64,000 bases of DNA from the NCBI GenBank assembly GCA_963749075.1, contig CAVVLJ010000004.1:416001-480000 (forward strand), given 5' to 3'. A program made the translations under genes and the position numbers. Shown piece by piece: positions 1-64,000 of this stretch. The notes under the pieces are model-generated. The model saw only the letters and a program-made list of their open reading frames with translations. It did not search any database and was not told the origin of the DNA. Source of the stretch: an uncultured Pseudomonadota bacterium (lineage in GTDB: Bacteria; Pseudomonadota; Alphaproteobacteria; JACZXZ01). How positions within the stretch are numbered: position 1 is the first letter of the stretch; each line of letters opens with the position of its first letter.

Positions 1-1079
1 CGGCGTCGCGCCGCCGCGCCTCGGCGAGGCGCCTCCCGGTGCCGTCGCGGATCCAGCGCGCGGCGATCTCGCCCATGAGCGGGGGTGCCATCCACAGCGT
101 CGCACGCACGGCCGCGGCCAAGCGTGGCACGAGCGCCTCCGGGCTCGCGACATATCCCACGCGCAAGCCCGCCGCCATGCATTTCGAGAGGCTCGTCACG
201 TAGATGACGCGCTCGGGAGCAAGTGCCGCCAGCGGCTCGGGCGCGTCTCCGACGAGAAAGCCGTAGATGTCGTCCTCGATGATGGTGAGATCGTGGCGCC
301 GTGCGATCTCGACGACCGCGCGCCGGCGCTCGGCGGGCAACGTCGCCGTCGTCGGATTGTGCAAGGTCGGCATGGTGAAGAGCGCCTTCGGCCGCCCGTC
401 GCGGCAGAGGGCGGCAAGCGCCTCGGGCAACAGCCCGTCGCGGTCGCACGCCACCGCCTGGAGGGCGACGCCGAGGCGCGCCGCGATCGGCTTGATGCCG
501 GGGAAGGTCAGCGCCTCGACGAGCAGCGTGTCGCCCGGCCGCGTCGCCGCCGCGAGCGACACGAGGAGCCCGTGCTGCGCCCCGCAAGTGATGGCGATGC
601 GCTCAGGCGCCGCCGCGACGCGGGCGGCGCCGAGCCACTCGGCCGCGGCCTCGCGCTGGGAGAGGAGGCCCATGTCGCTCTGATAGGCGAGGAGGGCGCC
701 GAGATCGTTCTGCCGCGAGAGATGGGCGAGGGTCGCGGCGAGCTCGCTCGCCGTGCCCCCGAGCGGCGGCCGGTTGAGCGAGAGATCGATGACGCCCGCG
801 CCGGCGGTAGGGGCGGCGAAGCCGTCCTCGGCCGTGCGCGCGCGCACGAAGGTGCCGCGTCCGACCTCGCCGCGCACGAGCCCGCGGCGCTCGGCCTCGA
901 GATAGGCGCGTGAAACCGTGCCGAGCGTGACGCCGAGCCGGAAGGCAAGGGTGCGCTGGGGCGGCAGCCGCGTGCCGGGCTTGAGCAGGCCCGCCTCGAA
1001 CGTCCCGCCCGAGGGCATCGGCAATCGCCAGGTAGCGCGGGCCGGCGCTGCCTTCGAGGCTGGGAAGCCAAATTGTCAT
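1..1079 (-). CDS. MocR/GabR-family GntR regulator with PLP-dependent aminotransferase domain (frameshifted near 1000, runs off the window start)
   Basis: N-terminus MTIWLPSLEGSAGPRYLAIADAL; after a 1-nt shift it continues LLKPGTRLPPQRTLAFRLGVTLGTVSRAYLEAERRGLVRGEVGRGTFV (GntR wHTH); later IIEDDIYG and SLSKCMAAGLRVG aminotransferase motifs. Confidence 0.85.
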
Positions 1080-1143
1080 GGTGACAATATAGCCATTGAC
1101 CGGCCCATTCTGTCAAATATTGTGAGACAATCATAACAATGTC
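1071..1143. promoter_or_regulatory. Probable MocR operator region
   Basis: Inverted repeat ATTGTCA-tgg-TGACAAT overlapping the regulator start, plus further ATTGT/ACAAT half-sites between the divergent genes. Confidence 0.55.
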
Positions 1144-1201
1144 CCGCGGCCTCATGGCCCGGCACGGACGATGACGGCTATTCCGCCATGATGGGCCCGG
1201 C

Positions 1202-2134
1202 ATGATGGAAGAACGCGCCAGCGCGATCGATCCAGGAGCGGCAACGCTGAAGGCCGCGGCGGCATCGCCGCTCCTCGGCGTTTACGCGGCGGCGGCGTTC
1301 TCGACCCTCGTGTGGAGCGCCACGCCGATCTTCACCAAGATCGCGGTGGAGGGCTTCGATCCGCTCCTCGTCGGCGTGCTGCGCAGCGTGCTCTCGGGGC
1401 TCGCCATCCTGCCCGTGGCGCTCGTCGTCCGCTTGCCGCTGCCGCGCACCCGGCAGGACGCTCTCCTCCTCCTCTATACGGCGCTCGGCGGCTTCGTCGT
1501 CCTGCCGATCCTCTTTGCCTTCGGGCTGCGCTACACGACCGCGAGCCACATGGCGCTCATCCTGGTGGTGCAGCCGGTCTTTACGGGCGCCATCGCGGCG
1601 GTCGTCGAGCGGCGCTTCCCCGGCCGGCGCTGGGCGCTCGGCTGCGCCGTGGCGCTGGCGGGCGAGGTGGCGCTCATCGACCTTCGCCTCGGCCTCGATA
1701 CGGCGGGCAGCACCTGGGGCGATTGCCTCATTCTCGCCGGCAGCGTCTCGGCGTCGGCGGGCTATGTCGCGGGCGGGCGGCTCGCGCGCCGCATCGGCAC
1801 CTGGGCCACGACGGTGTGGGGCAATCTTTTGGGCGGCGTCATCATGCTGGTGCCGCTCGCGATCTTCGGCCCCGCCGCGGCGTGGCAGCAGGCGACGCTT
1901 CCCGTGTGGTCCTCGCTCGCCTATCTCGCCGTCTGCTCCTCCATCATCGGCTACAGTGCCTGGTACTGGGCGCTGGGCAAGGGCGGCATCGCGCGCATAG
2001 GTGCCGCACAGTTCGCCATGCCGGTCTTGACCGTGGCCCTCGCGATCCTCTTTCTCGGCGAGCGGCTCACGCTGCCGCTCGTCCTTGCGGCCCTCGTCGT
2101 CCTCGCCGGCGTGTGGCTCGCGCAGCATCGTTGA
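1202..2134 (+). CDS. DMT/EamA family transporter
   Basis: About 10 hydrophobic segments in two EamA-like halves. Confidence 0.9.
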   Translation: MMEERASAIDPGAATLKAAAASPLLGVYAAAAFSTLVWSATPIFTKIAVEGFDPLLVGVLRSVLSGLAILPVALVVRLPLPRTRQDALLLLYTALGGFVVLPILFAFGLRYTTASHMALILVVQPVFTGAIAAVVERRFPGRRWALGCAVALAGEVALIDLRLGLDTAGSTWGDCLILAGSVSASAGYVAGGRLARRIGTWATTVWGNLLGGVIMLVPLAIFGPAAAWQQATLPVWSSLAYLAVCSSIIGYSAWYWALGKGGIARIGAAQFAMPVLTVALAILFLGERLTLPLVLAALVVLAGVWLAQHR

Positions 2135-2147
2135 CGGAGGGAGAGCC

Positions 2148-3131
2148 TTGTTCACGCTCGATCAGCTGGAAACCGCCGCAGCCCTCGTCCATGAGGTGAT
2201 CCCGCCCACGCCGCAGATCTGCTGGCCGCTCCTCTCCGAGCGCGCGGGCGCCGAGGTATGGGTCAAGCACGAGAACCACACGCCGATCGGCGCCTTCAAG
2301 CTGCGCGGCGGCCTCGTCTACATGGCTGGGCTCAAGCGGGAAGAGCCCGGCCTCGCGGGCGTCGTCACGGCGACGCGCGGCAATCACGGCCAGAGCGTCG
2401 CCTTCGCGGCCCGCCGTCACGGCATCAAGGCGGTGATCGTGGTGCCGCATGGCAACAGCGTCGAGAAGAACCGCGCCATGCGGGCGTTCGGCGCCGAGCT
2501 CGTCGAGCACGGCCACGACTTCCAGGCCGCTTACGAACACGCCGTCTCGCTCGCCGAGGCGGAGAGGCTCCACTTGCTGCGCTCGTATCATCCGCGGCTC
2601 GTGCTCGGCGTCGCCACCTACAGCCTCGAGTTCCTCAGGACGGCAGCCGGGCTCGACACGGTCTATGTCCCGATCGGCCTCGGCTCGGGCATCAGCGGCA
2701 TGATCGCGGCGCGCGGCGCGCTCGGCCTCAAGACCAAGATCGTGGGCGTGGTCGCCGAGGCGGCGCCCGCCTACGCGCTCTCCTTCGCGGCGGGAAAGCC
2801 GGTCTCGACCAACTCTGCCGACACCATCGCCGACGGTGTGGCCTGCCGCGTGCCAGTGGCGGAGGCGGTCGCCGTCATCAACCGCGGCGCGGAGCGCATC
2901 GTGCGCGTGAGCGAGGTGGAGATCGCCGCCGCAATGCGGCATTATTTCACCGACACCCACAACGTCGCCGAGGGTGCGGGTGCTGTGCCGCTCGCCGCGC
3001 TCCTCAAGGAGCGCCGGGCGATGGCAGGCAAACGCGTCGGCCTCGTGCTCTCCGGCGGCAACGTCGACCGCGCGCTCTTCGCCCCCATCATCGCGCGCGA
3101 GGACGACGGCGAGGAAGGAGGACGACCGTGA
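2148..3131 (+). CDS. Threonine/serine dehydratase-like PLP enzyme
   Basis: KHENHTPIGAFKLRGG PLP-lysine motif, TRGNHG, PIGLGSG, LSGGN; TTG start after GGAGG. Confidence 0.9.
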   Translation: MFTLDQLETAAALVHEVIPPTPQICWPLLSERAGAEVWVKHENHTPIGAFKLRGGLVYMAGLKREEPGLAGVVTATRGNHGQSVAFAARRHGIKAVIVVPHGNSVEKNRAMRAFGAELVEHGHDFQAAYEHAVSLAEAERLHLLRSYHPRLVLGVATYSLEFLRTAAGLDTVYVPIGLGSGISGMIAARGALGLKTKIVGVVAEAAPAYALSFAAGKPVSTNSADTIADGVACRVPVAEAVAVINRGAERIVRVSEVEIAAAMRHYFTDTHNVAEGAGAVPLAALLKERRAMAGKRVGLVLSGGNVDRALFAPIIAREDDGEEGGRP

Positions 3132-3844
3132 CCGAGGAGCTCTTCCGCCACGACCATTATCTCAAGCGCTGCGAGGCCACGGTCACCGAGGCCGATGCCT
3201 TCGGCATCCGCCTCGACCGCACGGTTTTCTATCCGACGGGCGGCGGCCAGCCGGGCGACAGCGGCACGCTCACGCTCGCCGACGGCCGCGCGCTACGCAT
3301 CGCCGATACGCGCAAGGGGACGGCACCCGGCGAGATCCTGCACAACCCGGAGCCCGGACAGCCGCTGCCTCAGGTGGGCGACAAGGTGACGGCCGAGATC
3401 GATTGGCAGCGCCGCTACCGCCACATGCGGATCCACACCTCGCTGCACCTTCTCTCCGCCGTCATCCCGGCTGGCGTCACCGGCGGGCAGATCGGCGACG
3501 GCAAGGGCCGCCTCGACTTCGACACCCAGGAGGCGCTGGACAAAGACGTGATCGCCGAGAAGATCAACAGGCTCATCGCCGAGGACCATAAGGTCGGCAC
3601 GCGCTGGATCACCGACGAGGAGCTCGCGGCCAATCCCGAGCTCGTGCGCACCATGTCGGTCAAGCCGCCGGTGGGCCAGGGCCGCGTGCGTCTCCTCGAC
3701 ATCGAGGGCGTCGACCTGCAGCCCTGCGGCGGCACCCACGTGGCGCGCACCGGCGAGATCGGCGCCATCGCCGTCACCAAGATCGAGAGCAAGGGCAAGC
3801 ACAACCGCCGCGTCATCGTCGCCTTTGCCGACGAGGCGGGCTGA
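3128..3844 (+). CDS. alaX: Alanyl-tRNA editing protein (AlaX family)
   Basis: FYPTGGGQPGDSG, HTSLHLL and CGGTH zinc motifs; GTG start overlaps upstream stop. Confidence 0.9.
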   Translation: MTEELFRHDHYLKRCEATVTEADAFGIRLDRTVFYPTGGGQPGDSGTLTLADGRALRIADTRKGTAPGEILHNPEPGQPLPQVGDKVTAEIDWQRRYRHMRIHTSLHLLSAVIPAGVTGGQIGDGKGRLDFDTQEALDKDVIAEKINRLIAEDHKVGTRWITDEELAANPELVRTMSVKPPVGQGRVRLLDIEGVDLQPCGGTHVARTGEIGAIAVTKIESKGKHNRRVIVAFADEAG

Positions 3845-3852
3845 GAGGCGCC

Positions 3853-4639
3853 ATGCGCATCCCGCTCTACCAGATCGACGCCTTCGCCTCTCGCCCCTTT
3901 GCGGGCAATCCGGCGGCGGTGTGCCCGCTCGAGCGCTGGCTCGACGACACGACCATGCAGTCGATCGCGACCGAGAACAATCTCTCCGAGACCGCCTTTT
4001 TCGTGAGGCGCGGCGAGGACTTCGATATCCGCTGGTTCACGCCCGTGGCCGAGGTCGACCTCGCCGGCCACCCGACGCTGGCCACGGCCTATGTCATCCT
4101 CGAGATCCTCGAGCCCAGGCGCGAGGGCGTGCGCTTCCATACGCAAAAGTCGGGCGCGCTTTCCGTGACGCGCGCGGGCGACAGGCTCGCGATGGATTTC
4201 CCCGCGCGTCCGCCGGGCAGCCAAGCCCGGCCTTGGCGACGTGGCGGCGGCGCTCGGCGCCGAGCCGCGGGAGGTGCTCGCCGCGCGCGACGGCTTCGCC
4301 GTCTTCGCGAGCGAGGCCGAGGTCGAGGCGCTCAAGCCCGATTTCGCCAAGGTGGCGGGGCTCGACTGCATGGGCCTCATCGCGACGGCGCCGGGCGACG
4401 GCGGCGTCGATTTCGTCTCGCGCTTCTTCGCACCCAAGCACGACATCAACGAGGACCCGGTCACCGGCTCGGCCCACTCGACGCTCATCCCTTATTGGGC
4501 GGCCAAGCTCGGCAAGCGCCGGCTCTTCGCGCGCCAGCTCTCCAAGCGCGGCGGCGAGATCTGGTGCGAGCACCGCGGCGAGCGCGTCGAGATCGCCGGC
4601 CAGTGCGCCCGTTTCATGGAGGGGACGATTACCCTGTGA
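3853..4639 (+). CDS. PhzF family isomerase (frameshifted near 4215-4240)
   Basis: QIDAFASRPFAGNPAAV, NLSETAF, EVDLAGHPTLA in one frame; EDPVTGSAH in the next frame. Confidence 0.85.
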
Positions 4640-5123
4640 GCGCCGTCGGCGACCGTCGTCATCACGGACGCGGAGGGTGCCGCCGAGTCTCGAGCTGGTG
4701 CGCGCGCTCTTCGGCGAATATGCCGACTGGCTCGGCTTCAGCCTCGAGTACCAGGGCTTCGCCGCGGAGCTCGCGGGCCTGCCCGGCAAATACGCGCGGC
4801 CCGCCGGGCGGCTCCTCCTCGCCCGCGTTGCGGACCAGCCCGCCGGCATCGTGGCGCTGCGCCCGCTCGAGCCCGGCATCGCGGAGTTGAAACGCCTCTT
4901 CGTGCGGCCGGCCTTCCGCGGGCAGCGGCTCGGCGAGGCGCTCGTCGAGCGTACGATCGCGGAAGCGCGCGCGGTCGGCTACCAAGCGCTGCGCCTCGAC
5001 ACCATCCGCGGCAAGATGGACGCGGCGATGGCGCTCTATCGGCGCTACGGCTTCGTCGAGGTGCCCGCCTATTACGCGAGCCCGATTGCGGGGACGGCGT
5101 ATCTCGAGCTAAAGCTTGCGTGA
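4636..5123 (+). CDS. GNAT family N-acetyltransferase (5' end apparently frameshifted)
   Basis: ELKRLFVRPAFRGQRLG acetyl-CoA motif; ALYRRYGF. Confidence 0.8.
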
Positions 5124-5129
5124 GCATAT

Positions 5130-5280
5130 CCCCTCTCCTCCTTCAGGAGGAGAGGGTCGGGGTGAGGAGGCGGCTTTGCCAGGCACATCGTTGGCCGCAG
5201 AGTTGCCCAAGCGCTCGGCCTCCTCACCTTCCCATCGCTTTGCGATGGGCCCCTTCCTCTCCTCCTGAAGGAGGAGAGGA
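5130..5280. repeat. Palindromic intergenic repeat, family A copy 1 (REP/CIR-like)
   Basis: Ends CCCTCTCCTCCTTCAGGAGGAGAGGG and CCTCTCCTCCTGAAGGAGGAGAGG; near-identical copy at 42788-42937. Confidence 0.85.
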
Positions 5281-5399
5281 ATAAGTCCTTCATCTTCGAT
5301 TGCCGAAATTCAACCTGAGACACGGCCCCGCAGTCGAGCCCGTGCGCCGAACCCGTTTTGCTGCTATCATCGCCGCGGTCGGCGCGCGGGAGTGGGCAT

Positions 5400-5663
5400 A
5401 TGTCCGAAGTGATTGAGCCACTGATCCTCGATCTCCTCGAGTGGATCGCGGGACGGCCGCGTACCTACGCCGAGGTCATGGAGGCGTGGCGCACCTCCTG
5501 CCCGCGGCTCACGGTGTGGGAAGAGGCCGCCGAGCGCGGCCTGCTCGTCCGCGAGCATGCCGGGGGCAACGGCCGGATCATCCGCCTGACGGCGAATGGT
5601 GAGCGCCTTCTCCGCGAGCAGGGTCGTCTTCCGGCGCAATCGGACGCCTTGCGGGTGTCGTAG
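5400..5663 (+). CDS. Small hypothetical protein (possible winged helix)
   Basis: MSEVIEPLILDLLEWI...YAEVMEAWRTSCPRLTVWEEA; typical codon usage. Confidence 0.7.
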   Translation: MSEVIEPLILDLLEWIAGRPRTYAEVMEAWRTSCPRLTVWEEAAERGLLVREHAGGNGRIIRLTANGERLLREQGRLPAQSDALRVS

Positions 5664-6470
5664 CTACGACTTCCCGCCGCCGCAGTCGGCGTAGCTCGCG
5701 CAGAAATGGTCGAAGCGGACGACGAGCGGCAGGAAGACCACGGAGACGCTGAGCGAGAGGGGTACCAAGCGGCCGTCGCCGGAGAAGGTCGCCTCGGCGG
5801 GGCGGGGTGAATCGTCCGGGTCGCCGTCCTCGCCGCTCGCTCCCTTGAAGCCGGCGATGGGGCGCAACACGAGCTTCAAGCGGACGTCCTTCTTCCCATC
5901 CTCGGCCGGCTCGACCTCGACGGCCACGTCGAAGCGCCTGGCACCGTCATAGACCGGCACCGAGAAGCGGCTGCCCGGAGCCGGCAGCCCGGCGCGCAGC
6001 CTCTCGCGGATGGCGACCACCGCGGAAATGGGATCGAGCACGTTCTGCCGGTAGCGTTCCGCGAGCGGCGGCTTCCTCCGGTTCTCCTCGGCGCTGCGCT
6101 CGGCGACCGTGGCGCCGTCGCGCGCGACGAAGCTCATGCTGACGCGCACGTCGTGCCATTTGCGCAAATCGTAGCGCGCCTCGTAGTGCGAGGGTGCCGC
6201 GGCACCGCCCGTGGCGAAGCGTCCTTCGCTCGCGGCATCGCCGCGGAAGCGCGTGATCCAGCGCGAGAGCCCCTTGGTCTCGATGTGGACCTCGTCGTGG
6301 TAGTGCTCCCCGCTTTGGCTGAACTTGAGCCGCACCTCGGCGGCCGGCAGGCCGGCCCAGCTCGCCCGGTAGAACGCGATGATCTCATCGGCGCGGCCGG
6401 CGCCTGCCCCGGCGGCGCTCGTCGCAGCGAGGGCCAAGGCCGCGAATGCTGTGACTACGGCGCGGCGCAT
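5664..6470 (-). CDS. DUF3108 domain exported protein
   Basis: Signal peptide; LDPISA and VYDGARRFD motifs. Confidence 0.75.
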   Translation of the reverse strand: MRRAVVTAFAALALAATSAAGAGAGRADEIIAFYRASWAGLPAAEVRLKFSQSGEHYHDEVHIETKGLSRWITRFRGDAASEGRFATGGAAAPSHYEARYDLRKWHDVRVSMSFVARDGATVAERSAEENRRKPPLAERYRQNVLDPISAVVAIRERLRAGLPAPGSRFSVPVYDGARRFDVAVEVEPAEDGKKDVRLKLVLRPIAGFKGASGEDGDPDDSPRPAEATFSGDGRLVPLSLSVSVVFLPLVVRFDHFCASYADCGGGKS

Positions 6471-6581
6471 GAGGCATTATGACTCCGATTGCGCGGCGAC
6501 GCGAAATCGCTTCGCCCGGCAGCAGGCTGAGCTATCATGCCGCCCACGCACGCTGTTCGCGAAGGAAATCCGGAGGACGCC

Positions 6582-7641
6582 TTGAGCAAATACAAGATCG
6601 CCGTCATCGCCGGCGACGGCATCGGCAACGAGGTGGTGCCCGAGGGCATCAAGGTGCTCGAGGCCGCCGGGCGCCGCTTCGGCGTCGACTTCGCCTGGCA
6701 GCATTTCCCCTGGAGCTGTGAGTGGTACAAGAAGACCGGGCGCATGATGCCCGAGGACGGCCTCCAGCAGCTCGCGGCGTTCGACGCCATCTATTTGGGC
6801 GCCATCGGCTTCCCGGGCGTGCCCGACCACGTCTCGCTGTGGGAGCTCCTCATCCCCATCCGCCGCGGCTTCCGCCAATACGTCAACCTGCGCCCGGTGC
6901 GGCTTTTGAAGGGCGTCGAGAGTCCCTTGCGCGGGCGTCAGCCCGGCGACATCGATTTCTACATCGTGCGCGAGAACAACGAGGGCGAATATTCCGATGT
7001 GGGCGGGCGCATCTATCCCGGGACGGACGCCGAGATGTGCGTGCAGGAGACCGTCTTCACCCGCAAGGGCGTCGACCGCGTCATGCGCTACGCCTTCGAG
7101 CTTGCGAGCTCGCGCGCCAAGAAGCACCTCACGTCCGCCACCAAGTCGAACGGCATCAAGCACACCATGCCCTATTGGGACGAGCGCTTCAAAGCACTCG
7201 CCGCGGACTATCCCCAAGTGCGCACCGACCAGTTCCACATCGACATCCTCTGCGCGCACTTCGTGCTGCATCCGGACTGGTTCGACGTGGTGGTCGGCAG
7301 CAATCTCTTCGGCGACATCCTCTCCGATCTCGGCCCCGCCGTGACCGGCACCATCGCCATCGCACCCGGCGCCAACATCAACCCGGAGCGCGAGTTCCCC
7401 TCCTGCTTCGAGCCGGTGCACGGCTCCGCACCCGACATTGCCGGGCGCGGCATCGCCAACCCGATCGGCCAGAATCTGGTCGGGCGCCATGATGCTCGAC
7501 CACCTGGGCGAGAAGGCGGCAGGGGCCGCGATCGAGGGCGCCATCGCCAAGGTGCTCGCCGAGAGCGACGTGCGCACCCGCGACATGGGCGGGCAGGCCA
7601 CCACCGCGGAGATGGGCAAGGCCATAGCCTCGGCGCTGTGA
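6582..7641 (+). CDS. ttuC: Tartrate/D-malate dehydrogenase (frameshift near 7473)
   Basis: IAVIAGDGIGNEV, RENNEGEYS, NLFGDILSDL, FEPVHGSAPDIAG; C-terminus IWSGAMMLDHLG in shifted frame. Confidence 0.88.
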
Positions 7642-7843
7642 GCCGCAGGGCCGCTTGACTTGCCGCAATTTTAGGCCGGCGAGTGGCGCATGACTGTGCA
7701 GCGAGCCATGCTATTTCATCAATGGAGTCATCCGCTTAGCGCGCTTGTTGATTGCAAGATAGGCCTTATGTTGCAATGCAATATAAAAGTCGTCGGAACG
7801 AGGGGGGCAGGCGTCCGGTCGAGAGTGATTGAGGAGACCGACC

Positions 7844-8230
7844 ATGTCGACCCGTAGAGTGCAGTTGAACGAGAGCGACTCGCCCGTGGAGTCCCTGGGC
7901 AGCTTCGAGCGTCTGACGCCTCCCTCGATGTTCGACGGCGAGCTGCTCATGAGGGCGGCGCGCCTGGAGCGCGACAGGGCCGTTGCCGGCTTGCTCGTCA
8001 AGCTCGGCCGCCACGTTGCCTGGCTGTGGCGGAAGGCGGTCGCCGAGCCCTTCAAGCGCTGGCTCGAGCGCGAGCGCACGATCCGCGAGCTCTCCTCCCT
8101 GCGCGCGCGCGAGCTTGCCGAGCTCGGCATTGCCCCCGGCATGATCCCCTATGTTGCCGCCGGCAAGGTTACCAACGAGCGCGGCTCGCCGGCCGCCAAC
8201 GAGAACGCACACCCGCGCCGCGCCGCCTGA
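7844..8230 (+). CDS. DUF1127 domain protein
   Basis: RERTIRELSSLRARELAELGIAPGMI matches the DUF1127 pattern; GAGGAG RBS; AANEN...RAA tail. Confidence 0.75.
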   Translation: MSTRRVQLNESDSPVESLGSFERLTPPSMFDGELLMRAARLERDRAVAGLLVKLGRHVAWLWRKAVAEPFKRWLERERTIRELSSLRARELAELGIAPGMIPYVAAGKVTNERGSPAANENAHPRRAA

Positions 8231-8240
8231 GGGGCCTCTA

Positions 8241-8266
8241 GAGGCGGCGGCTTCCGTCGCCGCCTC
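8241..8266 (+). terminator. GC-rich hairpin downstream of DUF1127 gene
   Basis: GAGGCGGCGG-cttc-CGTCGCCGCCTC stem-loop without a U tract. Confidence 0.4.
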
Positions 8267-8311
8267 CGCTGTGCCACCCTCGCCGCTCCATGGGCGATGG
8301 GGGAGGGTGGG

Positions 8312-8761
8312 GTGGCCGAGCGCTATTACGAGGACTTCGCGGTGGGCGAGCGCATGGAGAGTGCGGGCGCCACGCTGAGCGAAGCTCAGATGATCGACTT
8401 CGCACTCGCTTACGACCCCCAGCCCTTCCACATCGACGCGGTCGCGGCCAGGCAGTCGATCTTCGGCGGCCTCGTGGCGAGCGGCCTGCACACCTTGGCA
8501 CTGAGCTGCCGCCTCTTCATCCAGTCGGGCGCCCTCGGCAACGCCAATCTGGGCGGGCCGGGCTTCGACGAGGTGCGCTTCCTGAGGCCGGTGCGGCCGG
8601 GCGATACGCTCAGGGTCGTGGCCGAGGTCGAGGCCATGCGCCCCTCGCGCTCCAAGCCCGACCGCGGCACGCTCTCGCTCAGATACCGCACCTTCAACCA
8701 GCGCGGCGAGGAGGTGCTGAGCTTCGTCTGCCTTCAGATCGTCCGGCGCCGGGCCGTCTGA
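8312..8761 (+). CDS. MaoC family dehydratase
   Basis: YYEDFAVG, YDPQPFHID, ASGLHT, PVRPGDTL. Confidence 0.9.
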   Translation: MAERYYEDFAVGERMESAGATLSEAQMIDFALAYDPQPFHIDAVAARQSIFGGLVASGLHTLALSCRLFIQSGALGNANLGGPGFDEVRFLRPVRPGDTLRVVAEVEAMRPSRSKPDRGTLSLRYRTFNQRGEEVLSFVCLQIVRRRAV

Positions 8762-8767
8762 GATGCC

Positions 8768-9466
8768 TCACGCGGCGAGCGGATAGCCCGGAAACCGGCG
8801 CGCGGCGCCGCCGTAGAGCGCCATCATGCGCTCGCGCCAGTCGAAGATCGCATCGTCGCGCTCGAGAAGCGCATAGGGGCTGATGGCGCGCGCCCAGGCG
8901 AACATGCCGAAGACGATGTGGTCGGCGTAGGCCGGCTCCGCACCCGCCATGAAGGGGCGCTCGCGGAGCTGCGCGCGGATCGGCTCGAGTGCCGCGCGCC
9001 AGGCCGGGAGCACCTTGTCGCGGCCGGCCTGCACGTCCTCAAGCCTGGCGCCGAGGCGCTCCTCGCGCGTCTTGCGGAAATAGGGCTGATCGACGGGCTC
9101 GAGATGCGCCCAGATGTCGGCGACGAGCATGCGCACGAGCAGCGGATGGAGCGCCGTGTCGACGAAGTGATTGACGAAGCGCGCGAGCGCGCGGGCCGAG
9201 GTGCTGCCGAAGAGCGGCGGGCGCTCCGGACAGCGGTCGTCGAGATGGCAGGCGATGTTCCAAGAATCGAAAACGCTCGCTTCGCCGTCGACCATGACGG
9301 GAACGCGCCCCTGGCCGGAGAAGGCGATCTTCTCCTTGTCGGTGAAGTGCCAGGGGCGGAACTCGGCTTCCAGGCCCTTGTGGGCGAGTGCTAAGCGCGT
9401 GCGCCAGCAGTACGGGCTGAAGCGGCGGTCGTCCTTGCCCGCGAGGTCGTAGACCACGATCGCCAT
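8768..9466 (-). CDS. Glutathione S-transferase (LigE/beta-etherase-like)
   Basis: FSPYCWRTRLALAHKGL, VPVMVDG, DSWNIA, YADHIV. Confidence 0.85.
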   Translation of the reverse strand: MAIVVYDLAGKDDRRFSPYCWRTRLALAHKGLEAEFRPWHFTDKEKIAFSGQGRVPVMVDGEASVFDSWNIACHLDDRCPERPPLFGSTSARALARFVNHFVDTALHPLLVRMLVADIWAHLEPVDQPYFRKTREERLGARLEDVQAGRDKVLPAWRAALEPIRAQLRERPFMAGAEPAYADHIVFGMFAWARAISPYALLERDDAIFDWRERMMALYGGAARRFPGYPLAA

Positions 9467-9712
9467 CGGAAGCCCCTCCGCTCGGGCGGTTCAATCGAGC
9501 CCGGCAGCGCGAGGATGGGTGATCCCCACCGGGCGGTCAAGGCGCGCCAGGTTCCGGCGAGAGCAGCACCGTCCGTCCGATTTCCCTTTGGGCATCATGG
9601 TATTACCTTTCGAGCCGTGCTCAGCACCTCGCGTTGACGCAGTGCAGCATAGCCCCTACACTCGCGCCGCCTTGCCAAGCGCCGCGCCACGCAACCAGCG
9701 AAGCAGCCGACC

Positions 9713-10876
9713 ATGAAGCCAGCGATCCGGCCAACTGTGGCCCACTTCTCTTCCGGCCCCTGCACCAAGCGGCCGGGCTGGACGCCCGCAGCGCTCGCCG
9801 GCGCGGCACTCGGCCGCTCGCACCGCTCGCCCGAGGGCAAGGCCAAGCTCGCGGAGGTGATCGAGCTGAGCCGGCGGCTCCTCGGCGTGCCGCACGACTA
9901 CCGCATCGCCATCGTGCCCGCCTCCGATACGGGCGCCATCGAGATGGCGCTCTGGTCGCTTCTCGGCCCGCGCGGGGTCGACGTGCTGGCGTGGGAGAGC
10001 TTCGGCAAGGGCTGGGCCGCGGACGTGACCAAGGAGCTCAAGCTCAAGGACGTGCGCGTGCTCGAGGCGCCCTACGGCAAGCTCCCCGACCTGGCGCGAG
10101 TCGATTTCAACCGCGACGTGGTGTTCACCTGGAACGGCACCACCTCGGGCGTGCGCGTGCCGGACGGCGAGTGGATCGCCGCCGGCCGCGCCGGGCTCAC
10201 CATCTGCGATGCCACCTCGGCCGCCTTCGCCATGGCGCTGCCCTTCGAGCGCCTCGACGTGGTGAGCTACTCCTGGCAGAAGGTGCTGGGCGGCGAGGCT
10301 CAGCACGGCATGCTCATCCTCTCGCCGCGCGCGGCTGCCCGTTTGCTGAGCTACAGCCCGCCCTGGCCGCTCCCCAAGATCTTCCGCCTCGCCAAGGACG
10401 GCAAGCTCATGGAAGGGGTCTTCAAGGGCGAGACCATCAACACGCCCTCCATGCTCTCAGTCGAGGACGCACTCGACGGCCTGCGCTGGGCAGAAAGCAT
10501 CGGCGGGCTCGCGGCCCTCATCGCGCGCTCGGAAGCGAACCTCGCGGCGATCGCCGAGTGGGTGGCGCGCAGCCCCTGGGTCGGTTTTCTCGCCGAGGAC
10601 GTGCGCATCCGCTCCTGCACCTCCGTGTGCCTGACGTTCGCCGATCCGGCGATAGCCCGGCTGCCGCTCGACGCGCGCGCGGCCTTCGCCAAGCGGCTCG
10701 CCCGGCTCCTCGCCGACGAGGGCGTCGCCTACGACATCGAGGCCTATCGCGAGGCGCCGCCGGGCCTGCGCATCTGGGCGGGCGCCACCGTCGAGCGCGC
10801 CGATTTGGAGGCCCTCTTCCCCTGGCTCGACTGGGCCTTTGCCGCCGTGCGCGAGGAGTTCCTCGCGGTTAGCTGA
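9713..10876 (+). CDS. serC: Phosphoserine aminotransferase (alphaproteobacterial type)
   Basis: [33 protein letters not shown]; adjacent to serA. Confidence 0.95.
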
Positions 10877-10914
10877 GGGATGTCGAGAGAAAGGACGCGC
10901 TCGCGGGCGCCGCC

Positions 10915-12492
10915 ATGAGCAAGGTCTTCATCGCCGACAAGCTGAGCCCGCGCGCCGTCGAGGTCTTCGAGGCGCGCGGCATCGAAGCCGTGGTCAAGAC
11001 CGGCCTCAAGGAGCCCGAGCTGATCGCTGCCATCGACGGCTCGGAGGCACTCGCCGTGCGCTCGGCCACCAAGGTGACGGCGAGCCTCATGGCGGCAGCA
11101 CCCCTGCTCAGGGTGGTGGGGCGCGCCGGCATCGGCGTCGACAACATCGATCTCGCGGCGGCGACGGCGCGCGGCATCGTGGTGATGAACACGCCCTACG
11201 GCAATGCCGTCACCACCGCCGAGCACGCCATCGCCATGATGATGGCGCTCGCCCGCCAGATCCCCGCGGCCGACCGCTCGACCCAGGCCGGCAAGTGGGA
11301 GAAGAGCCGCTTCATGGGCGTCGAGCTCACCGGCAAGACGCTCGGCATCGTCGGCTGCGGCAACATCGGCGCCATCGTGGCCGACCGCGCGCGCGGCCTC
11401 CATATGGAGATCATCGCCTACGATCCCTTCCTTTTGCCCGAGCGCGCGGCCGCCCTCCGCCTCGAGCGCGTCGAGCTCGAGGAGCTTTGGAGGCGCGCCG
11501 ATTTCGTGACGCTCCACGTGCCGCTCACCAATGCCACGCGCAACATGGTCAACAGCGCCAGTCTCTCGCTCATGAAGCGCGGCGTGCGCCTGGTGAACTG
11601 CGCGCGCGGCGGGCTCGTCGACGAGGCGGCACTGGCGGAGGCGCTGGCGAGCGGCCAGGTCGCGGGTGCCGCCTTCGACGTCTTCGAGACCGAGCCCGCT
11701 ACCCGCTCGGTGCTCTTCGGCCGGGAGAATTTCGTGGCGACGCCGCATCTCGGCGCCTCGACCGAGGAGGCGCAGGAGAAGGTGGCGATCCAGCTGGCCG
11801 AGCAGATCGCCGACTTCCTCTTGAAGGGTGCCGTCGTCAATGCGGTCAATACGCCCTCGATCAGCCGCGAGGAGGCGCCGCGCCTCAAGCCCTACATGGA
11901 GCTTGCCGAGCTGCTCGGGAGCTTCCTGGGCCAGCTCGCCGATCGGGCGCCCAAGGTCGTGAGCGTGGAGTACGCCGGCCAGGCCGCCGAGCTCGACACC
12001 CGCCCGCTCACCGCCGTCATCCTCCAGGGCCTCTTCAAGCGCACGCTCGAGGCGGTCAACATGGTGAACGCGCCGCAGATCGCGCGCGAGCGCGGCGTCC
12101 AGGTGCGCGAGGCCAAGGACAAGGAGACGCCGGACTACCACACCCTCGTGCGCGTCACGGTCGAGAGCGAGGACCGCACGCGCACGCTCGCCGGCACGCT
12201 CTTCGGCGGCACGCGGCCGCGCATCGTGCGCATCCAGGAGGTGCCGATCGAGGCCGAGCTCGGGCGCCACATGCTCTACGTGCGCAACCACGACAAGCCG
12301 GGCTTCATCGGCCAGCTCGGCAAGACGCTCGGCGACGCCGGTGTCAATATCGCGACCTTCCATCTCGGCCGCACGGCACCTGGAGGGAACGCCATCGCCC
12401 TCGTCCAGGTCGACGAGGCGATCCCGCCCGAGCTCCTCGCGCGCATCCAAGCGCTCCCCGGCACGATCCGGGCGAGGGCGCTCGGGTTCTGA
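10915..12492 (+). CDS. serA: D-3-phosphoglycerate dehydrogenase
   Basis: GRAGIGVDN, GCGNIG, NCARGG, TPHLGAST, C-terminal ACT domain. Confidence 0.97.
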   Translation: MSKVFIADKLSPRAVEVFEARGIEAVVKTGLKEPELIAAIDGSEALAVRSATKVTASLMAAAPLLRVVGRAGIGVDNIDLAAATARGIVVMNTPYGNAVTTAEHAIAMMMALARQIPAADRSTQAGKWEKSRFMGVELTGKTLGIVGCGNIGAIVADRARGLHMEIIAYDPFLLPERAAALRLERVELEELWRRADFVTLHVPLTNATRNMVNSASLSLMKRGVRLVNCARGGLVDEAALAEALASGQVAGAAFDVFETEPATRSVLFGRENFVATPHLGASTEEAQEKVAIQLAEQIADFLLKGAVVNAVNTPSISREEAPRLKPYMELAELLGSFLGQLADRAPKVVSVEYAGQAAELDTRPLTAVILQGLFKRTLEAVNMVNAPQIARERGVQVREAKDKETPDYHTLVRVTVESEDRTRTLAGTLFGGTRPRIVRIQEVPIEAELGRHMLYVRNHDKPGFIGQLGKTLGDAGVNIATFHLGRTAPGGNAIALVQVDEAIPPELLARIQALPGTIRARALGF

Positions 12493-12821
<329 letters not shown>

Positions 12822-12822
<1 letters not shown>

Positions 12823-13262
12823 TGCTCTATTTCGATACGAGCTTTCTTGCCCCGCTCATCCTTCCGGAGCCGACGAGCGGCAGGGTCGAGCGGCTCGTGC
12901 GGCGGCTTCCGGCCGGCGAGTTCGCCATCAGCCAGTGGACGCGCGTCGAGTTCTCCTCGCTCCTCGCCCGCGAGGTCCGCATGGGCGGCCTCGCGGCCGA
13001 GGCGGCGCACGCCGCCGACGCCGAATTCGAGGCTGTCGTCGCGGAGTCGTTCGACGTGCTTGTGCCGGATGCGGCGGACTTCTCCCTCGCGAAGCATTAT
13101 CTCGCGCGGTACGAGACTGGATTGCGCGCGGGCGACGCGCTCCATCTCGCTATCGCCGCCAACCGGCGGGCCGGGATGATCTACAGCCTGGGCAAGGCGA
13201 TGGTGAGGGCCGGCAAGCGCCTCGGCCTGCCGATCGGCGCGGGACTCCGGCTCCGCGGCTGA
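12822..13262 (+). CDS. vapC: VapC/PIN domain toxin
   Basis: MLYFDTSFL, VEFSS, LRAGDALHLA; TGATG overlap with antitoxin. Confidence 0.9.
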
Positions 13263-13283
13263 CCGCGGCTGCGGTGTCCGCCG

Positions 13284-14225
13284 TCAGCTGCCGTAAGTTC
13301 CGCCCCTCGGCGCGTCCTCTGCGGGCGGGGCCGCAACGTCCTCCTCGGTGACGCTCACGTCCACCGCCATGCCGAGACAGTCGGAGCGCGTGCCGAAGAA
13401 TGTGCCCCAGAGCGGCAGGGCTTGGCGAGGATCCCAGGCCACGGCGACGCGGACGAGATTGCGGTTGCCCACGATGCAGTTGGTCGGGTCGAAATCGACC
13501 CAGCCGGCGCCCGGCAGATAGGCCTGCATCCAGGCGTGGGTGGCGCCGCCTCCGACGGTGGCATAATCGCCCTGCGGCACGAAGATGTAGCCGCTCACGA
13601 AGCGCGCGGCGAGGCCGAGCGAGCGCACGGCTTCCATCATCAGAAGGGCGAAATCCCGGCAGCTGCCGCGGCCGAGGCGGAGCGTCTCGTGCGGGCTCTG
13701 GACGCCCTTCTCGCCGCGGTGCACGTAATCGAATTGCTCCTTGATGCCGCGCGTCATGGCGTGAAGGAGCGCCATGGTGTCGCGCGATCCGTGCGTGGCC
13801 AGAAACTGCGCCACCCAGCGGTCGACGTCATCGGCCGCATAGCGGCGCTGGACGGCGCTCGCGAGATCGGGCCACTCCTCGTCCGAATAGCGGAAGGGAT
13901 AGGACTGCGCGCCGAGCTCGAGCGCATAATCGGGCAGCACCGTCTCGAAATGCTCGAGCGTCACCGTGCTGTCGAACGAGAGCTCCGTCGTCGTGCCGCG
14001 GAAGCTCGCGATGGCGACCGAATTGTCGAATACGTCGTGCAGCCAGCGCAGCTCGGCGGGGCGAGGCCGGATGTCCAGCCCGGTCTTGACCAGGCGGAGA
14101 TCGTGGCTCGCGCGCGGGCGGAACATCATGCGATGCTCGCCCAGGCTGACCGGCTCGCGGTAGCGGTAGGTCGTGACATGGCGGACGGTGAGCAGGCGCA
14201 TGCCGGTGGTCGTCCTCTCGCTCAT
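13284..14225 (-). CDS. Transglutaminase-like family protein
   Basis: RHVTTYRY, GSCRDFA, ATHAW, WVDFDPTN (Cys-His-Asp triad). Confidence 0.9.
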   Translation of the reverse strand: MSERTTTGMRLLTVRHVTTYRYREPVSLGEHRMMFRPRASHDLRLVKTGLDIRPRPAELRWLHDVFDNSVAIASFRGTTTELSFDSTVTLEHFETVLPDYALELGAQSYPFRYSDEEWPDLASAVQRRYAADDVDRWVAQFLATHGSRDTMALLHAMTRGIKEQFDYVHRGEKGVQSPHETLRLGRGSCRDFALLMMEAVRSLGLAARFVSGYIFVPQGDYATVGGGATHAWMQAYLPGAGWVDFDPTNCIVGNRNLVRVAVAWDPRQALPLWGTFFGTRSDCLGMAVDVSVTEEDVAAPPAEDAPRGGTYGS

Positions 14226-15040
14226 GAGGGCGGAGCGCGCAGCTCGTCGACCCACACCTTGAAGCTCGACAGCGTGTTCGCACCGAAGGTGTTGCTGAGC
14301 GCCACGTCCGTCGCATCGCGCCCGCGCGCCATCAGGATGCGGCCGATGCGCGGCATGTTGTTGCGCGGGTCGAAGGTGTGCCAGCGGCCGCCCAGGTAGA
14401 CCTCGATCCAGGCGGCGAAATCCATCGGGCCATAGGGCGGCGCCATGCCGATGTCGCCCAGGTAGCCGGTGCAGTAGCGCGCCGGTATGTTCATGCAGCG
14501 GCAGAAGGCGATGGCGAGATGCGCGTAGTCGCGGCAGACGCCCCGCCTCTCATGGAAGGCCTCCGACGCGGTCCGCGTCGGGCGGGCATGCTCGTAGCCG
14601 AAGGCGATGTGGCGATGGACGTAATCGCAAATGGCCTGCACGCGTCTGCCGCCGGCGGGCGCCTTGGCGAAGAGCTCCCAGGCCGCCTCGGAGAGCCGGT
14701 CGGTATCGCAATAGCGGCTGCCGAGAAGGAAGAGCAGGCTCTCCGCGGGAAGGTCCTGCACCGCATGCTGCGGCGCCCAGATCGCCAGCATTTCGGGCTC
14801 GCCCGTGTCGTTCACCACCGCATCGGCGGCGAGGCGGAGGCGGCCCGCCGGCGCCACGATGCGGCTGCACCAGTTGCCGAAGCTGTCGCGGTAGGGTGCG
14901 ACGGGGATGGCCGGGTCGGTGATCAGGCGGTCGGGAACGGCCATGTCGCCGGCGCGCGTATAGTGGATGTTCAGCATCAGGATCATGGGAGTCGGCTGCG
15001 GGCAGTCGTAGATCAGTTCATAGCCGACCCTTATCTGCAT
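14222..15040 (-). CDS. Transglutaminase-like family protein
   Basis: GVCRDYAH, ARYCTGYLGD, MDFAAW, WHTFDPRN. Confidence 0.9.
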   Translation of the reverse strand: MQIRVGYELIYDCPQPTPMILMLNIHYTRAGDMAVPDRLITDPAIPVAPYRDSFGNWCSRIVAPAGRLRLAADAVVNDTGEPEMLAIWAPQHAVQDLPAESLLFLLGSRYCDTDRLSEAAWELFAKAPAGGRRVQAICDYVHRHIAFGYEHARPTRTASEAFHERRGVCRDYAHLAIAFCRCMNIPARYCTGYLGDIGMAPPYGPMDFAAWIEVYLGGRWHTFDPRNNMPRIGRILMARGRDATDVALSNTFGANTLSSFKVWVDELRAPPS

Positions 15041-15319
15041 GAATGACCCTTCCCTCCGGCCGAGGGAGGTGCTCTGTCGTTGCTCCGGGGCTCACGGAGT
15101 AGCCGGTGGGCGAGCCGGCGCCGGGGCTCGCCGCGGGGCGCCGTCCATTCGCCGGAAAGCTGGGCACGCCGGAAATATATGGGGCCGATGTCGGCGAAGT
15201 GCAACCGACATGGACGGCGAGGAGGGTGCAAGGCCTGCCACGGATTTCCGTTTGCGCTTCCGCGGCAATGCCGCTAGTGCTGTCGCCCGGGGCTCGAACT
15301 TGCGAGAGTGCGGCACGGC

Positions 15320-16459
15320 ATGAGCGAGGACGCCAAGAGGGCGCTATTGCCCGCGGGACTGCGCGATCTCCTGCCGCCCGAGGCGGCGCGGGAGGCCGAG
15401 CTGCGCGAGAGCCTCCTGGCCGTGCTCGCGGGCTACGGCTACGAGCGCGTCGACCCGCCGCTCGTCGAGTTCGAGGACGGGCTCCTCTCCGGCCTCGGGG
15501 CCGCGACCGCCGCCGAGACCTTCCGCCTCATGGATCCCGTGAGCCAGCGCATGATGGGCGTGCGCGCCGACATGACGCCGCAGGTGGCACGCTTGGCGAC
15601 GACGCGCCTCGCCAAGGCGCCGCGGCCCTTGCGGCTCTCCTATGCCGGCGAGGTGCTGCGCGTCAAAGGCAGCCAGCTCAGGCCCGAGCGGCAGTTCGTG
15701 CAGGTGGGCGCCGAGCTCATCGGCACGGCCTCGGCGGCGGCCGATGCCGAGGCGGTGCTGCTCGCCGCCGAGTCGCTCATGGCCGTGGGCGTGGCACGGC
15801 TCTCGGTCGACCTCAATTCCCCGACCCTCGTCTCGGCCCTCTGCCGCGGCCTTGCCGGCGCCGAGGCAGCACAGCTCAAGGCAGCGCTCGACCGCAAGGA
15901 CGCGGCAGCTGTGGCGGCGGTCGGCGGGCCGGCGGCGGAGCTCGCGACAGCACTCCTCGCCGCGGCCGGCAGTGCCGCGCGCGCGCTCGAGGCGCTTGCC
16001 AAGCTGAAGCTGCCGCCCGAGCCGGCGGCCGAGGCGGCGCGCTTGGCCGAGGTGGCCGAGCTCGTGCGCCAGGCGCAGCCGGAGCTCGTGCTCACCATCG
16101 ATCCCGTCGAGTACCGCGGCTTCGAGTACCAGACCGGCGTGAGCTTCACGCTCTTCGCGCGCGGCGTGCGCGGCGAGCTCGGGCGCGGCGGGCGCTACCT
16201 CGCGGGGAGCGCGGCGGGCGAGCCGGCGACCGGCTTCACCCTCTTCCTCGACTCCGTGATCCGCGCGGTGCCCGCGGCCGAGGCGGCGCAGAAGCTCTTC
16301 CTCCCCTACGGCACGGCGGCGGCGGCGGCACGCGCGGTCCGCGCCCAAGGATGGCTGGCGCTCGCCGGCCTCGAGCCCGCGGCCAACGCGCGCGCCGAGG
16401 CCGCCCGGCTCGGCTGCAGCCACCTCTGGCTCGGCGGCAAGATCGTGGCGGTGGAGTAG
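15320..16459 (+). CDS. hisZ: ATP phosphoribosyltransferase regulatory subunit
   Basis: LLPAGLRDLLP, RADMTPQVAR, QVGAELIG, FEYQTG; upstream of purA. Confidence 0.92.
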   Translation: MSEDAKRALLPAGLRDLLPPEAAREAELRESLLAVLAGYGYERVDPPLVEFEDGLLSGLGAATAAETFRLMDPVSQRMMGVRADMTPQVARLATTRLAKAPRPLRLSYAGEVLRVKGSQLRPERQFVQVGAELIGTASAAADAEAVLLAAESLMAVGVARLSVDLNSPTLVSALCRGLAGAEAAQLKAALDRKDAAAVAAVGGPAAELATALLAAAGSAARALEALAKLKLPPEPAAEAARLAEVAELVRQAQPELVLTIDPVEYRGFEYQTGVSFTLFARGVRGELGRGGRYLAGSAAGEPATGFTLFLDSVIRAVPAAEAAQKLFLPYGTAAAAARAVRAQGWLALAGLEPAANARAEAARLGCSHLWLGGKIVAVE

Positions 16460-16503
16460 TATGGCGTCATCATGGTGATCGGCCTAGGCTATTAAAAGTC
16501 TCT

Positions 16504-16683
16504 ACCGCGGAGAACACGGAGGACACGGAGAAGGAAGAGAGCAAGCAAACCACAAAGACACCAAGGCACAAAGAATCATTCTGCCCCCCGGGACGAAGTG
16601 CCCGGGGGTCGCGCGAAGCGCATTTTTTGCCTTCGTGTCTTTGTGGTTCCCTCTTTTTTCCTTCTCCGTGCCCTCCGTGGTAA
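16504..16683. repeat. Nested palindromic repeat, family C copy 1
   Basis: Outer ACCGCGGAGAACACGGAGGACACGGAG / CTCCGTGCCCTCCGTGGT; inner ACCACAAAGACACCAAG / CTTCGTGTCTTTGTGGT; central hairpin. Confidence 0.8.
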
Positions 16684-16728
16684 ATCCTTTTTGGCCGGCG
16701 CAACGATATTTGCAGCAGGAGTGACGCC

Positions 16729-18019
<1,291 letters not shown>

Positions 18020-18173
18020 GGGCGAGAGTAGCGGCAGGCTTCGCGCTCCGGCGTCGCGGCCAAGGAGCCGAGGCAGAGCCCGCCCGCAATGGAAGCCGTC
18101 CGCGGCCATCCGATAAGGCCGCGCCCTCGGCTTGCGTCCTGGCTGCCCTTCCGTTCGACCTGGCGTTCTAGGA

Positions 18174-18365
18174 TCAGCTCGGGCTGTTTCCGAGGTGGCC
18201 GGCAATCGCGTCGAAGGTCGCGGTCAGGTCCGTGCCGAGCAGCGTCACGGCGGCGATGATCGCAACCGCAATCAACGCCGCGATGAGGCCGTATTCGATC
18301 GCGGTGACGCCCCGCTTCGAGCGAAGCGCCAGCGCGGATTTGAGGACTCTTTTGAGCCTCCGCAT
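18174..18365 (-). CDS. flp: Flp family type IVb pilin
   Basis: G|VTAIEYGLIAALIAVAII prepilin motif. Confidence 0.88.
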   Translation of the reverse strand: MRRLKRVLKSALALRSKRGVTAIEYGLIAALIAVAIIAAVTLLGTDLTATFDAIAGHLGNSPS

Positions 18366-18500
18366 CGCCAATACCCCCTCCGGTTTCGGCTGCATGGCTC
18401 TCGATTATACGCCATTTTTGGGAATAACCGACGCTCCGTTCGCGCGCAGCGACCATCGGACGTGCTGGCCGCCGCGCGCCCATACCGCCGCCGCCCTCGC

Positions 18501-19394
18501 TCAGCCGTTGAGGCGCTGCTCGATGGCGAGGTTCTTCATGGTCTTCTGCAGCTTCTCGAAGGCGCGCACCTCGATCTGGCGCACCCGCTCGCGCGAGATG
18601 CCGTAGCTCTGGCTCAAGTCCTCGAGCGTGGTCGGCTCGTCCTTGAGGCGGCGCTCGACGAGGATGCGGCGCTCGCGCGGGTTGAGCGACTTGAGCGCGG
18701 TCTCGAGCAGGCGCTGGCGGTTCGAGAGCTCCTCGTGCTCGGCGAGCTGGGTCTCCTGGCTCGGCGTCTCGTCCTCGAGCCAGTCCTGCCACTCGCCGTC
18801 GCCCTCCTCGCGCACCGGCGCATTGAGCGAATGGTCGGGGCTCGCCAGGCGGCGGTTCATCTGCACCACGTCGGTCTCGGGCACGTTGAGCTCGGTCGCG
18901 ATCTTCTTGACGTTCTCGGGCGAGAGATCGCCCTCGTCGATCGCCTGGAGCCGGCCCTTGATGCGGCGCAGGTTGAAGAAGAGCTTCTTCTGCGCCGCAG
19001 TGGTGCCGATCTTCACGAGCGACCAGGAATGCAGGATGTATTCCTGGATGGCGGCGCGGATCCACCACATGGCGTAGGTCGCGAGGCGGAAGCCGCGGTC
19101 GGGCTCGAAGCGCTTGACCGCCTGCATGAGGCCGACGTTGCCCTCCGAGATGAGCTCGGCGAGCGGCAGCCCGTAGCCGCGGTAGCCCATGGCGATCTTG
19201 GCCACCAGGCGCAGGTGGCTCGTCACCAGCTTCTGCGCCGCCTCGAGGTCGTCGTGCTCGCGCCAGCGCTTGGCCAGCATGTACTCCTCCTCGGGCGCCA
19301 GCATGGGAAAGCGCCGCACCTCCTGGAGGTAGCGCGAGAGGTTGCCCTCGGGGTGCAATGCGTGGACGCTCGGTAACGTGCTGCTCGCTGCCAT
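18501..19394 (-). CDS. rpoH: RNA polymerase sigma-32
   Basis: RpoH box QKKLFFNLRR; sigma regions 2-4. Confidence 0.97.
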   Translation of the reverse strand: MAASSTLPSVHALHPEGNLSRYLQEVRRFPMLAPEEEYMLAKRWREHDDLEAAQKLVTSHLRLVAKIAMGYRGYGLPLAELISEGNVGLMQAVKRFEPDRGFRLATYAMWWIRAAIQEYILHSWSLVKIGTTAAQKKLFFNLRRIKGRLQAIDEGDLSPENVKKIATELNVPETDVVQMNRRLASPDHSLNAPVREEGDGEWQDWLEDETPSQETQLAEHEELSNRQRLLETALKSLNPRERRILVERRLKDEPTTLEDLSQSYGISRERVRQIEVRAFEKLQKTMKNLAIEQRLNG

Positions 19395-19558
19395 GCTGGC
19401 CCTTTCCAGTCTTCCGTTCGCTCGCCTCTACCGGCCGCCCCTCGCGGCCGAGGGCACGCTTCCGCCCGCGCCCTGCCTCGCGTCGCGCGTGCCAGCTGTA
19501 GCCGATCCTGCTGAACGATTGACGCAGTTTAGCATGGCTTTGTGAGAATTTCCTGGAA

Positions 19559-20542
19559 TTATTCCAATGAGGACTTCAATAAATTGATATCGTTTGGTAG
19601 TTTTTTCTCGAAGCGGAGCCTTTCCCGGCTCGCGGGATGCTCGAAGCCGAGCAGATAGGCATCGAGCGCCTGGCGGCCCAAGGCATCGAGCGCCGCGCGC
19701 GCCGCCGGGGGCAGCGCCGCGCGCCGCTCGCGGCCGACGCGGCCATAGAGCGGGTCGCCCATCACCGGATGGCCGCGCGCCGCGAGATGCACGCGGATCT
19801 GGTGGGTGCGGCCGGTCATGAGGCGGCATTCGATGAGGCTGGCGGCGCTGCCGTAGGCGGCGAGCACGCGGTAGCGCGTGAGCGCCGGCCGGCCGCCGCG
19901 GCGGAGCACCGCCATCTTCTTGCGGTTCTGCGGGCTGCGGCCGATGTTGCCGGCGATCTCGCCCTCGGGCGGCCGCGGCACGCCCCAGACGAGGGCACTG
20001 TAGGCGCGCTCGACGCTGTGCGCCGCGAACTGGGCAGCTAACCCGGCATGCGCCGCATCGGTCTTCGCCGCCACCATGAGTCCGCTCGTGTCCTTGTCGA
20101 GACGATGCACGATGCCCGGCCGCTTGACGCCGCCGATGCCCGAGAGGCTGCCGTGGCAATGGGCGAGGAGGGCGTTCACCAGCGTGCGCTCCGGGTTGCC
20201 GGCTCCAGGGTGGACCACCAGTCCCGCCGGCTTGTCGATGACGATCAGGTGCTGATCCTCGTAGATGACCGCGAGCGGCAGGGCTTGCGCCGCCGGGCGA
20301 GCCTCGACACTTTCGGGGACGAGTATGGCGAAATTTTGACCGGCCCTGACCTTGGCGGCGGGCGCCAGCGCCGCGCGCCCGGCCGTCTCGACGGCGCCCG
20401 CCGCGATGAGGCGCTTGAGCCGCGAGCGCGAGAATGCGGGGAGCGCCTCGGCGAGGAAGGCGTCGAGGCGCATGCCCGCGTGCTCGGCTCCCGCCGCGAC
20501 TTCGAGTTTGACCTCGTTCGCTCGCACCGCTATGCCGGACAT
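19559..20542 (-). CDS. rluD: RluA/RluD family pseudouridine synthase
   Basis: S4 domain, KPAGLVVHP, HRLDKDTSG, GRTHQIRVH. Confidence 0.92.
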   Translation of the reverse strand: MSGIAVRANEVKLEVAAGAEHAGMRLDAFLAEALPAFSRSRLKRLIAAGAVETAGRAALAPAAKVRAGQNFAILVPESVEARPAAQALPLAVIYEDQHLIVIDKPAGLVVHPGAGNPERTLVNALLAHCHGSLSGIGGVKRPGIVHRLDKDTSGLMVAAKTDAAHAGLAAQFAAHSVERAYSALVWGVPRPPEGEIAGNIGRSPQNRKKMAVLRRGGRPALTRYRVLAAYGSAASLIECRLMTGRTHQIRVHLAARGHPVMGDPLYGRVGRERRAALPPAARAALDALGRQALDAYLLGFEHPASRERLRFEKKLPNDINLLKSSLE

Positions 20543-20589
20543 GGCTTCTCGCGCGATCGCCGCCGCCGCGGCATTACTGGGCATATTTC

Positions 20590-20934
20590 ATGCAGGCACT
20601 CAAGACCCTGGTCATCGTCATGGGCGTCCTCATCGTGGCGGGCATGGCGCTCGTCGGCTATACCCTCGTCAAGCGGGCGACGGCACCGGAGGCGTCCCGC
20701 CATGCGACCGCCGCCGTCTCAGCACCGGCAGCACCCGGCGCCGAGGCCGCCGAGACGCCCTACGGCCCGGTCGAGATCGCACTCCCCGCGGGTGCCCGCA
20801 TCCTGCGCACGCGCGCAGTCGGCCGCCGCCTCATCGTCGAGCTCGAGCTCGCGGGCGGCGGCGAGCGCGTCCTCGTGGTCGAGCTCTCGACCGGAGCACT
20901 CCTCGGCACCATCGATCTCAAGGCCCAGCCCTGA
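20590..20934 (+). CDS. Membrane-anchored hypothetical protein
   Basis: N-terminal TM MQALKTLVIVMGVLIV; divergent from rluD as usual in Alphaproteobacteria. Confidence 0.75.
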   Translation: MQALKTLVIVMGVLIVAGMALVGYTLVKRATAPEASRHATAAVSAPAAPGAEAAETPYGPVEIALPAGARILRTRAVGRRLIVELELAGGGERVLVVELSTGALLGTIDLKAQP

Positions 20935-20957
20935 GGCGGCGCCGCCTTCAGCCTGTC

Positions 20958-21108
20958 GCGGAGACACGGAGAGGAAGTTTTCAGCGCAGAGGGCGCTGAG
21001 GTCTCGCGGTGGCCGCAGTGGGCATTGATATACCTCCGCGCACTCCGCGAAACCTCTGCGTCCCCTGCGTTAATTCTTTCTTCTCCTCGTCGCGTTCTCC
21101 GTGGTGAA
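20958..21108. repeat. Nested palindromic repeat, family C copy 2
   Basis: CGCGGAGACACGGAG ... CGCAGAGG / CCTCTGCG ... TTCTCCGTGGTG; related to 16504-16683. Confidence 0.7.
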
Positions 21109-21116
21109 TTCCAGCT

Positions 21117-21719
21117 TCAGGGGTGTGCCGCGTGCGGCGGCCTGCGGCGGAAGCGCGAGGGCGGGCGCTTGTAGGTGCGCAGGAAAGCCGCATTGAAGCG
21201 GCGCACGCTGCCGAAGCCGGCGGCAAAGGCGATCTCCGCGAGCGCCAGGTCCGTCTCGTCGATCAGGCGCTTCGCGGCCTGCACGCGGCGCGTCGAGGCG
21301 ACGGCTCGGGGGCTGGCACCGACGTGGCGCACGAAGAGGCGGGAGAGGTGCCGGCTGCCGACGCCGAGCGTCTCGGCGAGCTCGGCGACCGAGGCGCCGT
21401 CGAGAAAGCCCGCCTCGATGAGGCGCATGCCGCGCGTGACCGTGGCCTCGGTGCCGCGCCAGGCGGGGCTGCCGGGTGCCGTCTCGGGCCGGCAGCGCAA
21501 GCATGGCCTGAAGCCGGCCTGCTCCGCTTCCGCCGCCGTGCGGAAGAAGACGACGTTCTTCGAGCGCGCCGGGTGCACCGGGCAGATAGGGCGGCAATAG
21601 ATGCGCGTCGTGCGCACGCCCACGAAGAAACGCCCGTCATAGTGCCGGTCCCGGGCAAGCCGCGCGCGGTCGCACGTCGGCCAGTCGAGCGGCGGCGATG
21701 CTTCGAGCTTCATCAACAT
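21117..21719 (-). CDS. Ada-type regulator (Ada Zn-binding domain plus AraC HTH), AdaA-like
   Basis: IYCRPICP and FRPCLRCRPE zinc ligands; AGFGSVRRFN AraC helix. Confidence 0.9.
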   Translation of the reverse strand: MLMKLEASPPLDWPTCDRARLARDRHYDGRFFVGVRTTRIYCRPICPVHPARSKNVVFFRTAAEAEQAGFRPCLRCRPETAPGSPAWRGTEATVTRGMRLIEAGFLDGASVAELAETLGVGSRHLSRLFVRHVGASPRAVASTRRVQAAKRLIDETDLALAEIAFAAGFGSVRRFNAAFLRTYKRPPSRFRRRPPHAAHP

Positions 21720-22052
21720 CGGGCCATCCTAGCCTGCCCGGTCGGCGCGCCGCTAGCCGCTTTCGGACTCGGTCGGCTGGGTGCTGGGCACCGCGTCCGA
21801 TCGCGGCCAGACAGCGCGGGCCGGCGAGGGCTTCTATGGCGCTCCGGAGTGCGGCAAGAGGTTTTGCGCAATGCCCCCGGCCTCGGCCGTGAGCGGCGTG
21901 TGGGCGGCGTACCGGCGCCCCACCACACACTTCGATGGGGATCGAACCGTTCGTGCTCGACAAGCCGGTCCGGCTTGCCCACATTCGCCATAGCGAAGGC
22001 TCGCGGCAGCGTTTCGTCGTTGCGAGATTCGCATAGCAGGAGAGATGTCGTG

Positions 22053-23473
22053 ATGACGAACATGCGCGATGCCGACGTCCTGAGACGCGCCCAAGAGCAC
22101 GCGGTCGCGTTCCTCGACGGCCTTGACGAGCGGCCGATCTGCGCCACGGTCGGCGGGGCCGAGCTCCGGCGGAGACTGGGCGGCGCGCTGCCCGAGCGGC
22201 CGAGCGATCCGCTCACGGTCATCGACGATCTCGTGCGCGGCGTGGAGGGCGGCATCCTCGCCTCCACGGGCGGGCGTTTCTTCGGCTGGGTCATCGGCGG
22301 CGCGCTCCCCGTGGCCCTCGCGGCCGATTGGCTGACCGCGACCTGGGACCAGAACGCGGCCTCCCATGCCTGCAGCCCGGCCGAGGCGGTGATCGAGGAG
22401 GTGTGCGGCGCCTGGCTCAAGGAGCTCTTGGGCCTGCCCGCCGCGGCGTCCTTCGCCTTCGTGACCGGCTGCCAGATGGCGCATACGACGGCCCTCGGCG
22501 CGGCGCGCCACAAGCTGCTTATGGCGCGCGGCTTCGACGTGGAGCGCCGCGGCCTCGCTGGCACGCCCGCCATGCGCGTGCTTGCGAGCGAGAGCCGCCA
22601 CGAATCGATCCTGCGCTCGGTGCGCCTCCTCGGTATCGGCAGCGATGCCGTCGAACTGCTCCCTACGGACGATGCGGGCAACCTCCGGCTCGAGGCGCTC
22701 GCCGCAGCGCTCGCCCAAGACAGGGCCCGGCCGACGGTGGTCTGCCTGCAGGCGGGCGATATCCACACCGGGGCCTTCGATCCCTTCGCCGAAGCCTGCG
22801 CGCTGGCCCATGGGGCCGGATCTGGGTCCACGTCGACGGCGCCTTCGGCCTCTGGGCGGCGACGAGCGGGCGCTACCGCCACCTCCTCGCCGGCGTCGAG
22901 GCGGCCAATTCCTGGGCGACCGACGGCCACAAATGGCTCAACCTGCCCTTCGACAGCGGCTTCGTGTTCGTGGCCGACCCGGCAGCGCACAGCGCCGTCT
23001 TCTCGCAGCCGACGAGCTACGCAGTCCCGGTCGAGGGCATGCGCGAGGAGAAGGACTGGAACCCCGAATGGTCGCGGCGCGGCCGCGCCGTCGCCGCCTA
23101 TGCCGCCATCCGGGCGCTCGGCCGCGCGGGCATCGCCGAGATCGTCGAGCGCTGCTGCGATTTCGCCGCCAAGCTCGTCGACGGCCTGGCGGCACTCCCC
23201 GGCGTCGAGGTCCTGGCACGGCCGCGCATCAACCAGGCGCTCGTGCGCTTCCGCGACGAGGGCGGCGACCACGACCGGCGCACCGATCAGGTCATCGCGC
23301 GCATCCAGGCCTCGGGCGAGGCCTGGTTCGGCGGCGCCACCTGGCGTGGGATGCGGGCCATGCGCATCTCCGTGTGCAACTGGCGGACGGGCGAGGACGA
23401 CCTCGAGCCGGTGCTCGCGGCCGTCCGCCGCAGCCTCGGCAACACGTCGGGCGTTGGTGCCTCCAGTCATTGA
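22053..23473 (+). CDS. Group II PLP-dependent decarboxylase (frameshift near 22820)
   Basis: GGRFFGWVIGG, WDQNA; WVHVDGAFG and SWATDGHKWL in shifted frame. Confidence 0.88.
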
Positions 23474-23484
23474 TGCGTGGTGCA

Positions 23485-23583
23485 CCCCCCACCCCAGCCC
23501 TCCCCCTCAAGGGGGGAGGGGGAATTTTGCGAGCCCGCCACTATTTTCCCTCCCCCCTTGAGGGGGAGGGCAGGGTGGGGGGT
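23485..23583. repeat. Palindromic intergenic repeat, family B (CIR-like)
   Basis: CCCCCACCCCAGCCCTCCCCCTCAAGGGGGGAGGG ... CCCTCCCCCCTTGAGGGGGAGGGCAGGGTGGGGG inverted pair. Confidence 0.85.
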
Positions 23584-23689
23584 AGACCATGCGCCTATGA
23601 GTCGAGTTCGCGCCCCGATCGACCCTCGCGGTCTTGGCGCAAGGCTTCCCGGATGCTAGGGTCGGCGCCTCACGGAAAGGCAGGGGCCG

Positions 23690-24745
23690 ATGAACTTCGC
23701 GAGCGACAATGTGACCGGTGCGGCGCCGGAGATCCTCGCGGCACTCGCCGCGGCGAACGAGGGCGCCATGATGCCCTACGGCAGCGACCCCATCACCAGG
23801 CGCCTCGAGGCCGCCTTCGACGCCCTCTTCGAGCGGGAGGTCGCGGCCTTCCCGGTGGCGACGGGGAGTGCCGCCAACGTGCTGGCGCTCGCTTGCATGA
23901 CGCCGCCCTACGGCGCCATCTATTGCCATCCGGACTCCCACATCAACACGGACGAGTGCGGCGCACCCGAGCTCTTCACCGGCGGCGCCAAGCTGGTGCC
24001 CATCCCGGGTGCCGCGGGCAAGATCGCCGCCGCCGATTTCGCGGCCGTGCTCGCGCATGCGGGGAAGGGCGTCGTGCACCACGTGCAGCCCGCCGCCATC
24101 AGCCTCACCAACGAGACGGAGGCGGGGACGCTCTACCGGCCCGAGGAAATCCGCGCCATTGCCGAGATCGCCCATGCCAATGGGCTCTTCGTGCATATGG
24201 ACGGCGCCCGCTTCGCCAATGCCGTAGCAGCCATGGGCGCCACGCCGGCCGAGCTCACCTGGCGCGCGGGCGTCGACGCGCTCTCCTTCGGCGCCACCAA
24301 GAACGGAGCGCTGGGCGCCGAGGCGGTCGTCTTCTTCGAGCCCAAGCTCGCCGAGAGCTTCGGCTACCGCCGCAAGCGGGGCGGCCATCTCTTCTCCAAG
24401 ATGCGCTTCGTCTCGGCCCAGCTCGAGGCCTATCTCAAGGACGGCCTCTGGCTCAAATGCGCGCGCCACGCCAACGCCATGGCCGAGCGCCTCGCCGAGG
24501 GTCTCAAGTCGGTGCCGGGGGCAGCGCTCCTCTACCCCGTCGAGGGCAACGAGATCTTCGCGCGCATCCCCGACGCCGCCATCAAGGGCGCCTTCGCCGA
24601 CGGCTACGTCTTCTACCGCTGGGAGGGCGAGGGGGGCGAGAAATGCCGCCTCGTCTGCGCCTTCGACACGCGTGCCGAGGACGTCGACGGCCTCATCGCC
24701 TCGCTCGCGCGGCACGCGGGCGCGGGCCTGCTGAGGCGCGCTTGA
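23690..24745 (+). CDS. ltaE: Low-specificity L-threonine aldolase
   Basis: MNFASDN, HMDGARFANA, SFGATKNG. Confidence 0.92.
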   Translation: MNFASDNVTGAAPEILAALAAANEGAMMPYGSDPITRRLEAAFDALFEREVAAFPVATGSAANVLALACMTPPYGAIYCHPDSHINTDECGAPELFTGGAKLVPIPGAAGKIAAADFAAVLAHAGKGVVHHVQPAAISLTNETEAGTLYRPEEIRAIAEIAHANGLFVHMDGARFANAVAAMGATPAELTWRAGVDALSFGATKNGALGAEAVVFFEPKLAESFGYRRKRGGHLFSKMRFVSAQLEAYLKDGLWLKCARHANAMAERLAEGLKSVPGAALLYPVEGNEIFARIPDAAIKGAFADGYVFYRWEGEGGEKCRLVCAFDTRAEDVDGLIASLARHAGAGLLRRA

Positions 24746-24783
24746 GCCGAGGCGCGATCGCGCATCATCCCGGGAGCCAGGCC

Positions 24784-25374
24784 ATGAGCAAGGCCGCGAG
24801 CAAGGCCACGAGCAAGGACCGCATGCCGCCGCTCGCGGCGGAGGCGCTCGATGCGGCGCAGAGGAAGGCGGTCGAGGCCTTCACGGCCGCGCGCGGCACG
24901 GCGCCCTTCGGCCCCTTCGTGCCGCTCCTGCGCAGCCCCGAGGTCATGCTGCGCGCCTCGGCACTCGGCGAGTACCTGCGCTACAAGAACGCGCTGCCGA
25001 GGAAGCTCGGCGAGCTCGCGATCCTCGTGACCGCGCGGCTGTGGAGCCAGCAGTTCGAGTGGCATCATCACCGGGCGTTTGCCCTCGAGGCGGGGCTCGC
25101 GGCGGAGACCATCTCGGCGCTGGCCGAGGGGCGCCGGCCCGACGGGCTCGCCGAAGAGGAGGCCGCGGTCTACGACTTCCTCTCGGAGCTCAACGCCAAC
25201 CGCTCGGTGAGCGACGCGAGCTACGCCCGGGTGCTCGCGAGCTTCGGCGAGCGCGGCATCATCGACCTCGTGGGCATCGCCGGCTACTACGGCCTCCTTG
25301 CCATGGCAATGAACGTGGCGCGCACGCCGCTCCCCGCGGGCACAGCGCCGCCGCTCTCCAAGATGCCGGATTGA
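24784..25374 (+). CDS. Carboxymuconolactone decarboxylase (AhpD-like) family protein
   Basis: GPFVPLLRSPE, ELAILVTAR, FEWHHH. Confidence 0.85.
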   Translation: MSKAASKATSKDRMPPLAAEALDAAQRKAVEAFTAARGTAPFGPFVPLLRSPEVMLRASALGEYLRYKNALPRKLGELAILVTARLWSQQFEWHHHRAFALEAGLAAETISALAEGRRPDGLAEEEAAVYDFLSELNANRSVSDASYARVLASFGERGIIDLVGIAGYYGLLAMAMNVARTPLPAGTAPPLSKMPD

Positions 25375-25396
25375 GCGCGCCGGCCGCCGGCCGCGG

Positions 25397-25498
25397 TCAA
25401 TCGAGGATCCAGCTCAGAAGCGCCATCAGCATGAGGACGGCGCCGAGAAAGCCGATCACCACGATGCCCCACGAATCGATCTTCAGGCGGCGCTTCAT
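25397..25498 (-). CDS. Putative 33-aa single-TM small protein
   Basis: MKRRLKIDSWGIVVIGFLGAVLMLMALLSWILD: basic N-terminus plus hydrophobic helix. Confidence 0.45.
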   Translation of the reverse strand: MKRRLKIDSWGIVVIGFLGAVLMLMALLSWILD

Positions 25499-25619
25499 GG
25501 CCGGATATGCGGCGCGCTTGCCATGGGATGTCACTTGCCCCCCTCCCGCTCCCCGCACCATATACGCGCGAGCGGCCGTTGCCCGGCTCGCCAGGACTGC
25601 CGCTTCGACCGCAGCGGGG

Positions 25620-25648
25620 TTGCCAGGGCGGACGGGGCGGTGTATGTA
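25620..25648 (+). promoter_or_regulatory. Sigma70-type tRNA promoter
   Basis: TTGCCA-17 nt-TATGTA followed by a GC-rich discriminator just before the tRNA. Confidence 0.6.
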
Positions 25649-25663
25649 GGCCGCCCGGCCGCG

Positions 25664-25739
25664 GTCCCCATCGTCTAGAGGCCCAGGACGGAGCCCTCTC
25701 ACGGCTCAAACCGGGGTTCGAATCCCCGTGGGGACGCCA
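25664..25739 (+). tRNA. tRNA-Glu (anticodon CTC)
   Basis: 76 nt; acceptor GTCCCCA/TGGGGAC, anticodon arm GAGCC-CTCTCAC-GGCTC, GGTTCGAATCC T-arm, encoded CCA. Confidence 0.97.
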
Positions 25740-26005
25740 AAATACGCTCATCCAAGACGTCATACCCCTGCCGGCGCGGCGCCTGCACCGGCCGGTCCTT
25801 GCCGCTCCAAGGGGTTTGGGGTCGGCGTGGATTTCTCCAATTCCTTTGCCATCGGCGGTGATCTTTATCCGACACACGGGCGGACTCTGATTTGAGAGGG
25901 ATTCCCACGCACCAGGGTCCGCCTACTTACGCCGCCGCCGCGGTCAATGACACATTGTCCCCCGGAAATCAGATAAATCGCGATCTCTCCTGCGAGTTGG
26001 CTCGC

Positions 26006-26326
26006 TCATGCCGCCTTGCCTGTCCGCCGGCGCGCAGGTGCCTTTTTCACTGGACGCGCCGCCAGGTCCAGCCCGAGCGCGCGCATCACGCCGAGCATGG
26101 TCGAGAACTCCGGATTGCCCGCTTCGCCGAGCGCCTTGTAGAGACTTTCGCGGTTCAGGCCCGCCGCACGCGCAACTTCCGACATGCCGCGAGCACGGGC
26201 GACGATGCCGACCGCATCGCGAACAAGGCCTGGGTCGCCAGTCTCCAGCGCCGCGGAAATGTATTCCGCCTGCCGCTCGATGGTGTCGAGATATTCCGCC
26301 GCGTCAAACTTCGTGGTCTTGACCAT
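26006..26326 (-). CDS. Addiction-module antidote protein (HI1420-like HTH)
   Basis: FDAAEYL, GMSEVARAAGLNRESLYKAL, GNPEFST. Confidence 0.9.
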   Translation of the reverse strand: MVKTTKFDAAEYLDTIERQAEYISAALETGDPGLVRDAVGIVARARGMSEVARAAGLNRESLYKALGEAGNPEFSTMLGVMRALGLDLAARPVKKAPARRRTGKAA

Positions 26327-26332
26327 GTCGCT

Positions 26333-26407
26333 TTACTCCCGAAACTCCTTGGCCAAGGCTTTCGCAAGCCTGACGTCACGCGGTTGTGCGCCGCCGCACT
26401 CCTGCCG
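26333..26407 (-). pseudogene. C-terminal remnant of the cognate RelE/HigB-like killer gene
   Basis: Translates CGGAQPRDVRLAKALAKEFRE*, resembling the CGGDKSTQxRDIxxAKxLA tail of HI1419-type toxins. Confidence 0.65.
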
Positions 26408-26803
26408 TCAGCTTTGCCAATCCTCGATCCGCAGTCCCGGCACACGCGCGTACTCGCTCCTGTTGTGCGTGACGAGGATCATGTTGCGCGCCATGGCCTG
26501 CCCGGCGATCAGCACGTCGTAAGGGCCGATGGGCGTTCCCTTGCCGGCGAGATACGCCCGCACCTTGCCGGCTTGCCGTGCGTCTTCCCTGTCGAAATCG
26601 AGCACGGCAAACTGGAGAGCATCCACGAGGGCGACGTTATGGGCCGCGCGCCGGCTCTTGAAGGCGCCGTAGAAGAGCTCGTGCGCCACGATGGCGGACA
26701 TGGCCACGTCGCCGGGCCTCTCCCGCCGCGCGCGTTGCGCAGCTCTCGACGCGGTGTCGTTCAGCAGGGCAATGACCGCGTTGGCGTCGAGGAGATAACG
26801 CAT
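26408..26803 (-). CDS. vapC: VapC/PIN toxin
   Basis: YLLDANAVI, ELFYGA, PIGPYDVLIAGQA, LVTHN. Confidence 0.93.
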   Translation of the reverse strand: MRYLLDANAVIALLNDTASRAAQRARRERPGDVAMSAIVAHELFYGAFKSRRAAHNVALVDALQFAVLDFDREDARQAGKVRAYLAGKGTPIGPYDVLIAGQAMARNMILVTHNRSEYARVPGLRIEDWQS

Positions 26804-27048
26804 CAGCGGAACAATTCGTCGAGCGCAGGACGCTCCTGCGGCTCCGGCTCCTCTTCGGCGGCGCGAATGAAATCCTCATCGAGCTGGCCTGCGATCGCGT
26901 CCAGCCAACTCCAGTCCTCGGCCATGGGCTCGAGGATGACGGCGCTGCCGTGGCGCCGGATGCGCACCGCCTCGCCCTCGAAGCGAAACTCCTTCGGCAA
27001 CCGCACCGCCTGCGATCGCCCGGACCAGAAAATCTTCGCCGTTTCCAT
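26803..27048 (-). CDS. vapB: VapB (AbrB/MazE-type) antitoxin
   Basis: METAKIFWSGRSQAVRLPKEFRF. Confidence 0.93.
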   Translation of the reverse strand: METAKIFWSGRSQAVRLPKEFRFEGEAVRIRRHGSAVILEPMAEDWSWLDAIAGQLDEDFIRAAEEEPEPQERPALDELFR

Positions 27049-27065
27049 GGCCGCACCTCGATGCC

Positions 27066-27082
27066 ATATATCAATGATATAT
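27066..27082. promoter_or_regulatory. Probable VapB operator
   Basis: Palindrome ATATATCA-A-TGATATAT directly upstream of vapB. Confidence 0.6.
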
Positions 27083-27170
27083 AGCAGCGCGCCCATGCCA
27101 GTGCAAGTCTCCTCTTCGCGCAGAAGTTTCCGCTAGTCCGATTGGCCGCGATCGCAGTCGAGGCCTGCGC

Positions 27171-27617
27171 TCACGAGAGCGCTCGGAGTTCGGCGCGCAG
27201 GTCGTCGGGGTCGCAGCGCTTGAGGAGACGCTCGATTGCCGCGTGGGTGCGCTTCCAGACGGGCACGGTCGCGATGAGAAGCGCCCGGCCGGCCGGGCTC
27301 AGCGTCAAGCGGCGGCTCCGCCTGTCCGCGGCGTCGGCCGTCACCCTGACAAGGCCGCGGCGCTCGAGCGGCTTCAGATTGGCGGTGAGCGTGGTGCGGT
27401 CCATGCCCAAGAGGGCCGATACGCCGCCGATGCTCGGCGGCTCCTGGCGGTTGAGCGACATGAGGAGCGAGAACTGGCCGCTCGTTAGCCCGAGCGGCCG
27501 CAGCGCCGCGTCGAAGCGCCGGGCCACGCCGCGCGCCGCCCGCTGCAGATGGAGGCAGAGGCAGGCATCGCGGACCTCGAGCGTGATTGCGAAGGGCGGC
27601 GCTTTACGGTTTGACAC
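27171..27617 (-). CDS. MarR family regulator
   Basis: CLCLHLQRAAR, LTSGQFSLL, MDRTTLTANLKPLERRGLV, DRRSR. Confidence 0.9.
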   Translation of the reverse strand: MSNRKAPPFAITLEVRDACLCLHLQRAARGVARRFDAALRPLGLTSGQFSLLMSLNRQEPPSIGGVSALLGMDRTTLTANLKPLERRGLVRVTADAADRRSRRLTLSPAGRALLIATVPVWKRTHAAIERLLKRCDPDDLRAELRALS

Positions 27618-27628
27618 CCCCTAAATAT

Positions 27629-27640
27629 GTTGATATCAAC
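27629..27640. promoter_or_regulatory. Probable MarR operator
   Basis: Perfect palindrome GTTGATATCAAC in the short divergent intergenic gap. Confidence 0.6.
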
Positions 27641-27659
27641 CTAAAAGGTCAAGGCGGGA

Positions 27660-27935
27660 ATGAGCATGCCGACGGTGTCGTTCACGAGCGCGCTGCAGCG
27701 CTTTCTGCCGGTGCCGTCCGCGGAAGTACCGGGCGCCACGGTGGGCGACGCGCTCGGCGCCGTGTTCGCTGGGCAGCCGGCGCTGCGCGGCTACCTGCTC
27801 GACGACCAGGGCGCCTTGCGCCGCCACGTCGCCGTCTACATAAACGGCCGGCCGGTGAGCGACCGCCAGCACTTGAGCGACCCGATCGGGCGGCACGACG
27901 AAATCTATGTTTTCCAGGCACTGACCGGCGGCTGA
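27660..27935 (+). CDS. MoaD/ThiS ubiquitin-like protein
   Basis: Beta-grasp pattern, C-terminal LTGG. Confidence 0.88.
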   Translation: MSMPTVSFTSALQRFLPVPSAEVPGATVGDALGAVFAGQPALRGYLLDDQGALRRHVAVYINGRPVSDRQHLSDPIGRHDEIYVFQALTGG

Positions 27936-27946
27936 CGGAGGCGAGC

Positions 27947-29035
27947 ATGGCAGACCGGCTCCATGTCGGGACCCGCAAAGGGCTCTTCGAGCTCGCGCGC
28001 CGCAACAGCGGCTGGGAGATCGTGGACGCGCATTTCCTCGGCGATCCGGTCTCGGCGGTGCTGGCGGAGGGCGAGGGGGCGCTCACCGCGGCGCTCGATC
28101 TTGGCCATTTCGGCACCAAGCTGTGGCGCCGCGAGGGTGCCGGCGCCTGGCGCGAGCTCGCGGCCCCGGCGTTCCCGCCAAAGCCGGACGATGCCGCCGA
28201 CGATCCGCATCCCTGGTCGCTCGGCAAGATCTGGGCGCTCGAGCCGGGCGGCGTCGAGGGGCGCCTCTGGGCCGGCACCATGCCGGGCGGGCTCTTCCGC
28301 TCCGACGACCATGGCGCCTCCTGGTCGCTCGTCGAGACGCTCTGGCGCATGCCCGAGCGCCGGCAGTGGCTGGGCGTCGCCGGCGGCGAGCAGCCGGGCA
28401 TCAACTCCGTGCTCGTCGACCCGCGCGATCCCTCCGACATCCGCATCGGCGTGTCGACCGCAGGCGTGTGGGCGACGAGCGACGCCGGCGCCTCGTGGCG
28501 CATCATCAACCGCGGCATGTACAACGAGTACATGCCGCCGGAGCGGCGCGAGGACCCGATCGCCCAGGACGTCCATCGCCTCGCGCGCTGCGCAGCGCAC
28601 CCCGAGGTCGTGTGGTGCCAGCACCACAACGGCGTCTTCCGCTCGGAGGACGCGGGTGCGAGCTGGCGCGAGGTGACGGCGATCCGCCCCTCGAAGTTCG
28701 GCTTTGCCGTGGCCGCCCATCCGCGCGACCCTGGGACCGCGTGGTTCGTCCCCGCCGTCAAGGACGAGCGGCGCATCCCCTTGGGCGGCCGGCTCGTGGT
28801 CGCGCGCACCCGCGACGGCGGGGAAAGCTTCGAGCTGCTGAGCCAAGGCCTGCCGCAGCGCCACGCCTACGATCTCGTGTGGCGCCATGCCCTCGCCGTC
28901 GACGCGGGCGGCGAGCGGCTCGCCTTCGGCTCGACCAGCGGCGGCCTGTGGCTCTCCGAGGACGGCGGCCAATCCTGGACCATGCCCGAGGCGCGGCTGC
29001 CGCCGATCGCGGTGGTGCGCTTTGCCTCCGATTGA
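27947..29035 (+). CDS. BNR/Asp-box beta-propeller (sialidase-like) protein
   Basis: Repeated Asp-boxes: SDDHGASW, SDAGASW, SEDAGASW, TRDGGESF, SEDGGQSW. Confidence 0.88.
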   Translation: MADRLHVGTRKGLFELARRNSGWEIVDAHFLGDPVSAVLAEGEGALTAALDLGHFGTKLWRREGAGAWRELAAPAFPPKPDDAADDPHPWSLGKIWALEPGGVEGRLWAGTMPGGLFRSDDHGASWSLVETLWRMPERRQWLGVAGGEQPGINSVLVDPRDPSDIRIGVSTAGVWATSDAGASWRIINRGMYNEYMPPERREDPIAQDVHRLARCAAHPEVVWCQHHNGVFRSEDAGASWREVTAIRPSKFGFAVAAHPRDPGTAWFVPAVKDERRIPLGGRLVVARTRDGGESFELLSQGLPQRHAYDLVWRHALAVDAGGERLAFGSTSGGLWLSEDGGQSWTMPEARLPPIAVVRFASD

Positions 29036-29099
29036 GCGCAGGCGGAAGCGGAGACCCAGTCACTATATCGTTCACCCCCAACCGAGAGACGGAGCAGCC

Positions 29100-29513
29100 A
29101 TGCAAATCCAACCTTACCTCTTCTTCGACGGGCGCTGCGAGGAGGCGCTCGAGTTCTATCGCAAAGCGGTCGGCGCCGAAGTGACGATGCTCATGCGCTA
29201 CAAGGACAATCCCGAGCGCAACGCGGGCTGCAACCTGCCGGCCGGCAACGACGACAAGGTGATGCATGCGAGCTTGCGCATCGGCGATGCGACGGTGCTG
29301 GCGTCCGACGGCCGCTGCCAGGGGCGGCCGAGCTTCCAGGGCTTTGCACTCTCGCTCACGGTCGCCGACGATGCCGAGGCCGTGCGGCGCTTCGCCGCTC
29401 TCGCGGAGGGCGGGCAAGTGCAGATGGCCTTGGGCAAGACCTTCTTCTCCTCGAGCTTCGGCATGGTCGCCGACCGCTTCGGCGTCTTCTGGATGGTCTA
29501 CGTGGCACCTTGA
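29100..29513 (+). CDS. VOC/PhnB family protein
   Basis: QPYLFFDGRCEEALEFY, VMHASL, DRFGVFWMV. Confidence 0.9.
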   Translation: MQIQPYLFFDGRCEEALEFYRKAVGAEVTMLMRYKDNPERNAGCNLPAGNDDKVMHASLRIGDATVLASDGRCQGRPSFQGFALSLTVADDAEAVRRFAALAEGGQVQMALGKTFFSSSFGMVADRFGVFWMVYVAP

Positions 29514-29544
29514 GGCACTGGCCGCAGCGCCGGGCTGGCCGCGA

Positions 29545-29844
29545 TCAGAGCACGGCCGAGGCGATCGCTGCGGCGCCGAAGCCGGCCCCCAACGCGGCCC
29601 ATTCCCGCTTCGTGGCGGCCATGGTGGCGACGGCGCCGATGCAGCCGAGGAGACTCGGCCAGCCGCCTTGCAGGATGCCGGCGGCGGCAAAGGCGGCGAA
29701 GAGATTGCCGGGCGCCAGGCGCAACAGCCGCGGCAGCAGGCCGCGCTCCGGCATCGCGCCTGCAGCGAGGAAGCCGCCTGCGCGCATCGCGTAGCTCGCG
29801 GCGCCGACCGCGAGAATGACGGCGAGGACCTGCATCTCAGGCAT
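29545..29844 (-). CDS. azlD: AzlD family membrane protein
   Basis: Small hydrophobic ORF translationally coupled to AzlC. Confidence 0.75.
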   Translation of the reverse strand: MPEMQVLAVILAVGAASYAMRAGGFLAAGAMPERGLLPRLLRLAPGNLFAAFAAAGILQGGWPSLLGCIGAVATMAATKREWAALGAGFGAAAIASAVL

Positions 29845-30559
29845 CGTCGCCGCGCACCGCGCTCAACAGGGTGCCCGTGCCGCCGCCGAGGAGCATGGCC
29901 CAGCTTGCGCCGAGCGTGCCCGCCACCAGCAACCCCACTGCCGCGGAAAGAGCCCAGGGCAGCAGGCTGCGCCGGCCGCGCCATTGGGTCGGCAGGAGTA
30001 CCACGACAAAGGCCAGCGGCAGGAACAGGGCGGCGAAGGCCAGCGGTCCGTGGGGCTCGAGCGGCAAGGCATGGCCGAGCGCCGTGCCGCCGATCCAGCC
30101 GATCGCCATCGGCAGGCTGCTGCCCAGGAGATAACCCGCGTCGCGCCGGCCGCGCCCGGCCTCGGCCGCCGTCATCAGCCACGACGCGTCGGCCAGGAGC
30201 GCCAGCATCGGCAGCATCACGCGCCGCGGCACGTCGGCGAAGAGCTGGCGGAGGTGTGCTCCCATGACCAGGTAGCGGGCGTTCGTCACCGCGCAAGCGA
30301 CCACCATCGCCGCGATCGGCGGCGGGGTCGCCCAGAGGCCGAGCGTGACGGCCTGCGCCGTGGCGGAATAGACTGCGGTGCTGAAGAGCGCCGCGCTTGC
30401 GAGGTCCAGCCCCAAGCCGCGATAGGCGACGCCCATGACGATGCCGCCCACCCCGTTGCTGACGATGAAGGGCAGGGCAGCCACGAAGCCGCGGCGGAAG
30501 CCGGCCGCCGTGCAAGGCGAGGCGGAGGAGGGGGCTGGCGTTCTCATGGTCATGGGCAT
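29837..30559 (-). CDS. azlC: AzlC family amino-acid exporter
   Basis: GFRRGF, YSATAQ, NARYLVMG, DASW. Confidence 0.82.
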   Translation of the reverse strand: MPMTMRTPAPSSASPCTAAGFRRGFVAALPFIVSNGVGGIVMGVAYRGLGLDLASAALFSTAVYSATAQAVTLGLWATPPPIAAMVVACAVTNARYLVMGAHLRQLFADVPRRVMLPMLALLADASWLMTAAEAGRGRRDAGYLLGSSLPMAIGWIGGTALGHALPLEPHGPLAFAALFLPLAFVVVLLPTQWRGRRSLLPWALSAAVGLLVAGTLGASWAMLLGGGTGTLLSAVRGDDA

Positions 30560-30580
30560 TAGAATAGGGTGATGGCTTCG

Positions 30581-31198
30581 ATGTCAAGGGATGCCGCGCG
30601 CGCGGCGGCGCAATTCTTCGGCGGCCGCGTCTGCCTGGACTTCGCCAACACGATGGACTGGCGCACGTCGGACGCACCGCAGGAGATGATCCCCGATTAC
30701 GCAGCACTCCTCGCCTGGAGCAAGGCGCGCGGCATTCTGCCGGCACAGGCCTCAGCACGTTTGCGAAGAGAGGGCGCGCGGCAGCCGGCAGCCGCGGCCG
30801 CCGTCCTGCGGGAAGCGCACGCGCTGCGGAGCGAGATCTGGAAGGCGGCGGACGCCTTGCGCCGCCACGGCCGCGTGCCTCTCGAGCCGTTCAACCGCAG
30901 GCTCGCTGCCCTGCCGGCCCAGCCGCCGCTCTTAAGGGGCGGGGCGGGTTACGTCCACGACTTGCCGGGCAAGGCGCTCGAGGAGCCCCTGTGGCCCGTG
31001 CTGTGGTCTCTCTCGGCGCTCTTCTCCTCCGAGGATGCGGCCCGCGTGGGCTGCTGCCAGGCGCAAGGCTGCGGCTGGTTCTTCGTCGACGAGAGCCCGA
31101 ACCGCACCCGCTTGTGGTGCTCCAGCGAGGTCTGCGGCAACCGGGAGCGCGCCCGGCGGGCCTATGCGAAACGCCGGTCGGGACCCGCACGCGATTAA
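30581..31198 (+). CDS. CGNR zinc-finger (ABATE) protein
   Basis: CLDFANT, CQAQGCGWFFVDESPNRTRLWCSSEVCGNR. Confidence 0.92.
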   Translation: MSRDAARAAAQFFGGRVCLDFANTMDWRTSDAPQEMIPDYAALLAWSKARGILPAQASARLRREGARQPAAAAAVLREAHALRSEIWKAADALRRHGRVPLEPFNRRLAALPAQPPLLRGGAGYVHDLPGKALEEPLWPVLWSLSALFSSEDAARVGCCQAQGCGWFFVDESPNRTRLWCSSEVCGNRERARRAYAKRRSGPARD

Positions 31199-32097
31199 GC
31201 CCGCTGGAGAAAGGCGCCGAGGAGCGCCATGAACTCCTCGAACCGGTCGTGGTGGACCCAGTGGCCGGCGCCTTCGACCGCGACCGCCCGCGCGTTGCGG
31301 AAGCGCTGCAGCTTGCCGTCCTCGAGCGGGCTCGGCTGCCGGCTCAGCTTGCCGTGGACGAGGAGCGTCGGGCAGGCGATGGCGGCCCAGAGCTGCTCGA
31401 CCTCGGCGTCGGCCATGTCGTAGGGCGGCCAGACGCGCACGTAATTGTCGAACTTCCAGCTGAAGCTGCCGTCCTCGTTCTGCTTGACGCCGCGAAGGGT
31501 GAGGTGCCAGGCCTGCTCGGCCGAGAGGCGCGGGAACTGCTCCCGCATGCGCGCGGCGGCCTCGTCGACGGAACCGTAGCGGCGCGGCGTGCGCGAGGCG
31601 AGCGCCCGCTTGGCCTCGATCCAGCTCCGCATGCGTTCCGCCATCATCTTGTTCCGATCGTGTCCGCCGGCCATGGGCGGCGGGCCCAGCCCCAGCCCCT
31701 CGATGACGACGAGCTTCTGCACCGCGTCTGGATGGATGCCAGCGTAGCGCAGCGAGATGCGGCCGCCGAGCGAGTGGGCGACGATGGTGACGGGAGCGAG
31801 GCGCTGCTGTGCCACGAGCTCGGCGAGATCGAAGACGTAGCCCGCCATGGTGTAGGTGCCGTCGCTCACCCACTGGCTGTCGCCGTGCCCGCGCAGGTCT
31901 GGTGCGATGACATGCCAAGCGTGGCGCAGCCGCTCGGCCACCCAGTCCCAGCTCGAGCAGTGATCGCGCCCGCCATGAACGAGGAGAAGCGGCGGCGCTT
32001 CGGGATTGCCCCAGTCCACGTAATGCAGGCGATGGCGCTGCGAGGTGAGGAACCGCGAGGTCGGTCCGGCGTCTTGCGCCCTGCCGCTCGCGCTCAT
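31195..32097 (-). CDS. Alpha/beta hydrolase
   Basis: VHGGRD, DLRGHGDS, AHSLGG, AGHWVH. Confidence 0.9.
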   Translation of the reverse strand: MSASGRAQDAGPTSRFLTSQRHRLHYVDWGNPEAPPLLLVHGGRDHCSSWDWVAERLRHAWHVIAPDLRGHGDSQWVSDGTYTMAGYVFDLAELVAQQRLAPVTIVAHSLGGRISLRYAGIHPDAVQKLVVIEGLGLGPPPMAGGHDRNKMMAERMRSWIEAKRALASRTPRRYGSVDEAAARMREQFPRLSAEQAWHLTLRGVKQNEDGSFSWKFDNYVRVWPPYDMADAEVEQLWAAIACPTLLVHGKLSRQPSPLEDGKLQRFRNARAVAVEGAGHWVHHDRFEEFMALLGAFLQRA

Positions 32098-32939
32098 TCG
32101 GCCGCCACGTCGTTGCGCAGGAGTCCGATGCCGGAGATTTCCACCTCGATGACGTCGCCTGGCTTCATCCAGAGCGGCGGCTTGCGCGCGAAGCCGACGC
32201 CCTCCGGCGTGCCGGTCGCGATGATGTCGCCGGGTGCCAGCGGCAGCACGCCGGAGAGATAATTGACGAGGAAGGGGATGTCGAAGATGAGATCGTCGGT
32301 CCTGGCGTGCTGCACCTCCCGGCCGTTGAGCCGCGTGCGGAGCTCGAGCCGCGTCGGATCGCCGATCTCGTCGCTCGTCGTCATCCAGGGACCGATGCTG
32401 CCCGTGCGGAAGAAATTCTTGCCCACGATGAGCGAGTGGCCGAATTGGAAGTCGCGGATGCTGCCGTCATTGAGACAGGTGTAGCCGGCGATGTGCCGGA
32501 GTGCTGCCTCCCTGGCGATGTGCCGCCCGCCCTTGCCGATAACCAGTGCCAGCTCGCCCTCGAAATCGAAATCGTTCGAGAGGCGCGGCCGGAGGAGCGT
32601 GCCGCCAGGAGGTGCGAAGCTCTCGAGCGCGCGGATGAAGACGCTCGGCTGCCGGGGCAGCTTGGCATTGGCCTCGGCGACGTGCCCCTTGTAGTTGCGG
32701 CCGACGCAGATGACCTTGGGCGGCGAGGGGATGGGAATCTCGAGCTCGACCTCGGCGAGCCCCACGTCCGGTGCGGCACCGCGGGCGGCGTGCGCGGCCT
32801 CGTCCAGCGCATCGGCCGCCAGGAGCTCGGCGAGCGTCGCGAAACGGCCGCCGATGCGGCGTCCGAGATCGACGATGCCTTGGCCCGCCACGACGCCGTA
32901 GCTTCGCCGGCCCGCCCTGCGGAAGCTTGCGAGTTTCAT
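32094..32939 (-). CDS. Fumarylacetoacetate hydrolase family protein
   Basis: CVGRNY, DFEGEL, NDGSIRD, GKNF, TGTPEGVG. Confidence 0.92.
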   Translation of the reverse strand: MKLASFRRAGRRSYGVVAGQGIVDLGRRIGGRFATLAELLAADALDEAAHAARGAAPDVGLAEVELEIPIPSPPKVICVGRNYKGHVAEANAKLPRQPSVFIRALESFAPPGGTLLRPRLSNDFDFEGELALVIGKGGRHIAREAALRHIAGYTCLNDGSIRDFQFGHSLIVGKNFFRTGSIGPWMTTSDEIGDPTRLELRTRLNGREVQHARTDDLIFDIPFLVNYLSGVLPLAPGDIIATGTPEGVGFARKPPLWMKPGDVIEVEISGIGLLRNDVAAE

Positions 32940-33023
32940 GGCTTATTCTCCGTCCGCCGTCCATTTCGCTGGAACCTAGCAGCCGCCACGGCGCCGGCAT
33001 AACCGATATTTGCCGCCGGCCCC

Positions 33024-33773
33024 TCAGCCCGACCAGCCGAGATGGCTCAAGAACTCGCGCGTGCGGCCCACGTGCGGGGCGTCGAAGATCTGCGCCGGCG
33101 GCCCCTCCTCGATGATGGCGCCGCGGTCGAACACCACCACCCAGTCGGCGACGCGGCGCGCGAAGGTCATCTCGTGGGTGACCACGATCATCGTCATGCC
33201 CTCCTCGGCGAGGCGCTTCATCACGTTCAGCACCTCGCCGATGGTCTCCGGATCGAGTGCCGAGGTCGGCTCGTCGAACAGCATGACCGCGGGCTCCATG
33301 GCGAGCGCCCGGGCGATGGCCACGCGCTGCTGCTGCCCGCCCGAGAGGTTCGCCGGGTAGCTCGCCGCCTTGTCGGCAAGCCCGACCTTGTCGAGGAGCG
33401 CCTCGGCACGCCGCTCGGCCTCCCGGCGCGCCATGCGCAGCACCACGAGAGGGCCGATCGCCACGTTGGCGAGCACGGTGCGGTGGGGGAAGAGCTCGAA
33501 GTTCTGGAACACCATGCCCATGCGCTGGCGCATCCGGCGCATGCCTTGCGCGTCGCGCGGCAGAAGCTCGCCGTCGAGGTGGATCTCGCCGCCGTCGATC
33601 GCCTCGAGCCCGTTCGTGCAGCGCAGCAGCGTCGATTTGCCGGAGCCGGAGGGACCGATGACGCAGACGACCTGGCCCTTCCGCACCTGCATCGACACGT
33701 CGTCGAGGGCGACGAAGGCGCCGAATTGCTTGCGCACGTTGCGATAGACGAGCACCGGCGCGCGGCCGCTCAC
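33024..33773 (-). CDS. Polar amino-acid ABC transporter ATPase
   Basis: [35 protein letters not shown]. Confidence 0.93.
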
Positions 33774-34429
33774 TCGCTCACCCCCAACCTGCGGTGCAGC
33801 CAGTCGACCAGCTTCGCCTGCGGATAGCCGAGCGCCCAGTAGATCGCCGCCATCGCGGTCAGCATCTCGAGCACGCGGAAGGTCTGCGAGCGGATGCGCA
33901 TGGCGGTATAGGCGAGCTCGCCCACCGCGATGACGGAGACGAGGGAGGTGTCCTTGAAGAGCGAGACCCAGGTGCTGGCGAGCACCGGCAGCACGCGCCG
34001 CGTCGCCTGCGGCAGCACCACCTCGCGCATGGTCTGCCAGCCGCTCATGCCGAGCGCCAGCGCCGCCTCGCTCTGGCCCTTGCGGATCGAGCCGATGCCG
34101 GCGCGGAAGGTCTCGCCGTTGTAGGCGGAGACGTTCATAGAGAGTGCTGCCAGCGCCGTGGCGAAGGGCGGCAGCGAGAGGTCGAGGGCGATCGGCAGCA
34201 CGTAGTAGGCCGCGTAGATCACCAGGATGATCGGCTGGTTGCGCATGAACTCGGTGAAGCCGGCGCTCAGGGCGGAGAGCAGGCGCGAGCCCGAGAGTCG
34301 CATGAGGGCGAGGAGAATGCCGCCGGGCACCGCGATCGCCATCGTCGTCACCGTGAGCAGCACGGTGAGCTCCGTGCCCTCGGCGAGTGCGCCGGCGTTC
34401 TGCCACACCACGGACCAGTCGAGCTTCAT
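33770..34429 (-). CDS. Polar amino-acid ABC transporter permease
   Basis: [25 protein letters not shown] loop; FKDTSLVS. Confidence 0.92.
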
Positions 34430-35091
34430 GACCGGCCGAGATGGGCGAGGCGCTTGTAGACCATATCGACCGTCCGGGTGACCGGGAAGAGGATGACGAA
34501 ATAGGCCGCCATCGCCACCAGGAAGACCTCGATCGGGCGGAAGCTCTGGGCGGCGAGCGTGTGCGAGCGGTTCATGTATTCCGGCACGGCAATGACGCTG
34601 GCGATCGCCGTGTCCTTGATGGTGATCGAGAGGATCGAGCCGAAGGCCGGCAGCATGCGCACCACCGCCTGCGGCAGGACGATTTGGCGGATCACTTGCG
34701 CGCGCGACATGCCGAGCGCGAGTGCCGCCCGGGTCTGTCCCGGCCGCACCGAGTCGATACCGGCGCGCACGATTTCGGCCACGTAGGCCGCGACATGGAG
34801 GGAGAGCGAGACGAGCGCCGCCCAGAACGGCGGCAGCACCAGCCCGGTCACGATCGGCAGCGCGAAGTAGCACCACACCAGCACGACGAGCACCGGCACC
34901 GCGCGCATCGAATCGATGTAGAACACCAGCGGCCCGCGCAACCAGGCGGGGCCGTAGCAACGGGCGAGCCCCACCGCACCGCCCAGCACCAGGCTGCACG
35001 CCATGGTCATGGCCGACAAGGCAAGCGTCACCCCGAGGCCGGCAGCGAGGTAGCGCCAGCTCTGGAGGACCGCCGAGAAGTCGAGGTCCAT
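34426..35091 (-). CDS. Polar amino-acid ABC transporter permease
   Basis: [23 protein letters not shown]. Confidence 0.92.
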
Positions 35092-35345
35092 CTGCGGGCG
35101 GCCCGCTCGCTATCGCATCGTCTCGGCGATCGGCGCCACCGGCAGCGCCGCCGCCGCCGGAATTTCCTCGGGCGATTTCATCGCGGCGTTCCTCCCCTCG
35201 TTCGCGCCTAACGATAACCACAAATTATCGCAAGCGCGGATCATTTTCGCTCTCTCCTTTGCGCCTTGTCCTGATAGAGCGTGATTCGCCTCGCCGGGTT
35301 GTGCTCTAAATCGATTTTTGCCAATCGCCGTGATAGGCTTCGCCT

Positions 35346-36245
35346 ATGAACCTGACCCTCTCCCAGCTCCTGACTTTCGAGCGCATCGTCCGCCTCGGAA
35401 GCTTCCACGCGGCGGCCAAGCACCTCGGGCTCACGCAGCCGAGCGCATCGCAGCGCATCAAGGAGCTGGAGAACGCGCTGGGGACCGAGCTTTTCGTGCG
35501 CCGCGGACCGCGCCTCAGCCTCACGGCGGAGGGCCACGCGCTGATCGACTATGCTGACCGCATGCTCGACACCGCCGACGAGATCGTCAGCCGCTTCCGC
35601 AGCCGCGACCCGCTCAAGGGCATGCTGCGCCTCGGGCTCAACGAGAGCTTTGCGCTCGTCTGTCTCACGGATCTCCTGAAGCGCCTGAAAGAGCGCCACC
35701 CCGAGCTCAAGACCTCCGTCCACGTCGGCGACACCAGGACGGTGAGCGGGCTCCTGAACGAGCGCAAGCTCGACGTGGCGGTGGTGTCAGAGCCCGAAGT
35801 CGAGGCGCACGTCCACCAGCGGCCGATCGGCACGAACGAGCTCGGCTGGGTCGCCAGCACCAAGCTCGACATCTCGCAAGCGGTGCTGTCGCCGGCCGAG
35901 CTCAGCCGCCACCATCTCATCACCAGCGCGCCGCCCGCGCGGCTGATCGAGACTGCCACCAACTGGTTCGCCCAGGCGGGCGCCGCGCCCACGCGGCTCA
36001 GCACCTGCAACAGCCTCTCCATCATGATGCTGACCATCCTCGACGGCCTGGCCATCGGGCTCGTCCCGGTGCGCGTCATGCGCGACGAGATCAAGGCGGG
36101 ACGGGCCAAGCGCATTGCCGTGCTGCCGGCCATCGCAGGGCACCGCGTCTCGCTCTGCTATCAGGCGAGCGAGTTCGGGCCCAGCCTGCAGTCGATCCTC
36201 GATCTGATGCGCGAGCTCATCGCGCACCACAAGCTCTTCATATGA
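35346..36245 (+). CDS. LysR family regulator
   Basis: GSFHAAAKHLGLTQPSASQRIKELE. Confidence 0.93.
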   Translation: MNLTLSQLLTFERIVRLGSFHAAAKHLGLTQPSASQRIKELENALGTELFVRRGPRLSLTAEGHALIDYADRMLDTADEIVSRFRSRDPLKGMLRLGLNESFALVCLTDLLKRLKERHPELKTSVHVGDTRTVSGLLNERKLDVAVVSEPEVEAHVHQRPIGTNELGWVASTKLDISQAVLSPAELSRHHLITSAPPARLIETATNWFAQAGAAPTRLSTCNSLSIMMLTILDGLAIGLVPVRVMRDEIKAGRAKRIAVLPAIAGHRVSLCYQASEFGPSLQSILDLMRELIAHHKLFI

Positions 36246-36300
36246 GCATGACAGGCCGGCGTCCGGGTGCGCATGGGGGTCAGCGGACGGGGAGAGCGCC

Positions 36301-37131
36301 ATGAGCGAGGAGATCAGCGTAACCGCGCACTACGGCACCGGCGACTTGCGCGCGCGGGTCGAGGAGGCGCTGAGCCGCGCAGGCTTGGGCTCCGGCACCG
36401 TCGCCTGGTCGGAGCTGGCGCTCCTCGACCAGTTCCACGTGCGCGGCCTCGCCGCGACGAAGGAGCTTGGAGAGAGCCTGAAAGTGCGCAAGGAGCACGC
36501 CGTCCTCGATGTCGGCTGCGGCCTCGGCGGACCCTCCCGCTATCTCGCGGCGACTTTCGGCTGCCGGGTCGAGGGCATCGATCTCAGCCAGGCTTACGTC
36601 GACGTGGCGCGCATGCTCGCGGAGCGGAGCGGCCTCGCGGCGCAGGTTTCGTACCGGCAGGCGGACGCGCTCGAGCTTCCCTTCGCCGAGGCGGAGTTCG
36701 ACATCGTATGGACGCAGCACGCGGCAATGAACATCGCCGACCGCGCGCGGCTCTATGGCGAAATGCATCGCGTGCTCAAGCCGGGCGGCCGGCTCGCCAT
36801 CTACGACGTCCTGGCGGGCGAGGGCGGTCCGCTCATCTTCCCGGTGCCGTGGGCGCGCGAGCCCGCGATCAGCTTCCTCCTCACCTCGCAGGCCATGCGC
36901 AGCCTCCTCGAGGAGGGCGGCTTCAAGGTTCTCTCCTGGCGGGACAAGACCCACGAGGGCATCGCCTGGTTCTCGCAGCAGCAGGCGGCAAGGCAGGCCG
37001 GGCGGGCGACGCCGCCGCTCGGCATCCAGGTGGTCATGGGTCCCGAGTTCCCGGCGATGATCGAGAATCTCGGCCGCAACCTGCGCGAGGGCCGCGCGCG
37101 GCTCCTCGAGGCCGTGCTGCAGAAGCGCTGA
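36301..37131 (+). CDS. Class I SAM-dependent methyltransferase
   Basis: LDQFHVRG, VLDVGCGLGG, RVLKPGG. Confidence 0.9.
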   Translation: MSEEISVTAHYGTGDLRARVEEALSRAGLGSGTVAWSELALLDQFHVRGLAATKELGESLKVRKEHAVLDVGCGLGGPSRYLAATFGCRVEGIDLSQAYVDVARMLAERSGLAAQVSYRQADALELPFAEAEFDIVWTQHAAMNIADRARLYGEMHRVLKPGGRLAIYDVLAGEGGPLIFPVPWAREPAISFLLTSQAMRSLLEEGGFKVLSWRDKTHEGIAWFSQQQAARQAGRATPPLGIQVVMGPEFPAMIENLGRNLREGRARLLEAVLQKR

Positions 37132-37153
37132 CGCCGACGCCCCACGCCGCCGC

Positions 37154-37246
37154 TCAGGCGATCGTCTCGATGGCGAGTGCGATGCCCTGGCCGCCGCCGA
37201 TGCAGAGCGTGACCAAGCCGCGCTTGAGGCCGTCGCGCAACAGCCG
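37154..37246 (-). pseudogene. Thiolase (acetyl-CoA acetyltransferase) C-terminal remnant
   Basis: Translates RDGLKRGLVTLCIGGGQGIALAIETIA*, the thiolase C-terminal signature, with no upstream part. Confidence 0.8.
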
Positions 37247-37255
37247 TCCTCAAGA

Positions 37256-37285
37256 TTGTCGGACCGGCCGGCAGCGACCTATAAT
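37256..37285 (+). promoter_or_regulatory. Sigma70-like promoter of the hypothetical gene
   Basis: TTGTCG-18 nt-TATAAT. Confidence 0.5.
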
Positions 37286-37315
37286 ACATGCCGTTTCCAG
37301 GGGGGGCTTCGGCGG

Positions 37316-37947
37316 ATGGCGGTATATCTCGACGAGGACATGATGGGGCGGGACGACGATCTCGTCGGATTTCCCCATCTCCTCCTTTGCATGGGCTTCG
37401 TCGCCCGCACCAACGCGGGCCCCTGGGGCGTGCACCTGACCAGCCCGGCAAATTCTCCCGGCACTTTCACGGCGTACTGCAATTGGGCCAAGGGGAAAGG
37501 ATTGACGGCCGGTGCCATCACCGACCTCTACGGCTGCTGCAACCATGTGGTGCGATACGGGACAAGCAGCCCTACGGCGGGACTGAAGGCGTGGCGCGAG
37601 GAGATGGCTGCCTTTGCCAATCAGCTCGGATGGTCCGGGCCCGCGCGCGGCTTCGATACCGGCATCATCGATCCGCGGGACGGTACTTACGTGGAATACC
37701 GGCAGCAGATCGGCGGCGCGCAGCCTTGCGCCATCTTCTACAAGCGCAATGAGAAGACCGTCGTCCCCGGCACGACGAGCGTAGCCAGCCAGGGCGGCAC
37801 GGCGGACGTCGTGGCATGGGATGCGGGCAACAAGCAATTCCGCGCCATGGCGTTCCCCAAGACGAACGTGGTGGGAAAAGTGTCCGCCCTCCACACGGGC
37901 GTGTTCCATGAGCTGGATTACGCACTGCGCCTGACGAAGATCGGCGT

Positions 37948-37951
<4 letters not shown>
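37316..37951 (+). CDS. Hypothetical protein (possible Cys-His catalytic dyad)
   Basis: 211-aa open frame with its own promoter; LLCMGFVA...WGVHL. Confidence 0.7.
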
Positions 37952-42351
<4,400 letters not shown>

Positions 42352-42362
42352 GGGAGGGGACC

Positions 42363-42737
42363 CTACGCTGCAGTTTCGGTCAGCAAGCGCCGCATCGCCT
42401 TCGGATCGCGCTCGATCGCCAGCAACAAGGCGCGCGCCGGGGCGTCCGGCGTGCTGCGGTGCTGCTCCCAATCGCGCAATGTGGAGACGGGCAAGTGAAA
42501 CGCTTGGGCGAACTCAGTTTGCGTCATGCCGAGCCGCTGGCGCAACAACTTCACGCGCGGCACGCGACGCATCCGCGCCAACTGCTCCTTCGTCAGCGGC
42601 TGGGCGTCCGGGTCCGACAACGCCGCCGCCATGGCCTCTGCCTCGGTCATGGCATCGAGCCGGGCCCAATCGGTATTCCCTCGTGGCAGAGGGTCACCGC
42701 TCTTTATCGTCACCCGCGTAGTACCGCTCTTGTTCAT
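42363..42737 (-). CDS. XRE/HTH antitoxin-like protein (orphan)
   Basis: [11 protein letters not shown]...DPDAQPL N-terminus; [27 protein letters not shown]. Confidence 0.85.
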
Positions 42738-42787
42738 CTCGTGGGTTGCGCCTCAGTTCATCGATTTCCAGCCGCAAGCGGCGAACT

Positions 42788-42937
42788 CCCTCTCCTCCTT
42801 CAGGAGGAGAGGGTCGGGGTGAGGAGGCGGCTCTCTAGGGCGCAGCGCTGGCCGTAGAGGCGCTCAAGCGCTCGGCCTCCTCACCTTCCCATCGCTGCGC
42901 GATGGGCCCCTTCCTCTCCTCCTGAAGGAGCAGAGGA
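42788..42937. repeat. Palindromic intergenic repeat, family A copy 2
   Basis: Same arms as 5130-5280 with a variable central loop. Confidence 0.85.
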
Positions 42938-43120
42938 TCGACGCCCTCATGTCCGCTTGCGGAAATCCAATCCATCGGGATGCTACGGGATACCGGTAGT
43001 TCGATCAATCGATTTCCGCAGCCTCATTGCCGCCTCTCCAACTTGACGCCGAGTCCCCTTGCGCAAAGCGGGCGCAGCCTCGATAGTCGCGCGTGAGCTT
43101 GGCAGCGGGGAGGGGCGGGC

Positions 43121-43957
43121 ATGCGCGTGGGGGCATCTTATTTCCCGACCGACTACGGGATCGACATCGGCGAGCTTGCGGCGGCCCTCGAGGCGCGCGG
43201 CTTCGAATCGCTCTTCGTGCCCGAGCACACGCATATCCCCGTGAGCCGCCGCACGCCTTTCCCCGCCGGCGGCGAGGTGCCCAAGCGCTACCTGCACGGC
43301 CACGATCCCTTCATCGCACTCTCCTTCGCCGCGGCGGCGACGCGGCGGCTCCTCCTCGGCACCGGCGTCTGCCTCCTGCCGCAGCGCGATGCAATCGTCA
43401 CGGCGAAATGCATCGCCAGTCTCGACCGGCTCTCGGGCGGCCGCTTCATCTTCGGCATCGGCGGCGGCTGGAACGTCGACGAGATGGAGAATCACGGCGC
43501 CCGCTACGAGACCCGCTTCAAGCTCATGCGCGAGCGCGTGCTCGCGATCAAGGCGCTGTGGACCCAGGAGAAGGCGCAGTTCCACGGCGAGATGGTCAAT
43601 TTCGATCCGGTCTGGCTCTATCCCAAGCCGGAGCAGCTGCCGTATCCGCCCATCCTGCTGGGCGGCGAGAGCGATCATACGCTGAAGCGCGTCGTCGAGT
43701 ATTGCGACGGCTGGTTCCCGCGCGCCAATCTGCGCTTCGAGGCGCGCTCGGGGAGGGAGCGCCTCGCCCGCATGGCCGAGGCGGCGGGGCGCGATCCGGC
43801 CACGCTCTCGATCTCGGTCTTCCGGGCGCCGGCCGACAAGGCGGTGCTCGACGGCTATCGCGAGGTCGGCATCGAGCGGGCGCTCCTCGACATCCCCGAC
43901 CTCGGGCGCGACGAAATCCTGGCGTTCTTGGATGAGAGGGCGCCTTTGGCCGCGTGA
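43121..43957 (+). CDS. LLM class flavin/F420-dependent oxidoreductase
   Basis: FVPEHTHIP, DRLSGGRFIFGIGGGWN, PPILLGG. Confidence 0.9.
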   Translation: MRVGASYFPTDYGIDIGELAAALEARGFESLFVPEHTHIPVSRRTPFPAGGEVPKRYLHGHDPFIALSFAAAATRRLLLGTGVCLLPQRDAIVTAKCIASLDRLSGGRFIFGIGGGWNVDEMENHGARYETRFKLMRERVLAIKALWTQEKAQFHGEMVNFDPVWLYPKPEQLPYPPILLGGESDHTLKRVVEYCDGWFPRANLRFEARSGRERLARMAEAAGRDPATLSISVFRAPADKAVLDGYREVGIERALLDIPDLGRDEILAFLDERAPLAA

Positions 43958-43970
43958 GGCGCTTGCCGCG

Positions 43971-44948
43971 ATGCTGCGCACGCTCGCCCGCCTGCTGAGC
44001 ATCGTGCCGGCCGTGGCATTGGCGGCCGCGGGGGCTGAGGCGGCCGAGCGGGTCGCCGCGGCGGTCGTCTTCGCCGTCGACGTCTCGGGCAGCGTCAATG
44101 CCGAGCGCTACGAGCTGCAGCGCGCCGGCATCGCCGGCGTCTTCGCCGATGCGGCGATCGCTGAGATCGTCGGCGACGGGCTCGCGGTCACGCTCATGGA
44201 GTGGTCGGACGGCCACGCGGTCTCGGTGCCCTGGACGATCCTCAGGAGTGCCGCGGACGCCGAGGCGCTGGCGCGCACCATCGCCCGGGTGCCGCGCGCC
44301 CCCGGCTACTCGACCGAGCTCTCGCTGGCCCTTCTCGCGGCGGCCGACCTCCTCGCCGCCTGTCCCTGCGAGGCGGCGAGCCGCATCATCGACGTCTCGG
44401 GCGACGGCTCGAACAACGGGCCCATCTCGACCCCGATCGCCCGCGACGAGGTGGTGGCGCGCGGCATCCGCATCAACGGGCTGCCCATCGTGACGCCGGC
44501 CGAGCCGGACCTCGCGCAATGGTACCGCGACAACGTGGTCGGCGGGGACGGCGGCTTCATGGAGGTGGCGAACGGCTACGAGGATTTCGCCCGCGCCATG
44601 CGGCGGAAGTTCCTCCTCGAGGTAGCAGCCCTGGGGAGCCGGCCGCGGCGGAGGGGACGGCCGAGAGTGCTGCGGCGAAGGAAATCGGTCGCCCGGAAGC
44701 GCCACGGGATTCGCGCAGATCCGAAGAGCAAGGGAGCCTCGGACCGGGTCCGGTGGGTCCTTCGAGGCGCTCGCTGCGCTCGCTCCCCCGGGCACTTCGT
44801 CCGGGGTGTTAAGTCCTTCCGCCACACACGGAATTGCCTTGTCCTGAGGAGCAACCCGAAAGGGTTGCGTCGCGAAGGACCCACGGCGGCGCTGCAATCC
44901 TCCTCGGTCCCTCGGGTAGTGGGTCATTTTGATTGGAATGCCGCTTGA
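43971..44948 (+). CDS. DUF1194 (VWA-like) exported protein; frame runs on through a repeat into the IS end
   Basis: AVDVSGSV, IDVSGDGSNN, INGLPI, RRKFLLEVA; domain ends near 44630. Confidence 0.8.
   Translation: MLRTLARLLSIVPAVALAAAGAEAAERVAAAVVFAVDVSGSVNAERYELQRAGIAGVFADAAIAEIVGDGLAVTLMEWSDGHAVSVPWTILRSAADAEALARTIARVPRAPGYSTELSLALLAAADLLAACPCEAASRIIDVSGDGSNNGPISTPIARDEVVARGIRINGLPIVTPAEPDLAQWYRDNVVGGDGGFMEVANGYEDFARAMRRKFLLEVAALGSRPRRRGRPRVLRRRKSVARKRHGIRADPKSKGASDRVRWVLRGARCARSPGHFVRGVKSFRHTRNCLVLRSNPKGLRREGPTAALQSSSVPRVVGHFDWNAA
44753..44884. repeat. REP/RIME-like inverted repeat, family D
   Basis: GTGGGTCCTTCGAGGCGC... / ...CCTGAGGAGCAACCCGAAGGGTTGCGTCGCGAAGGACCCAC. Confidence 0.75.
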
Positions 44949-45472
44949 CCGCACTTTAGGCCACCGTTGGCCAAAACACACAGGTAGGTCTGGCCAGTTT
45001 GGGTGTTAATTACCCATGCAGCAGTAACGGGCGAACTCGGAATATTGCTCAATTGCCAGGCGCCTACTGGGGCTGTCGTTGATTCCGAAGTTGCGGCGAG
45101 CGTTTCTATTTTCGGCAGTGCCGCCTCAGCGCCCCGGTTGCCGACGAGCCACGAGACGGCGGGCTTGGTATCAGCATCGATCGCCGTCCAGGTCCATAGA
45201 TCGCCAACGCCTGCATCGCCCTTCATGTGCTCGGGCACGTTCTTTTGCTTCGCGTAGCAGAACGCCCAAATTTCATCGACCTGCACCCGCTTGCAGGTGA
45301 GGTTGCGAAGCGCCTTGTCCTGGTACTCTGCACAAGCTTGGCCGGCGTCCACGAGGAGCTTGGCAACCGTGTTCTTGCTCGCCCCCGTAAGCCGAGTGGT
45401 GGCACGGATGCTCATTCCCTCGACCATCATGCCGAGGATTTGACCGCGGCGAGCAATGGGAAGTTTGTTCAT
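44924..45472 (-). pseudogene. Truncated IS1-family transposase fused to an unrelated 3' gene fragment
   Basis: EGMSIRATTRLTGASKNTV HTH, VQVDEIWAF and WTWTAIDADTK; similarity ends near 45120 before the remaining DDE residues. Confidence 0.85.
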
Positions 45473-45563
45473 ATGATTGCCAATGTCGTGAGTTATCGTT
45501 GACAACACTGCAGCGTAGGGTTTACAATGTATCAAGTTAAGTTTCTAATAGGAGAACTTAAAG

Positions 45564-46661
45564 TTGGCAATCGAACGCCGTAGCCGTCAAAACCCAGCCA
45601 TTCGTGAGTTCATTCTAAGGAATGTCGCGGGCTATCCAGGCAGCATAGTGGCTAGGACCGCCAAGGAATTTTCTATATCTCGAACGGCAGTCAATAATTA
45701 CATGCGAAATTTTATAAATAACGGATTGATAACGGCACAAGGAAAGACACTTGCGCGACGGTATAGACTTAAGTCGCTTGTCGACATTACTGACATAGTT
45801 AAAATAACACCAGGTATCTTCGAGAACGATGTTTGGAGAGAAAAAATATTACCTCACATTAAGGGAGTTAATTCTAGCATAGTAGATATATGTCAATATG
45901 GCTTTACAGAAATGTTCAATAACGTCATTGACCACTCTCAAAGCCCCGACGCAATGATTACCTATACGCAGACGTATGCCGATATACGCATATTTGTAGT
46001 GGATAACGGGGTCGGAATTTTTGAAAAAATACAGAAATACTTTAATCTCACCGATCCCCGTAGCGCACTTCTTGAATTGGCCAAGGGAAAACTCACTTCG
46101 GATAAGGCTAGGCATACCGGGGAGGGTATATTCTTTACGTCTAGAATGTTTGACATGTTTATAATTGACTCTGGACACTTATCTTATCAAAGAACGCGTC
46201 GTGATGACGATGACTGGCTTATAGAGACGCACGATATAATAAAATATGTCAAAGGAACTGTAGTAAGCATGACGATTTCAACAAATGCGTCTTGGACGGC
46301 AAAAAATGTGTTCGATAAATATTCTGATTTTATTGAGGACGATGGGGTGTCTGCGTTTACCAAGACGCACGTGCCAATCCTGCTCGGCAGATATCCTGGC
46401 GAACAGCTCGTGTCTCGTTCACAGGCAAAAAGAATCTTGTCTAGGTTTGATCGATTTTCGGAGGTGATGCTTGATTTCAGAGGGGTGCAACAAATCGGCC
46501 AGCCATTTGCTGACGAAATTTTTAGGGTCTTTGCGAATGAGCACCCACAGGTCAAGGTCGTCGCGATAAATACGAGTTCAGACGTTCAGCGGATGATTGA
46601 ATATGCGCGAGCGAACAACAGGCCGGCTAATACCGCTGGAATCTCTGATAGCCGCGATTAG
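45564..46661 (+). CDS. HTH + histidine-kinase-like ATPase + DUF4325 (STAS-like) passenger protein
   Basis: FTEMFNNVIDHS (N-box), VDNGVGIF (G1), HTGEGIFFTSR (G2), SRSQAKR...LDFRGVQQIGQPFADEIFRVF; visibly AT-rich. Confidence 0.85.
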   Translation: MAIERRSRQNPAIREFILRNVAGYPGSIVARTAKEFSISRTAVNNYMRNFINNGLITAQGKTLARRYRLKSLVDITDIVKITPGIFENDVWREKILPHIKGVNSSIVDICQYGFTEMFNNVIDHSQSPDAMITYTQTYADIRIFVVDNGVGIFEKIQKYFNLTDPRSALLELAKGKLTSDKARHTGEGIFFTSRMFDMFIIDSGHLSYQRTRRDDDDWLIETHDIIKYVKGTVVSMTISTNASWTAKNVFDKYSDFIEDDGVSAFTKTHVPILLGRYPGEQLVSRSQAKRILSRFDRFSEVMLDFRGVQQIGQPFADEIFRVFANEHPQVKVVAINTSSDVQRMIEYARANNRPANTAGISDSRD

Positions 46662-46831
46662 GTGTCTCGGCGATGAAGTGCCTTTCGGTGCTTGGTCGCG
46701 CCTGCGGATCGGCGTGAAAGTTCGTCCCTTTTCTCGTCTCTCTTATCCTCCACTTGCCCAGTTGCGATATCGACAATCAGCTTGCCGAGCTGTAGAGGGT
46801 CGCGGGGACGCGGGAGTCGCTTGGTGACCAT
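46658..46831 (-). CDS. 57-aa IS-associated small basic protein (PRDPxQL family), absent from the ORF track
   Basis: MVTKRLPRPRDPLQLGKLIVDIATGQVEDK...; stop overlaps the passenger gene's stop. Confidence 0.7.
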   Translation of the reverse strand: MVTKRLPRPRDPLQLGKLIVDIATGQVEDKRDEKRDELSRRSAGATKHRKALHRRDT

Positions 46832-46895
46832 GCTCGAAGTATGGCATGGCTGAGGTCGCTAGGCGATAGGGTCCAAAACTCAAACTGACCCACTA

Positions 46896-48801
46896 GTGCG
46901 CCAGGAAGCTGGCGTGATCCAGCCGGTGAAAGTCCGGCCCAGGTAAGGGGTAGCGCCCGCCTGGTAGCGAGTGTTGCGCTGTGGAAGGCAACGACCACGG
47001 CGAAGCGTACACAGCGATTGTGCGGGGTGGGCTATTGAGCCGCGTAAGCAGTAATGTCGGAGGGGCCGAGGCTTTTAGTGTAGCCGAAGGCAACATGTGC
47101 GGCGCCGCTATGCGAGGCGCCGTCGCCCTACCGAGGTCGAAGACCCCATCACGCACAAAGGGAGCCCGCCGGAACCTGGGAGATCCCACGTCCGGCCAGC
47201 GGCGACAAGCCGCCCTGGTCCGCATCGGGAAGGCGAGGAGCCGTAGCCGATGACGCACGGGCGCGGGAAGTCAGACTCCGCCATAGTAGCTGGGAAGCCG
47301 ACGAACAAGGCCGGGCAATCGGTTGCGGAGCCGGTGGAGCGAAGGGCGGAGGCCAAGGGGAATGCGGGCCAGCACAGCACGCGCCGGGCACAGGACCGGG
47401 AAAGCGTGTCCCATGCGCTGGATCGCATACGACAAGCGGCAAGGCAAAGGAAGAAGGAACGGTTCACCTCGCTCTTCCACCATATCACCATCAGCCTGCT
47501 CCGGCTGGCGTTCTTCGCGCTCAAGCGAGACGCCATGCCCGGCGTAGACGGGTTGACATGGCAGGACTACGAGGCAGACCTCGAGTGCAAGCTCGAGGAC
47601 CTGCACGCACGGGTCCGCCGGGGAGCGTATCGGGCACTGCCGTCCCGGCGACGGTACATACCGAAACCGGACGGCCGGCAGCGCCCGCTCGCCGTTGCCG
47701 CCCTCGAGGACAAGATCGTCCAACGGGCGACCATCGCGGTGCTGAACGCGATCTACGAGGAGGACTTCCTCGGGTTCTCGTATGGCTTCCGGCCACGGCG
47801 CGGCCAGCACGATGCGCTGGACGCACTGGCGGTCGGGCTCACCAGCAAGAAGGTGAACTACGTTCTCGATGCGGACATCCGGTCCTTTTTCGACGCGGTC
47901 GATCAAACATGGCTCGTCCGCTTCTTGGAGAACCGGATCAGTGACCCGCGTATCATCCGCCTGATCCAGAAATGGCTCAAGGCGGGCATCCTGGAAGACG
48001 GGGTCGTGACGGTGAGTGAGAGGGGGACGGGACAGGGCTCGGTGGCATCACCGCTCCTTGCCAACGTCTACCTGCACTACGTCTTCGACCTCTGGGCCGA
48101 GCGCTGGCGACGGCGCGAGGCACAGGGCGATATGATCATCGTGCGCTATGCGGACGACATCGTTGTCGGCTTCGAGCGTGAGGCCGACGCCCGACGCTTC
48201 TGGGAGGCGATGCGGGAGCGGTTGCAGGAGTTCTCGCTGACGCTGCATCCGGAAAAGACCCGCCTGATCGAGTTTGGCCGCCATGCCGCGGCCGAGCGCA
48301 AGCAGCGCGGGCTCGGTAAACCGGAAACCTTCAACTTCCTAGGCTTCACCTTCCTCTGCGGTAAATCGCGCCGCGGGAACTTCCTCCTCAAGCGGAAGAC
48401 CCGGCGTGACCGCATGGTGGCCAAGCTCAAGGAGGTAAAGGGCGAACTGCGGCGGCGGATGCATCAGCCCATCCCGGTGCAAGGGACGTGGCTGCGGCAG
48501 GTCGTCACCGGCTTCTTTGGCTATCACGCAGTGCCGACAAACTTCCCGGCACTTGCGGCCTTCCGGCGCCATGTCACCGGCCTCTGGCGGCGCACGCTCC
48601 GGCGGCGCAGCCAGAAGGACGGCTCGACCTGGGGACGGATCGAGAAGCTGGCCAACGACTTTCTCCCAAAACCCCGCATCCTTCACCCCTGGCCGAGCAA
48701 GCGCTTCGCCGTCAAACACCCGAGGTGGGAGCCGTATGCGGGAAATCCGCCCGTACGGATCTGTGCGGGGGGCGCCCAGTAATGGGCGTCCCTACCGCGA
48801 T
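46896..48801 (+). mobile_element. Group II intron (complete)
   Basis: 5' GTGCG; domain V GAGCCGTATGCGGGAAATCCGCCCGTACGGATC (48729-48761); domain VI hairpin with bulged A; 3' end AT. Confidence 0.93.
47250..48782 (+). CDS. ltrA: Group II intron reverse transcriptase/maturase (no endonuclease domain apparent)
   Basis: PGVDG, YIPKPDGRQRPL, SYGFRP, DADIRSFFD, GTGQGSVASPLLANVYL, RYADD, FNFLGF. Confidence 0.96.
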   Translation: MTHGRGKSDSAIVAGKPTNKAGQSVAEPVERRAEAKGNAGQHSTRRAQDRESVSHALDRIRQAARQRKKERFTSLFHHITISLLRLAFFALKRDAMPGVDGLTWQDYEADLECKLEDLHARVRRGAYRALPSRRRYIPKPDGRQRPLAVAALEDKIVQRATIAVLNAIYEEDFLGFSYGFRPRRGQHDALDALAVGLTSKKVNYVLDADIRSFFDAVDQTWLVRFLENRISDPRIIRLIQKWLKAGILEDGVVTVSERGTGQGSVASPLLANVYLHYVFDLWAERWRRREAQGDMIIVRYADDIVVGFEREADARRFWEAMRERLQEFSLTLHPEKTRLIEFGRHAAAERKQRGLGKPETFNFLGFTFLCGKSRRGNFLLKRKTRRDRMVAKLKEVKGELRRRMHQPIPVQGTWLRQVVTGFFGYHAVPTNFPALAAFRRHVTGLWRRTLRRRSQKDGSTWGRIEKLANDFLPKPRILHPWPSKRFAVKHPRWEPYAGNPPVRICAGGAQ

Positions 48802-48893
48802 CCGTCCCTCCCTGCCGCTTGAACTGGCGGGCACTCCGGGCGCACACTATTTGATCGTAGCGAGCCTCGGTCTCGTTCGTGCGCGGGTCAGCG

Positions 48894-49604
48894 ATGGGCA
48901 AGGACGGCGGCAAGCTTCCTGGCGAGGCGGTGGGACCGGCGGCGGTGGCCGAGTTCCTCGCAAGGGTGGCGCGCGCGCCGGCGCCGCAGCCCGCCGGCGG
49001 GCGCGGCCGGCTCATCTTCGCCATGGACGCGACCGCCAGCCGCGAGCCCACCTGGGACCGCGCCGCGCGCATCCAGGGCGACATGTTCAAGGCGACCGAG
49101 GGCCTGGGCGGGCTCGACGTGCAGCTCGTCTTCTACCGCGGCTTCGGCGAGTGCAAGACGAGCCCCTGGGTCTCCAACACGGACGACCTGGTGCGCCGCA
49201 TGACCGCCGTCTTCTGCCTCGCCGGCCAGACCCAGATCGCCAAGGTGCTGCGTCACGCCCTCGCCGAGACCAAGCGGCAAAAGGTGAATGCGCTGGTCTT
49301 CGTGGGCGACTGCATGGAGGAGAGCATCGACGGCCTCGCCCAACTCGCGGGCGAGCTCGGGCTTTTGGGCGTCCCCTGCTTCATGTTCCACGAGGGCGGC
49401 GATCCGATCGCCGCGCGCGCCTTCAAGGAAATCGCGCGGCTCTCCCACGGCGCCTACTGTGCCTTCGACGCGGCGAGCGCCCAGCAGTTGCGCGAGCTCC
49501 TGAGCGCCGTCGCCGTCTATGCCGCGGGCGGCCACAAGGCGCTCGCCCATTACGGCAAGGCCACGGGCGGGCTGGCGCTCCAGCTCACCCACCAGGTGCG
49601 CTAG
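48894..49604 (+). CDS. VWA domain protein
   Basis: IFAMDATASR MIDAS-like motif, VFVGDCMEE. Confidence 0.85.
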   Translation: MGKDGGKLPGEAVGPAAVAEFLARVARAPAPQPAGGRGRLIFAMDATASREPTWDRAARIQGDMFKATEGLGGLDVQLVFYRGFGECKTSPWVSNTDDLVRRMTAVFCLAGQTQIAKVLRHALAETKRQKVNALVFVGDCMEESIDGLAQLAGELGLLGVPCFMFHEGGDPIAARAFKEIARLSHGAYCAFDAASAQQLRELLSAVAVYAAGGHKALAHYGKATGGLALQLTHQVR

Positions 49605-49608
49605 CGCC

Positions 49609-50346
49609 GTGGTCGCCTATTTTCTCCTCGGCACGGCGCTCCTCCTGAGCCTCCTCCTCCTCGCGCGCTGGCTCGCCGCGGCGGATACCGGCTCGCTCGT
49701 CAAGGGCATGCGCTACGGCGGCGGTGCTGCCGCTGCAGGCCTGGCGCTCTACCTCGTCGTCTCCGGACGCTGGCCCATGGCGATCGCCGCCCTCAGCACG
49801 GTGCTGCCGCTCGTCATGCGCTGGCGCTTCGCCTCGGACCGCATCAAGGCGGCACGGGGGCCGCGCCCCGGGCAGCGCTCCGAGGTCGAGACGGCGTTCC
49901 TCAGCATGACCCTCGATCACGATACCGGCGAGATGTCGGGCGCCGTTCTCGCAGGATCCCAGGCCGGCCGCCCCCTCGCGGACATGAGCCTGGCCGAGCT
50001 CGCGAGCCTGCTCGAGGAATGCGCCGCCCACGACGGCCAATCTGTCTCGCTCCTCGAGAGCTATCTCGTGCGCCGCTTCGGCGCCGATTGGCGCGACGCG
50101 GCCGGCGGCGGCGGCGCCAAGGCCGCTCCGGGCGGCGCTGCCGGCGGGGAGGGCCGGCGCCGCTCCTCCAACGAGATGACGCGCGGCGAGGCGCTCGAGA
50201 TCCTCGGCCTCAAGGAGGGGGCGGCGCCCGAGGACATCAAGGACGCCTATCGCCGCCTCATGCTCAAGCTGCACCCCGACGCCGGCGGCTCGGGCTACTT
50301 GGCTGCCAAGCTCAACCAGGCCAAGGACGTGCTCCTCGGGGGCTGA
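49609..50346 (+). CDS. Membrane-anchored DnaJ-domain protein
   Basis: N-terminal TM helices; C-terminal J domain LHPDAGGS. Confidence 0.88.
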   Translation: MVAYFLLGTALLLSLLLLARWLAAADTGSLVKGMRYGGGAAAAGLALYLVVSGRWPMAIAALSTVLPLVMRWRFASDRIKAARGPRPGQRSEVETAFLSMTLDHDTGEMSGAVLAGSQAGRPLADMSLAELASLLEECAAHDGQSVSLLESYLVRRFGADWRDAAGGGGAKAAPGGAAGGEGRRRSSNEMTRGEALEILGLKEGAAPEDIKDAYRRLMLKLHPDAGGSGYLAAKLNQAKDVLLGG

Positions 50347-50475
50347 GGTCCCTTGCGCCTGGAGGCGGCGGCGTGCCGGTTGCTATCCCGTCCTCCCTAT
50401 GGCACAAAGCAGCGCGCCCGCGCCCGCTGCCACGCGAAGAAGGAGAGAGGAGCGCCTCTCAGCCGAGCCGAGCCC

Positions 50476-51378
50476 ATGAGCCAGCGCATACGCAAAGCCA
50501 TCTTCCCCGTCGGCGGCCTCGGCACGCGCTTCCTGCCCGCGACCAAGGCGATGCCCAAGGAGATGCTGCCGGTCGTCGACAAACCCTTGATCCAATATGC
50601 GGTCGAGGAGGCGCAGGCGGCCGGCATCGAGGACTTCATCTTCGTGACCGGTCGCGGCAAGACGGCGATCGAGGACCATTTCGACCATTCCTACGAGCTG
50701 CAGAGCGTGCTCGCCGAGCGCGGCAAGCTGGCCGAGATCGAGGCGCTGCGCCGCTGGCTGCCGCGGCCGGGCCGCGTCGCCTATACGCGCCAGCAGGAAC
50801 CGCTCGGCCTCGGCCACGCGGTGTGGTGCGCGCGCAGCCTCGTCGGCGACGAGCCCTTCGCCGTGCTGCTCGCCGACGACCTGGTGCTGGCCGAGGTCCC
50901 CTGCCTCAAGCAGATGATCGACGCCCACGCCGAGGTCGGCGGCAATATGGTGGCCGTCATGGAGGTGCCGCGCGCGCACACCAACCGCTACGGCGTGCTC
51001 GATATCGCGGCCGACCACGGCCGTCTCGTCGAGGCAAAGGGCCTCGTCGAGAAGCCGTCCCCCGAGCGCGCCCCCTCCACCCTCTCGATCATCGGGCGCT
51101 ATATCCTGGGACCCGAGGTGATGGAGCAGCTCGAGCGCGGGGAGCACGGCGCCGGCGGCGAGATCCAGCTCACCGACGCGCTCGCCCGCACGATCGGCGA
51201 GCATCCCTTCCACGGCCTGCGCTTCGAGGGCACGCGCTTCGACTGCGGCGACAAGATCGGCTTCTTCGAGGCCAACATCGCCTTCGCCATCCAGCGCGAG
51301 GATCTCGGGCCCGCCGTGCGCGAGGTGCTCCAGCGCTACGCGGCGCCCGCGAGCCCGCGGGTCAAGGCCGCGCTCTGA
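50476..51378 (+). CDS. galU: UTP-glucose-1-phosphate uridylyltransferase
   Basis: PVGGLGTRFLPATKAMPKEMLP, QQEPLGLGHAV, VEKP. Confidence 0.96.
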   Translation: MSQRIRKAIFPVGGLGTRFLPATKAMPKEMLPVVDKPLIQYAVEEAQAAGIEDFIFVTGRGKTAIEDHFDHSYELQSVLAERGKLAEIEALRRWLPRPGRVAYTRQQEPLGLGHAVWCARSLVGDEPFAVLLADDLVLAEVPCLKQMIDAHAEVGGNMVAVMEVPRAHTNRYGVLDIAADHGRLVEAKGLVEKPSPERAPSTLSIIGRYILGPEVMEQLERGEHGAGGEIQLTDALARTIGEHPFHGLRFEGTRFDCGDKIGFFEANIAFAIQREDLGPAVREVLQRYAAPASPRVKAAL

Positions 51379-51416
51379 GCGGGACGAACTAGCCGCAACC
51401 GGGAGAGGGCATCCTC

Positions 51417-52790
51417 ATGCGCATCGCCATGGTCGGCACCGGCTATGTCGGGCTGGTCTCCGGCGCCTGCTTCTCCGAGTTCGGCGTGGAGACGGTGTGC
51501 GTCGACAAGGATGCGGACAAGATCGCGCGGCTTAAGCGCGGCGAGATGCCGATCTACGAGCCCGGGCTCGCGGCGCTCGTCGAGAGCAACGCCAAGACGG
51601 GCCGTCTCGCCTTCACGAGCGATCTCGCCGCCGCGGTCGGCGAGGCCGACGCCGTCTTCATCGCGGTCGGCACGCCGAGCCGGCGCGGCGACGGCCATGC
51701 CGACCTGAGCTTCGTCTACGAGGCCGCGCGCGAGATTGCAGCGGCACTCCGCGGCTACACGGCGGTGATCACCAAGTCGACGGTGCCCGTCGGCACGGGC
51801 CGCGCGGTCGAGCGCATCATCCGCGAGCTCAGGCCGTCCGCCGACTTCGACATGGTGTCGAACCCGGAGTTCCTGCGCGAGGGCTCGGCGATCAACGATT
51901 TCATGCGGCCGGACCGCGTCGTGATCGGCGCCGAGAGCGAGCGGGCGCGCGAGCTCGTGCGGCGGCTCTACCGCCCGCTCTACCTCATCGAGACGCCGAT
52001 CCTCTTCACCGGGCTCGAGACCGCGGAGCTCATCAAGTACGCGGCGAACAGCTTCCTCGCGATGAAGGTCAGCTTCATCAACGAGATCGCCGACCTCTGC
52101 GAGCGCCTGGGCACGGACGTACAGGACGTGGCGCGCGGCATCGGGCTCGACGGCCGCATCGGGCGCAAGTTCCTCCACGCCGGCCCGGGCTACGGCGGCT
52201 CCTGCTTCCCCAAGGACACGGAGGCGCTCGCGCGCATCGCCGAGGAGGCAGGTGCTCCGGTCCGCCTCGTCGAGACGGTCGCCCGCGTCAATGCCGCGCG
52301 CAAGGCGCGCATGGCGGAGAAGGTCATCGCGGCGGTGGGCGGCTCGCTCGCGGGCAAGGTGGTCGCCGTGCTCGGCCTCACCTTCAAGCCCAACACGGAC
52401 GACATGCGCGAATCGCCGAGCCTCGAGATCGTGCCGGCGCTCTTGCGCGCGGGTGCCGCGGTGCGCGCCTTCGATCCCGAGGGCATGGCGGAGGCGAGGA
52501 AGCTCCTCGACGGCGTCGTCTGGTGCGAGAGCGCCTATCAGGCCATGGAAGGTGCCGATGCGCTCGCCATCCTGACCGAGTGGAACGAGTTCCGCGCCCT
52601 CGACCTGCAGCGTGCCAAGTCGCTGCTCAAGGCACCGGTCGTCATCGATTACCGCAACATCTACCGCCCCGAGGAGATGGCGGCGGCCGGTTTCCGCTAC
52701 GTCTCCGTGGGCCGGCCCGCGGCTGACGGCAGTGCCGCGCGCGCGGCTTCCGCCCGGCTCAAGGCCGCGGCGCAGGGCTCCAAGGCATGA
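51417..52790 (+). CDS. ugd: UDP-glucose 6-dehydrogenase
   Basis: [24 protein letters not shown]. Confidence 0.96.
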
Positions 52791-54166
52791 CGGGTCACGT
52801 CTTCGACCCCAGCATCCTGCGCGAGTACGACATCCGCGGCATCGTTGGCCAGTCGCTCGCCGCCGCGGATGCCGAGGCGCTCGGCCGCGCCTTCGGCACG
52901 CTCCTCGTGCGCGAGGGCGGCGCCAAGGCGGCGCTCGGCTACGACGGCAGGCTGAGCTCGCCCGCGCTCGCCGCAGCGCTCGGCGCCGGACTCGCGGCGA
53001 GCGGCCTCGAGGTCGTGCGCGTGGGTCTGGGGCCGACGCCGATGCTCTATTTCGCCAACCGGCATCTTGCCTGCGACGGCGCCGTGATGGTGACGGGCTC
53101 CCACAATCCGCCCGACTACAACGGCTTCAAGATGGTGCTCAAGGGGCGCGCGATCTACGGCCAAGACATCCGCCGCTTGGGCGAGATCGCCGCGGCGGGG
53201 GATTTCGTCGACGGCCGCGGCCGCATGACGGACGCGGCGGTGCTCGAGGACTATGTGGCGCGGCTTCTGGCGGACGCGGCGCTTGCCCGCCCGCTCAAGG
53301 TCGCCTGGGACGCGGGCAATGGTGCCGCGGGCGAGGCGATGGCGCTCCTGACCAGGCGCCTGCCGGGCCAGCACATCCTCCTCAACGAGAGGATCGACGG
53401 CCGCTTCCCGGCGCACCATCCGGACCCCACCGTCGAGGCCAATCTCGAGGAGCTGCGCTCAGCCGTCCTCGACCACGGCTGCGACGTGGGCATCGCCTTC
53501 GACGGCGACGGCGACCGCATCGGCGTGCTCGACGGCAAGGGCCGCATCCTCTGGGGCGACCAGTTCCTCGTCTTCCTCGCCAAGGAGGTGCTGGCGGCGC
53601 ATCCGGGTGCCACTATCATCGCCGACGTGAAGGCCAGCCAGGTGCTGTTCGACGAGATCGCGCGCATGGGAGGCAAGCCGCTCATGTATCGCACCGGCCA
53701 TTCGCTCATCAAGGCGAAGATGGCCGAGACGGGAGCGCCCCTCGCCGGCGAGATGAGCGGCCACATCTTCTTCGCCGACCGCTACTACGGCTACGACGAC
53801 GCGCTCTATGCCGCGGTGCGCCTGCTCTCGGTGGTATCCCGCGAGAGCGCCAGCCTGGCCGAGCTGCGCGACCGCCTGCCGCGCGTCGTCAATACGCCCG
53901 AGCTGCGCATCCCCTCGAGCGAGGCGCGCAAGTTCAGGGTGATCGAGGAGGTGAAGGGCCGCCTCGAGGCAGCAGGGGCGGACGTGATCGGGATCGACGG
54001 CGTGCGCGTGAGGAACGGCGACGGCTGGTGGCTGCTGCGCGCCTCCAATACCCAGGACGTGCTCGTCGCCCGCTGCGAATCGGCGAGCGAGGCGGGCTTG
54101 GCCAGGCTCAAGTCGGCGTTGCGCCGAGAGCTCGCGGCGAGCCGGGTCGCGGTGCCCGAGCTCTGA
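52787..54166 (+). CDS. algC: Phosphomannomutase/phosphoglucomutase
   Basis: TGSHNP, FDGDGDR, GEMSGH. Confidence 0.93.
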
Positions 54167-54224
54167 GCGGCGCCGGGAAGCCATGCGCGCCCATATCGAG
54201 CGGCCTCTTCCCGCGCGCCGCGCC

Positions 54225-54695
54225 ATGGCTTTCTTCTTCTACGGCACCCTCATGGACGCGGAGATGCGCCGTCTCGTGCTGGGGAGTGCTGCGGCGGCGC
54301 TGCCCGCGCGGCTCATGGGATATCGCCGCATGGCCGAGCTGCGCTCGCCGGTGCCGGTGCTGGCGCGCCGGCCGGGTGCTGCCGCCGACGGCGTCCTCGT
54401 GCGCGGCATCGACCGGCGTCGGGCCGCCCGGCTCCGCCACTACGAGGGGTGCCAATACCGCCTCGCCTGCTGCATGGTGGAGCTCTCCGGCGGCGAGCGC
54501 TGCCGCGCGTTCGTCTTTCTCGCCCGCGCGCCTGCGGCGTTCCGCCACATGCCCTGGCGGCTCGACGCCTGGCAGCGGCGCTGGCGGCACCGCGCTCTCA
54601 AGCTCGCGGCCCTCTGGCTCGCGTCCTACCGTGCGGCTGGCTACGAGACGCGCGGACGGCTGCGCTGGGTCAAGCGCTGGGCCGCGCGGGATTAG
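54225..54695 (+). CDS. Gamma-glutamylcyclotransferase (AIG2-like)
   Basis: FFFYGTLMD, LRHYEG. Confidence 0.75.
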   Translation: MAFFFYGTLMDAEMRRLVLGSAAAALPARLMGYRRMAELRSPVPVLARRPGAAADGVLVRGIDRRRAARLRHYEGCQYRLACCMVELSGGERCRAFVFLARAPAAFRHMPWRLDAWQRRWRHRALKLAALWLASYRAAGYETRGRLRWVKRWAARD

Positions 54696-54708
54696 CGCCG
54701 CGGCTCCG

Positions 54709-56127
54709 CTAGTGGGCGAGCTCGGCGAGGGTGTGCTCGTTGCCCGGGGCGAGGATGACGCACTCGTGACGCTGCCGGTGGATCTTGCCGCAGGCGGCGT
54801 GCGCCTCGCCCGCGCTGATGCCGGTCAGGCGGGCGCGATAGACCATGCCGCGGCCGGCCGGGCCGCGCACGACGGAGACCGTCGCCTTGCGCAATCCGGC
54901 GAACGCGTGCTTCACCCTGAGCGCCGCCGAGTGGGCCTGGCGGCTGTGGGCATAGGCGCCCACTTGGATGCCCCAGCGGTTGCCCCAGTGGGACGCCGGA
55001 TGCCGCTCCTCGGCCTGATCGTCCTCGATCACCGCGAGGGCAGGCGCCGTCTTGACGTTGGCACTGGGCGCTTGGCCGGTGCTTGCCGCGGCGCCGGCCG
55101 GCGCGGCGGCTGCCTCGCGGGGTTCGGCGGCGGCGGGTGCCGCGCCCGGCGCATCGCCGAGCGGAGCCGAGCTCACGGCGGCGATCGCCGCCGCCGGCAT
55201 CTTGGGGCCATCATCCTTGGCGTCATTGTCCTTGGCGCCCGCGCGGGCGAGGAAGGGTCCGGCCGCCGAAGCGGGGGCCGCCGCGGGCGCGGCATAGCTC
55301 GCCTGGCGGACGACGGCGCGCCGGTCGAAGCCCGAGTCGAGAAGGCGCATCATCGCTCGGTCGCGCGCAGCACCGGTACGGCCGCCCAGCACCACGCCGA
55401 TGAGGCGCCGGCCGTCGCGCACCGCGGAGGTCACCAGATTGTAGCCCGAGGCATGGATGTAGCCCGTCTTGAGCCCGTCCGCCCCGTCGTAATTGACCAG
55501 CACGTGATTGTGGGTGGGGATGGTGGTGCCCTGGAAGGTGAACTCGCGGGCGCTGAAGTAGTGGTAGAATTGCGGATAGTCGCGGATGAGCGCGCGCGCG
55601 AGCGCCGCCATGTCGCGCGCCGTCGTGACCTGATCCGGATCGGGCAGGCCCGAGGCGTTGTAGAAATGGGTGGCGGTCATGCCGAGCTGGGCCGCCTTCT
55701 TCGTCATGAGCTCGGCGAAATGATCCTCGCTGCCGCCCAGCGCCTCGGCCAGCACCACGGCGGCGTCATTGGCCGACTTGACGGTGAGACCGAGGACGGC
55801 CTCCTCCACCGTGATCGTCTCGCCCGGCTCCAGATCGAGCTTGGTCGGCTCCTGTGCCGCGGCGTGCGGCGACACGCCGAGCGGCTGATTGAGCTTGAGG
55901 CGTCCTTGCTGCACGGCCTCGAACGTGAGGTAGAGGGTCATCATCTTGGTGAGCGAGGCCGGGTAGGTCCGCGCATCGGCATTATAAGATTCGAGCACCT
56001 GGCCGGTCCTGGCGTCGATCACCAGCGCTTCATACGCCTCGGGTCTTGCCAAGGCCGGCTGCGCCCACAGCACGGCACTGCCGAGAAGCAGCAGAACGGC
56101 AACGCTAGAGAGCCGGCCTCGAGACAT
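54709..56127 (-). CDS. D-Ala-D-Ala carboxypeptidase (peptidase S11) with C-terminal SPOR domain
   Basis: PASLTK, SAN, KTG motifs; WGIQVGAY SPOR. Confidence 0.92.
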   Translation of the reverse strand: MSRGRLSSVAVLLLLGSAVLWAQPALARPEAYEALVIDARTGQVLESYNADARTYPASLTKMMTLYLTFEAVQQGRLKLNQPLGVSPHAAAQEPTKLDLEPGETITVEEAVLGLTVKSANDAAVVLAEALGGSEDHFAELMTKKAAQLGMTATHFYNASGLPDPDQVTTARDMAALARALIRDYPQFYHYFSAREFTFQGTTIPTHNHVLVNYDGADGLKTGYIHASGYNLVTSAVRDGRRLIGVVLGGRTGAARDRAMMRLLDSGFDRRAVVRQASYAAPAAAPASAAGPFLARAGAKDNDAKDDGPKMPAAAIAAVSSAPLGDAPGAAPAAAEPREAAAAPAGAAASTGQAPSANVKTAPALAVIEDDQAEERHPASHWGNRWGIQVGAYAHSRQAHSAALRVKHAFAGLRKATVSVVRGPAGRGMVYRARLTGISAGEAHAACGKIHRQRHECVILAPGNEHTLAELAH

Positions 56128-56426
56128 GAAACGACCTCCCATCTGCCCTCAACTCTCCCCCTCGAGCGAGTTCTCTCCCGGACACTGCCCAATGAATCCC
56201 TGATCAGATTGCGGCAATTCTATGGAACGACAGATTCCGTGTCTACCCAAAACGCCGCACCAAGAAAAAAATCGAGCTATTCGGCAGCGAATGCCTGCTG
56301 TGCTTGGCCCTCTCCGCGCTGCCGAGGACGCCGCCGCGGGCAGGGCGGGCGTCGTCGGAGCAGGCTCCCCGGCGCGCCTTCGGGCGATGCCCGCGACGCC
56401 CGGGCATGGTGCGGAATCTCTTTTGT

Positions 56427-56495
56427 TGCAATGCACAATAAATCTTGACAACCGCGAGGGGTTGCCTATATTCCGGTCATTGCTGCAATGCAGCA
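56427..56495 (+). promoter_or_regulatory. Phasin promoter flanked by two PhaR-type boxes
   Basis: TGCAATGCACAA (56427) and TGCAATGCAGCA (56484) on either side of CTTGAC...CTATAT. Confidence 0.7.
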
Positions 56496-56578
56496 TAACC
56501 GCTTGGCGTGCAGGCCGGATTCGGCGTGGGCGGTGCGCGTTCGCGCTTTATTTCAGCATATGGAAAGGAGTCCCGGAG

Positions 56579-57106
56579 ATGGCATCCAAAGGCAAGACTG
56601 AGAGGCCGGTGCAACCGCTCGGGTCGGTTGTCGAGGCCGGCAAGCAGACGGTCGAGAGCGTGGTCAAGGCATCGACCGAGGCCGCGACGAAGAACTACGG
56701 GAAGGCGATCGCCGCGACTCAGGAGCAGCTCGAGAAGGCGACGAGTGCCGCGTTCCAGAGCTACGACGAGTTCGCAGCGCTCGGCAAGGACAACCTCGAC
56801 GCCTTCGTCAAGGCCTCGACCGTGCTGGTCAAGGGCTTCGAGACGCTCGGCAAGGAGGTCGCGAGCTACGGCCAGACCTCGATCGAGAAGAGCGTGGCGA
56901 GCGCGCAGGCGCTGTTCGGCGTGAAGACGCTGCGCGAGCTGGTCGAGCTGCAGACCGAGATGGCCAAGGAGAGCTTCGATGCCCTGGTGGCCGGGGGCAC
57001 CAGGATCGGCGAGCTCTCGGTGAAGGTGGCGAACGATGCCTTCGAGCCGATCCAGGAGCAGGTGAGCGTGGCGGTCGAGAAGATGCTGAAGCCGATCGCC
57101 GCCTGA
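56579..57106 (+). CDS. phaP: Phasin
   Basis: Ala/Lys/Glu-rich helical protein, KDNLDAFVKAS, KTLRELVELQ; between dac and clpS. Confidence 0.85.
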   Translation: MASKGKTERPVQPLGSVVEAGKQTVESVVKASTEAATKNYGKAIAATQEQLEKATSAAFQSYDEFAALGKDNLDAFVKASTVLVKGFETLGKEVASYGQTSIEKSVASAQALFGVKTLRELVELQTEMAKESFDALVAGGTRIGELSVKVANDAFEPIQEQVSVAVEKMLKPIAA

Positions 57107-57134
57107 CGTTTCTCCACCGGCGGCAGTGCGTTCC

Positions 57135-57164
57135 AAAGGGCTCGCGATCGATCGCGGGCCCTTT
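57135..57164 (+). terminator. Rho-independent terminator
   Basis: AAAGGGCTCGCGATCGATCGCGGGCCCTTT hairpin after the phasin stop. Confidence 0.75.
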
Positions 57165-57306
57165 GTCGTTTCCGTGGTATGCTTCACCGCCGCGCGGCGG
57201 CGCATTAAGTCACCCTTGAGCCGCTTCGAAGGGTTTTGTGTTGCGCGCGATTTTGAATATCATAGGCGGATCTTGGGCGACCCTGGGATAAGATCGTCGA
57301 GCGGCC

Positions 57307-57636
57307 ATGGGCAACACGCGCAAGTCTGACGAGGATGGCGGCACCGGCACGGGCGTAGTGGTCAAGCCCCGGCCGAAGACCAAGAAGCCCGCGCTCTACA
57401 AGGTGCTGATGCTGAACGACGACTACACGCCAATGGAGTTTGTCGTGCATGTTCTGGAGCGCTTTTTCGGCAAGAGCCATCAGGATGCGACGCAGATCAT
57501 GCTGCACGTCCATCGCCGCGGCGTGGGCGTGTGCGGCGTCTACAGCTTCGAGGTGGCCGAGACCAAGGTCAATCAAGTGATCGACTACGCGCGGCGCCAT
57601 CAGCATCCGCTGCAATGCACGCTCGAGAAGGAATAG
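57307..57636 (+). CDS. clpS: ClpAP adaptor
   Basis: [25 protein letters not shown]. Confidence 0.97.
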
Positions 57637-57666
57637 CCGCATCCCATTGGAGACAGGTCAAGCCGC

Positions 57667-59997
57667 ATGCTCTCACCCAACCTCGAACAGAGCCTTCACC
57701 GCGCGCTGGCGCTGGCCAACGAGCGGCGGCACGAATACGCGACGCTCGAGCACCTGCTGCTCGCCCTCTCCGAGGACGCGGACGCGCTCGCGGTGCTGCG
57801 CGCCTGCGGCGTCGACGTGGACCGCCTGAGGCGCGAGCTCACCGACTACGTCGACAACGAGCTCTCGAGCCTCATCACCAACCGGCTCGAGGACGCCAAG
57901 CCCACCGCGGGCTTCCAGCGCGTCCTCCAGCGCGCCGCCATCCACGTGCAGTCGTCCGGCCGGGAGGAGGTGACGGGTGCCAACGTGCTGGTCGCCATGT
58001 TCGCCGAGCGCGAGTCCCACGCCGTGTTCTTCCTCCAGGAGCAGGACATGACGCGGCTCGACGCGGTCAACTACATCTCGCACGGCATCGCCAAGGTGCC
58101 GGGCCACACCCAGGCCAAGAGCCCGCACGGCGCCGACGACGACGCGGCACCGGAGAAGGTGGTGCGGCGCGGGCAGGACGCGCTCGGCAGCTATTGCGTC
58201 AACCTCAACGAGAAGGCGCGCCAGGGCAAGATCGACCCGCTCATCGGCCGCGAAGCGGAGGTCGAGCGCACCATCCAGATCCTGTGCCGGCGCCAGAAGA
58301 ACAATCCGCTCTACGTGGGCGATCCGGGCGTGGGCAAGACCGCGATCGCCGAAGGCCTAGCCAGGCGCATCGTGCGCGGCGAGGTGCCCGACGTGCTGCG
58401 CGGCTCGGTGATCTACAGCCTCGACATGGGAGCGCTGCTCGCCGGCACGCGCTACCGCGGCGACTTCGAGGAGCGGCTCAAGGCGGTCATCAACGAGCTC
58501 GAGCACCAGAAGAACGCCATCCTCTTCATCGACGAGATCCACACGGTGATCGGCGCGGGCGCCACCAGCGGCGGCTCGATGGACGCCTCCAACTTGCTCA
58601 AGCCGGCGCTCGCCGGCGGCACCATCCGCTGCATCGGCTCGACGACCTACAAGGAGTACCGCAACTACTTCGAGAAGGACCGCGCGCTCGTCCGCCGCTT
58701 CCAGAAGATCGACGTGAACGAGCCGTCGGTCGAGGATTCGATCAAGATCCTGCAGGGCCTCAAGCCCTATTACGAGCGCCACCACCGCGTGCGCTACACC
58801 GCCGAGGCGATCCGCGCCGCGGTCGAGCTCTCGGCGCGCTACATCACCGACCGCAAGCTGCCCGACAAGGCGATCGACGTGATCGACGAGGTGGGGGCGG
58901 CGCAGATGCTGGTCGCCGAGAACAAGCGCAAGAAGACGGTGGCGCTCAAGGACGTGGAGGCCGTGGTCGCCAAGATCGCGCGCATCCCGCCGCGCAACGT
59001 GAGCCGCGACGACAAGAGCGTGCTGCGGGGCCTCGAGCAGGACCTGAAGCGCATGGTCTTCGGCCAGGACCGCGCCATCCACGCGCTGTCGTCTGCCATC
59101 AAGCTCGCCCGCGCGGGCCTGCGCGAGCCGGAGAAGCCGATCGGCTGCTATCTCTTCTCGGGTCCGACCGGCGTCGGCAAGACCGAGGTGGCGCGCCAGC
59201 TCGCGCACTCGCTCTCGGTCGAGCTCATCCGCTTCGACATGTCCGAGTACATGGAGCGCCACAGCGTCTCGCGGCTCATCGGAGCACCCCCCGGCTACGT
59301 CGGCTTCGACCAGGGCGGCTTGCTCACCGACGCGGTCGACCAGCACCCCTACGCGGTCCTCCTCCTCGACGAGATCGAGAAGGCGCATCCCGACCTCTTC
59401 AACATCCTTCTCCAGGTCATGGACCACGGCAAGCTCACCGATCACAACGGCAAGACCATCGACTTCCGCAACGTCATCCTCATCATGACGACGAACGCGG
59501 GCGCCGCCGACATGGCGAAGCACCCCATCGGCTTCGAGCGCACGACCCGGCTCGGCGACGACCAGGACGCCATCAACCGCATGTTCACGCCGGAGTTCCG
59601 CAACCGCCTCGATGCCACCATCGGCTTCGCGCATCTCACGCCGGAGACCGTCGAGCGCGTGGTCGACAAGTTCGTCATCCAGCTCGAGGAGCAGCTCGCC
59701 GACCGCAACGTCTCGATCGAGTTGACACCCGAGGCGCGGCGCTGGCTCGCCCAGAAGGGCTACGATCCGGCCTTCGGCGCGCGGCCGCTCGGCCGCGTCA
59801 TCCAGGAGCACGTCAAGAAGGGCATCGCCGACGAGCTCCTCTTCGGCAAGCTCGTCCACGGCGGCATCGTCAAGGTGCGGCTCGAGGGCGATGTGCTCGC
59901 CTTCGATTATCTCCCCGAGATCCGCACCAAGCGGAAGGCCAAGGAGGGCGGCGGCGAGCCGGTGCCGCCGCCGCCGCCGCCGGCGCTCGTGGAGTAG
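57667..59997 (+). CDS. clpA: ATP-dependent Clp protease ATPase
   Basis: Two AAA modules GDPGVGKT and GPTGVGKT; follows clpS. Confidence 0.97.
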
Positions 59998-60031
59998 CAG
60001 CGGCACGGAAGCCGTCTCTGGCGGTAGCGTC

Positions 60032-61165
60032 ATGGTGCACCGCTTTCTCGAGGGCGTGCGCGTCCTCGACCTCAGCCAATATGTGCCGGGGCCTTACGCG
60101 GCGCTCATCCTGGCCGACCTCGGCGCCGAGGTGGTCAAGCTCGAGCCGCCCGGCGGCGAGCCCATGCGGCGCGCGGCACTCCGCGGCAAGGACGGCGTCT
60201 CCGCCCATTACAAGGTGATGAACGGCGGCAAGACGGTCGTCGAGCTCGACCTCAAGTCGCCCGCCGGCAAGGCAGGCTTCGAGACGCTCCTCGCCGCCGC
60301 CGACGTCATGGTCGAGTCCTACCGCCCGGGCGTGCTCGACCGCCTGGGCTTCACGCGCGAGCGGCTCCTTGAGCTCAACCCGCGGCTCGTCCATGTGGCG
60401 CTCTCGGGCTGGGGGCAGGGCGGGCCCTACCGGCTCAAGGCCGGCCACGACATCAATTACATGTCGCTCGGCGGCGGCCTCATCGCCGCGGGCCCGCTTG
60501 CGGCACCCTCCTTCGCCTGGCCGCCCGCCGCCGATTACGCGAGCGGCATCCAGGCGGCGGCGGCGGCGCTCGCCGGCCTGGTGCGCCGCGGCCGCACCGG
60601 CACGGGCGCCTTCATCGACGTGAGCCTCGCCGAGAGCGTGCTCGCCTGGCAGTCGATCGGCCTCACCTCGGCGGCGCGCGGCGCGGGCGCGCCCACGCGC
60701 GCCGCCGGCCAGCTGAACGGCGGTGCCGCCTGCTACAACATCTACCGCACCAAGGACGGGCGCTTCCTCTCGCTGGGCAATCTCGAGGCGAAGTTCTGGG
60801 CCAACTTCTGCCGCGCGGTCGGGCGGCCGGTGTGGATCCCGCGCCAATGGGAACCCCTCCCGCAGCATACCCTCATCGCCGAGCTCGCGGCCCTCTTTGC
60901 CGCCGAGCCGCTCGCCCATTGGGAACGCATCTTGGAACCGGTCGACAACTGCTTCGAGCCGGTGCGCGAATTCGCCGAGATCGAAGATCACGCGCAGGTG
61001 GCGGCGCGCCGGCTCGTGCAGCGCACGGAGGGGCCCGAGCCGCTCGTCGAGGTGCTCTTCCCCGCCTGGGTCGACGGCGCGCCGCCGGGCCCGCGCCCGC
61101 CCGTGCGCTTCGCGGAGGCGGGCGAGGTGGTGGGCGCCTGGCAGGCGCCGGCGGTCGCGGAATAG
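60032..61165 (+). CDS. CaiB/BaiF family III CoA transferase
   Basis: LEGVRVLDLS, LADLGAEVVKLEPP, AGHDINY. Confidence 0.92.
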   Translation: MVHRFLEGVRVLDLSQYVPGPYAALILADLGAEVVKLEPPGGEPMRRAALRGKDGVSAHYKVMNGGKTVVELDLKSPAGKAGFETLLAAADVMVESYRPGVLDRLGFTRERLLELNPRLVHVALSGWGQGGPYRLKAGHDINYMSLGGGLIAAGPLAAPSFAWPPAADYASGIQAAAAALAGLVRRGRTGTGAFIDVSLAESVLAWQSIGLTSAARGAGAPTRAAGQLNGGAACYNIYRTKDGRFLSLGNLEAKFWANFCRAVGRPVWIPRQWEPLPQHTLIAELAALFAAEPLAHWERILEPVDNCFEPVREFAEIEDHAQVAARRLVQRTEGPEPLVEVLFPAWVDGAPPGPRPPVRFAEAGEVVGAWQAPAVAE

Positions 61166-61173
61166 GCGCTCCG

Positions 61174-62010
61174 CTATTTCGCCGGCGCAGTCTCGTCGAA
61201 GGGGGACGCCGGCAGAGGGGCTGCCGTCGGATCGGGCGTCTGCGGCGTACCGAACTTCACGTCGACGCGGCCGCGGCGCCCGCCGTCCGGATATTTGCCC
61301 TCGTCGACGAGCGCCTGGCGGCGCTGCGTATAGAGGCTGCGCATGGAGGCGTAATAGTCGATCGAGGTGCTCTCGATGGCGTCGAGCGCGTCGAGGTATT
61401 GCGTGCGCTCGTCGAGCGTGGAGACGCTCGACTTGGCCAGGTTCGCGTAAGTGATCGCCGCCGAGCCGCCGATGAAGAAGAAGGGATCGACGACGAAGCC
61501 GACCAGGATACCGACCGTATCGCGGAGATCCGAGGGGCCGAAAAAGGGCAGCTCGACATAGGGCCCCGGGTCGATGCCCCAGACGCCGAAGGTCTGACCG
61601 AAGTCGGCGTCGTGGTGCGGCAGTTCCCAGCGGACGGCGATGTCGAAGATGCCGAGGCCGCCTACGGTGGTGTTCACGACAAAGCGGCGCAGCGCCGTCC
61701 AGGCGAGGCCGAGATTGCCCTGGAGCAGGTCGTTGAGCCCGACCACCGGCTCGCCGAGATTGGCGAGCACGTTGTGGACGCCCTTGCGCACGCCCTCGGG
61801 CAGGTTGTCGCGGTAGGCGACCGCCACCGGCTTCATCACGTTGCGGTCGGCGAACTGGTTGGCCGAGAAGACGTCGCGGTTCGCCCCCTCGACGGGATCG
61901 CTCACGTCGCCCGCCTGCGCCGCCGCAGCCGCCCCGCCGGGCGGATCGGAGCAGGCGGCGAGAGAGAGGAGCACCGCCGTGACGAGCGGCACATGGAGAG
62001 CGGATCTCAT
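61174..62010 (-). CDS. mlaA: VacJ/MlaA lipoprotein
   Basis: Lipobox LAAC, DPVEGANR, NTTVGGLG, DFGQTFGVWG, GPSDLRD. Confidence 0.92.
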   Translation of the reverse strand: MRSALHVPLVTAVLLSLAACSDPPGGAAAAAQAGDVSDPVEGANRDVFSANQFADRNVMKPVAVAYRDNLPEGVRKGVHNVLANLGEPVVGLNDLLQGNLGLAWTALRRFVVNTTVGGLGIFDIAVRWELPHHDADFGQTFGVWGIDPGPYVELPFFGPSDLRDTVGILVGFVVDPFFFIGGSAAITYANLAKSSVSTLDERTQYLDALDAIESTSIDYYASMRSLYTQRRQALVDEGKYPDGGRRGRVDVKFGTPQTPDPTAAPLPASPFDETAPAK

Positions 62011-62576
62011 GGCCCTCTCGGTTATGCGACTTGTCCTGCCCCGCCAATGATCGCCGTCACAGCTCGAGCCCCGGCCGGCGGAAGCGGGCGCGCAAAGGGC
62101 GCGCCATCCCTCTCGCACATCTTATGCCGCGTCGCCCCGCGGCGTACAATACCGTCGGCGCCCCGGACCGGCCGACCCCGCGTCCGGGGCGGCGCAGGGA
62201 AGCCGCTGCTGCTCCATATGTCTCCATAGGACTCCACAAAGCGCGGCCAAGGACCCCGGCCGGCGCCCTGTAAGTTGGGCGCCGCGCGCATGGCCGCCAT
62301 GGCCGGAGAGATGCCATGTTTGCATTTTAGGCAAAGGCCGGCCTAGTTTTTGCGCCGCCGCGGAGGGGCCCGCTCCCGCGCGGCCGGAAGTCCCCGAGCC
62401 CGTCGGCCTTGCCGCCGCGGGGAGCGGGGCCGCGGCGGCAGGCGAAGCTTGGAGACGAGATGACGTCCTTACCGCTCGGCAAGCCGAGACAAGCACATGG
62501 CGCGGTCCGCACGGCGCTGCCCGCGGACCCTGCGATCGCAGGCCAAGCGCCTCAGCGTTCCGGAGGGGCACGCATC

Positions 62577-63290
62577 ATGGCGGCTCAGAAGCGCATTCTT
62601 CTGGTAGACGACGATACGGAGCTGGTCGAGATGATCCGCGAATACCTCGAGCCCGAGGGCTTCGCGGTCGACGTCGCCCACGACAGCGAGACGTGCCTCG
62701 CGAGCGAGCCCGAGCGCAAGGACCTCATCATCCTCGACGTGATGCTGCCGGGGCTTTCGGGGCTCGAGGTCCTCAAGGCGCTGCGCCAGCGCTCGTCGGT
62801 GCCGGTCATCCTCCTGACCGCGCGCGACGGCGAGCTGGACCGCGTGGTGGGCCTCGAGATCGGCGCCGACGATTACGTGCCGAAGCCGTTCAATCCGCGC
62901 GAGCTCGTGGCGCGCATGCGCGCGGTGCTGCGCCGGACCTCGGCCGACGGACCCCGCCCGGCGCCCGATCTCGCGGTCGGCGGCGTCCATCTCAACACCG
63001 CCGCGCGCAGCGCCTCCTGCGACGGCCGCCTCCTCGATCTCACCACCGCCGAGTTCAATCTTCTCGAGCATCTCCTGCGCCGGGCCGGTCAGATCGTGAC
63101 GCGCGACGAGCTGTCGGCGGCGGCCTTCGGCCGCCAGCAGATGACGCGGATCGACCGCAACGTCGACACGCTCGTCAGCAAGGTGAGGCGCAAGCTCGAC
63201 GCGGAGGGCGATCTCGAGGGGCGCATCAAGACCGTGCGCAATATCGGCTATCTCCTGGCACTTCCCCCATCCCCCTCCGAGCGAGGATAA
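62577..63290 (+). CDS. OmpR/CpxR-like response regulator
   Basis: ILLVDDD, LDVMLP, GADDYVPKPF, wHTH with KTVRNIGY. Confidence 0.93.
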   Translation: MAAQKRILLVDDDTELVEMIREYLEPEGFAVDVAHDSETCLASEPERKDLIILDVMLPGLSGLEVLKALRQRSSVPVILLTARDGELDRVVGLEIGADDYVPKPFNPRELVARMRAVLRRTSADGPRPAPDLAVGGVHLNTAARSASCDGRLLDLTTAEFNLLEHLLRRAGQIVTRDELSAAAFGRQQMTRIDRNVDTLVSKVRRKLDAEGDLEGRIKTVRNIGYLLALPPSPSERG

Positions 63291-63294
63291 GGCG

Positions 63295-64000
63295 ATGCCG
63301 CGCACGCTCTTCGGCAAGATCTTCCTGTGGTCGGCGCTGGCGCAGCTCATCACGCTCGGCAGCATCCTGGCGCTGGTGACCTTCTACCTTCCCGAATCGG
63401 AGGAGGCCGTCAACAACGCCTGGTCGCTCTACGCCCACACCGCGGTCGTGCTCCTCGAGAAGTTCGGGCCGGCAGCACTCGACGAATTCCTCACCCGCAC
63501 CGGGGAGGACACGCTGCTCCAGCTGCAGCTCGAGGCGACGCGGCCCGGTGCTCCCTGCCTCTCGCCGGCTCCTGCCGGAGGCAACGCGGCGAGCAGCGCC
63601 GGCGGCACGCGCGCGCCCGACGATGACACCACCGCGATCGCGACGCGCGGGCTCGACGGCGATTATTGCCTCACCGTGCATGCCAAGGCCGGCGGGCTTC
63701 CGGAATCGCCCGAAAGCCGCCGCTCGCGCCTGCAGATCGCCATCCTCTTCGAGCTCCTGAGCTGCGCGGGCTTGAGCTATTTCATCGCGCGCTACCTGGC
63801 GCGGCCGATCTCGGAGCTGCGGCGCGCCGCGACCCGCCTCGCGCGCGGCGACCTTTCGGCGCGGGTCGGCGGCAAGTTCGCCGCGCGCAACGACGAGGCC
63901 GCCGATCTGGTGCGCGAGTTCGACCAGATGGCGGAGCGCGTCGCCGACCTGATCGTGGCGCAGCGCCGCCTCATCGGCGACATCTCGCACGAGATCAAGT
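63295..64000 (+). CDS. CpxA-like sensor histidine kinase (partial, runs off the window end)
   Basis: Two TM segments, HAMP (RPISELRRAA...FDQMAER), H-box DISHEIK. Confidence 0.88.
   Translation, partial: MPRTLFGKIFLWSALAQLITLGSILALVTFYLPESEEAVNNAWSLYAHTAVVLLEKFGPAALDEFLTRTGEDTLLQLQLEATRPGAPCLSPAPAGGNAASSAGGTRAPDDDTTAIATRGLDGDYCLTVHAKAGGLPESPESRRSRLQIAILFELLSCAGLSYFIARYLARPISELRRAATRLARGDLSARVGGKFAARNDEAADLVREFDQMAERVADLIVAQRRLIGDISHEIK

Follow-up and report, generated by a model that had tools for sequence, protein, structure and literature searches.

The introns RmInt1 and E.c.I4, among other IS-targeting group II introns, home into multicopy insertion sequences (IS), the targets of these two being ISRm2011-2 and IS3-like transposases, respectively. 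Such introns recognise their sites by EBS/IBS pairing together with protein contacts to the distal 5' exon, and the sites are incompletely occupied (PMC3522654, PMC5894124). The closest described system is RmInt2, which homes into both inverted repeats (IRs) of ISRm17 (PMC4615759, PMC5894124, PMC8496243). Its authors point out that the use of IRs doubles the number of targets and guarantees that one of them is on the lagging-strand template (PMC4615759).

The intron described here is located in a window of 64 kb, by which we mean the entire stretch of DNA analysed, and would likewise home into a multicopy IS, with incomplete site occupancy. Like RmInt2, it has no endonuclease domain, its natural target lies within IS terminal IRs, either end is usable, and the EBS2/IBS2 pairing comprises four base pairs (PMC4615759). 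The two introns appear to belong to different lineages (the intron-encoded protein, IEP, has 510 aa here), and whereas retrohoming of RmInt2 has been demonstrated experimentally (PMC4615759), that of the window intron is predicted from the sequence. Unlike RmInt2, the window intron is found in transposons that carry passenger genes, in miniature elements and at numerous solo IR-like sites. The IS family of its hosts also appears to differ from that of RmInt2: the 20 plasmid records with a match to the host transposase include none from Sinorhizobium, and the accessible parts of the RmInt2 literature do not state the family of ISRm17. In the literature we found no description of a group II intron in the ends of IS1-family or miniature elements. 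However, since RmInt2 already homes into IS IRs, the idea of IS-end targeting is not new in kind; the habit has been described before for one other bacterial intron and is not a new principle.

Results

The group II intron is complete, with an intact reverse transcriptase and without an endonuclease domain (Table 1). It begins with GTGCG, a form of the conserved 5' GUGYG, and ends with ...CGAT, and Rfam model RF02005 matches its domain I (46929-47146) with 164 bits (cut-off 49; E-value 4e-48). The IEP matches Pfam RVT_1 (E-value 4.2e-37) and TIGR04416 (334 bits, cut-off 300). The latter match stops at residue 453 of 510, and Pfam and NCBIfam gave nothing past the RT/maturase, in particular no HNH domain 3' of the maturase, as in the IEP classes without endonuclease (A, C, D, E, F and unclassified). 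The closest plasmid relatives are ltrA genes with 65-76% identity from Agrobacterium, Aminobacter, Sinorhizobium and others. The intron looks active. Group IIE/IIF ribozymes are compact and IIB-like (PMC3753933), and the window intron may be akin to them: it has approximately 354 nt before the ORF, domains V/VI that overlap the ORF end, both EBS1 and EBS2 in domain Id, an IEP without endonuclease domain and a domain V loop that reads 5 nt (GAAAU) in the covariance alignment.

Table 1 Features of the invaded transposon and its intron
Feature	Position	Strand	Remarks
Left target-site duplication GTCCCTCG	44907..44914	.	7/8 match to 48804-48811
Left terminal IR GGTAGTGGGTCATTTTGA, not invaded	44915..44932	+	17/18 match to rejoined right end
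Truncated IS1-like transposase ORF, 203 aa	44924..45535	-	N-terminal remnant
Passenger ORF, 365 aa	45564..46661	+	Same orientation as intron; DUF4325
Right terminal IR, inner 16 nt	46880..46895	+	5' exon target
IBS2 (ACTG)	46884..46887	+	Within right-IR 5' exon
IBS1 (CACTA)	46891..46895	+	Within right-IR 5' exon
Group II intron, IIB-like	46896..48801	+	1,906 nt; Rfam RF02005 and RF00029
EBS2 (CAGT)	47049..47052	+	Pairs with exon -12 to -9
EBS1 (TAGTG), hairpin loop	47076..47080	+	Covariance-model alignment and covariation
EBS3 (G)	47139..47139	+	Pairs with C48802 (IBS3), exon +1
Reverse transcriptase/maturase (IEP), 510 aa	47250..48782	+	RVT_1, TIGR04416; 3' part overlaps domains V/VI
Intron domains V and VI	48727..48801	+	RF00029, 50.3 bits (cut-off 40)
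Right terminal IR, final two bases CC	48802..48803	+	Separated from remainder of IR by intron
Right target-site duplication GTCCCTCC	48804..48811	.	7/8 direct repeat with left copy

The host is a defective IS1-type transposon of 1,983 bp (44915-46895 plus 48802-48803). A previous reading of the DNA, made from the sequence only, had placed the intron in the tip of a transposon terminal IR, and this is where we find it, with every one of the coordinates given there being correct. The rejoined exons read TCAAACTGACCCACTA/CC (the slash marks the insertion point), and their reverse complement agrees with the left IR in 17 of 18 positions. The intron thus sits 2 nt inside the right tip, between the 16th and the 17th base of the 18-bp repeat, and the element is flanked by a duplication with 7 of 8 matching positions. 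A search of the 64-kb window for this IR, allowing up to 4 mismatches, returned both ends and one site with 4 mismatches, but no others. Read outward, the left IR is AATCAAAATGACCCACTA/CC and scores 18.8 bits on the target matrix described below; its A at -11 costs one EBS2 pair. The second invaded element of this genome (C20, see below) has a complete transposase of 329 aa, with residues 13-140 of which the truncated transposase shares 63% identity. The truncated protein matches the NCBIfam IS1 model with an E-value of 7.7e-12, which is under the curated cut-off, and it has no Pfam match. The passenger ORF matches Pfam DUF4325 (E-value 6.5e-14) and, under its cut-off, HATPase_c_2 (21 bits), with no match in PADLOC or NCBIfam. 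The PADLOC scan of the passenger ORFs gave a single weak match (E-value 2.8e-4) and nothing else.

The segment TAGTG had been taken for EBS1 in the sequence-only reading, and the assignment holds: the covariance model aligns it as the loop of a hairpin (GGCU-UUUAGUGU-AGCC). On average over 58 distinct relatives, 5.66 of the 6 exon positions from -1 to -6 are complementary to this loop, compared to 2.78 after shuffling (1000 shuffles, highest 3.28). EBS2 lies in an internal loop, where the relatives carry a segment complementary to their own exons (4.19 of 6 positions paired; 2.60 in shuffles, highest 3.03), and, by our reading of the alignment, the register from -12 to -9 is also found in the relatives L029, L051, L063 and L078. 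The EBS3 column is Watson-Crick complementary to position +1 in 60 of 61 relatives, with a value of 0.56 for the runner-up column. Covariation with the exons, in a set of about 60 relatives, is thus seen for each of EBS1, EBS2 and EBS3. In the window intron the pairings are short (5 bp for EBS1 and 4 bp for EBS2), and all three elements read by the RNA are contained in the 18-bp repeat.

This genome contains three full intron copies, each with an intact IEP reading frame, and one fragment. The full copies differ by 1-3 of 1,906 nt, which points to a recent spread of the intron. One of them occupies the same position, 2 nt from the tip, in a second, different IS1-type transposon (C20) that possesses its own partner IR and an exact 8-bp target duplication CGCGCGTC. 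The intron can use either end: in the window element it occupies the one that the transposase remnant reads away from, and in C20 the one located downstream of the transposase. The left IR is empty in each invaded element. The third full copy (C17) has no visible IS around it: its IR-like site belongs to an rml sugar cluster, approximately 40 nt past a methyltransferase-like ORF, and 13 kb of sequence contain no partner IR. When five congeners were searched for the orthologous sites without intron, no usable match to the C17 flank was obtained and the left flank of the window copy turned out to be a dispersed repeat, so that neither insertion can be dated.

The exon motif ...TTCAAACTGAGNCACTA/CC, which had been suggested as a recurrent target, does recur with close relatives that have the same IBS1: in the three copies and the fragment of this genome, in one copy in a congener, and in at least 120 metagenome contigs found by a scan for intron junctions. 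Soil and peat metagenomes often contain the intron. Examination of 80 of these contigs yielded 69 distinct contexts with the 5' exon consensus ATTCAAACTGAGACACTA, further upstream of which the sequences are unrelated; 18 of the 22 readable 3' exons start with CC and are unrelated beyond. The hosts include a transposon of 3,552 bp (L170) with a perfect partner IR and a transposase match of 277 residues, as well as miniature elements with duplications, such as one of 96 bp (L125) with the exact 8-bp duplication GAATACTC.

Typical IS1 ends read GGnnnTG, with duplications of 8-9 bp. The host IRs have 18 bp of the form GGTAGTG...CACTACC, and the 8-bp duplications are exact in four elements and 7/8 in the window element. 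The C20 transposase matches Pfam DDE_Tnp_IS1 (PF03400) with 33.8 bits (cut-off 24.1), and its closest homologues on plasmids, with 51-57% identity, bear the annotation IS1 family transposase. Among the IS models, NCBIfam NF033558 scores best for the host-element transposase, yet its 71.4 bits are below the cut-off of 100. The hosts share with the IS1 family the DDE domain above the Pfam threshold, the ends and the 8-bp duplications, while the score of the NCBIfam model remains below its cut-off. With sizes of 1,983-4,224 bp and cargo ORFs, they may be similar to the long IS1-family elements with passenger genes, the ISMhu11-type subgroup of ISfinder, also in their size range.

The specialisation for IS1-type IRs that had been proposed for this intron lineage stands for the sub-lineage, but not for the clade as a whole. 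Relatives with 72-81% IEP identity have other EBS sequences and unrelated targets. Of 49 such relatives with at least 1.5 kb of upstream sequence, just five (L012, L031, L035, L062 and L073) had an inverted partner upstream with a score of 13 or more (peak of the reversed control: 12), so that IS-end targeting throughout the clade was rejected, and clustering of the flanking ORFs of relatives revealed no protein common to more than five loci. The targeting specialisation is therefore a property of the sub-lineage and not of the clade.

Discussion

It is highly probable, in our view, that the intron retrohomed into the right IR of an IS1-family transposon and that the homing site of its sub-lineage is the IR consensus, by means of which it spreads among transposon ends. 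The intron would enter the right terminal IR on its outward-reading strand, the intron RNA reading the repeat by the pairings CAGT:ACTG (EBS2, -12 to -9), TAGTG:CACTA (EBS1, -5 to -1) and G:C (EBS3, +1). The protein probably reads the other conserved positions (-16 to -13, -8, -7 and +2), unless these are just inherited from the repeat. If the homing site is the IR consensus TTCAAACTGAGNCACTA/CC of one IS1-family group and its miniature derivatives, the intron could spread among ends as well as among solo remnants of ends. Since an endonuclease is lacking, reverse transcription is probably primed from replication-fork DNA, in analogy to RmInt1, and transcription probably occurs by read-through from transposon genes, which share the direction of the intron. 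The RmInt1 site itself lies within the transposase gene. With 1.9 kb inserted only 2 nt away from the cleavage point, the transposase should no longer be able to use the invaded end, which is thus presumably disabled.

The most serious alternative, although we regard it as unlikely, is a mere preference for a sequence of approximately 18 nt, with most copies being ectopic insertions at chance look-alikes that have no tie to transposons. A partner IR or IS1-like transposase is present in 14 of the 37 distinct metagenomic contexts that extend 1 kb or more upstream and in 6 of the 18 that extend 3 kb or more, no IS being recognisable in the remaining 23 and 12, respectively. This indicates that many copies reside in solo IR-like sites, to which the copy in the sugar-biosynthesis cluster (C17) can be added. 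The conserved positions are identical at solo and IS-linked sites, for which reason descent from an IS end is inseparable there from a plain sequence preference. However, a target matrix derived solely from the 5' exons of the intron finds both ends of all three annotated IS1-family transposons (22.3-30.2 bits on 6 of 6 ends), each of them flanked by an exact 8-bp duplication, which bears out the previous identification of the motif as an IS1-family terminal IR. With the same matrix, empty ends are found beside transposases in congeners. The scan of this genome gave 16 sites of at least 16 bits, while the reversed control gave 2. Three of the 16 sites carry an intron, and in 8 of the 13 empty ones the next two bases are CC, a tip that does not enter into the matrix score. 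A family of repeats fits this better than chance look-alikes do. The miniature elements with duplications among the hosts also speak against a preference of this kind. Against homing into the IR consensus itself stand the shortness of the EBS1 and EBS2 pairings, the existence of at least one empty site in this genome (C17:250527) with perfect IBS1, IBS2 and IBS3, and the empty left IRs of the invaded elements.

Homing into the IR consensus is also favoured over the assumption that the intron is transposon cargo, spread by transposition of intron-bearing elements and not by retrohoming. Being located inside the outermost 2 nt, the intron could in principle move with the element, but we consider this very improbable. 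The introns of the window and C20 elements are 1-3 nt apart, whereas the transposases are 63% identical and the cargos differ. Moreover, one copy resides at a site without an element, the 5' exon context differs across the 69 metagenomic contexts, and the precise position of the insertion is accounted for by the EBS/IBS pairing. That the IR and the EBS1 match are due to chance, as the EBS1 pairing of just 5 bp and a loose 14-mer search of the genome (up to 3 mismatches; 82 matches, 163 in the control, uninformative at this stringency) might suggest, can practically be dismissed in view of the 17/18 IR with its duplication, the second element, the covariation in 58 relatives and the at least 120 contigs.

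Conclusions

The window intron adds a second case, independent of the first, in which a group II intron homes to IS terminal repeats; both the intron lineage and the IS family apparently differ between the two. Its footprint is unusually clear, as all elements read by the RNA lie within the 18-bp repeat, and its frequent occurrence in soil and peat metagenomes indicates that the habit is not peculiar to one Sinorhizobium strain.

More tentatively, and as a possibility that we hold to be less than even, the sub-lineage might be a long-standing and widespread hyperparasite of one IS1 group and its miniature derivatives, which kills the ends it enters and outlives its hosts. Of 58 metagenomic contexts with 300 nt or more of upstream sequence, 15 have a partner IR or a transposase match; among these matches the one of L170 alone spans most of the protein, the other seven being short fragments. 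Most copies are located on orphan ends. Such a picture would arise if the invaded elements lose their mobility and decay, while the intron within them remains mobile. If this holds true, this IS group would be held in check by the intron in soil bacteria, and the target motif would mark the graveyard of the group. The intron and its hosts offer a natural system for asking if transposons are kept in check by introns of this type and how a retroelement survives the decay of its DNA-transposon host.

Results

The window contains a defective IS1-type transposon of 1,983 bp, whose right tip is separated by 2 nt from an inserted group II intron, as follows from a pair of terminal inverted repeats (IRs), a flanking duplication, a transposase remnant and matches to IS1 models. 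The exons rejoined without the intron read TCAAACTGACCCACTA followed by CC, and GGTAGTGGGTCATTTTGA at 44915 agrees with the reverse complement of this right end at 17 of 18 positions; all other IR-like sites in the window have at least four mismatches. Just beyond both tips lies a direct repeat (GTCCCTCG, 44907-44914; GTCCCTCC, 48804-48811; 7/8 identical). The full-length 329-aa transposase encoded on another contig of this genome, C20, passes the Pfam IS1 DDE model (33.8 bits vs 24.1). IS1 is also its top NCBIfam match, with 71 bits under that model's cut-off of 100, and the homologues closest to it on plasmids (51-57% identity) bear the annotation IS1 family transposase. Immediately left of the transposon (44728-44907) lies a dispersed repeat of about 175 bp, to which each of the five congener genomes searched has 7-41 matches (69-97% identity); the IS1-type element thus landed beside or in this repeat.

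Features of the intron, its host transposon and the miniature elements (window coordinates unless a contig is named)
Feature	Position	Strand	Details
Group II intron, complete	46896-48801	+	starts GTGCG, ends CGAT
Domain I	46929-47146	+	Rfam RF02005, end-to-end match, 164 bits, E 4e-48
EBS2 CAGT	47049-47052	+	pairs with ACTG 46884-46887 (-12 to -9)
EBS1 TAGTG	47076-47080	+	pairs with CACTA 46891-46895
EBS3 G	47139	+	pairs with C48802
IEP reverse transcriptase/maturase, 510 aa	47250-48782	+	Pfam RVT_1, E 4.2e-37
Domain V/VI	48727-48801	+	Rfam RF00029, 50.3 bits, cut-off 40
203-aa ORF, transposase remnant	between IRs	-	first ~140 residues 63% identical to the 329-aa transposase
365-aa passenger ORF	45564-46661	+	DUF4325 (STAS-like) domain, weak HATPase-like region
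Miniature elements L098-L100	C20:455400-455565, C17:650595-650752, C21:386428-386584		tips GGTA(C/A)(T/C)G...CCCACTA(C/T)C

The intron-encoded protein (IEP) exceeds the cut-off of the NCBI group II RT/maturase model TIGR04416 (334 vs 300 bits), and no endonuclease domain was matched in Pfam and NCBIfam profile searches. Its reading frame crosses domain V and stops within domain VI. The approximately 80 N-terminal residues ahead of the RT model are kept in relatives, with tblastn matches spanning residues 1-510.

Intron boundaries were set by alignment in 80 relatives with 72-81% IEP identity. Leaving out nine loci whose 5' end was misaligned or not GTGCG-like (L020, L021, L027, L044, L064, L066, L088, L090, L091), as well as loci without both boundaries or with less than 14 nt of exon, the pairing set comprised 61 rows (58 distinct, window included). 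The hairpin loop corresponding to TAGTG, exon-binding site 1 (EBS1), paired on average at 5.66 of 6 positions with exon bases -1 to -6, counted back from the intron, compared to 2.78 for randomly reassigned exons (maximum of 1000 shuffles: 3.28). For EBS2, an internal-loop stretch after GAAAG, the value against bases -8 to -13 was 4.19/6 (shuffled 2.60, maximum 3.03), and the register -12 to -9 is common to the window intron and its nearest subgroup. EBS3 corresponds to intron position 244, which is Watson-Crick complementary to base +1 of the 3' exon in 60 of 61 rows, and every other column in the scan reached at most 0.56. In L050, the sole row that departs from this, the 3' boundary was extrapolated from a shorter alignment (query positions 19-132) and may be miscalled. 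Given these partner positions, all bases read by the RNA fall within the 18-bp repeat. The sequence-only reading, which placed the intron in the IR tip of an IS1-type transposon with a matching EBS1, was correct and does not describe a chance match; TAGTG lies in a hairpin loop that covaries with the exons.

The same genome carries three full intron copies, which differ by 1-3 positions per 1,906 nt and all have an open ORF, and one 57-nt 5' fragment. The host of the C20 copy, which is preceded by ...GTCGAAACTGACCCACTA and followed by CC, is an element of 3,897 bp invaded at its right tip. This element begins with GGTAATGGTACAGTTTGA, encodes the 329-aa transposase and four further ORFs, and has an exact duplication of 8 bp (CGCGCGTC) on its two sides. 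The invaded end lies upstream of the transposase in the window element and downstream of it in the C20 element, so either end is usable. In both elements the adjoining gene points toward the intron, and reading into it would supply intron transcription. A passenger gene of the second transposon encodes a DUF6941 protein (L006 3803-4429); PADLOC defence models matched neither this nor the DUF4325 passenger protein. Annotated relatives have HTH/XRE regulators and a RES-Xre toxin-antitoxin pair in or beside the element. The copy on contig C17 lies between ...TTTCAAACGGTGCCACTA and CC, about 40 nt past a methyltransferase-like ORF adjoining rmlA-D-like genes, with no partner repeat within 13 kb. 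The fragment on contig C16 (C16:1206048-1206104, L004/L097) follows an IR-like ...TTCAAACCGAGACTA; it is situated directly 3' of an ORF's stop codon, and unrelated sequence comes after it. In a congener, one contig starts within the intron, preceded by ...TTCAAACTGAGACACTA.

A position matrix made from the intron 5' exons alone was applied to three annotated plasmid regions from Mesorhizobium loti, Hoeflea sp. and Acidiphilium multivorum, for which resemblance of the transposase was the sole selection criterion. Each contained exactly two matches of at least 8 bits, inverted around an IS1 family transposase gene (22.3-30.2 bits; elements of 3,370, 4,224 and 2,634 bp), and all six ends have CC after the match and an exact 8-bp duplication outside. 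In congeners, empty matrix-matching ends adjoin IS1-like transposases. The window's own genome has 16 sites of at least 16 bits (two in the reversed control), three of them occupied by the intron, and 8 of the 13 empty sites have CC next, although the matrix does not score it. Three miniature elements of about 155 bp share IS1-type tips (Table), none of them with an intron; their interiors are GC-rich and palindromic. The matches at annotated IS ends, the CC at empty sites and the miniature elements favour reading the solo sites as orphaned ends that belong to this one repeat family. A plain sequence preference of the intron is nevertheless a possible explanation for them, since the conservation profile is equal at solo and IS-linked sites.

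The exact 22-nt junction (last 5 exon and first 17 intron bases) occurs in at least 120 metagenome stretches, and the 80 loci read fall into 69 contexts that are distinct over the 40 nt upstream. Although the search fixed CACTA alone, bases -16 to -7 show strong conservation (consensus ATTCAAACTGAGACACTA), and beyond them the contexts are unrelated. The 3' exon, reached in 22 contigs, starts with CC in 18 and with C in 20, followed by unrelated bases. The expected recurrence of the exons among close homologs was thus borne out in the genome itself, the congener and metagenomes. An adjoining IS was indicated, either by a partner repeat in inverted orientation scoring 14 bits or more or by a tblastn match to an IS1-like transposase, in 14 of 37 contexts with at least 1 kb upstream and in 6 of 18 with at least 3 kb; the reversed-matrix control gave one match. 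Examples are a 3,552-bp transposon with a perfect partner repeat and a 277-residue transposase match (L170), elements of 690-810 bp without transposase (L136, L114), two back-to-back repeats (L164, L167) and a miniature element of 96 bp flanked by an exact duplication, GAATACTC (L125). Four metagenomic copies are reduced by internal deletions to 636-1,240 nt and have lost the ORF (L124, L157, L114, L168), two are lengthened to about 2.6-2.7 kb (L174, L181), and L160 directly adjoins another, different group II intron at the latter's 5' end.

The proposed specialisation for IS1-family IRs holds for the sub-lineage with EBS1 TAGTG, to which the link belongs, and not for relatives at 72-81% IEP identity. 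Targeting of IS ends throughout the clade is ruled out, as EBS sequences and targets differ in these relatives, an upstream inverted partner exceeds the control in just 5 of 49, and no flank protein is common to more than five loci.

Other relatives have targets of their own. In one sub-lineage, introns from different assemblies repeatedly follow ...GGGGTA(G/A)A(C/G)CGGA, with AGT or AAT next (L037, L041, L043, L045, L052, L059, L060, L067, L072, L079-L083, L085). In many cases this target makes up a hairpin's 3' arm, as in TCCGCTTT-CGGGGGT-AAAGCGGA, and neither an inverted partner nor a shared flank gene was found at these loci. Four copies of another relative in one assembly (L031, L033, L034, L035) lie between GTAGGGTGGGC and AAATCGC, a sequence that recurs inverted 42-766 bp away on either side and resembles a REP-type palindromic repeat. 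Boundaries 3.4-3.9 kb apart in L045, L056, L062 and L088, compared to the usual 1.9 kb or so, suggest an insertion within the intron.

Discussion

Insertion sequences are well documented targets of bacterial group II introns (PMC3522654). In S. meliloti GR4, every RmInt2 copy lies within ISRm17 inverted repeats (PMC4615759, PMC5894124, PMC8496243), so the present case is not new in kind. It differs from RmInt2 in the intron lineage, with a 510-aa IEP and a compact ribozyme, and probably in the host family, with no Sinorhizobium among 20 plasmid records matching this transposase. The 5-nt domain V loop of the ribozyme fits the description of IIE/IIF introns in PMC3753933, a candidate class for this intron. 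Our literature searches turned up no paper describing group II introns at the ends of IS1-family or miniature elements.

The intron probably enters the repeat by EBS/IBS-guided retrohoming, a mechanism that is well supported at the sequence level. For RmInt2, PMC4615759 reports retrohoming into the ISRm17 target with four EBS2/IBS2 pairs being enough, and its authors point out that inverted repeats offer twice as many targets, so that one is always on the lagging strand. Going by the RmInt1/RmInt2 work and the geometry, retrohoming here may likewise be primed at the replication fork, and the invaded transposon end would be inactivated.
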